A stretch of DNA of 43,596 nt, from sequence record SRR16203515_1469; one strand, written 5' to 3'. The notes below the pieces were generated by a model. It was not told the DNA's origin. It saw nothing but the letters and a program-made list of their open reading frames with translations, and searched no databases. Every line of letters starts with the position of its first letter. The first letter of the stretch is position 1. Shown here piece by piece: positions 1-43,596 of the stretch. A program made the position numbers and the translations under genes.

Positions 1-1538
1 CTGATGAAATTGGCGGTCGCCGCCAAGTTACCACGGGGAGTAACTGGGTTTCAGGTGAAGAGCAAGAGTACGACGAATATGAAAATGGCGCTATTCAACG
101 GGAGCCTTCTGAACGTAAGGTCGATTTGATGGCCCTTGAAATGGAGTGGAATTTGGGGTTTGCCACTTTGTCATCGAGTACCTCTGATTATGAGCATAGT
201 GGAAGTTCGGTAAGTGATAATACTGGCTTCTATGCGCAAAATAACTGGTTTGCATGGTTCTATGGCGGCTCGCCTCGCCCCATGGCCAGTGCCTTGCGTA
301 GCTATGAAGACAAAGGTTTTACTCAAGAGCTCCGTTTAGTGTCTACCGCTGGTGATACCTTCGATTGGATTGCAGGCGCCTTCTATCTTGATCAGGAGAC
401 AAAAGCGACGCAAGATAGTTTAATGCCAGGCTTCTCTTCATGGGCGATGGCAAGCGGCTTTGATCAAACGTTAGCAAGCTGGGGCGGTACCTTGACCGAC
501 CAAGATTTCCGCTATCGTGACAACGGCGAAGTACAAGATTTTTCAGTGTTTGGGGAAGTGACATGGCATGTAAATACCGACTTCGATTTAACGGTGGGCA
601 TGCGCCGATTTGATAATGAAATTTCCAATGACACTAACATAGAGTTACCCATCTATCCGGGGGCATCAGAAGTTGGTGCTACCACAGAAGAAAGTGATAC
701 CTTATTTAAAGTCAATCTGTCCTATGATGTCAGTGATGAAATGATGGTGTATGGTACGGTCTCTGAAGGTTATCGTCGTGGCGGTACCAGTGCCGTTCCC
801 CTGACGGGTGGCTTTGCCGAAAACCCTGCGTATCTTAGCTATGACTCAGACTCAGTAACCAATTATGAGCTAGGTGTAAAAGGTAACACAGGAGAAGTGT
901 TTTATGCGGTTACCTTGTACCGAATGGACTGGGATGACCCTCAACTTAATGTAACAACGCCAAACTGGGGGTTCTACGCAGCGGTAAATGGTGAGTCTGC
1001 GCGAACCCAAGGGGTAGAGTTTGAAACTCGAGGTTATCTCACCGATACGCTGCAATACGGCCTACAATACGCGTTTACCGATGCAGAACTTACCGACGAC
1101 CTGTATATTCCTGCAGGAAGTCAGGCGAGCCCAAGTGAGGTATTGCGGGCGCAAAAAGGAGAGCGTTTGCCAAGTACCGCCGAGCATACCTTTAGTGCAA
1201 ATTTAGAGCATTATTACGAGCTAGACGGAGAATACTATTTACTCAGTAGGGCAAGTGCTTACTACCAGTCTGATTCTCGCAATTCGCTGGGGGATAACCC
1301 AGTGTTTGATATCATGTTGCCGTCATTTTGGATTGCAAACGTGAGTACAACCTTACATGCTGAGAATTGGAGCGCTAGTCTATACGTGAAAAACCTATTT
1401 AACGAAGACGGGATCACCGGTGTGTTATCTGAGGGGTATATGGGTACAGATCCAGCAGAGAATTTCTACGGAAACGCCTCTAAGTCTTATATCACTCAGC
1501 CGCGAACGATAGGTGTTGCCCTGCAATATCAATTTTAG
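1..1538 (+). CDS. TonB-dependent outer-membrane receptor, C-terminal part (5' end outside window)
   Basis: Frame is open from position 3. Beta-barrel motifs YGTVSEGYRRGG, NYELGVKG, LYVKNLFNE and a C-terminal PRTIGVALQYQF ending in Phe. Confidence 0.93.
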   Translation, partial: DEIGGRRQVTTGSNWVSGEEQEYDEYENGAIQREPSERKVDLMALEMEWNLGFATLSSSTSDYEHSGSSVSDNTGFYAQNNWFAWFYGGSPRPMASALRSYEDKGFTQELRLVSTAGDTFDWIAGAFYLDQETKATQDSLMPGFSSWAMASGFDQTLASWGGTLTDQDFRYRDNGEVQDFSVFGEVTWHVNTDFDLTVGMRRFDNEISNDTNIELPIYPGASEVGATTEESDTLFKVNLSYDVSDEMMVYGTVSEGYRRGGTSAVPLTGGFAENPAYLSYDSDSVTNYELGVKGNTGEVFYAVTLYRMDWDDPQLNVTTPNWGFYAAVNGESARTQGVEFETRGYLTDTLQYGLQYAFTDAELTDDLYIPAGSQASPSEVLRAQKGERLPSTAEHTFSANLEHYYELDGEYYLLSRASAYYQSDSRNSLGDNPVFDIMLPSFWIANVSTTLHAENWSASLYVKNLFNEDGITGVLSEGYMGTDPAENFYGNASKSYITQPRTIGVALQYQF

Positions 1539-1547
1539 GAGTTAGCT

Positions 1548-2903
1548 TTGGAACATCTTGTCCGGTCTCACCTCGAGGCCGGTAATTGGCTAAAAGCACA
1601 GCAGGCAATTGAGTGCTATCTCGATAGCCTGCGCACCCCCTCCCCAGAGCAGTTGGCGGAAGCAGCATATTGGCGCTGCCAAGCCAATGACTTTTTAGGA
1701 GCATCTAGGTTATACCAGCAAGCCTGTGAGCAAGTGCCAGAACACCCCACCTACCACTATAATTTAGCCACCACACTGCGGGTGATCGGTGATATCACCG
1801 GCGCGGATGCAGCGCTGTGCCGGCATATCGACAAAAGTCCAGAGGACGCCGAGGCGCACTGGCTAAAAGTACAGCTAGGCCGACAGGGGGCTGATAAGAC
1901 GCAAGTTGCGCAACTCACCAGATTAACTCAAGCACCATTGCCACCAAAGCAGCGTGTACATGCTTGGTATGCCTTAGGTAAGTGGTATGAAGATAATCAG
2001 TTTGACGATGCCAGCTTCAACGCTTATCAATCGGGGGCATCGTTACGTAGGCGTTATCTAAAGTATTCAGTGGCCAATGATCACGCCATTATGCAAGCCA
2101 TAGGTAGCCATTTTTCGTCAACATGGTTGGATAACACTACAACTACGCAGCAAGGGGAGCAAAACATTTTTATTGTCGGTATGCCCCGTAGCGGCACCAC
2201 CTTGGTGGATAACTTATTGGGCGCGCATCAAGGTGTGGCAATGGGGGGCGAGTTAAATACATTCGCCACCAGTATGATGGCAGAAGTTGCAACTCGCGGT
2301 AAGTCAATGGCTGTGCAACAGGCAATTGCTGAAGCGGTACAGTGCGACTATAACGCCATTGGACGCAGCTACTTAAATGGAATACGTGATTATGTACAGG
2401 GGAGGCGGTTTGTAACCGACAAACTACCGCTAAACTTTTTGTATCTGGGGTTAATTCATAAAGCGCTACCAGATGCTAAAATTATCCATGTTCAACGCCA
2501 CCCCATGGATGTGGTGTGGTCTATTTTCAAGCACCTATTTACCCATGCTTACCCATTTTCCTATGACCTAGATGAAATCGCTGACTACTATATTGCTTAT
2601 CGTGGACTTATGACCCATTGGCAAAATTTATTCAGCAATCTTTCAAGTAACCCTATGTTAACGGTAAGCTATGAAGCCTTAGTAGAAAACCCAGCAGCAC
2701 AAATGCAACGTATCACTAGGTTTTGTGGTATTGATTATGACGCCGGGTGCTTCGACTTTTATCGCCGTCCTACCACAGTCACTACTGGTAGCGCCGCTCA
2801 GGTGCGAGAGCCTATTAATACGCGCAGTATAGGGCAGTGGAAACGTTTTTCAGCGCAGCTTGCAAAGGTGCAAGAAAAGCTGCAGAAAGCACAGCTACTT
2901 TAA
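1548..2903 (+). CDS. TPR-repeat sulfotransferase family protein
   Basis: N-terminal TPR-like helices (YHYNLATTLRVIGD). PAPS 5'-PSB motif FIVGMPRSGTTL, DKLPLNF and 3'-PB motif IIHVQRHPMD. TTG start with an AGGAG RBS, 9 nt after the receptor stop. Confidence 0.9.
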   Translation: MEHLVRSHLEAGNWLKAQQAIECYLDSLRTPSPEQLAEAAYWRCQANDFLGASRLYQQACEQVPEHPTYHYNLATTLRVIGDITGADAALCRHIDKSPEDAEAHWLKVQLGRQGADKTQVAQLTRLTQAPLPPKQRVHAWYALGKWYEDNQFDDASFNAYQSGASLRRRYLKYSVANDHAIMQAIGSHFSSTWLDNTTTTQQGEQNIFIVGMPRSGTTLVDNLLGAHQGVAMGGELNTFATSMMAEVATRGKSMAVQQAIAEAVQCDYNAIGRSYLNGIRDYVQGRRFVTDKLPLNFLYLGLIHKALPDAKIIHVQRHPMDVVWSIFKHLFTHAYPFSYDLDEIADYYIAYRGLMTHWQNLFSNLSSNPMLTVSYEALVENPAAQMQRITRFCGIDYDAGCFDFYRRPTTVTTGSAAQVREPINTRSIGQWKRFSAQLAKVQEKLQKAQLL

Positions 2904-3839
2904 TCGCCCCTTGCGCCAAGCCTCACCGTGTTGAATATGTTGATTAAATACACGGGTGAATAGAGCGACTTTTTTGGGTTCCGCAGGCACTTGTTTGTGA
3001 ACCAGTGACTGGGCAAAGTTATACTGATAATGAGTAGGGCGAATAAGCCTAAATTCACCACTTTGAACTTCGTTGTGTACGTAACTACCGGGTAGATAAC
3101 CGATAAATCGTCCCGATGCGATGAGTGCCTTGCGAGAGTCAAATTGATACGCATGAGCGCCATGAGCCAGCTTTTTAAGTTGTTCACGCCCTTGCTGACT
3201 GATCTCTACACCTGGCACCACCGCAGGGTGGTTGGCAATTAAGCTATCGCTAATGGCATCGTCATCTATATAGAAGAGAGGATGAGAGCGTGCGCAACAT
3301 AGGTAAATAGGTTCGTTGAGTGTATCTGTGTAGGCTAAACCTGCCATCTTTCGATAACCTGGAAATATGCCCACATGGGCTTTATCTTTAAGCAAAGCCT
3401 GCTCAATATTCTCAATACGATCGCCATCTAGCGTGATGGTTAGATCGGGTGCTTGCTTAATTAGCGAGTCGATTGTCTCAGCGAGAAGTTGATGGCGGGC
3501 GTCATCAAGCACATCCGCGTGCAGTATAACTAACGAGCCTCGAATATCGTCACTTATCTGAGATACAGCATGAGAAAAATCGCCAAGCGCGGCAAATAGC
3601 GTAATACAGGCTTGGTAGACGCTTTGCCCGTCAGGCGTCAGCATAAAGCCCCCTCGCCCTCGATGACATAAGGTGAGGCCCATTCGAGACTCAAGGTTAC
3701 TCATATGCACACTAATGGTAGAGCGAGTAATACCTAACTCGTCTTCTGCGGCTGCAAACCCATTGTTCTCGACCACTGATTTAAATACTTTTAAAAGCTT
3801 CAAATCATATTCAGTTATTGCTCTACCGGCTATTTTCAA
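2895..3839 (-). CDS. LysR-family transcriptional regulator, divergent from gabDT
   Basis: LysR HTH DLKLLKVFKSVVENNGFAAAEDELGITRSTISVHMSNLESRMG; 314 aa. Its 3' end overlaps the sulfotransferase by 9 nt. Confidence 0.93.
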   Translation of the reverse strand: MKIAGRAITEYDLKLLKVFKSVVENNGFAAAEDELGITRSTISVHMSNLESRMGLTLCHRGRGGFMLTPDGQSVYQACITLFAALGDFSHAVSQISDDIRGSLVILHADVLDDARHQLLAETIDSLIKQAPDLTITLDGDRIENIEQALLKDKAHVGIFPGYRKMAGLAYTDTLNEPIYLCCARSHPLFYIDDDAISDSLIANHPAVVPGVEISQQGREQLKKLAHGAHAYQFDSRKALIASGRFIGYLPGSYVHNEVQSGEFRLIRPTHYQYNFAQSLVHKQVPAEPKKVALFTRVFNQHIQHGEAWRKGRLK

Positions 3840-3840
3840 A

Positions 3841-3859
3841 AGTTTTATTCCATCAAACT
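3841..3859. promoter_or_regulatory. Putative LysR binding site (T-N11-A dyad)
   Basis: AGTTT-N9-AAACT inverted repeat (T3844-N11-A3856) beside the LysR start, in the short divergent gap. Confidence 0.5.
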
Positions 3860-3936
3860 AAAGGTTTAATGTTTGTTATTTAACGATGTTATTAACCCTG
3901 TTTCAATAGTGATATTCATTGTTAGTAGGAATTATT

Positions 3937-5376
3937 ATGGCAAACGCATATCAAGACCTCATTATGCCGGGCTCATTGGTAAATGGTGAGTGGTTAGACA
4001 GTAACAATACCTTTGTTATTCGCAACAAAGCGACAGGTGACGCCATAGCGACCCTTGCCAATGGGCAACCAGAGCAGATGGAAATGGCTATCGCCCATGC
4101 ACACAGCGCCTTCGATACGTGGCGTCGTACCAGTGGTGCGGAGCGGGGGCGTTTATTAATGGCTTGGTATGAAAAGTTATCGGCGCACCGAGATGCGTTA
4201 GCGTATTTACTTACCCTAGAGCAGGGAAAACCCCTAGCTGAAGCCAAAGGTGAGATTGATTATGGGGCAGGGTATATCCGCTGGTTTGCTGGAGAAGCTG
4301 AACGGATTGATGGCGATCTTTTTAATGGCCTAAACCCTTCACAACACATTCAGGTGGTAAAAAAGCCGGTGGGCGTAGTGGGCGCTATTACACCGTGGAA
4401 TTTTCCTAACGCTATGATTGCGCGCAAAGCGGCGGCAGCCTTGGCTGCAGGCTGTACCTTTGTGGGACGGCCTGCCGCTGAAACACCGCTTAGCGCCCTC
4501 GCGATGGCAAAGCTAGCGCAAGATGCAGGTATTCCTGCGGGGGTGATAAATATTCTGGTAGGTACTGACGCTAAAGGTTTAGGTCGAGTACTAACCCAAT
4601 CACCGCTGATTGCAAAATTCTCCTTCACCGGATCTACGCGAGTGGGGAAACAGCTCATTCAAGACTGTGCCAGTACTGTTAAACGAGTGTCCATGGAGCT
4701 CGGTGGCAATGCCCCCTTTATTGTTTTTGACGACGCGGATATCGATGCTGCGGTCTCTGCAGCCATGCTAGCTAAATTTCGAAATGCGGGGCAAACCTGT
4801 GTCTGCGCCAATCGTTTTTTAGTGCATAGTAGGGTGCATGATGAATTCCTTGCGGCGCTTACTGAGAAAGTAGCGTCATTAAACGTAGGGAATGGGTTAG
4901 AAGAGGCTGATATAGGCCCCCTCATTAGCGAGCAGGCCGCGCACAACGTGGATAGCTTGGTAGCCGATGCGATAAATCAAGGAGCAATTAAACACTATGC
5001 CACGGGGTGGACAGGTGGTGTATTTTATCCTCCCACCATAGTGACCAAGGTCACTAATGCAATGGCTATTTATCAGCAAGAGATCTTTGGTCCTGTGGTT
5101 ACGGTGACGTCATTTGATACCGAAGCCGAGGCGATAGCAATGGCCAATCAAACCGAATATGGTCTTGCGGCTTACCTTTTCACCCAAGATTATACCCGCA
5201 TTCAACGAGTACCAGATCAGTTAGATTTTGGCATGGTGGGTATTAATGACGCGGCTATTTCCAACCCTGCCGCCCCCTTTGGCGGAGTTAAACAATCGGG
5301 CTTTGGTAGAGAAGGCTCGAAGTACGGTTTAGACGACTATCTTTCACTTCAATATCGCTGCCTAGGAGGGTATTAA
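3937..5376 (+). CDS. gabD: NAD(P)-dependent succinate-semialdehyde dehydrogenase
   Basis: ALDH motifs ITPWNFP, FTGST, MELGGNAP, catalytic GQTCVC, EIFGPV and PFGGVKQSGFGREG. The ATG at 3937 has an AGGA RBS. Confidence 0.92.
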   Translation: MANAYQDLIMPGSLVNGEWLDSNNTFVIRNKATGDAIATLANGQPEQMEMAIAHAHSAFDTWRRTSGAERGRLLMAWYEKLSAHRDALAYLLTLEQGKPLAEAKGEIDYGAGYIRWFAGEAERIDGDLFNGLNPSQHIQVVKKPVGVVGAITPWNFPNAMIARKAAAALAAGCTFVGRPAAETPLSALAMAKLAQDAGIPAGVINILVGTDAKGLGRVLTQSPLIAKFSFTGSTRVGKQLIQDCASTVKRVSMELGGNAPFIVFDDADIDAAVSAAMLAKFRNAGQTCVCANRFLVHSRVHDEFLAALTEKVASLNVGNGLEEADIGPLISEQAAHNVDSLVADAINQGAIKHYATGWTGGVFYPPTIVTKVTNAMAIYQQEIFGPVVTVTSFDTEAEAIAMANQTEYGLAAYLFTQDYTRIQRVPDQLDFGMVGINDAAISNPAAPFGGVKQSGFGREGSKYGLDDYLSLQYRCLGGY

Positions 5377-5377
5377 C

Positions 5378-6670
5378 ATGACGACAAATAGTTCACTTCA
5401 ACAACGCAAGCAAGCTGTATTTGCCAACGGACAAGGAAATCTATATCCGGTGTATGTTTCACACGGCAAGAATGCCGAGATGTGGGATGTAGAAGGCAAC
5501 CGCTACCTCGATTTTGGTACCGGCATTGCGGTGTGTAATACGGGGCATGCACACCCAGAGCTGGTAAGCGCGGTTAAACAGCAGATGGAAAAGTTTAGTC
5601 ATAGTTGCGTTATGGTAAATCCCTATGAAAGCGCGGTCGCCTTGGCAGAAAAGCTCACTAAGCTTGCGCCCGATGAAAGCCCCAAAAAAGCGATGTTCGT
5701 TACTACCGGTGCAGAAGCGGTAGAAAATGCGGTGAAGATCGCGCGAGCACACACGGGGCGACGTGGGGTAATTGGGTTCAATGGTGGCTTTCATGGTAGA
5801 ACAAATTTGACCATGGGCTTAACAGGGAAAGTCACGCCTTATAAAGATCATTTTGGCCCGTTTCCTGGCGAAATTTATCATGTGCCTTTTCCTAATCCCT
5901 TGCATGGAATAACAGAAGCACAAAGCCTAGCTGCATTAGATACTTTGATGAAAGTGGATATTCCTGCCAAGGATGTGGCGGCTATTATTATTGAGCCGAT
6001 CCAAGGTGAGGGCGGGTTTTATGTGGCCTCATCTAACTTTTTACAAGCGTTAAGAGCGCTTTGTGATGAACATGGGATTTTGCTTATTTGTGACGAAATT
6101 CAAAGTGGTTTCGCTCGAACAGGCCATATGTTTTTTACCACAAGTGCGGGCATTGAACCGGATCTTATGACGATGGCAAAGGGGATAGCCGGGGGAGTGC
6201 CTCTGTCTGCCGTGGTGGGTAAAGCCGACGTTATGGACACCGCACCTGTAGGCGGATTAGGCGGAACTTACGGGGGCTCACCTTTAGGATGTGCCGCTGG
6301 GCTAGCGGTTCTTGATATAATCGAAAACGAAAAGCTGTGTGACAGAGCGGCAATGATTGAAAGGCGCTTTAAAGAGTCGTTAGGTGAACTTCAAGCTCGC
6401 TATCCCAGCGTTATTGCTGAGGTAAGAGGGCATGGTGCAATGATTGCGATAGAACTGATGAAAGACGGTGAACCTCATCACGCAAATGCTGAACTGACGA
6501 AAGCTATTGTTGGCAAAGCTTTGGACTACGGATTGATCCTATTAGCCTGTGGTTTTTATGCAAATGTGATCCGTTTCTTACCGCCGCTGACAATTCCAGA
6601 AAATCATTTACGGGAAGGGCTCGACCAGTTTAGTGCATTGTTTGATGAAGTCATGCTGGCGAAAGCGTAA
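5378..6670 (+). CDS. gabT: 4-aminobutyrate--2-oxoglutarate aminotransferase (class III PLP enzyme)
   Basis: TTGAEAVENAVKIAR, FHGRT, EPIQGEGG, DEIQSGFARTG, PLP lysine in MAKG, GGTYGG. Starts 1 nt after the gabD stop. Confidence 0.92.
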   Translation: MTTNSSLQQRKQAVFANGQGNLYPVYVSHGKNAEMWDVEGNRYLDFGTGIAVCNTGHAHPELVSAVKQQMEKFSHSCVMVNPYESAVALAEKLTKLAPDESPKKAMFVTTGAEAVENAVKIARAHTGRRGVIGFNGGFHGRTNLTMGLTGKVTPYKDHFGPFPGEIYHVPFPNPLHGITEAQSLAALDTLMKVDIPAKDVAAIIIEPIQGEGGFYVASSNFLQALRALCDEHGILLICDEIQSGFARTGHMFFTTSAGIEPDLMTMAKGIAGGVPLSAVVGKADVMDTAPVGGLGGTYGGSPLGCAAGLAVLDIIENEKLCDRAAMIERRFKESLGELQARYPSVIAEVRGHGAMIAIELMKDGEPHHANAELTKAIVGKALDYGLILLACGFYANVIRFLPPLTIPENHLREGLDQFSALFDEVMLAKA

Positions 6671-6756
6671 TAAAAAGAGTGAAAAGCATGGCAATTGAGT
6701 AATCTGTTTTCACTATTCATTTTTTGATAGTGACAGGAGAAAGGCTATTAAAACCC

Positions 6757-6785
6757 TTGCACTGACAGCCGAAATAGGGTAGGCT
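6757..6785 (+). promoter_or_regulatory. Putative sigma70 promoter of the 44-aa small ORF
   Basis: TTGCAC (6757-6762), 17-bp spacer, TAGGCT (6780-6785). Confidence 0.55.
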
Positions 6786-6818
6786 TAAAGAGTGAAAAAA
6801 TAACCAAGGGGGCTTATT

Positions 6819-6953
6819 ATGCTTAAAGCAATCACAAAATTTTTCAAACGCAAGCACCCATACGCAGTAGCTGCATATGTTGGCCGTAAAAACACGCAAC
6901 GTATTCTTGATTGTAAAATCGAGAAGAAGAAAAAACTTCTAGCTCAAGACTAG
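6819..6953 (+). CDS. Small basic protein, 44 aa, not in the ORF track (MLKAITKFFKRKHPYAVAAYVGRKNTQRILDCKIEKKKKLLAQD)
   Basis: ATG at 6819 preceded by AAGGGGG; upstream sigma70-like promoter; downstream bidirectional terminator. Confidence 0.6.
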   Translation: MLKAITKFFKRKHPYAVAAYVGRKNTQRILDCKIEKKKKLLAQD

Positions 6954-7011
6954 CTGCGAACAGTGGCTCCGATAAGGAGTAATGCATTATCTTAACTGAT
7001 AGGCATTAGGC

Positions 7012-7049
7012 AAAAAAAATCCGATGATTATTTAATCATCGGATTTTTT
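7012..7049. terminator. Bidirectional rho-independent terminator
   Basis: Perfect inverted repeat AAAAAATCCGATGATTA / TAATCATCGGATTTTTT, giving a U-tract on each strand. Confidence 0.85.
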
Positions 7050-7066
7050 CGTTTTACGTCATAATA

Positions 7067-8269
7067 TTAGAATGATAGATCCCACTGAAGACGAAAGCGG
7101 GTCTCATCCACTGAGCCGATAGCTGATTGCTCAATATCGAATTGTGTAATGTCAGCAGTAAGTTTATTGCGATGTCCGCTGAAGAACCAGTTTGCGGCAA
7201 TGGCTCTTTCGAAATGCTGTTCATCAGCCGCATTGTCTACCTCTTCATAGGTCGCGTAGCGAACGGCAATTTCTAACGGCTTCGGCCACCAATCAAAACT
7301 CGCATGACCAAAATAGCCCGCTTGTAGATAGTAACCAGTATACTCAGTTTCTGTATTTTGCGCCGCGCTGTCAGTAATGGTTTTTTCATGGTACTCGGCT
7401 TGTGCATTGAAGCCTTGGTACATCATGGCGAAATCGACATTGTGCTGATTAATTTCATACTGATTGTCGAATCCGGCTTCAAAATTTTCTAGTTGCCCAC
7501 CAGCAGATGAAGAGAAGCGAGTAAAGGCACTTTCATTGGTGGAAAAGCTGATAGCCGTTGTTGCTTTAAGTGACTCAGAGAATTTAAGATCACTGGCTTT
7601 AAAGCCAAAGTCTTCGCCAGTTATATTCCACTGAAGGCGGCCATAGTATAAAGGCGCATCACCGTCATTTTTGTTGCTACCTAAGCCATTGCCCGTACCC
7701 ACACCTAGCCAATAACTTACGTTAGTCATATCTTGACCGCCTAGGTTTCCGTAGATAGCTGCACCTTGCTGACGATCGATAGTAAAGATTCGATTTATGA
7801 TTGAGCGATCGAGCATTTGCTGACCACCACTGCTTACACTGCGCTCTCTTGAATATTCAAACTTCCATTGACCGGCTTTAAATTTAAGCCAATCATATTT
7901 TTCAACGTTTACTGTATAGGTCAGTAATCTGCTGTTAACGAAGTCATGTTCAATGGCAAATTTCAACCAAGGTTGGTACGCATGCCCTTTTATTTTTAGA
8001 CGTGCTCGGTTAATGCCCAGCTCATCATCGCCACTTGAATACAGAGTGTAATCTTCTAGTGCCGTTGGCTGACTATCCGATGGCGTGGCAAAACGTGATT
8101 GGATCCGTCCCTGAATCTGCATTTTAAAGCGGTTGTCCGTAGTTTCAAAGGTAAACCCGTTGTTCTGGTAAGAAAGATCTGCGTCTAACTCTATGGCGCT
8201 TACACTCGTTGATAGGCCAGCCATTAAAATAGAACACAAAGTCATACCGGTGGTTAAGGATGCTTTCAT
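7067..8269 (-). CDS. Outer-membrane porin, OprO/OprP (phosphate-selective porin)-like
   Basis: Signal peptide; INRARLKIKG, KAGQWKFEYSRE, DRQQG; C-terminal RLQWDLSF. Confidence 0.8.
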   Translation of the reverse strand: MKASLTTGMTLCSILMAGLSTSVSAIELDADLSYQNNGFTFETTDNRFKMQIQGRIQSRFATPSDSQPTALEDYTLYSSGDDELGINRARLKIKGHAYQPWLKFAIEHDFVNSRLLTYTVNVEKYDWLKFKAGQWKFEYSRERSVSSGGQQMLDRSIINRIFTIDRQQGAAIYGNLGGQDMTNVSYWLGVGTGNGLGSNKNDGDAPLYYGRLQWNITGEDFGFKASDLKFSESLKATTAISFSTNESAFTRFSSSAGGQLENFEAGFDNQYEINQHNVDFAMMYQGFNAQAEYHEKTITDSAAQNTETEYTGYYLQAGYFGHASFDWWPKPLEIAVRYATYEEVDNAADEQHFERAIAANWFFSGHRNKLTADITQFDIEQSAIGSVDETRFRLQWDLSF

Positions 8270-8311
8270 AGGACTCTCATTGTAAACATATGCTAGTTTC
8301 TGGAGGTGCGA

Positions 8312-8339
8312 AGTCTAAGGATTGAGCTAAGCCTGTCAA
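8312..8339 (-). promoter_or_regulatory. Putative sigma70 promoter of the porin
   Basis: Minus strand TTGACA-N16-TAGACT. Confidence 0.6.
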
Positions 8340-8514
8340 ATAAAATTAATAAATACTTCACTAATCTTTAATAATGCGAGGCGCATTGATTAGAATAGCA
8401 GCTATTAACTATTTGAAAAGCTTGTAGTCTTTTTTATCGGAATTAGGTGCAGAAATACCAATTAGACATGCATTATGCCGTCAGCCAATGTGCTCCCCTC
8501 ACCCGGGCTGTTGG

Positions 8515-18590: not shown

Positions 18591-20237
18591 TTACCTCGCT
18601 AACTGCCCAAGCTCAATAATATGGGTAAAGGGGGTATGGCCGGGCAAGGTGCCAAAGGTGTAGCCATGTTGCTGGGCCAGTCTAGTTTCGCAAAATGTCG
18701 CCGCAATCTGGCTGTCATAATGGGCCAGCAACAAGGCGCCTTGCAGTGCCAAGGCTGTGCGCTCGGTCAATAAGCGGCTACGGATCTCAAGGTTCTCGGT
18801 ATCCGCAAACTGGTGCCTAAGTGCGTCAACAAACTGGTCAAAATGAGGATTTTTGCCAGCGGCTTGTGCCAACACCGCAAATATCGCGTTTTTTGTGGCG
18901 GGGTCTTTGCTCAGCGCCCGTAATACGTCTAAGCACTGGACATTTCCGCTGCCTTCCCAAATGGAATTTAACGGCGCTTGGCGATACAGTCGAGGCAAAA
19001 TGTTTTCCTCCACATAGCCAATGCCACCTAAACATTCTTGCGCTTCATTAATCAATACCGGTGCCCGCTTGCATACCCAATACTTCCCCACTGCTGTAGC
19101 AATGCGTGCGAAAGCGGCTTCCTCTTCATTATCGTCTGCGGCATCGATGGCCTGAGCTACACGCATGGTTAAGGCGAGATGAGCACTACACTCAATAGTC
19201 ATATCGGCCAACACATTTTGCATTAGCGGCTGGTGGATAAGAGGTTTACCAAATGCGTTACGGTAGGTGACATGGTGGGTGGCTTGCACTAATGCCTGAC
19301 GCATAATCGCCGTCGAACCAATCATACAGTCCAAGCGAGTAAGGGATACCATATCAAGAATCACCGAAATACCCCTTCCTTCACTCCCTAATAAATAGGC
19401 GGTCGCGCCGGTGAACTCCACTTCACTAGACGCGTTACTCCAGTCGCCAAGTTTGTCTTTCAATCGCTGAATACGCACCTTATTAAGGCTGCCATCTTCG
19501 CATATGCGGGGGAGTAAAAAACAACTCAAGCCACCCTCTGCTTGTGCAAGGATAAGGTGGCCGTCGCTCATAGGGGCAGAAAAGAAGAACTTGTGGCCAA
19601 TAATTTTATAACTACCGTCAGCTTGTTGAGTGGCGGTGGTCGTATTACTTCTTACGTCCGAGCCTCCTTGTTTTTCGGTCATCCCCATGCCCAGCGTAAT
19701 GCCATTTTTGTCTTTCGCCGGTAAACATCTCGGATCATAGCTACCATTAACCAGTTTATCTAGCCAGTAAGCGGGGAGTTGCTGGCCATATTTAAGAGCA
19801 GGGTAGGCGGCATGCGTCATGGTTAACGGGCAGGTAGTGCCCGCATCAGCTTGGCACTGCATAAATAATAAGGCCGCCCGGATCACATGTGCCCCGGTTT
19901 GATGAGGATGTAGCCACGAATAGTTATGTACGTTAGCGTTCATCGACTCGCCCATTAGCTGGTGGTAACTCGGGTGAAAGTCGACTTTATCGATACGTCT
20001 GCCATAGCGATCAAAGGGGTGGAACACAGGCTTGTTGTTATTCGCTTGTTCCCCTGCATCGGGCAATACCTCGCCTGCTATTTCGCCAAAGCTATTGAGA
20101 ACATAGGGGGGCGTGGGTACGCCGCTATGACGCACCGCATGTTGAAGAAGCGAGTCATTCGTCCAATAGTTATAGGGTGCGAGAGGTTGTGGTTGATTTT
20201 CCACGGTATGGGTTTCAAAGGCGCTATCTTGATTCAC
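18591..20237 (-). CDS. aidB: AidB-type acyl-CoA dehydrogenase family protein
   Basis: THTVENQP N-terminus, CPLTMT, GMGMTEKQGGSDV, KDKLGDWSNASSEVEF, APLNSIWEGSGN. Confidence 0.88.
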   Translation of the reverse strand: MNQDSAFETHTVENQPQPLAPYNYWTNDSLLQHAVRHSGVPTPPYVLNSFGEIAGEVLPDAGEQANNNKPVFHPFDRYGRRIDKVDFHPSYHQLMGESMNANVHNYSWLHPHQTGAHVIRAALLFMQCQADAGTTCPLTMTHAAYPALKYGQQLPAYWLDKLVNGSYDPRCLPAKDKNGITLGMGMTEKQGGSDVRSNTTTATQQADGSYKIIGHKFFFSAPMSDGHLILAQAEGGLSCFLLPRICEDGSLNKVRIQRLKDKLGDWSNASSEVEFTGATAYLLGSEGRGISVILDMVSLTRLDCMIGSTAIMRQALVQATHHVTYRNAFGKPLIHQPLMQNVLADMTIECSAHLALTMRVAQAIDAADDNEEEAAFARIATAVGKYWVCKRAPVLINEAQECLGGIGYVEENILPRLYRQAPLNSIWEGSGNVQCLDVLRALSKDPATKNAIFAVLAQAAGKNPHFDQFVDALRHQFADTENLEIRSRLLTERTALALQGALLLAHYDSQIAATFCETRLAQQHGYTFGTLPGHTPFTHIIELGQLAR

Positions 20238-20406
20238 GGTAAAACTTATTGATAGATAATGTTAATAGCACGTTACGCAGTGTGGATTTGATTGTCAATT
20301 TAGGTCATTTTAACCCCATAGTGCACGGCGTCGCGGGAAGTGCTTGAGTTTTTTCGCTTGGGCGTGGTAACACTATACGGATTGGCTGTTCTACGGAAGA
20401 AGAAGT

Positions 20407-21519
20407 ATGAAGACACACCGCCCCTTGTTTAAACATATTAAGAACCATACCGCGCTATTTAGCGAGCTATCGGCATATCGTCATGCGGCGGTTGAGTCCC
20501 TTGGTTTATCGGGTTACGAGTTTTATAAGACGCCGAAATTTGTTACCGCTGAGGGTAGCCGCTTAACTATAGAGCCAGAGCGAAGTATTGTGGTGCCAAA
20601 GGTTAACGTATTAGAAGGCGTGAAAACGCAGTTGGCTGCCTCTATCCCAGGTATGGCGATGGTTGAACATAGTGAAATTGGTTATCGCTATCCTACCGCC
20701 GCGTTAGCTGGCTTAGACGCACCTTTTATTAAGCGCATGCGTTCAGAGTACTTTCATAAGGTGGATGAGGACAGAAGCATTTGCCGTCCGGTTAACTTGT
20801 CATATGGCATAAAAAGTCGCGGCAAAGCCGACGACAGGCAAGAGTATGAAGTATGGATGCCTGATGAAGCGCCTGATAAAAATCCTCTGCCACTACTGAT
20901 TAATAAGTATGGTGAAGATTTACCTCATGAAGTGCGTCAGTTTGTTGCACAACCGTCACGGGTGCATGGGTGGATGGGAGTAAAACGTGCTGCCTTTGAG
21001 GCGCTCTACCAAAACAAACAAGCCTGTGGGGATCTTGTCATCTGTATTGCCATGAGCGTGGATGCTTATAATATAGGAGCACAGCCTGACTTATCCTATT
21101 CGCCTCAAGTTGAAAGCTCGATTGCCGCAAGCAATGCCGAGCTCGAATGGGAAATAGAGGGGTATTATGCCCCTGAAGGCTGGGAGTTTGATCATGATAT
21201 GGTCTGGGATGCAATTTATCATACGCTAGCGGCTGTCGGTGCTCCCCTCGACGAACTTTATAGTCATCATATTTTGCCGATTACCGAAAGCAAGACTGAG
21301 CGTATATTATCCACATTAGCCGCTTTAGGGGTTACACAACAAGAGGTAGACGAGCTCAATTTGCAACCTTGGGAGTTTTTGCAGACAGAAAGTCAGCATA
21401 GAGTGAAATCTCATGATCCCAGTCGACCCGTAAACTTGCTCGGAAGGTTAAATCGCTTGTTCTATCAACCAGAATTACAACTCCCTTCGCTTAACTGGAT
21501 GCACGATCTCATTATTTAA
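20407..21519 (+). CDS. Uncharacterised protein, probable divergent CYTH/TTM fold
   Basis: 370-aa ORF with ordered CYTH-like motifs IEPERSIVV, EIGY, KRMR, IKSRGKADDRQEYEV, VKR, SVDAY, AELEWEIE (see findings). Confidence 0.6.
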   Translation: MKTHRPLFKHIKNHTALFSELSAYRHAAVESLGLSGYEFYKTPKFVTAEGSRLTIEPERSIVVPKVNVLEGVKTQLAASIPGMAMVEHSEIGYRYPTAALAGLDAPFIKRMRSEYFHKVDEDRSICRPVNLSYGIKSRGKADDRQEYEVWMPDEAPDKNPLPLLINKYGEDLPHEVRQFVAQPSRVHGWMGVKRAAFEALYQNKQACGDLVICIAMSVDAYNIGAQPDLSYSPQVESSIAASNAELEWEIEGYYAPEGWEFDHDMVWDAIYHTLAAVGAPLDELYSHHILPITESKTERILSTLAALGVTQQEVDELNLQPWEFLQTESQHRVKSHDPSRPVNLLGRLNRLFYQPELQLPSLNWMHDLII

Positions 21520-21531
21520 CGTGCAGCCCCA

Positions 21532-21565
21532 AGCAGCAGTAGGTGCATGCATACCTATTGCTGCT
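21532..21565. terminator. Long hairpin 3' of the CYTH-like gene
   Basis: AGCAGCAGTAGGT-N8-ACCTATTGCTGCT (one G-U pair); no U-tract. Confidence 0.45.
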
Positions 21566-21853
21566 CACCGTTCATTATCTACCCCATTATCATCTCACCG
21601 CCGGCTCAGGTGAGTGTGTCTGTGGAGATCAGTTTTCCCTATCTAAAGGGTAACAAAATTGCAGTTTTTGTTAGCCAAATTGAATATATTGTTAATTAAT
21701 GTAAATAACTTTCAGTTTTGCCGTGATCTTTTCGTTTTATTTCAATAATTCCGTAATAAAATTACATAAAGTGCTTTATTTATTCCGCTGAGGGGGCATA
21801 ATAGCGCCGTGGTTAGAAATAAATCTAATTTAATTACGAAATAGGAAATACCA

Positions 21854-22321
21854 ATGAAACTGTCTACTTTAGCCCTTGCACTTACCTTTACCGTAGCTGC
21901 TACTCAGTCTTTCGCGAAAGACATTGTTTTTAAGCCTGCCAATGCAAACATCGAAACTAAAGCATGTTTAACAGCAGCCAACGAAGGTTATGCTCCAGCA
22001 CTTCGTTTTATCAGAAAAAGTGGTTTTAACGCCGATGAATTCAGCGCGTCAGTGCGTTGTAACGGTGAAAGCCTAAGAACCTTTGCTCACATGTTCAGAA
22101 ACACTGAAGCAAACACAGAGTTGAAAACCATCACACTAGTGGCTAAAAATGAAGACACAGCGTCAAAAGCGTGTTTAGCGGCTATCACAGTAGGTGCTAA
22201 TAAAGCCCTAGCTCAATATCAGTTAAAAGGTGAGAACATCATCTGTAACCACAAGCAAATTTCTGATTTTGCTCGTGAATACCGCACAAACAATGTTGTT
22301 GTTCGTAGCATCTCTGAATAA
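21854..22321 (+). CDS. Secreted protein with two tandem DUF3718-like domains
   Basis: Signal peptide; repeated units TKACLTAA...VRCNGESLRTFA and SKACLAAI...IICNHKQISDFA; AGGA RBS. Confidence 0.75.
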   Translation: MKLSTLALALTFTVAATQSFAKDIVFKPANANIETKACLTAANEGYAPALRFIRKSGFNADEFSASVRCNGESLRTFAHMFRNTEANTELKTITLVAKNEDTASKACLAAITVGANKALAQYQLKGENIICNHKQISDFAREYRTNNVVVRSISE

Positions 22322-22369
22322 TATCGAGAAAGCTCAGCAATAATATTGCTAACATGTTTACAGTTTCAT

Positions 22370-22395
22370 GGCCTACTCACAACAACGAGTAGGCC
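22370..22395. terminator. Hairpin between convergent genes
   Basis: GGCCTACTC-N8-GAGTAGGCC. Confidence 0.55.
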
Positions 22396-22421
22396 TGATA
22401 CTTAAGCTTCTACACTGTCCT

Positions 22422-23753
22422 CTATAATGAAGATTGAGGCGAAATTAAGTGCAAAACTTGTTGTCGTCCATCTAAATACGTCACCTTATCTCCATCAAAA
22501 AACGCATCTTCCTCTAACATAATACGTATGCTCTTGTTCCATTCAGGTACATGGCTGGCCGTGTTCAATTCAATCGAAAACACCGTATTTGGATAGAGCG
22601 GGTAATCGCCGTTGATAGGCACGCCTTGCTGTGCATCCCACATTCCAATCGTTGGCCCTGCCGCATGGCCATGAAAGCCGAGGGGATGGGTATAGATACT
22701 GGGTGTTAAGCCATTCTCTATTGCCTTATGACGGGCACGTTTTAAGATTTCATTGCCTGAGCGCCCAGTAGCAAATTCTGCTGTTAGTATATCCTGTAAT
22801 TGATTGGCGGCCTTCAGCGCAGCAATCAGACCGGCAGGCGGTACGGTTTCACCAGGTTTAAGCACATAAGCGTGTTGCTGTTGATCCGTATTAAGGCGCA
22901 GATAAGTAATGCCAAAGTCTACATGCAATAAATCACCGGGTTGAATGACATTGCCCTTTGCCCGTTTGCTAAACGCCTTTATTTGATCAAAGGCTTCATC
23001 GTCTGCGCGCTGTATAGAAACGCTCGGATGAAACCAGTTGGTAAGCCCCAACTTAGTGGTATGTTCTCTCAGCCACCAAACCACATCATCGGTGGTGGTT
23101 TCTCCTGGTGTAATCACATCGTTGGAAAAGGCGCGTTGAATTAGCTGGTGGCCAATTTGGGTTAGTTGCGGGTAGTACTCCATTTCAAGTTGGCTGCGGG
23201 TTTCTAACCAACCAATCGCTAGGGTTTCCGCCGATACTACCCGTGGCTGCAATGAAGCAGGCAAGGCCTCCATTAATTGACTTTTTTCACTGCTGCTCAT
23301 GCCGTCAGCAAGGGCAAAAGAAGGGGAAACGTTTATGCCAATTTTATTGGGATTGCGCGCTTTTATGATCTCCACTAAGGCGTTAAATTGATCCGGTTGT
23401 ACTTCTTTGTCCCAGGCCTTTTCAAATATGTCTCCCACTGCATAGCGCGCCACCGCCAAGCGCTCTAAGGGGGCGCCATTTTGGGGGTTATAGATGACTA
23501 ACATGGTATGGCGGCGAGCAGAAAACCAGGTGGACGGTAGCATGGTTTTTAACACGGGATCTTCGTTATACTCCCGCGACATAACCACCCACATATCTAT
23601 CCCTTCTCGCTCCATTAATGGCGGTAATACCTCATTGAAGCGCTGTATTAGTATGTTGTCGATTATTTCACTTCGTTGCTTCATGCTAACAACCTCATTG
23701 GCCTGCACAAAAGCACAGGTAAATACCAACAAGGCTATAATGAGCTTATTCAT
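22422..23753 (-). CDS. Secreted M24-family (Xaa-Pro aminopeptidase-like) metallopeptidase
   Basis: Signal peptide; metal ligands in HVDFG, NTD, YTHPLGFHGH, SIE and MLEED. Confidence 0.85.
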   Translation of the reverse strand: MNKLIIALLVFTCAFVQANEVVSMKQRSEIIDNILIQRFNEVLPPLMEREGIDMWVVMSREYNEDPVLKTMLPSTWFSARRHTMLVIYNPQNGAPLERLAVARYAVGDIFEKAWDKEVQPDQFNALVEIIKARNPNKIGINVSPSFALADGMSSSEKSQLMEALPASLQPRVVSAETLAIGWLETRSQLEMEYYPQLTQIGHQLIQRAFSNDVITPGETTTDDVVWWLREHTTKLGLTNWFHPSVSIQRADDEAFDQIKAFSKRAKGNVIQPGDLLHVDFGITYLRLNTDQQQHAYVLKPGETVPPAGLIAALKAANQLQDILTAEFATGRSGNEILKRARHKAIENGLTPSIYTHPLGFHGHAAGPTIGMWDAQQGVPINGDYPLYPNTVFSIELNTASHVPEWNKSIRIMLEEDAFFDGDKVTYLDGRQQVLHLISPQSSL

Positions 23754-23986
23754 TCAAATTCCTTATTAAGTTGACGGGCCTTTGCGTTACCTGAGCACTG
23801 TTAAGAAATGGCCCATTTTTGGGGATATCAGCGTCGTACTTTAGCTTCTCAAAATAGAATCGGTAGAACAAAGCATATCTGTCTTTAACCCCCAGTCAGT
23901 TGTACAATAGCACGAACAAATATAACCCACTTATTAGCTGGGTGAATAACATGCACAGGTATCTGATCAGGTAGACGTATTCAGTA

Positions 23987-24898
23987 ATGCACCCAAGAAA
24001 TCTTCATAAAAACGGTTACCCGATGGGCAAGCTACGGCAGACTTATCCTGCCCTTGCCGACTATTTAATCAAAGCGAAAAGTGGCAACTTAAGCATTGAT
24101 TTCTCCAACCCCTGCGCGGTTAAAGCATTGAATGCGGCCTTGTTGGCCCATTATTACCACATTGCGCACTGGGATATTCCTCAAGGGTACCTATGCCCGC
24201 CGGTACCCGGTAGAGCAGACTATATTCACGGCATCGCTGATTTATTGGCTAGCGAAAACCAAGGGAAGATCCCGCGAGGCGCGGACGTAAAAGGGCTGGA
24301 TATCGGCGTCGGAGCAAATGCCATTTACCCTATCATTGGTAGTCAATCCTATGGCTGGGCATTTGTTGGCAGCGATATTGATACAACCTCGGTGAATGCG
24401 TGTAAGCAGTTGATAAAGCAAAATCCCGTGTTAAAAACGAGCTTTAGCACTCGTCATCAGACAGATAAGCGATGCATTTTTAACGGCGTGGTGAAAAGCG
24501 ATGACCATTTTGCTTTTAGTATGTGCAATCCGCCTTTTCATAAATCTGCCGATGATGCTCTGCGTGGTAGCACACTGAAAACTGCAAACCTCTCCCGCCA
24601 TAAGCAAAAGTATGGCAGTAAAGTGTCAAAGCGAGTGGCAGCGACAAACCTCAACTTCGCCGGTAGGTCTAATGAACTGTGGTGTGAGGGAGGAGAGTTA
24701 GCTTTCAATCAACAGATGATTAAAGAAAGTGTGCAGGTAAAAGACAATATTACTTGGTTTACCTGCTTAGTATCGAAAAGTGCGCATCTAAAACCTATCG
24801 CCACCAGCGTCAAGTATTACGGTGCCACCCAATTTAAGCAAATTGATATGGGGCAAGGGCAAAAACAGAGTCGCTTTGTGGCCTGGACCTTTGCTTAA
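23987..24898 (+). CDS. rlmF: 23S rRNA m6A1618 methyltransferase
   Basis: MHPRNLH start, LCPPVPGRADYIH, LDIGVGANAIYP, CNPPF, ELWCEGGE, SRFVAWTF. Confidence 0.93.
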   Translation: MHPRNLHKNGYPMGKLRQTYPALADYLIKAKSGNLSIDFSNPCAVKALNAALLAHYYHIAHWDIPQGYLCPPVPGRADYIHGIADLLASENQGKIPRGADVKGLDIGVGANAIYPIIGSQSYGWAFVGSDIDTTSVNACKQLIKQNPVLKTSFSTRHQTDKRCIFNGVVKSDDHFAFSMCNPPFHKSADDALRGSTLKTANLSRHKQKYGSKVSKRVAATNLNFAGRSNELWCEGGELAFNQQMIKESVQVKDNITWFTCLVSKSAHLKPIATSVKYYGATQFKQIDMGQGQKQSRFVAWTFA

Positions 24899-24919
24899 CT
24901 CGTTAAGGTAATCAGGTGT

Positions 24920-25612
24920 CTACCCTTCTAACTTTACGCATTTGTAGCGTGTATCTTGATAGGCTAGGGTAGCGGTGTCCCCTTGATTCCAGAAGTACGA
25001 TTGGGCACTGACATAACGTGCACCCGACGCGCTTCGTTCCCGTTTCATGACCAGTGATTCGTTGGGCAAGTTAAGAGTGATGGTCTCTGGGCCGACAAAT
25101 GACATGGTAATTTCCCCCAAGTTATCACAGCTAAACGGATGACGGGTAAGACTTTGGTTATCTTGCTTTGCATGCGCGGCCGCTTTTGTGTCTGCTTGAG
25201 TATTGACTAGCTTAAGGCGAATATCAGCATCATCCGCTGTGAGAAACACCCATGGCTTAGTTGCGCTTTGTTTGAGGGTGGTAATACTGCCAAGTGCCTG
25301 CATATAACGTTGTTCTTGCTGCATTAGCGCCGGTGGGCACATTTTTCGTGTCAGAGCCAATTGGCTAATAGAAAGGGTACTTGCGGTTTGCGTTAGGCTA
25401 CCGGTAAAGTTATTACAGCCAGCACTGCCTGACACAGTTGCACCTGATACGTTTAAGGTTAAATAGCTATTGTCGATGACGCCGCCGTTATTGATATCTT
25501 CAACCATCCACTGACCTTCAAGAGAAGGAGCGGGAGCGTCTGGTTTGGGGTGGCTAACACAGCCAGAAACGAGGGTGAGAGCGGTGATCAGTGTCCATAT
25601 TTTCATTTGCAT
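24920..25612 (-). CDS. Lipoprotein with a META domain and a C-terminal MliC-like domain
   Basis: Lipobox VSGC; META motifs GSAGCNNFTG and TRKMC; MliC motifs SASGARY and FWNQG. Confidence 0.85.
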   Translation of the reverse strand: MQMKIWTLITALTLVSGCVSHPKPDAPAPSLEGQWMVEDINNGGVIDNSYLTLNVSGATVSGSAGCNNFTGSLTQTASTLSISQLALTRKMCPPALMQQEQRYMQALGSITTLKQSATKPWVFLTADDADIRLKLVNTQADTKAAAHAKQDNQSLTRHPFSCDNLGEITMSFVGPETITLNLPNESLVMKRERSASGARYVSAQSYFWNQGDTATLAYQDTRYKCVKLEG

Positions 25613-25762
25613 GAATACTCCTTAATAGATGAAGGTAAGCGTTAACGCTTGCGACTATTATGCAAAATTAAGCCTGAATATGATATGAATGAAATAGGGT
25701 AAACGGTGCGCTTTTACGTCACTGGGCTGAAATGTCATAGCGTATAGATAAGGTTATGAGTT

Positions 25763-25790
25763 AAAAGCCACTAGCGGGCTACCTAGTGGC
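25763..25790 (-). terminator. Rho-independent terminator of the crotonase gene
   Basis: GCCACTAG-N8-CTAGTGGC followed by TTTT on the minus strand. Confidence 0.65.
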
Positions 25791-25815
25791 GAGTCAGTTA
25801 CCAGTGCAAACGGGG

Positions 25816-26472
25816 TTAGACACCCATGTTATCGAGGGTGTGTTGGCGTAATTGGTGTTTTGACTGTGCAAATGATGAAGAAGGCAGCATTTTAAGTTGT
25901 TCTGCATACGCTTTGGCGGTGGTTAACACTTGGTCTTGGGGCACAGCCATATCTAAATAGCCCGCTGTGACCGCTTCCTTACCTTGATAAATACGGGAAA
26001 AGAGTAAAGCTTCGGTAAGCGAGGTTGGCGCTAGACGTGCCTTGGCTAGTTCCATCCCAAAGCTGGGTAACACCATGCCTATAGCGGTCTCATTTAAACC
26101 GTACTTAGTATCGCCGTCTTTACCGATACGTAAGTCGCCCGCCATTAAAAAGATGGCGCCAAGCGCAATGCTGTGTCCTTCAGCAGCCATAATCACAGGC
26201 TTAGGAAAACCGTACAGACGCTTCACTAAAGTGGCCCCCTCGGTGACCAGTTTCATCTGATTGGTTTCGTCGTCGCCCTTCATTACGCTAAGGTCGAAGC
26301 CGCCGCAAAATTTACCTTCGCCACCGTAAATGATCACAGCTTTGGCGTCACTTTCTACCTTATCTAGCGCGTTATTAAACCGGTTAATTAAATCAAACCC
26401 TACGGCATTCACCTTGCCATCATCGAAGGTTATCAATGCTATTTCGTTTTCTATGGTTAAATCAAAAGACAT
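25816..26472 (-). CDS. Crotonase / enoyl-CoA hydratase-isomerase family protein
   Basis: DDGKVNA, FCGGFDL, GHSIALGA, GLNETAIG. The ATG at 26472 has an AGGA RBS. Confidence 0.88.
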   Translation of the reverse strand: MSFDLTIENEIALITFDDGKVNAVGFDLINRFNNALDKVESDAKAVIIYGGEGKFCGGFDLSVMKGDDETNQMKLVTEGATLVKRLYGFPKPVIMAAEGHSIALGAIFLMAGDLRIGKDGDTKYGLNETAIGMVLPSFGMELAKARLAPTSLTEALLFSRIYQGKEAVTAGYLDMAVPQDQVLTTAKAYAEQLKMLPSSSFAQSKHQLRQHTLDNMGV

Positions 26473-26748
26473 ACTTATAATCCTAAGGTGTTTTTTGTCA
26501 GTGTGAGCGTGCAAAAGGGGATGCTCAACTTTTAATTTGTGATTGCTACGCTTTGGCTGTGTTTATAGTTGTTGCCGACGCTGCCCGTGAGGACTCAGTG
26601 CAGATGTACGTAGCTTGCTCGTGTTCACGGGACTTTTCAGAAAAAGGCGATTACAGTTAACCTTGTGATAGTGTAAAGTGTCGCGCTTTTAGCGCAGGCT
26701 AACGTGGGTACTGGTTAATACGCGCGAATAAATGGGTAAGTGGTAAAA

Positions 26749-27483
26749 ATGAAACTAGAAGACGTCAAAAAGCTGCATCAGAAAAAATACCGTAGCCAAT
26801 TTAAACACTACCTTGTGGAAGGTGAGCACTTGGTTTTAGAGTTAGTCAAAGCCACAGGTAAAGACGATGCCACTATTACGCTTTATGTTACCGAAGAATA
26901 CCTTAGTTGGGGACAAAATTTAGCCACCTCATTTACACTTGTTGAGGTCACTCAAAAGCAAATGGCGCAACTGAGCGATACCAAAACCCCGCAAGGGATC
27001 ATCGCGTGTGTTCCTCTACCTGACAAGATGGCCACAGCGAAACTCGATAAGGTGAAGAGGTATATCTATTTGCACGAAGTGCAAGACCCCGGCAACTTAG
27101 GCACTATATTGCGTAGTCTTGCCTGGTTTGGGAATTTTAGCCTATTACTCAGCCCAAATAGTGTCGATCCCTTTAACTCTAAGGTGGTCAGAGCAAGTAT
27201 GGGGGCCATTTTTCATGTCCCTATAGAGCTAGATGTCACCCTTGAAGTGTTAGGTAGTAGGTTCAGTGAATTTGCTTACCTCGATATGCAGGGGACTGCG
27301 ATTTCAGATAGTGGGTTTAACGACTATCAGTGCTATTTATTTGGTAACGAAGCACGAGGCGTGCCTCGTGAGGCATTAGCCGCGGTAGGGGCTAAGGGCT
27401 TTACAATTGCCGGAAGCGGAAAAATCGATTCGCTCAATTTGGCAAGCGCAGTCAATATCTGCGTATATCAGTTATCCCAGTAA
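26749..27483 (+). CDS. TrmH/SpoU-family RNA methyltransferase
   Basis: QDPGNLGTILRS, RASMGA, FGNEARG, DSLNLA. Confidence 0.9.
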   Translation: MKLEDVKKLHQKKYRSQFKHYLVEGEHLVLELVKATGKDDATITLYVTEEYLSWGQNLATSFTLVEVTQKQMAQLSDTKTPQGIIACVPLPDKMATAKLDKVKRYIYLHEVQDPGNLGTILRSLAWFGNFSLLLSPNSVDPFNSKVVRASMGAIFHVPIELDVTLEVLGSRFSEFAYLDMQGTAISDSGFNDYQCYLFGNEARGVPREALAAVGAKGFTIAGSGKIDSLNLASAVNICVYQLSQ

Positions 27484-27563
27484 ACAATTAACTTAAATAC
27501 TATGGTGAGGTCAGCCTTGCGCGTTCACCCGCGTAGCTTACCGACCAGCAAAGGATAAATAAC

Positions 27564-28562
27564 GTGGCGTTACAATGGTTTCCCGGGCATATGCACAAAG
27601 CCCTCAAAGAGATTAAAGAGTCTCTCAGTCAAGTCGATATTTTAATTGAAGTACTCGATGCTCGTATACCCTATTCAAGCGAAAACCCTGAGATTGCAAA
27701 AATACGGGGCGATAAGCCGTGTATCAAAATTCTTAATAAATATGATTTAGCCGATCCGGATATTACCGCACAGTGGCAGGACTATTTAGAGTCTGAGCGC
27801 GGCGTGAAAACCATTACCACTTCAAGTGATAAGCCGGGCAGCAGTAAACAAATTATGGCAATGATAAAGACCATGTTTGCGCACAAAGACGTACAGCATA
27901 AGTCAATAAAAGCCATGATCACCGGTATTCCTAATGTGGGTAAATCCACACTGATTAATATACTGGCGGATCGGATTATTGCTAAAACCGGCAATGAGCC
28001 CGCCGTTACTAAAAGTCAGCAACGGATAAACTTAGGCGATGGCATTATTCTGTTTGACACCCCAGGGGTCCTTTGGCCTAAATTAGAAAACCCGCATTCT
28101 ATCTATCGCTTAGCCTCCTCTGGCGCCGTGAAAAATACCGCCATGGAGTATGACGACGTCGGTTTTTTCGCCGCGGATTATCTTATTAAAGCCTATCCCG
28201 AGGTGATGAAGTCAACCTATAAGCTAGATGAGTTGCCACAAACAGAGCTTGAGTTTCTAGAGGCGGCAGCACGTAAGCGTGGCGCCATCATGGCAGGTGG
28301 ACGGGTAAATTTGCATAAAATTTGTGAAGTCTTGCTCAACGAATTGCAATCAGGAAAACTGGGTCGTGTGACGTTAGAGACACCCGCTATGGTGGCCAAG
28401 GAAAAAATTGAAATAGTAGAGGCGGCGGCGAAAAAAGAGGCGGACAAAGCAAAGCGTAAACAACGTTTCAAAGAAGGTTCGTTAACCCCGGATAAGCAGG
28501 CGCGTAAAGAAAAGCGTAATGAAAAACGCCAAGAGCAGAGTCGCCGTATGAAAAAGCGTTAG
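27564..28562 (+). CDS. rbgA: Ribosome biogenesis GTPase YlqF/RbgA
   Basis: QWFPGHM N-terminus; circularly permuted order G4 NKYD, G1 GIPNVGKS, G3 DTPG; Lys/Arg-rich C-tail. Confidence 0.92.
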   Translation: MALQWFPGHMHKALKEIKESLSQVDILIEVLDARIPYSSENPEIAKIRGDKPCIKILNKYDLADPDITAQWQDYLESERGVKTITTSSDKPGSSKQIMAMIKTMFAHKDVQHKSIKAMITGIPNVGKSTLINILADRIIAKTGNEPAVTKSQQRINLGDGIILFDTPGVLWPKLENPHSIYRLASSGAVKNTAMEYDDVGFFAADYLIKAYPEVMKSTYKLDELPQTELEFLEAAARKRGAIMAGGRVNLHKICEVLLNELQSGKLGRVTLETPAMVAKEKIEIVEAAAKKEADKAKRKQRFKEGSLTPDKQARKEKRNEKRQEQSRRMKKR

Positions 28563-28711
28563 CTTGCGGTTCGTCAGGCCATAGAAGGGCACATAGGGGG
28601 GATTGAAACATTAGGTTACGTTAATTTAATAGCAAAACGGTGATGAATTGCGTAGCTTTGAGTTACCCGTGCCCATGTCAATGTGCCTAGTCAATAAAAC
28701 AACAATCAAGG

Positions 28712-29947
28712 ATGAAGCCAATGAAGCTGTCCACATTTATTCCTCTTGCCGCGCTAGCCCTTAGCAACAGCGTCAATGCCAAAGATCTTATCCCCCTCGA
28801 CTCGTTTCCCGATTGGTTCAAAACGAGTATGGCCAGAGAAACCAAGGTGACTACCAGCAGTAATTTAACGTTAGCGCCGTTTAATGTGAATACAGACGTG
28901 GCCGGAGAGTTGCAGCTTGTTGATACCGCTGATGGCACTTGGTATTACAATATAGATATTGGTACGAATGCCCCAGTGGAGTGTTATGTATTCAACGAAT
29001 ACGATGGCCCCGCTAATTCACTCTATGCCGTAGTCAATCTGAGTCTAGACGGTGCAGCAGAGTTAAATGGTGGCCCACTAACGGGACAGTACAATTTCGC
29101 TATCGACACTGGGGTTATTGAGAGCACGCCCTATTTATTATTAGACACCCTTTATCATGTTGGAGAGGGCGAAAATAAAGCATCAGGGGTAATAAAAGCG
29201 CTTGCTGCAGAAACTGCCAATAGCTTACAGGTTTGTATCCACAGTGATATAGGGTATCGCGACGCGTTTTTTGATACCTTCGCTTCATTTGTTAACGCCT
29301 TCGCCGAGGTATCTGAAAATCAGGCATTTTTCTCCTCTATCTATGAAATGCGCATTAATGATATCCCTATGGGCTATGCAAGCGAGCGCTATACAAAAGA
29401 CGCCGATGGCGATGTCATGATTGAAAGTGATACTGCCTTTCTTGTGCCTGTGGATGCCAGTAACGTATCTCGCACTGACTCGGTAGATATCTCATGGAGC
29501 CACCCAGATGGGGCGCTCATTAATGGTTCAACCTACACGATTGAAAATGGCGTAATGACCTCTGAGTTTGCGATAAAAGTTGTTGATGATAAGTGGCATG
29601 TAGAAGGCGCAATTCAGGGTAAACCGGTTGTGGCCGATTTAGACTACGATGGCTGGCTACAATCCGATTTTGGTAGCTACCTTGAAACTGCAAATTTACA
29701 GCAAAGTGAAGCGCAAAGTGCTCAGTTTTACATGTGGTCGCCGGATGTAGATCCCGTGTCGGCAGTGAATATCACATTAAGTGAAGTAAGCGGTAAAGAA
29801 GACACTAATATGGCGCTTGATATGGGGCCGGTGAAACTTGATTTTTACGCAGAGAAAAATGGTATTTTCAAGCATGGGGTAATGGCGCAAGGGCCGGTTA
29901 ACATCCACATGCAGTCGATTTATCGTCAGGGCGTACCGAGTTTGTAA
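28712..29947 (+). CDS. Uncharacterised secreted acidic protein
   Basis: 411-aa ORF with a signal peptide; its stop overlaps the next start (TAATG). Confidence 0.8.
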   Translation: MKPMKLSTFIPLAALALSNSVNAKDLIPLDSFPDWFKTSMARETKVTTSSNLTLAPFNVNTDVAGELQLVDTADGTWYYNIDIGTNAPVECYVFNEYDGPANSLYAVVNLSLDGAAELNGGPLTGQYNFAIDTGVIESTPYLLLDTLYHVGEGENKASGVIKALAAETANSLQVCIHSDIGYRDAFFDTFASFVNAFAEVSENQAFFSSIYEMRINDIPMGYASERYTKDADGDVMIESDTAFLVPVDASNVSRTDSVDISWSHPDGALINGSTYTIENGVMTSEFAIKVVDDKWHVEGAIQGKPVVADLDYDGWLQSDFGSYLETANLQQSEAQSAQFYMWSPDVDPVSAVNITLSEVSGKEDTNMALDMGPVKLDFYAEKNGIFKHGVMAQGPVNIHMQSIYRQGVPSL

Positions 29948-30729
29948 TGAAAAAATTGATACTTCTCGCGCTGATGGCCTGTATCAGCATGGCGCATGGG
30001 CAAAGTGATCCTTCGTTCGCCACGGTGGAAATTACCTTAGATAAAGCTCAGCGTGGGCCATTAGGCGAGCGAATAAGCCTGTCGTTGTCTTCTTATAATG
30101 CGCCCGCTATTGCAAGTACCTTAGCCCAATGGGAAGGCATTGAAATAGGCGCAGTGTCGGCTAACTCGCTGACACTAACCATGGAATTGCGGCCCCGCTA
30201 TAAAGGGGAGGTTACTCCTCAATATTCTGCGGCCAGTTTTGTTATTGATATCGATGAGCCTAGTACTCAGCAATTTACGGCTGATTTCAAGAAAAGTGCG
30301 AATAACGTCTTTTCTCTTGATGATGTACAAGCCTATGTGAGCGAATATATTGATGACACTACCTATATTCATGGTTTCAACTTTGCCTCTACCGTGGCCA
30401 CACAAAAAAGTGGCGACTGTACCGAGTATGCGGTGTTGACCACCGCGCTTGCACGTGCGTTAGGAAAACCGGGGCGGGTCATTTTTGGTACTGTGCTGAT
30501 TGACGATGAAAGCGGCGTTACCGCATACGGGCATGCGTGGACCGAAGTCTTTACTGATGGGCGCTGGCATATCCTAGATGCCGCTTTGTATGGTTTGCCA
30601 GAAGATAAACGCTTTTATTTGCCTGCTTCGGTTATTGAAAATGAAGGGCCTGGCTATGGGATGTCGCTAGCCGCGGGCGTTATGTTGATGCCGGCTAAAT
30701 TAGCAAATGTTAAGAGCGTAACACGCTAA
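29947..30729 (+). CDS. Secreted transglutaminase-like domain protein
   Basis: Signal peptide; Cys-His-Asp triad GDCTEYA, GHAWTEV, WHILDA. Confidence 0.88.
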   Translation: MKKLILLALMACISMAHGQSDPSFATVEITLDKAQRGPLGERISLSLSSYNAPAIASTLAQWEGIEIGAVSANSLTLTMELRPRYKGEVTPQYSAASFVIDIDEPSTQQFTADFKKSANNVFSLDDVQAYVSEYIDDTTYIHGFNFASTVATQKSGDCTEYAVLTTALARALGKPGRVIFGTVLIDDESGVTAYGHAWTEVFTDGRWHILDAALYGLPEDKRFYLPASVIENEGPGYGMSLAAGVMLMPAKLANVKSVTR

Positions 30730-30911
30730 TAATATCGATGCGCCTCGCTGAAGTGTAAATTTAGTGTATAGACCTAGATATAGCCGTTCGCCTAATTGTG
30801 TTGTGCCGAAAAAGCGTTAAGATGTTTCGCCATTGGAGCATCTGCGTTTTTATCGTTTGTGAGAATAGCGTCAGTGTTCGTCACAACCATGGAAAACGGA
30901 GCAATTATCCC

Positions 30912-31445
30912 ATGAAAACATTATCCCCTTTTATCCTAATCACTGCTTTATTTATTGCGCCACAAAGCCATGCTGAAGGCTGGTTAGATTCGCTAAAAGA
31001 CATGCTTGGCCTTTCTGAAACTGTGGCGAACACGCCAAACGTTGACGATATGATCAGTTCAGTGAGTGATGCCGCGGGTATCACAGAGCAGCAGGCTACA
31101 GGTGGTTTAGCATCCATTTTTAACTACGCGCAAAAGAACTTATCAAGTGAACAGGTCAGTCAATTAGGACAGTCGTTACCTGGCCTAGACGATTTGCTAC
31201 AGCAAGTGCCTGATGTCAGTGAAATGACCTCAGAGGGCGGGCTATCTGCACTGCTTGATAAAGCGGCGAGTTATAGTGAAACCTTGCAGTCGGTTAATAA
31301 TCTTAAAAAGCAATTTGATGCATTGGGCTTAGACACCCAACAAATTATGCAAATTGTTGACAGTGCGAAGGCTTACTTAGATACCGAAGAGGGGCAGCAA
31401 GTTAAATCCTTGCTCGCAGAAGGATTAACTAAGCTTTCTATCTAG
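30912..31445 (+). CDS. DUF2780-like secreted protein
   Basis: Signal peptide from the ATG at 30912 (GGAG RBS); GITEQQATGGLASIF and QFDALGLD. Confidence 0.75.
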   Translation: MKTLSPFILITALFIAPQSHAEGWLDSLKDMLGLSETVANTPNVDDMISSVSDAAGITEQQATGGLASIFNYAQKNLSSEQVSQLGQSLPGLDDLLQQVPDVSEMTSEGGLSALLDKAASYSETLQSVNNLKKQFDALGLDTQQIMQIVDSAKAYLDTEEGQQVKSLLAEGLTKLSI

Positions 31446-31605
31446 TCACTGGCTGCTGTTAACAGAGCCAAGGCAGCAGCACTCAGAGGTGCTTGCTGCC
31501 TGATGTCGTGCTTTTTGTTCGTCGATACGTTAACGTAGTGGAATGTCACTTGCTCGTAACTGCAGTGGCATTTCAACGTTAACCTAATGAACGGATGTGG
31601 CGGCA

Positions 31606-32094
31606 ATGCAAAACCTTCAAGTGATCGATCATGCGAAACTAACTCAACTAAAGCATGATGCTCAGTGTAGCCCTCGTCAACGTGCTAATTTAAACCTCCA
31701 CACGTCCTACAGCGACCTTGTTCAGCGGCTATTTATCGCCATGCTACCCGATTCTTACGTGCGCCCTCATAGACACGTACAAGCCCATAAGTGGGAGTTT
31801 TTCATGGTAGTGGAGGGCAGTATAGAACTATTGTTTTTTGACGACTATGCCACGCTTACACAGCGGATCACCTTGCAAGCCGGTGGCGAGTGTACGGCAA
31901 TAGAGATACCCCCTAACACATGGCACGCCACCGTATGCCATGCGCCTGTTGTGTTTATGGAAGTGAAACAGGGGCCTTACGAGGTAACGGGGGATAAAGG
32001 TTTCGCACCGTGGGCACCGGCAGAGGGCGAAGCCGAGGTGGCAAACTTTTTAGCCCAGCTTAAAAACGCCAAGGTTGGCACCTGCTTTGAGTGA
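31606..32094 (+). CDS. WbuC-family cupin-fold metalloprotein
   Basis: SPRQRANLNLH, YVRPHRH...WE, EIPPNTWH, EVKQGPY, FAPWAPAEG. Confidence 0.85.
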   Translation: MQNLQVIDHAKLTQLKHDAQCSPRQRANLNLHTSYSDLVQRLFIAMLPDSYVRPHRHVQAHKWEFFMVVEGSIELLFFDDYATLTQRITLQAGGECTAIEIPPNTWHATVCHAPVVFMEVKQGPYEVTGDKGFAPWAPAEGEAEVANFLAQLKNAKVGTCFE

Positions 32095-32095
32095 A

Positions 32096-32557
32096 CTAGG
32101 GATTAGGAAAGTCGAGGCGATCTAACTCGTTCGCAGCATCTTTGCATTCACCTAATAGGTGCACACGTCCTTCGGCTTGGTGGGTGTCTATTTCAATATA
32201 GCCTTCTCTACAATAATGGTTTTCTGCCAAAGTCTCATCAAGGGCGGCATACAGCTTTGACTGTTGTTTAGCCCGCCTGTCTTCATTATCTGCCCCGCTT
32301 TGGGCGTTGCCCTGTCCCCGAGAACCCCGTTGTCCGCGCCCTCTGTCGCCTCTTCCTTTCCTTTCTTTATTGCCTCCATCAGCATCGGGTCTGCCCATAT
32401 CCATACTAAATGCAAAAAGTTTAGTACCGTCTGCATTTATTTTGGTTTCAAAAAAGGTTTCGCCCATTTCAGGCATTGACGGATTAGTAGCACAACCGGC
32501 TAATAACGCACTGGTTGCAAGGGCGGGAAAGAGGACATGGAAAAAAGCAGGTTTCAT
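32096..32557 (-). CDS. Uncharacterised lipoprotein with a Gly/Arg-rich insert
   Basis: Lipobox LAGC; GTKLFAFS; YCREGY...GEC cysteine pair. Confidence 0.78.
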   Translation of the reverse strand: MKPAFFHVLFPALATSALLAGCATNPSMPEMGETFFETKINADGTKLFAFSMDMGRPDADGGNKERKGRGDRGRGQRGSRGQGNAQSGADNEDRRAKQQSKLYAALDETLAENHYCREGYIEIDTHQAEGRVHLLGECKDAANELDRLDFPNP

Positions 32558-32771
32558 AAATAATACTAAGGTAATTAATAATGCAGATAAGAACTACTAT
32601 TACCGATAAAGTTGCTTTGATAAGTGTAAGTATTGCGTAAAGTGAGTGTCTAATCTAAATACCCCACTCGGCGTAACTAGGTGGATAGCATCGCCTGTGG
32701 CTAAATACAGGTGCTGTTTACCAAACAAGGCGCAGTCAGTGGGTTATGCAAGATTCCTTTTTGGAAAGCTA

Positions 32772-32799
32772 TTGTTATTGCCACCGATAGTGGTATGGT
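32772..32799 (+). promoter_or_regulatory. Possible promoter of the leader-HTH transcript
   Basis: TTGTTA-N16-TATGGT with an extended -10 (TGgTATGGT). Confidence 0.35.
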
Positions 32800-32880
32800 T
32801 AACGATAAGACGTGAGCGCGCCTCGCGAATTTTATTTATCAGCGACGTTTAACCACGCAGCACAGCACAGAGAATTCGAC

Positions 32881-32928
32881 ATGCAAAACGTAGTCTTTAA
32901 TTACTTTTATAATTATACCCACGCATAG
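32881..32928 (+). CDS. Attenuator leader peptide MQNVVFNYFYNYTHA (Tyr/Phe-rich)
   Basis: ATG CAA AAC GTA GTC TTT AAT TAC TTT TAT AAT TAT ACC CAC GCA TAG. Five of seven consecutive codons are Phe or Tyr; AGAGA lies upstream; attenuator helices follow. Confidence 0.8.
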   Translation: MQNVVFNYFYNYTHA

Positions 32929-33030
32929 CACCTGACGCTAAGTGTTCAGGGGCTGTTAATCGCTTCTGGGCATAGTAGGTAAGAACGTTTTGCAAAAGCC
33001 CAGAAGTTTACAAACATCTGGGCTTTTTTT
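32901..33030 (+). promoter_or_regulatory. Ribosome-mediated transcription attenuator (1:2 / 2:3 / 3:4)
   Basis: 1:2 is TTACTT...ATTATACCCA (32901-32921) with TGGGCATAGTAGGTAA (32967-32982). 2:3 is GCTTCTGGGC (32962-32971) with GCCCAGAAGT (32998-33007). 3:4 is the terminator. Confidence 0.8.
32994..33030 (+). terminator. Intrinsic terminator (attenuator helix 3:4)
   Basis: AAAAGCCCAGA...TCTGGGCTTTT with a T7 run at 33024-33030, 24 nt before the HTH start. Confidence 0.88.
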
Positions 33031-33054
33031 ATGCCCATAATTGGGAAGACAACA

Positions 33055-33291
33055 ATGAGAGAATTAACCTTAGGCGAAATTAGAAAGCAACACAGAGTGA
33101 AACAAGAGGTTGTGGCTATGGCGCTGTGTGTCACCGCGTCTGGTGTCAGTAAGCTTGAGTCTAAACGTATTCAAGATGTTTCGCTGCAGCGGGCGGCGGC
33201 TTATTTAGCCGCGGTTGGGGGAAGCTTAAAAATTGAAGTTACCTTACCCGATGGTGGAACAGTGAGCGTGGGAGAAAATATCTCAGCCTAG
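33055..33291 (+). CDS. Small XRE/Cro-C1-type HTH protein (78 aa)
   Basis: [33 protein letters not shown], followed by [18 protein letters not shown] (typical of HigA-like XRE proteins). The ATG at 33055 has a GGGAAG RBS. Confidence 0.85.
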
Positions 33292-33293
33292 TT

Positions 33294-33321
33294 TTGCCAT
33301 TAGGGTGGTTAGGGGTAGAAT
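33294..33321 (+). promoter_or_regulatory. Putative sigma70 promoter of upp
   Basis: TTGCCA-N16-TAGAAT directly after the HTH stop. Confidence 0.55.
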
Positions 33322-33349
33322 AGTCGAAACTGTAAAAAGGATACTCACT

Positions 33350-33979
33350 ATGGCTGTTCACGAAATAACCCACCCTCTTATCGCCCATAAAATAGGTTTG
33401 ATGCGACATGAAAGTATCAGCAGCAAAGATTTTCGTGAGTTGTCCTCTGAAGTGGGCAACCTTCTAACGTACGAAGCAACGCGCACCTTGCCCACCGAGA
33501 AAGCTAAAATTAAAAGTTGGTCTGGTGACGAGATAGAAGTGAGGCAAATAAAAGGTAAGAAGATTACCATAGTACCTATTCTTCGTGCGGGTCTAGGTAT
33601 GCTTGATGGGGTAATGAACCTGATCCCGAATGCAAAAATTAGCGTGGTGGGGTTATACCGTGATGAAGAAACCCTTCAGCCAGTGGCGTACTTTGACAAA
33701 GTGGTTAAAAACATTGATGAGCGTACGGCCTTAATTGTCGATCCTATGCTGGCAACAGGCGGCACCCTTATTGCCACTATCGATTTGTTGAAGAAAAAAG
33801 GCTGTCGCAAAATTATGGGGTTGTTTTTGGTCGCGGCTCCAGAAGGGCTTAAAGCCGTGGAGGATGCGCATCCCGATGTAGACATTTTCACTGCCGCTAT
33901 TGATGAGCGCTTAAATGATAAGGGCTATATTCTTCCGGGATTAGGCGATGCTGGCGACAAGATATTCGGTACGCGCTAA
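33350..33979 (+). CDS. upp: Uracil phosphoribosyltransferase
   Basis: [14 protein letters not shown] motif [28 protein letters not shown]. The ATG at 33350 has an AAGGA RBS. Confidence 0.96.
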
Positions 33980-34164
33980 ACTAAGGTAGTGCGCTAACCT
34001 AAGTTAGCGTCTGTGGTTCTCTCTTTGCAGCATTGAAAATATGCATGGTGAACGTGAGTAGATGACTTAGTTAGTTTTACCGTGGGTTTTATTGAACAGG
34101 TGCTAGCGCCTTTCTCCTGCCCGCATAAAAAACGATATTGCCCCTAGGCTTAAGTACTAAAATA

Positions 34165-35190
34165 ATGAAAAAAGACAAGCTGACTCTTAAAGATGTGGCG
34201 TTACAGTTAGGTGTATCAACGGCGACGATTTCCAACGCTTTTAATCGCCCTGATCAACTGTCAGCCGCCCGTCGACAAGATATTCTCACCCAGTGCGAGA
34301 AGATTGGTTACACCGGGCCTAATAAGGCGGCGCAGATTTTACGCAAAGGCCGCTCAAATATTGTCGCCTTAGTATTAGCTGACAGTATTGCTTACACGGT
34401 CAGCGACCCGGTAGCGAGTACCTTCATCAAGGGAGTGTCAAAGGTACTGCAACAACAAGGCAAGCACCTGTTATTGTACGCGGGCGATTCAGAGTCTATT
34501 TTAAATGTGGTGGACTTTGTTGACGGGTTTCTTTGCTATGGTGCGCCCAAAAATCATAAATTGGCGCAACAAATTGCCCAGCAAAGTAAGCCGGCCATCA
34601 GCGTCGATTTTGATATTGAAGGCTTACCATCGGTTAATATTGACAATGAACAGGCAGCCTATGACATTGCGTCTCTGGCGGTAAAAGAAAACGATCATGT
34701 TGCCATTCTTGGGCTTAGATTAATTGACTCGCCCACCACCTGCCGAATTTACGATAGCCCGCTAATAGGCTCAGAATCCTCAATTTCACACCGCCGGTTA
34801 GACGGTTATTTAAGAGCCTGCCGAGAAAAAGGTGTAAACGTAGAAAGGGACTGGGTTTGGCACATACCTGAAAGTGAGCGAAACTTCGCTAAACAAGCGG
34901 CAAAAGAGGTGCTGCATAGCCGCCCTCGACCTACTACCGTGCTGTGTATGAGTGACATCATTGCGTTGGAATTGCTGCAATGCGCGCTAACCGAAGGTAT
35001 TCGTGTGCCAGAAGAATTAAAGATCACTGGCTTTGATGGCATCGAAGAGGCAGAGCGCACGCGACCAAACCTCTCCACCGTATGCCAGTCTAGCGTGCGA
35101 AAAGGCGAAATAGCTGCCACGGCATTATTAAACGCCACACAAGAAGATACCTTGTTGCCTTTCGAGATAAAGCTGGGGGAAACCTTATAA
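34165..35190 (+). CDS. LacI-family transcriptional regulator
   Basis: TLKDVALQLGVSTATISNAFNRPDQLS HTH; sugar-binding domain with MSDIIA and ITGFDG. Confidence 0.93.
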   Translation: MKKDKLTLKDVALQLGVSTATISNAFNRPDQLSAARRQDILTQCEKIGYTGPNKAAQILRKGRSNIVALVLADSIAYTVSDPVASTFIKGVSKVLQQQGKHLLLYAGDSESILNVVDFVDGFLCYGAPKNHKLAQQIAQQSKPAISVDFDIEGLPSVNIDNEQAAYDIASLAVKENDHVAILGLRLIDSPTTCRIYDSPLIGSESSISHRRLDGYLRACREKGVNVERDWVWHIPESERNFAKQAAKEVLHSRPRPTTVLCMSDIIALELLQCALTEGIRVPEELKITGFDGIEEAERTRPNLSTVCQSSVRKGEIAATALLNATQEDTLLPFEIKLGETL

Positions 35191-35229
35191 ACACACGGAG
35201 TGAGTGCACAGATGTGGGCAACTGTGCAC

Positions 35230-35814
35230 TTAGGGGTAATTCCAGACCAGTGCTTTGAAGTGGCGTCTACACATAGACTCGTAGCGATCATTGCCACCAA
35301 TTTGTACTTGATCGCCATCCACCACTGGGTTGCCATCACCGTCTAATCGCACCACGAAATTCGCTTTTCTACCGCAGTGGCATACCGTTTTTAACTCAAA
35401 CAGTTTGTCCGCCCACGCCAGTAAATAGTGACTTCCTTCAAAGGTCTCGCCTAAGAAATCGGTTCTAAGCCCATAGGCTAAGACAGGAATACGTAGTTCG
35501 TCCACCACATCTACGAGTTGGCGAACTTGCATCTTGGTAAGGAACTGGGCCTCATCAATAAATACACAGTCGAGCTTTTTAGCGCCATGATCTTGCTTTA
35601 TCGCGTCAAAAAGGTTGATGTCAGTGCTATAGAGTTTCGCATCAGCCTGTAGGCCAATGCGTGAGGTTACTTTACCAATGCCATACCTATCGTCGAGGGA
35701 GGCGGTATAAATAAGGGAATGCATGCCTCTTTCGCGATAGTTATAAGCAGATTGAAGCAGTGAGGTAGATTTTCCTGCGTTCATCGCAGAGTAGTAAAAA
35801 TATAGTTGAGCCAT
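35230..35814 (-). CDS. tdk: Thymidine kinase
   Basis: [24 protein letters not shown]; zinc ligands CHCG and CRRH. Confidence 0.96.
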
Positions 35815-35819
35815 GGTGC

Positions 35820-37910
35820 TTAATAATTTTCGTTATACCAAGTTATAAAGTCGCTTAATTGCATGGGTTTGGAGTATAAAAAACCTTGCAGATAATCTAC
35901 CCCTAGTGCGGTTAACCGTTCCACTTGTTCGTGGGTTTCAATACCCTCGGCTATGGTTTTACAGCCAAACTCTTGGGCAATCAGCATGGTTGCGCGAACA
36001 ATAGTACCACTCCCTTCATCGGTATTCTGCACAAATGAACGATCAATCTTGATAAAATCGCAGGGCATGGATTGCAAGCGGTTAAGCGATGAGTAACCGG
36101 TACCAAAGTCGTCAATGGATATTTTCACCCCTAATTGTTTGATGGCTCGAAGTTGATTGGCCACGATCGCTTCATTTTTGGCAAATACACTTTCGGTAAT
36201 TTCCAACGACAGGATTGAGGGAGGAAGCGACGAAGTTTTCAATGCGTTCTTCAGGGAGTGAATAAAGTCCCCCCCGAGTAACTGATTGATTGACACATTC
36301 ACCGATAATGCAATTGGAGCCGTAAACGACCATTGGGAAGCGTCAATACAAGCTCGGTTTAACACCCAGGTACCAATTTCTGGCATCAACCCAATACGCT
36401 CCGCCAATGGAATGAATGCAACCGGGGACACCATAACACCGTTGCGGTTCCAACGTAGTAATGCTTCTACGGCAGTAATAGTCTGATCTTGGGCGCGCAC
36501 TATGGGTTGATAGTATACCGATAATTCACCTTTACTTATGGCATGCCTAAGATCTTCATACATCTGTTGTTCGGCTTTAATTTTGTCGTGTAATACCTCG
36601 TCAAATACGCCGACCGAGCCACGCAACTTGCGCTTTTGATCGTACATCGTTAGGTCTGCTTGCTGAATAAGTGTCAACGCATCGTTGCCATGTTGAGGAT
36701 AGACCGCTATGCCGATAGTGGCATCCAGTGTGACCTGATTTTCTTCCGCCATAATAGGAACGGTTACGCCGCTTCTTATTGCGTTAGCTACCGCGTTCGC
36801 CGTATCCACGGTGGCATACGGAATGACGGCAACAAACTCATCGCCGCCCCAGCGGGCAAGGTGATCGGGCTCACAGTAATGAGTTAATCGTGTGGCGATT
36901 TCAAAAAGAACGAGGTCGCCCACTTTATGACCTAAACTATCATTAACTTGCTTAAAACCATCTAAATCGATGAACAGTACCGCCAGGTTATTGTTTAGGG
37001 TTTGGGTGGTCTCCAGCAGTTCATTTAGGTGCTTTAGAAAACCGCTGCGATTGAGAAGATTGGTTAACGGATCCCGATTGGATAACTTAAGAATATCGGC
37101 GGTACGGGTTTCTACTTGCTGCTCTAGATTAGCATTGGCATGGTCGAGACGAGCATTGGTTTCACGAAGCATTTCGTTCACGTTTTCAAACTCTTGCCGT
37201 TCTTGACGCATTTGAACAACCAGTTGATTGCTATGCTCTCGAAGTTTTAATGTATCGATGTAAAAGCGGTGATTACCGTAGGCAATGATAAGAATAGCTA
37301 CCCAGAAGAAAACGCCCAAAGTTCCGAGCACGACAAAGGTGGCTTTATTATCCAGCAGTGCGCAGATAGAGATAGGGATCATCAATGCGGTAACGTAAAA
37401 AGTGACCAATGCCTTTCGGGGAGCTAGCACAGAAGCCGCACCACCGGACATGGCTGCTAGAATAACCATAGTCGCTGCGAATTCTACCGTTGTCATCGTG
37501 GTGTAAAGTAACAAAGGGTAAAGGGCCCATATAAAGCCAGTAAGGTATAAACCTATTGAAAATCGATTAAGTGCGGCGCGGGAGTTGTAGTCGGTACGTT
37601 TTAGTTTTACATGCCAATAAGAGGTATCTGCAATACGCAAGCAAACAACGATGCTCATGCTTACCCATAGCACAAGCCTAATCAACCTATCTTGTTCGTT
37701 TTCAAAGCCGAATGCTAGTGCCGTATAGCTGACAAAGGTCATGAATAAACTGGTAAACGCACTACTCATCAATAGGTCAACTAAGGCACGTTGTACACTT
37801 GGCGTTATGTCTGCCCTGTTATAGGTAGCAGGCTTCGCATCGAGACTGTTCACCGGAGAAGGTACACCATGGTTGTTGTGCCTTTTGTTAAAAATTACTG
37901 CTTTGACCAA
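35820..37910 (-). CDS. Membrane-bound GGDEF-EAL diguanylate cyclase/phosphodiesterase
   Basis: Multi-TM N-terminus, [38 protein letters not shown]. Start codon uncertain. Confidence 0.92.
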
Positions 37911-38065
37911 AGGGGCCTATGTAAACAATAGCATGCTATTGCTTAACACACCGTGTTCCCTCCGCTTGTTTAATAATAAAGCACTGCAACCACCATGTTT
38001 TATTTGTGGGAATGTTAAAAGAAAGTGCTAGTTGAACTATATTGTTAAATATTCTTCACAGTATG

Positions 38066-38108
38066 TTTACATTGTTGGGATGTTGTTATATATTCTTAAT
38101 CGATTAAG
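38066..38108 (+). promoter_or_regulatory. Sigma70 promoter with an abutting LacI-type operator
   Basis: TTTACA-N17-TATATT (38066-38094), then a perfect 14-bp palindrome CTTAATCGATTAAG (38095-38108). Confidence 0.7.
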
Positions 38109-38160
38109 TTGTTAACCGAAACTTATTTGTAAAGCGAGCCACTACTTCGCCGGAGAGATC

Positions 38161-40671
38161 ATGAAAACACAGCACACACTTAACAGCATTACACTCGCAG
38201 TATTTGCCGCATTATCGGGCACTGCTTTTGCGCAAGATACATCCACAGCCGATGTGGAAAAGAAAGACAAAGAAAAGTATGAACAAATTGTGGTTACCGC
38301 CGCGCCTGGTGGAGCAACCATGCAGGAAGCGAGCGTGTCGGTGAGTTCGTTTGACGAAAATGATATCGTTAAACTTGCGCCACGTTCTACTGCTGAAGTA
38401 TTTCGCGCGTTACCAGGTATTCGAGCAGAATCATCTGGGGGTGGTGGTAATGCAAACATCACTATTCGTGGTATTCCGTTGGCAACAGGTGGCTCTAAGT
38501 TCTTACAATTACACGAAGACGGCCTACCGGTTCTTGAGTATGGTGATATTAACTTTGGTAACGCGGATAACTTTCTTCGTTACGATTGGTCTGTGGCCAA
38601 TGTGGAAGCAGTACGTGGGGGCTCAGCCTCTACCTTCGCAAGTAACTCGCCGGGTGGTGTAATCAACATGATCAGTAACACCGGCGAATTGGGCGGTGGT
38701 GCAATTGGAACGTCATTTGGTGTGGATTATGATGAGTTCCGTTTAGACTTTCGCTACGGCGGCGAAATAAATGACGATATGTATTATCACATCGCGGGCT
38801 TCGCTCGTGGTGGTGAAGGCCCACGTGATGTTGGCTATCAGGGCGATCAAGGTGGTCAGATAAAAATGAACATCACCAAATTGCTTGATAACGGACATAT
38901 CCGTTTCTACTACAAAAACCTTGATGATAAAGTTTCAACCTACTTGCCTTCTCCTGTAATGGTTAAAGGCGATGGTGAATATGGCCCGGTACCTGGCTAT
39001 GACGCCAGCTCACAAGCGCTAAATTCAGCCTACAATACCAATATTTCTACCTTCGATAGTTACGGTAATCCAGAGAATCGTGATGTTCGTGACGGCATCG
39101 AGTCAAAGGTAAACTCCTTCGGCGTTGAAGTGGATTTAGAGGTGGCTGATAACCTCTTTCTATTAAATAAATTCCGTATTTCTGATATTTCAGGTGGTTT
39201 TATCGCCCCCTTCGTCGATGGTTTTCCCACGGGGCCTGGCGACGTAAGTAACTTCGCCTCGGCATTGTGTGAAAGCGCGACTGACGGTGATGGCAATGCG
39301 CTTAACTGTGATAGTACCAATGTGGTGCTAGCTAATGGCCCTGGTGCAGGTGATACCTATACAGGTCAGGCTTTCACTAACCTTCAGTTCGATACTCGTA
39401 TTAACGATTTAGGTAATATGATTAACGACTTTAGCTTGCGCAAAGAGTTTGATAATGGCGTCGACCTTACTGTGGGTTACTACTACTCAAATCAAGATAT
39501 CGCTACCAGCTGGTCTAGCTGGCAAACCTTCATTCAAACTCTAGACGGTAGTAACTCACAAATGTTGACTATTACCGACGGAGACGGTGTTGAACTTGTT
39601 TCTAACGGCTTACTTTCTCCAAGCTTCTTGTCTTGGGAATGGGATCTAAACTATGTGACGACAGCGCCATATATGAACGTAGGGTTTGAACTGTCTGATA
39701 ACATTCTTATCGATGCCTCAGTACGCTATGACACTGTAGAAGCATCCGGCGAGCTTATTAATTCTTGCTGTGGCGGCAACGCAGATTTCGATGTAAATGG
39801 AAATGGTGTTATTGAGCAAATTGAAGATGCCTCTGCAGTTAATGCTGGCTTTATTAGTGGTGGGGTAATTAACCTTAACCGCGCAGGAGCGGCCTCGCAA
39901 ATTGTAGACTATGATGCTGACAATACATCTTACTCCATTGGTGGTTCTTACTTACTGAGTGACACTCAGACGTTCTTCGCTCGTTACTCGAAAGGTGGCC
40001 GTGCTATTGCCGATCGTTTACTGCAAATTGGCGGCACGCTAAATGCCGATGGTAGCCTAACCAGCACTACGTCTGGTTTCGATACCACCAAGCAATTGGA
40101 AGTGGGTTATAAGTACGGTACTCGCGACCTAATGGTTAATGCCACCTTGTTTGATACCATTACCGAGGATACTCAAGCCGAAGTAACCAGTGGGCTGACC
40201 TTTATGCGCGAATACGAGGCTACAGGGCTTGAATTCGAAGGACGTTGGAACGCTACTGACAACTTCGTGATGTCGGGTAACTTAACGTGGACTGATGCAG
40301 AAATTAGTGATGATGTGAACAATCCTGCGATAGAAGGCAATACGCCTCGTCGCCAAGCTGACTGGATTTGGACCATTACTCCTGAATACGTCACGGATTA
40401 CTGGTCAGTAGGTGCTTCGCTGCAAGGCTCTACCGAGTATTATGTACAAGACAATAATGATCTTAAGCAAGAAGGCTACAACCTTGTAAACCTATTTGCC
40501 ACCTATTGGGTAAACGATCAGTTCTCAGTATCGCTTAACGTGAACAACGCAACCGATGAGTTTATCATCACCGAATCTGAAGAAGGCTCAGCGGCTATCG
40601 GAAGCTACGTAAGAGCACGCCCGCTTAACGGTCGTACTACTGTGTTGTCCCTGAAATACATGTTTGACTAA
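38161..40671 (+). CDS. TonB-dependent receptor (probably carbohydrate uptake)
   Basis: Signal peptide, TonB box EQIVVTA, plug motifs ITIRG and VEAVRGGSAS, C-terminal GRTTVLSLKYMFD; GGAG RBS. The substrate is inferred from the operator only. Confidence 0.93.
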   Translation: MKTQHTLNSITLAVFAALSGTAFAQDTSTADVEKKDKEKYEQIVVTAAPGGATMQEASVSVSSFDENDIVKLAPRSTAEVFRALPGIRAESSGGGGNANITIRGIPLATGGSKFLQLHEDGLPVLEYGDINFGNADNFLRYDWSVANVEAVRGGSASTFASNSPGGVINMISNTGELGGGAIGTSFGVDYDEFRLDFRYGGEINDDMYYHIAGFARGGEGPRDVGYQGDQGGQIKMNITKLLDNGHIRFYYKNLDDKVSTYLPSPVMVKGDGEYGPVPGYDASSQALNSAYNTNISTFDSYGNPENRDVRDGIESKVNSFGVEVDLEVADNLFLLNKFRISDISGGFIAPFVDGFPTGPGDVSNFASALCESATDGDGNALNCDSTNVVLANGPGAGDTYTGQAFTNLQFDTRINDLGNMINDFSLRKEFDNGVDLTVGYYYSNQDIATSWSSWQTFIQTLDGSNSQMLTITDGDGVELVSNGLLSPSFLSWEWDLNYVTTAPYMNVGFELSDNILIDASVRYDTVEASGELINSCCGGNADFDVNGNGVIEQIEDASAVNAGFISGGVINLNRAGAASQIVDYDADNTSYSIGGSYLLSDTQTFFARYSKGGRAIADRLLQIGGTLNADGSLTSTTSGFDTTKQLEVGYKYGTRDLMVNATLFDTITEDTQAEVTSGLTFMREYEATGLEFEGRWNATDNFVMSGNLTWTDAEISDDVNNPAIEGNTPRRQADWIWTITPEYVTDYWSVGASLQGSTEYYVQDNNDLKQEGYNLVNLFATYWVNDQFSVSLNVNNATDEFIITESEEGSAAIGSYVRARPLNGRTTVLSLKYMFD

Positions 40672-40701
40672 AAGATGAAGTAAATCTTCTATCAGGTAAA
40701 G

Positions 40702-40728
40702 AGGCCCGCTTTTATAGCGGGCCTTTTT
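40702..40728 (+). terminator. Rho-independent terminator
   Basis: AGGCCCGCT-N5-AGCGGGCCT followed by TTTT. Confidence 0.85.
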
Positions 40729-40773
40729 GTATCTGTCCCTCGAAAACGAATAGGAAGGTATACTCGTGCATTA

Positions 40774-41478
40774 CTATTGGTTTAGGTGGTTTAACTGATT
40801 TTCGATAGCACGGGCAATTTGTTGCTGTAAATGGGCGTGCTTTTTGTGGATAACGTGGACGAGGTTATATTCCACTAAGGGCGTATAGCTAAAACCTAAC
40901 TCTGTCAGGTTGTCTAATTCCACTTCATCCGCAGGCAATATGGCGTAATTAAAGCGGCCATTGATTAACAGCGTAACGACACGGTTAAAGTCATCAAATT
41001 CAAGGATATTGGCAGCGAGGGGAAAAGAGGTTTTTTGCATATTATGATAAAAGCGCGTCGTTACTGCGATAGCATTATCAGGGTTATCAATCACGTCTTT
41101 GTGGCAATCGTGGCTATGAACACAAAATAGGTAAGATCCGGCCCGGGATATGACAGGCCCCACCGCAATAATATTGCTATTTTGTGTAACGACGTCATAT
41201 CTGATGACATCGGCATCCGTCATTGCTTTGCTCAGTAACCGCATACCGCGCTCGCCTCCTACAGGCTCAAACCTAACCGATATTCCTATCTCCTTGTAGG
41301 CATTCTCAATTAACGGTTTGTAAAAGTTTTTAACCCGCGGATGGTTGAGATAGCCAATGATAAACGGATTACTTTGGCCTCGTTTGATGGTTTCTGCCGA
41401 GAGATAACTAGTAGCAAGTACACAGGATAATACAAGAAACCTAATAAAATGTTTCCTGCCAGTAATAAAAGGCTTCAC
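40774..41478 (-). CDS. Periplasmic solute-binding-protein-like (family 3 fold) hypothetical protein
   Basis: Signal peptide; AYKEIGI, LLINGRFNYAI, LVHVIHKKH pattern. Confidence 0.6.
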   Translation of the reverse strand: MKPFITGRKHFIRFLVLSCVLATSYLSAETIKRGQSNPFIIGYLNHPRVKNFYKPLIENAYKEIGISVRFEPVGGERGMRLLSKAMTDADVIRYDVVTQNSNIIAVGPVISRAGSYLFCVHSHDCHKDVIDNPDNAIAVTTRFYHNMQKTSFPLAANILEFDDFNRVVTLLINGRFNYAILPADEVELDNLTELGFSYTPLVEYNLVHVIHKKHAHLQQQIARAIENQLNHLNQ

Positions 41479-41581
41479 ACGAAACTCCTCATCTGACGAG
41501 GCTTATAGCGCTATTCAATTAGGTTAGGCAAGATTGTCAGTATATGCCAGTGAATATAGGGTGAATGAAAATACTTTGGAC

Positions 41582-41612
41582 AAAAAAAAGCCCTGGTGAA
41601 CACCAGGGCTTT
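41582..41612 (-). terminator. Rho-independent terminator of fadE
   Basis: AAAGCCCTGGTG-AA-CACCAGGGCTTT; T8 tract on the minus strand. Confidence 0.88.
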
Positions 41613-41634
41613 CATAGGTATGTTTGCTGCTTGC

Positions 41635-43596
41635 TTAAGCGGCGCTTTGACCACCGTCAATCGCTTTTAGCGTTTGGGTCGCAGGCAGTAATTCCATATC
41701 GAAAGTATACTCATCTACGCGAACGGCAAGTTTACGTTTTTCATTGTAGTCGTGCAGCTTAGCGGCTTCATCTGCATTGATGACGCCTTTTTCTTGCAGT
41801 TTACCCAGTGCATGTTCAAATGAGATAAACGGCACCACGGGCTCTTTACGCAAGGATTTCTGTACTTTACCTAGCAGATGGGCCACTGCGTGCTTCGCTT
41901 TAAAAGCTTGCTCGTTAATATCGTTACCATCACCTGGCGTAACTCGCACTAAATGAGTTAACTGAGCCTTGACGCTATTATCCTGCATAGACGCCATAGA
42001 GAGTTCACGGACCAAATCATCGCTAATGCCTTTCACACTGTTGGAGTAAGTGTTAGTTAGCACCCGCATTAGGCCTCGTGTCGCCGTGTTCGGGAAGTTA
42101 TTGATGAAATTAACGATCGCCTGATCGGCTTGTTGAAGTGACCATTGAACCGCGTATTCAAAATACGGCAGCGCCAGTTGTCTGTCTTCAATACGCTGTT
42201 CGTAAAAACGAATAGCTGCCATAGCGCCGTAAAGGTAGCTCATTACGTCACCTAAACGTGCTGAAAGTAACTCTGCCTTTTTAAGGTCTCCGCCAAGTAC
42301 CGCCAATGATAAGTCAGCAAGGGGAGCAAGTTTGGCAGATATACTGTTTACTCGCTTTTCATACTGACGTACTTCTGGTAAGGCAGATTCAGATTCACGT
42401 AAAAATGGTAGATAGCCTTTTCCTAAACTACGGAACGCATTTTTCACACTAAAGCCCACGGTTTTACGCAGTACCTTGTTGAACTCTTTATCTGCAGAAC
42501 TTTCGTTACTGTGAATTAGGTCGACCATATCCTTAAGGTACGGGTGACAACGCATTGCACCTTGACCAAAAATCATCAGGTTACGAGTAAGAATGTTTGC
42601 ACCTTCTACTGTAATTGCGATGGGGAGTGCAGCATAACCACCTGCTAGAGTATTTTGTGGCCCACGTTGAATTGCTTTGCCCGCTTGAATGTCCATGGCA
42701 GAGTTCATTACATCACGACCGAGTTCAGTCATGTGGTATTTCGCAATAGCGGTCACCACCGATGGTTTAACCCCTAAGCCAAGTCCTTCTGTGGTCAGCA
42801 CGCGCATGGCTTCAAGTAAGAATGTCTTACCCGCAATGTCTGCCATTTTTTCTTGAATACCTTCGAAACGACCAATAGGAAGCCCAAATTGTTCGCGCAC
42901 AAATGAGTATTCAACGGTGCCTTTAAATGCTGATTGTGCGGTAGCCACACCCATCGCAGGCAATGAAATACCGCGACCAGCGCCAAGACAGCTAACGAGC
43001 ATTTGCCATCCGCGACCAATGTTCTTTTGCCCACCAATGATAAAGTCCATGGGAATAAATACGTCTTGTCCACGGGTTGTACCATTGTAGAAACGAACGC
43101 CCATAGGATCGTGACGATTACCTAATTCAACACCTGGGTGAGATTTAGGTAACAAGGCACAGGTAATACCAAGCTCTAACTTGTCGCCAAGTAGCTGATC
43201 TGGATCGAATACTTTAAAGGCTAAGCCCAGTACCGTGGCGATAGGGGCAAGGGTGATATAACGCTTATCCCAGCTTACGCGCAAGCCAAGTACTTCTTCG
43301 CCGTTAAATTCGCCTTTGGTAACTATGGCTGCATCAGGGATCGCTCCTGCATCAGAACCCGCTTCAGGGCTAGTCAGTGCGAAGCAAGGAATGTCGCGGC
43401 CATCAGATAGGCGAGGTAACCAATAATCTTGTTGCTCAGTAGTGCCGTAGTGCATTAGAAGCTCACCGGGACCTAACGAATTAGGAACCATTACTGTTAC
43501 CGCTATGGCACCGCTTTTCGCGGCAATGGTTGCCACTATTGTCGAGTTAGCGTAAGGGCTAAACTCAAGACCACCAAACTTCTTAGGGATAATCAT
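41635..43596 (-). CDS. fadE: FadE-type acyl-CoA dehydrogenase with C-terminal DUF1974 (5' end outside window)
   Basis: VMVPNSLGPGELL, FALTSPEAGSDAG, REQFG, PIAITVEGANILTR, SARLGDVMS. Confidence 0.9.
   Translation of the reverse strand: MIIPKKFGGLEFSPYANSTIVATIAAKSGAIAVTVMVPNSLGPGELLMHYGTTEQQDYWLPRLSDGRDIPCFALTSPEAGSDAGAIPDAAIVTKGEFNGEEVLGLRVSWDKRYITLAPIATVLGLAFKVFDPDQLLGDKLELGITCALLPKSHPGVELGNRHDPMGVRFYNGTTRGQDVFIPMDFIIGGQKNIGRGWQMLVSCLGAGRGISLPAMGVATAQSAFKGTVEYSFVREQFGLPIGRFEGIQEKMADIAGKTFLLEAMRVLTTEGLGLGVKPSVVTAIAKYHMTELGRDVMNSAMDIQAGKAIQRGPQNTLAGGYAALPIAITVEGANILTRNLMIFGQGAMRCHPYLKDMVDLIHSNESSADKEFNKVLRKTVGFSVKNAFRSLGKGYLPFLRESESALPEVRQYEKRVNSISAKLAPLADLSLAVLGGDLKKAELLSARLGDVMSYLYGAMAAIRFYEQRIEDRQLALPYFEYAVQWSLQQADQAIVNFINNFPNTATRGLMRVLTNTYSNSVKGISDDLVRELSMASMQDNSVKAQLTHLVRVTPGDGNDINEQAFKAKHAVAHLLGKVQKSLRKEPVVPFISFEHALGKLQEKGVINADEAAKLHDYNEKRKLAVRVDEYTFDMELLPATQTLKAIDGGQSAA

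Follow-up and report, generated by a model that had tools for sequence, protein, structure and literature searches.

The locus lies on the plus strand of the window, by which we mean the whole stretch of DNA that was analysed (43,596 nucleotides). It comprises a gene for a small helix-turn-helix (HTH) protein and, 5' of it, a probable promoter, a short leader ORF and a set of RNA segments that have alternative pairing partners. The features are as follows:

32752-32768, no strand assigned: palindrome GATTCC-TTTTT-GGAAAG, a candidate HTH operator; consensus CTTTCC-N5-GGAAAG; ends 3 nt before the -35 hexamer.
32772-32799, plus strand: probable promoter; -35 TTGTTA at 32772-32777, 16-nt spacer, extended -10 TGGTATGGT at 32791-32799.
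32811-32827, plus strand: small GC hairpin and T-rich tract in the 5' UTR, 5' of the leader ORF; terminator-like in the scan.
32869-32873, plus strand: Shine-Dalgarno-like AGAGA, 7 nt 5' of the leader ATG.
32881-32928, plus strand: leader ORF encoding MQNVVFNYFYNYTHA, with conserved core Y-[FINV]-[YF]-N-[FYI].
32883-32891, plus strand: P1 5' strand GCAAAACGT (leader codons 1-4), pairing with 32985-32993.
32928-32936, plus strand: segment 1 GCACCTGAC, 5' arm of hairpin A, sharing the final stop-codon base.
32942-32953, plus strand: segment 2 GTGTTCAGGGGC; partner is segment 1 (hairpin A) or segment 3 (hairpin B).
32962-32973, plus strand: segment 3 GCTTCTGGGCAT; partner is segment 2 (hairpin B) or segment 4 (antiterminator).
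32985-32993, plus strand: P1 3' strand ACGTTTTGC, 4 nt 5' of the terminator stem.
32994-33030, plus strand: intrinsic terminator; A-tract, GCCCAGA(AG) = segment 4, loop, TCTGGGC = segment 5, T7.
33031-33036, plus strand: conserved ATGCCC box, immediately 3' of the T-run.
33055-33291, plus strand: regulated gene, encoding a 78-aa XRE/HigA-like HTH protein (Pfam HTH_3, E = 2.3e-5; HTH_31 and HTH_37 also match).

By profile, the HTH protein matches HigA3 (6lty, E = 2.6e-7) and HigA2 (7ewc, E = 8.3e-5) of M. tuberculosis, and its more distant HTH relatives are HigA antitoxins encoded behind Gp49/HigB toxin genes. No toxin-size ORF occupies the interval from the promoter to the HTH gene. That the protein is an orphan antitoxin against a toxin encoded elsewhere was considered and rejected: the Gp49 family, the sole toxin family searched, is found in just 1 of 5 complete Alteromonas genomes. 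The T-run ends about 24 nt before the HTH start and a promoter scan found no promoter-like site in this gap, so the HTH gene must be read through the terminator. The next gene, upp, is preceded by a promoter-like TTGCCA-16-TAGAAT of its own (33294-33321). The distance from the HTH gene to upp grows to 1.5-2.7 kb in 13 of 34 loci; both of the gaps examined (n = 2) contain a convergent gene, and where such a gene comes after it the HTH gene is monocistronic. UTP-sensitive, pyrBI-like coupling to upp was rejected on this promoter-like site and this distance, on the position of the leader ORF, whose end lies about 65 nt 5' of the terminator, and on the divergent cassettes described below, none of which adjoins upp in the five checked.

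Our comparison set consisted of the window and 34 fetched Alteromonas loci, from which 33 distinct leaders were aligned. With at most one mismatch in TTCC-N5-GGAA, the palindrome is present in 33 of 35 Alteromonas loci, and it lies 37 nt 5' of the TGGTATGGT box wherever both occur; the box itself, as TGGTA[TAG]GGT, is conserved in 28 of 35 loci, where its spacing to the palindrome is constant. We take 32772-32799 to function as the promoter; it went unlisted in a simple scan because just 8 of its 12 consensus positions match. The regulator itself probably binds the palindrome as its operator, which would mean autoregulation; this, like any output regulon, we infer. In three complete genomes the strict 17-mer is otherwise unique or nearly so (its own site and at most one more). 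An operator-based regulon search found the relaxed palindrome in 4-8 copies per genome against 7-10 for a reversed control; it is not enriched, and therefore no regulon was found by this route. The recurrent extra sites lie inside coding DNA. Around the small hairpin at 32811-32827, the 5' UTR varies among loci in both sequence and length. The available text of a primary-transcriptome paper on Alteromonas Te101 reports 34 long 5' UTRs (PMC5864184).

The leader ORF runs on the plus strand from the ATG at 32881 to the TAG at 32926-32928 and has 15 codons. It is kept in the window and in all 34 fetched Alteromonas loci, in 26 distinct nucleotide versions, and its indels are of 3 or 6 nt and hence in frame. 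AAGAGA or AAGGA occurs at the equivalent of the Shine-Dalgarno-like site, 7-8 nt 5' of the leader start, in the aligned loci. Tyr8 and Tyr10 show synonymous TAT/TAC changes among the Alteromonas loci, and the Asn codon of the core is invariant, always AAT. The leader would accordingly be translated, to judge from these patterns. Its codons are mixed and form no single-codon run, in contrast to the genus's own pheA leader (…FFFGF…). A TATAAT -10 box hidden in the YFYNF codons was rejected, since L033 and L024 have no usable hexamer, the divergent leaders have none at the equivalent place, and the covarying helix P1 would fall outside such a transcript. An earlier note on this DNA had proposed a leader-peptide attenuator in front of a lone XRE-HTH gene, with upp transcribed separately. 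Comparison supports that proposal: the 15-codon ORF lies exactly where the note placed it and the 78-aa gene follows, the frame is kept in every locus, the stop codon abuts hairpin A in every lineage, and upp would be independent on the evidence described above.

As RNA, the 181-nt leader folds better than 200 of 200 shuffles (z = -4.67). The design conserved across the 33 distinct Alteromonas leaders consists of five segments and the long-range helix P1, and its parts and their pairing potential are observed directly in the alignment. P1 (alignment columns 27-36:136-145) reaches 96.4% pairing, and L029 and L034 carry compensatory changes in it. Hairpin A, segment 1 with segment 2, is 99.6% paired and invariant, and hairpin B is 98.5% paired. 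The antiterminator, GCTTCTGGGC:GCCCAGAAG, with GCTTCTGGGC at 32962-32971 and GCCCAGAAGT at 32998-33007, is 97.0% paired, and the terminator is 97.4% paired, with 4 pairs showing compensatory change; the stem of the latter joins GCCCAGA (32998-33004) to TCTGGGC (33017-33023), and its T7 occupies 33024-33030. Terminator and antiterminator are mutually exclusive, as segment 4 partners either segment 3 or segment 5. Taken as a whole, the terminated state (P1, hairpin B and terminator) is 97.5% paired with 7 compensatory pairs, a result matched by 0 of 500 shuffles, and the alternative state (antiterminator and hairpin A) is 98.2% paired and invariant. Because they are invariant, the helices of the alternative state show no covariation; they are frozen, as expected for bases that serve two helices.

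The antiterminator and the T7 terminator had both been drawn by the earlier note, as its 2:3 and 3:4 pairings, and both hold at those positions. Of what it suggested testing in an alignment, the micro-ORF and both stems are conserved; the terminator covaries and the antiterminator does not. Its 1:2 helix, which paired the control codons (32901-32921) with 32967-32982, appears in the window's own MFE fold; across the alignment 55.2% of cells pair, the same as for shuffled alignments (55.2%; slid, 36-52%), and it is not confirmed. The true alternative helices differ from that 1:2 scheme, and P1 had been missed.

To approximate ribosome coupling thermodynamically, with an assumed footprint of 30 nt, we folded eight leaders whose RNA was truncated after segment 4 and blocked at the ribosome's position. 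A ribosome with its A site on the stop codon left 7 of the 8 without the antiterminator. Moving the A site to n-4, n-5, n-6 or n-7 gave the antiterminator in every leader for at least one placement: six formed it at each of the four, L012 at n-6 and n-7 alone, and L049 at n-5 alone. When no ribosome was placed, it was absent in 6 of 8, the exceptions being the window and L060, which still form it. Hairpin A begins 0-3 nt past the stop codon in all seven lineages. The model folds thus gave the expected switch in most leaders, and the geometry would couple the position of the ribosome to the choice of helix. Full-length equilibrium (MFE) folds always contain the terminator and therefore cannot discriminate between the states, even with ribosome blocks.

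Searched with an RNA model trained on 22 Alteromonas leaders, 45 of 79 genomes of the genus contain the element, each in exactly one copy. Outside the genus, the same cassette with different helix sequences recurs at six divergent HTH loci of other Alteromonadaceae; the four of these that have a BLAST match show 35-52% identity. The order is palindrome, leader ORF, hairpin at the stop, CUGGGC/GCCCAG-type antiterminator, terminator, (A/G)TGCCC and HTH gene. When the RNA model was run on 49 kb of other loci, its top five matches (E = 0.0024-0.073) proved to be precisely the five divergent cassettes included. A TTTCC-N5-GGAAA dyad lies 5' of five of the six cassettes, the sixth having TGTCC-N5-GGACA, and a P1 equivalent of 9-12 bp and unrelated sequence is present in 5 of 6 divergent lineages. 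The genes flanking these cassettes are unrelated to those of the window (5 of 6 examined). Leaders such as MNFSRIYFWYHILT, MTLIRIVNWQYIRY and MMNCFRFTHFFSGS have a composition in common, not a sequence.

Based on these findings, we propose, with a probability of about 0.62, that expression of a small HigA-like XRE regulator, encoded by a monocistronic gene, is gated by a transcription attenuator of the ribosome-mediated (leader-peptide) type. Transcription would probably start at the promoter flanked by the TTTCC-N5-GGAAA palindrome, and the leader would be translated. A ribosome reaching the stop codon would cover segment 1, leaving segment 2 to pair with segment 3 as hairpin B and segments 4 and 5 to form the terminator, so that the transcript would end at 33030. 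A ribosome stalled four to seven codons before the stop, on the Y-F-Y-N-F codons, would instead allow segments 1 and 2 to pair as hairpin A; segment 3 would then be free for segment 4, the antiterminator would form, and RNA polymerase would enter the HTH gene. In an untranslated leader, P1 would bring the first codons of the ORF together with the sequence immediately 5' of the terminator. As P1 crosses the antiterminator it should exclude it, and termination would be favoured.

The ribosome would most likely stall when charged tRNAs for aromatic residues run short, those for Tyr and Phe in Alteromonas and those for Trp, Tyr, Phe and His in the relatives. The critical codons are those for F, Y, W, H or N at 3-4 of 4 positions in Alteromonas and in 5 of the 6 divergent lineages. 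F, Y and W make up 4-5 of the 13-14 residues in 6 of 7 lineages, a modest excess given P = 0.02-0.19 per leader against nucleotide shuffles that keep the AT-rich composition; the leader of L050, the sole exception among the six divergent lineages, shows no aromatic enrichment. The attenuator is probably tuned to Tyr/Phe(/Trp) codons, and Tyr/Phe sensing by the leader is plausible, as we infer from codon content. In Alteromonas, aroF-tyrA already has a TyrR-box-like site and pheA is served by a leader of its own; no aromatic-pathway target is therefore evident for the HTH regulator.

We consider it unlikely, if worth keeping in mind, that the leader is a general sensor of translation stress, in which any slowing of the ribosome on the leader, whether by antibiotics, global starvation or tRNA defects, would bring about antitermination and the aromatic, AU-rich codons would matter only as slowly decoded ones; the whiB7 uORF and bmrB leaders work in this manner. 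The architecture would be identical to that of the aromatic-sensing model, the leader codons are mixed with no run of a single amino acid, and L050 does without aromatic enrichment. There is also a precedent in the whiB7 uORF, which according to the available text of PMC10274678 answers many starvation signals as well as stalling. Against this, aromatic, His and Asn codons recur at the critical positions in Alteromonas and in five of six divergent lineages, and their recurrence despite the turnover of nearly all other sequence argues for selection on codon identity.

Leaders such as TnaC and SpeFL act by nascent-peptide arrest, and the C-terminal Y-x-[YF]-N-[FYI] could likewise stall the ribosome from within the exit tunnel, possibly with a small-molecule cofactor. 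The motif is indeed conserved as a peptide, with Asn invariant and synonymous Tyr codons, and it lies 2-3 residues from the stop. Yet it is not conserved beyond Alteromonas, where the leaders are alike in composition only, and block-folding predicts antitermination across a four-codon window rather than at one arrest site; we regard this reading as quite improbable. We give still less credence to a sensor of tRNA modification, either queuosine-34, which is carried by the tRNAs for Tyr, Asn, His and Asp and concerns NAY codons, or an i6A37-type modification on UNN-reading tRNAs. NAY codons do occupy 4-7 of 14-16 positions in the leaders of Alteromonas, with Tyr or Asn at position 8 and, for the final codon, mostly Tyr, Asp, His or Asn. 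However, Phe and Trp, which are not queuosine-read, are equally prominent, with W at n-6 in four divergent lineages, and no single modification covers all the conserved codons. A full-text search for literature linking leader peptides, transcription attenuation and queuosine found no paper. It is just as improbable that the element is an independent small or dual-function RNA ending at 33030, whose micro-ORF or RNA acts in trans while the HTH gene is reached by incidental readthrough: the terminated transcript (P1, hairpin B and terminator) would be stable and highly structured, and trans-acting attenuator RNAs exist, Sinorhizobium trpL being described as one in the available text of PMC7968998, but the HTH homologue always lies directly 3' of the element (in the window, the 34 Alteromonas loci and the six divergent cassettes) and the alternative antiterminator is conserved. 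Such an RNA would be compatible with control in cis.

In its plan, the attenuator that we propose resembles trpL, pheL, pheM and hisL, the classical leader-peptide transcription attenuators of gamma-proteobacteria, with a short, presumably translated ORF, a putative cluster of sensed codons, exclusive terminator and antiterminator, and an intrinsic terminator just before the gene. For the cascade of several hairpins, hisL is the closest likeness. The Rfam His_leader model (RF00514) matches at 32.3 bits (E = 0.008), below its gathering threshold of 49 bits, and there is no run of His codons here; no Rfam family reaches its threshold for the leader, and the weak match reflects attenuator-like architecture. 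The element differs from the classical cases in its mixture of Tyr, Phe and Asn codons (Trp and His in relatives) in place of a codon run, in its five segments and a long-range helix to which the beginning of the ORF contributes one strand, and in its target, which is a DNA-binding protein rather than a biosynthetic enzyme or an aminoacyl-tRNA synthetase. The regulated gene, encoding a 78-aa HTH protein, is not one of the pathway of the amino acid presumed to be sensed.

Other regulators offer partial parallels. In B. subtilis, rtpLP-rtpA (anti-TRAP) is controlled by a T-box and translational coupling; as here, a leader peptide with aromatic codons controls a regulatory protein rather than an enzyme, though that product is an anti-regulator that does not bind DNA, whereas ours is an HTH protein. 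Stalling in a short leader ORF also leads to antitermination in bmrB-bmrCD of the same species, which senses translation inhibitors and controls an ABC exporter. Like HigB/HigA modules, the locus has an HTH protein related to HigA3 and HigA2, and it has the promoter palindrome that autoregulating antitoxins usually possess; the difference is that there is no toxin gene here, and the leader and attenuator occupy the place 5' of the HTH gene. A relay of charging status to a transcription factor is already precedented by mycobacterial whiB7: according to the available text of PMC10274678, ribosome stalling in a uORF releases the transcription-factor gene from a terminator, and the codon composition of this alanine-rich uORF sets which starvation is sensed. 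The likeness, a transcription-factor gene behind a uORF-dependent terminator, is one of design and not of homology: the product is XRE/HigA-like here and a WhiB-like Fe-S protein there, whiB7 belongs to the unrelated phylum of the actinobacteria, and the two leaders share no demonstrated sequence or structure. Our literature search returned no description of a Tyr or aromatic leader before an XRE/HigA gene, nor of any Alteromonas attenuator.

Leader-peptide attenuators are textbook control of amino-acid biosynthesis and tRNA synthetase genes. To our knowledge few examples feed ribosome stalling into a transcription factor, whiB7 being the best studied, and the present element would supply such a case in the gamma-proteobacteria, in an abundant marine genus. 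Its unusual features are the aromatic codon mix, a P1 that would lock the untranslated leader in the terminating form, and an antitoxin ancestry with no toxin partner. It is a compact and testable system, as Alteromonas macleodii is culturable and genetically tractable, and it could reveal the cell's response to falling aromatic tRNA charging beyond the known TyrR and pheL controls, as well as how antitoxin-type repressors get recruited to new roles. On the latter point we venture, while leaning against it, that the cassettes, as a family of self-contained units made up of dyad operator, promoter, leader-peptide attenuator and HigA-like repressor, arose from higBA modules, a stalling leader having replaced the toxin, so that the supply of particular charged tRNAs would directly set the abundance of a ligand-less antitoxin-type regulator; if true, higBA-derived cassettes would be a modular way to build new amino-acid-responsive regulators. 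Descent from a pheST leader was rejected, there being no Phe-rich leader before pheS in G001. The paralogous cassettes within one genome, G443, differ in leader codons, in operator (TGTCC…GGACA against TTTCC…GGAAA) and in recognition helix (VGK against VSK).

Of additional note, the T-run is followed by (A/G)TGCCC without exception, both in the 33 Alteromonas leaders of the alignment and in the six divergent cassettes. A uORF starting at the ATGCCC box was rejected, its frame and stop positions not being conserved. By pairing with G-rich sequence that precedes the HTH start, the box can make a weak hairpin of 3-5 bp (mean z = -0.9).

On comparative sequence evidence, we regard the stretch ahead of the HTH gene as a real, conserved cis-regulatory element; mechanistically, it falls among the textbook leader-peptide attenuators. 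The earlier note had read it as such an attenuator before a lone HTH regulator, and that general reading was right. In the window, the cassette is laid out as follows.

Features of the cassette in the window
500-nt intergenic gap, between the minus-strand lipoprotein gene 32096-32557 and the plus-strand HTH gene 33055-33291
32752-32768, imperfect dyad GATTCC-TTTTT-GGAAAG
32772-32799, promoter-like pair TTGTTA-16 nt-TATGGT with an extended -10 TGG
between the promoter-like pair and the SD-like site, variable 5' UTR
upstream of the leader ORF, SD-like AGAGA
32881-32928, leader ORF of 15 codons, MQNVVFNYFYNYTHA and stop
32998-33030, clean intrinsic terminator GCCCAGA…TCTGGGC + T7, closing the structured stretch

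Since only 24 nt separate the T-run from the HTH start codon, and a simple promoter scan listed nothing on the plus strand from 32582 to 33294, HTH transcripts must pass the terminator. The 181-nt leader has a folding z of -4.67 (0 of 200 shuffles as good). Rfam has no family for it; the top match, His_leader (32.3 bits against a threshold of 49), reflects an attenuator-like architecture, not family membership. As the predicted 5' UTR is about 250 nt, the 34 5' UTRs longer than 200 nt that the Alteromonas Te101 primary transcriptome paper (PMC5864184) reports in a supplementary table may be relevant to the promoter assignment. Upstream of the leader ORF and past the predicted promoter, the UTR carries a GC hairpin and then AATTTTATTT (32811-32827), a stretch that differs among loci in sequence and length (about 50-150 nt). 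The upstream neighbour, 31597-32094, is a WbuC-family cupin (TIGR04366, E 4e-47); the lipoprotein on the opposite strand, found in some loci only, has 153 aa and a low-complexity middle rich in Gly and Arg, and matches no family.

The HTH gene encodes a short XRE-type domain whose close relatives with an organism named by the source all come from Alteromonas (27 proteins), and our scan of species-representative genomes gave 34 loci, all in Alteromonas or Alteromonadaceae MAGs. A conserved Tyr/Phe-type micro-ORF upstream of HTH orthologues, as proposed earlier, is indeed present in the window and in 34/34 loci, in 26 distinct nucleotide versions; length changes are of 3 nt (L024; the window, L028 and L040) or 6 nt (L029, L034), and the distance from the stop codon to the CCTGA core of the next hairpin is 2 or 5 nt. 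Codons 5-7 are hypervariable, while the core reads Y/N - F/I/N/V - Y/F - N - F/Y/I, with both TAT and TAC in use for Tyr8 and Tyr10 and AAT throughout for Asn. An RNA model built from 22 Alteromonas leaders hit 45 of 79 genomes of the genus, each exactly once; a stringent sequence pattern gave one copy in each of five complete genomes and, in an order-wide sample of 401 genomes, matched 5.

Alternative helices can form in this leader. From 33 distinct leaders, aligned after removal of two duplicates, RNAalifold predicts P1, a long-range helix of leader codons 1-4 (GCAAAACGTT) with AACGTTTTGC immediately 5' of the terminator; hairpin B, GTGTTCAGGGGC with GCTTCTGGGCAY; and the terminator. Together these are 97.5% paired across the 33 leaders with 7 pairs showing compensatory change, exceeding 500 of 500 shuffles and slid controls of 33-58%; in P1, AAACGTT:AACGTTT becomes AAACATG:CATGTTT in L029 and L034. 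The other state consists of hairpin A, GCACCTGAC, starting at the stop codon, with the strand also used by hairpin B, and of the antiterminator, CTTCTGGGC with GCCCAGAAG; it is 98.2% paired and invariant, as expected since its bases must fit two partners. Of the two stems for which the earlier note proposed a covariation test, the terminator belongs to the state with compensatory pairs, while no covariation supports the antiterminator itself. By general pseudoknot geometry, P1 and the antiterminator would exclude each other, because the helices cross and segment 4, the strand shared by antiterminator and terminator, follows the P1 3' strand by about 4 nt. The same note had omitted P1, an important helix, and the operator dyad. 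Its own first helix, of control codons 32901-32921 with 32967-32982, is in the MFE fold of the window, yet was rejected at 55.2% paired in the alignment, a value not above shuffled or slid controls.

Since the terminator is part of every equilibrium fold of the full leader, such folds are uninformative; eight leaders were therefore cut 2 nt past segment 4, the decision moment, and folded with a 30-nt stretch blocked as a ribosome mimic. With the A site on the stop codon, the antiterminator was absent in 7/8 (exception, L060). With the A site 4 to 7 codons before the stop (n-4 to n-7), it formed at all four positions in 6/8, in L012 only at n-6 and n-7, and in L049 only at n-5. With no ribosome it was absent in 6/8, where P1 and hairpin B form and segment 4 stays free; the window and L060 form it. 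This thermodynamic sketch, with an assumed footprint, fits the conserved leader block, whose end is exactly where modeled stalling loses its effect.

The HTH profile had matches in 13 of 151 genomes of a family sample and 9 of 401 of an order sample. Six divergent loci outside Alteromonas (L049-L052, L060 and L082) hold the same cassette in largely different sequence, with HTH proteins 35-52% identical to that of the window where BLAST aligned (4/5 tried). Their dyad is TTTCC-N5-GGAAA in 5/6 and TGTCC-N5-GGACA in L050; leader ORFs of 14-20 codons are followed 0-3 nt past the stop by a hairpin, a [CT][CT]GGGC strand is complementary to the GCCC[AG]G arm of the terminator, and the T-run is followed by (A/G)TGCCC and the HTH gene. 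A P1-like helix of 10-12 bp from early leader codons to the pre-terminator stretch occurs in 4/5 leaders tested (6 bp only in L049), with sequences unrelated to Alteromonas P1 and matched by 16-113 of 2000 shuffles; the sixth locus, L082, has CGAATAGTT:AACTATTCG. The top five matches of the Alteromonas RNA model in 49 kb were the five cassettes searched (E 0.0024-0.073, rough calibration). None of five divergent loci checked has a flanking gene matching the cupin, lipoprotein, upp or tdk of the window, apart from which L049 gave one weak partial LacI-type match; the cassette therefore travels as a unit. One genome, G443, holds two paralogous cassettes, L050 (contig 1) and L060 (contig 25), which differ in leader peptide and dyad. 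Right after the T-run in every lineage (window 33031-33036, L001-L034 and the six divergent loci) stands the (A/G)TGCCC box, for which weak pairing (3-5 bp) is possible with the CUGGGC strands or with the G-rich stretch ahead of the HTH start codon, and which may add a translational control layer; for a uORF from the ATG of ATGCCC, the frame is not conserved.

Leader peptides and residues at n-7 to n-4
Alteromonas (most leaders); Y-F-Y-N
L051; MNFSRIYFWYHILT; F-W-Y-H
L052; MNFSRIYSWHNFST; S-W-H-N
L060; MKTFRITHYWYLHLN; Y-W-Y-L
L082; MTLIRIVNWQYIRY; N-W-Q-Y
L049; MMNCFRFTHFFSGS; T-H-F-F
L050; MFNFVSLLSLAPTPSFSLPT; P-S-F-S

Aromatics thus recur at n-7 to n-4 despite turnover of the remaining sequence, which speaks for the Tyr/Phe sensing of the earlier note; against it, when the nucleotides of each ORF are shuffled, F/Y/W exceed the shuffled level only modestly (P 0.02-0.19), and in L050 not at all, and the AT-rich composition could be cause or consequence. 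Aromatic-tRNA sensing is the most likely stalling signal without being established, and generic translation stress, peptide arrest or tRNA-modification sensing compete with it. The aromatic pathway is already under usual controls, as seen in G002: a classical Phe leader, MKQNIKHLALFFFGFTSLY and stop, lies upstream of pheA (L085 1042-1150) and is followed by a CCTCCC…GGGAGG-T9 terminator, which shows canonical pheL-type attenuation to be in use in the genus as well, and TGTACA-N6-TTTACA (TGTACAATAAAGTTTACA, L087 about 2611-2594, minus strand), which resembles a TyrR box, sits upstream of the aroF-tyrA operon for DAHP synthase and prephenate dehydrogenase. In G001, the rplT-pheS spacer (L078 1180-1215) has a strong terminator directly past rplT and no Phe-rich leader, unlike the pheM arrangement ahead of pheS in E. 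coli.

The dyad is a candidate operator. It is present in 33/35 Alteromonas loci (missing from L026 and L030), starts 37 nt ahead of the TGGTATGGT box wherever both occur, and accompanies the HTH gene in 6/6 divergent cassettes. The G443 paralogue with TGTCC…GGACA has VGK in its predicted recognition helix where the others have VSK, a suggestive single case of co-change. From this constancy and co-change, it is reasonable to infer that the HTH protein autoregulates. A regulon could not be proposed by operator search: of three complete genomes, two have no further strict dyad and one has a single extra copy, the relaxed dyad is no commoner than its reversed control, and recurrent extra copies fall within genes such as uvrA.

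Among solved structures, the HTH profile hits HigA3 and HigA2 of M. tuberculosis, and distant HTH matches (L053-L059, L061) lie, without a leader, directly behind a Gp49/HigB-family toxin ORF (in L056, Gp49 E 9.4e-22 and an HTH of 100 aa). Since Gp49 was detected in only 1/5 complete Alteromonas genomes, the leader-linked HTH does not belong to a conserved toxin-antitoxin pair.

As a conceptual parallel for the gating of a regulatory protein, the earlier note had named anti-TRAP. A full-text literature search returned no description of such an element. The novelty claimed earlier was somewhat overstated. The concept is established for mycobacterial whiB7, where uORF stalling gates a transcription factor and uORF composition sets amino-acid responsiveness (PMC10274678). 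The HTH gene is proposed to be gated likewise. What is new is a HigA-type HTH without toxin as the regulated protein, a codon set of mixed aromatic amino acids, and a long-range helix joining the leader start to the terminator.

The HTH gene is monocistronic, with a gap of 1.5-2.7 kb before upp in 13/34 loci; the two examined carry a convergent gene whose product is a secreted protein of 428-429 aa (L015 3360-4646 and L031 3328-4617, both minus strand), and by gap size the other 11 would carry the same insertion. The L015 protein matches the pectinacetylesterase family (PF03283, E 4e-17).
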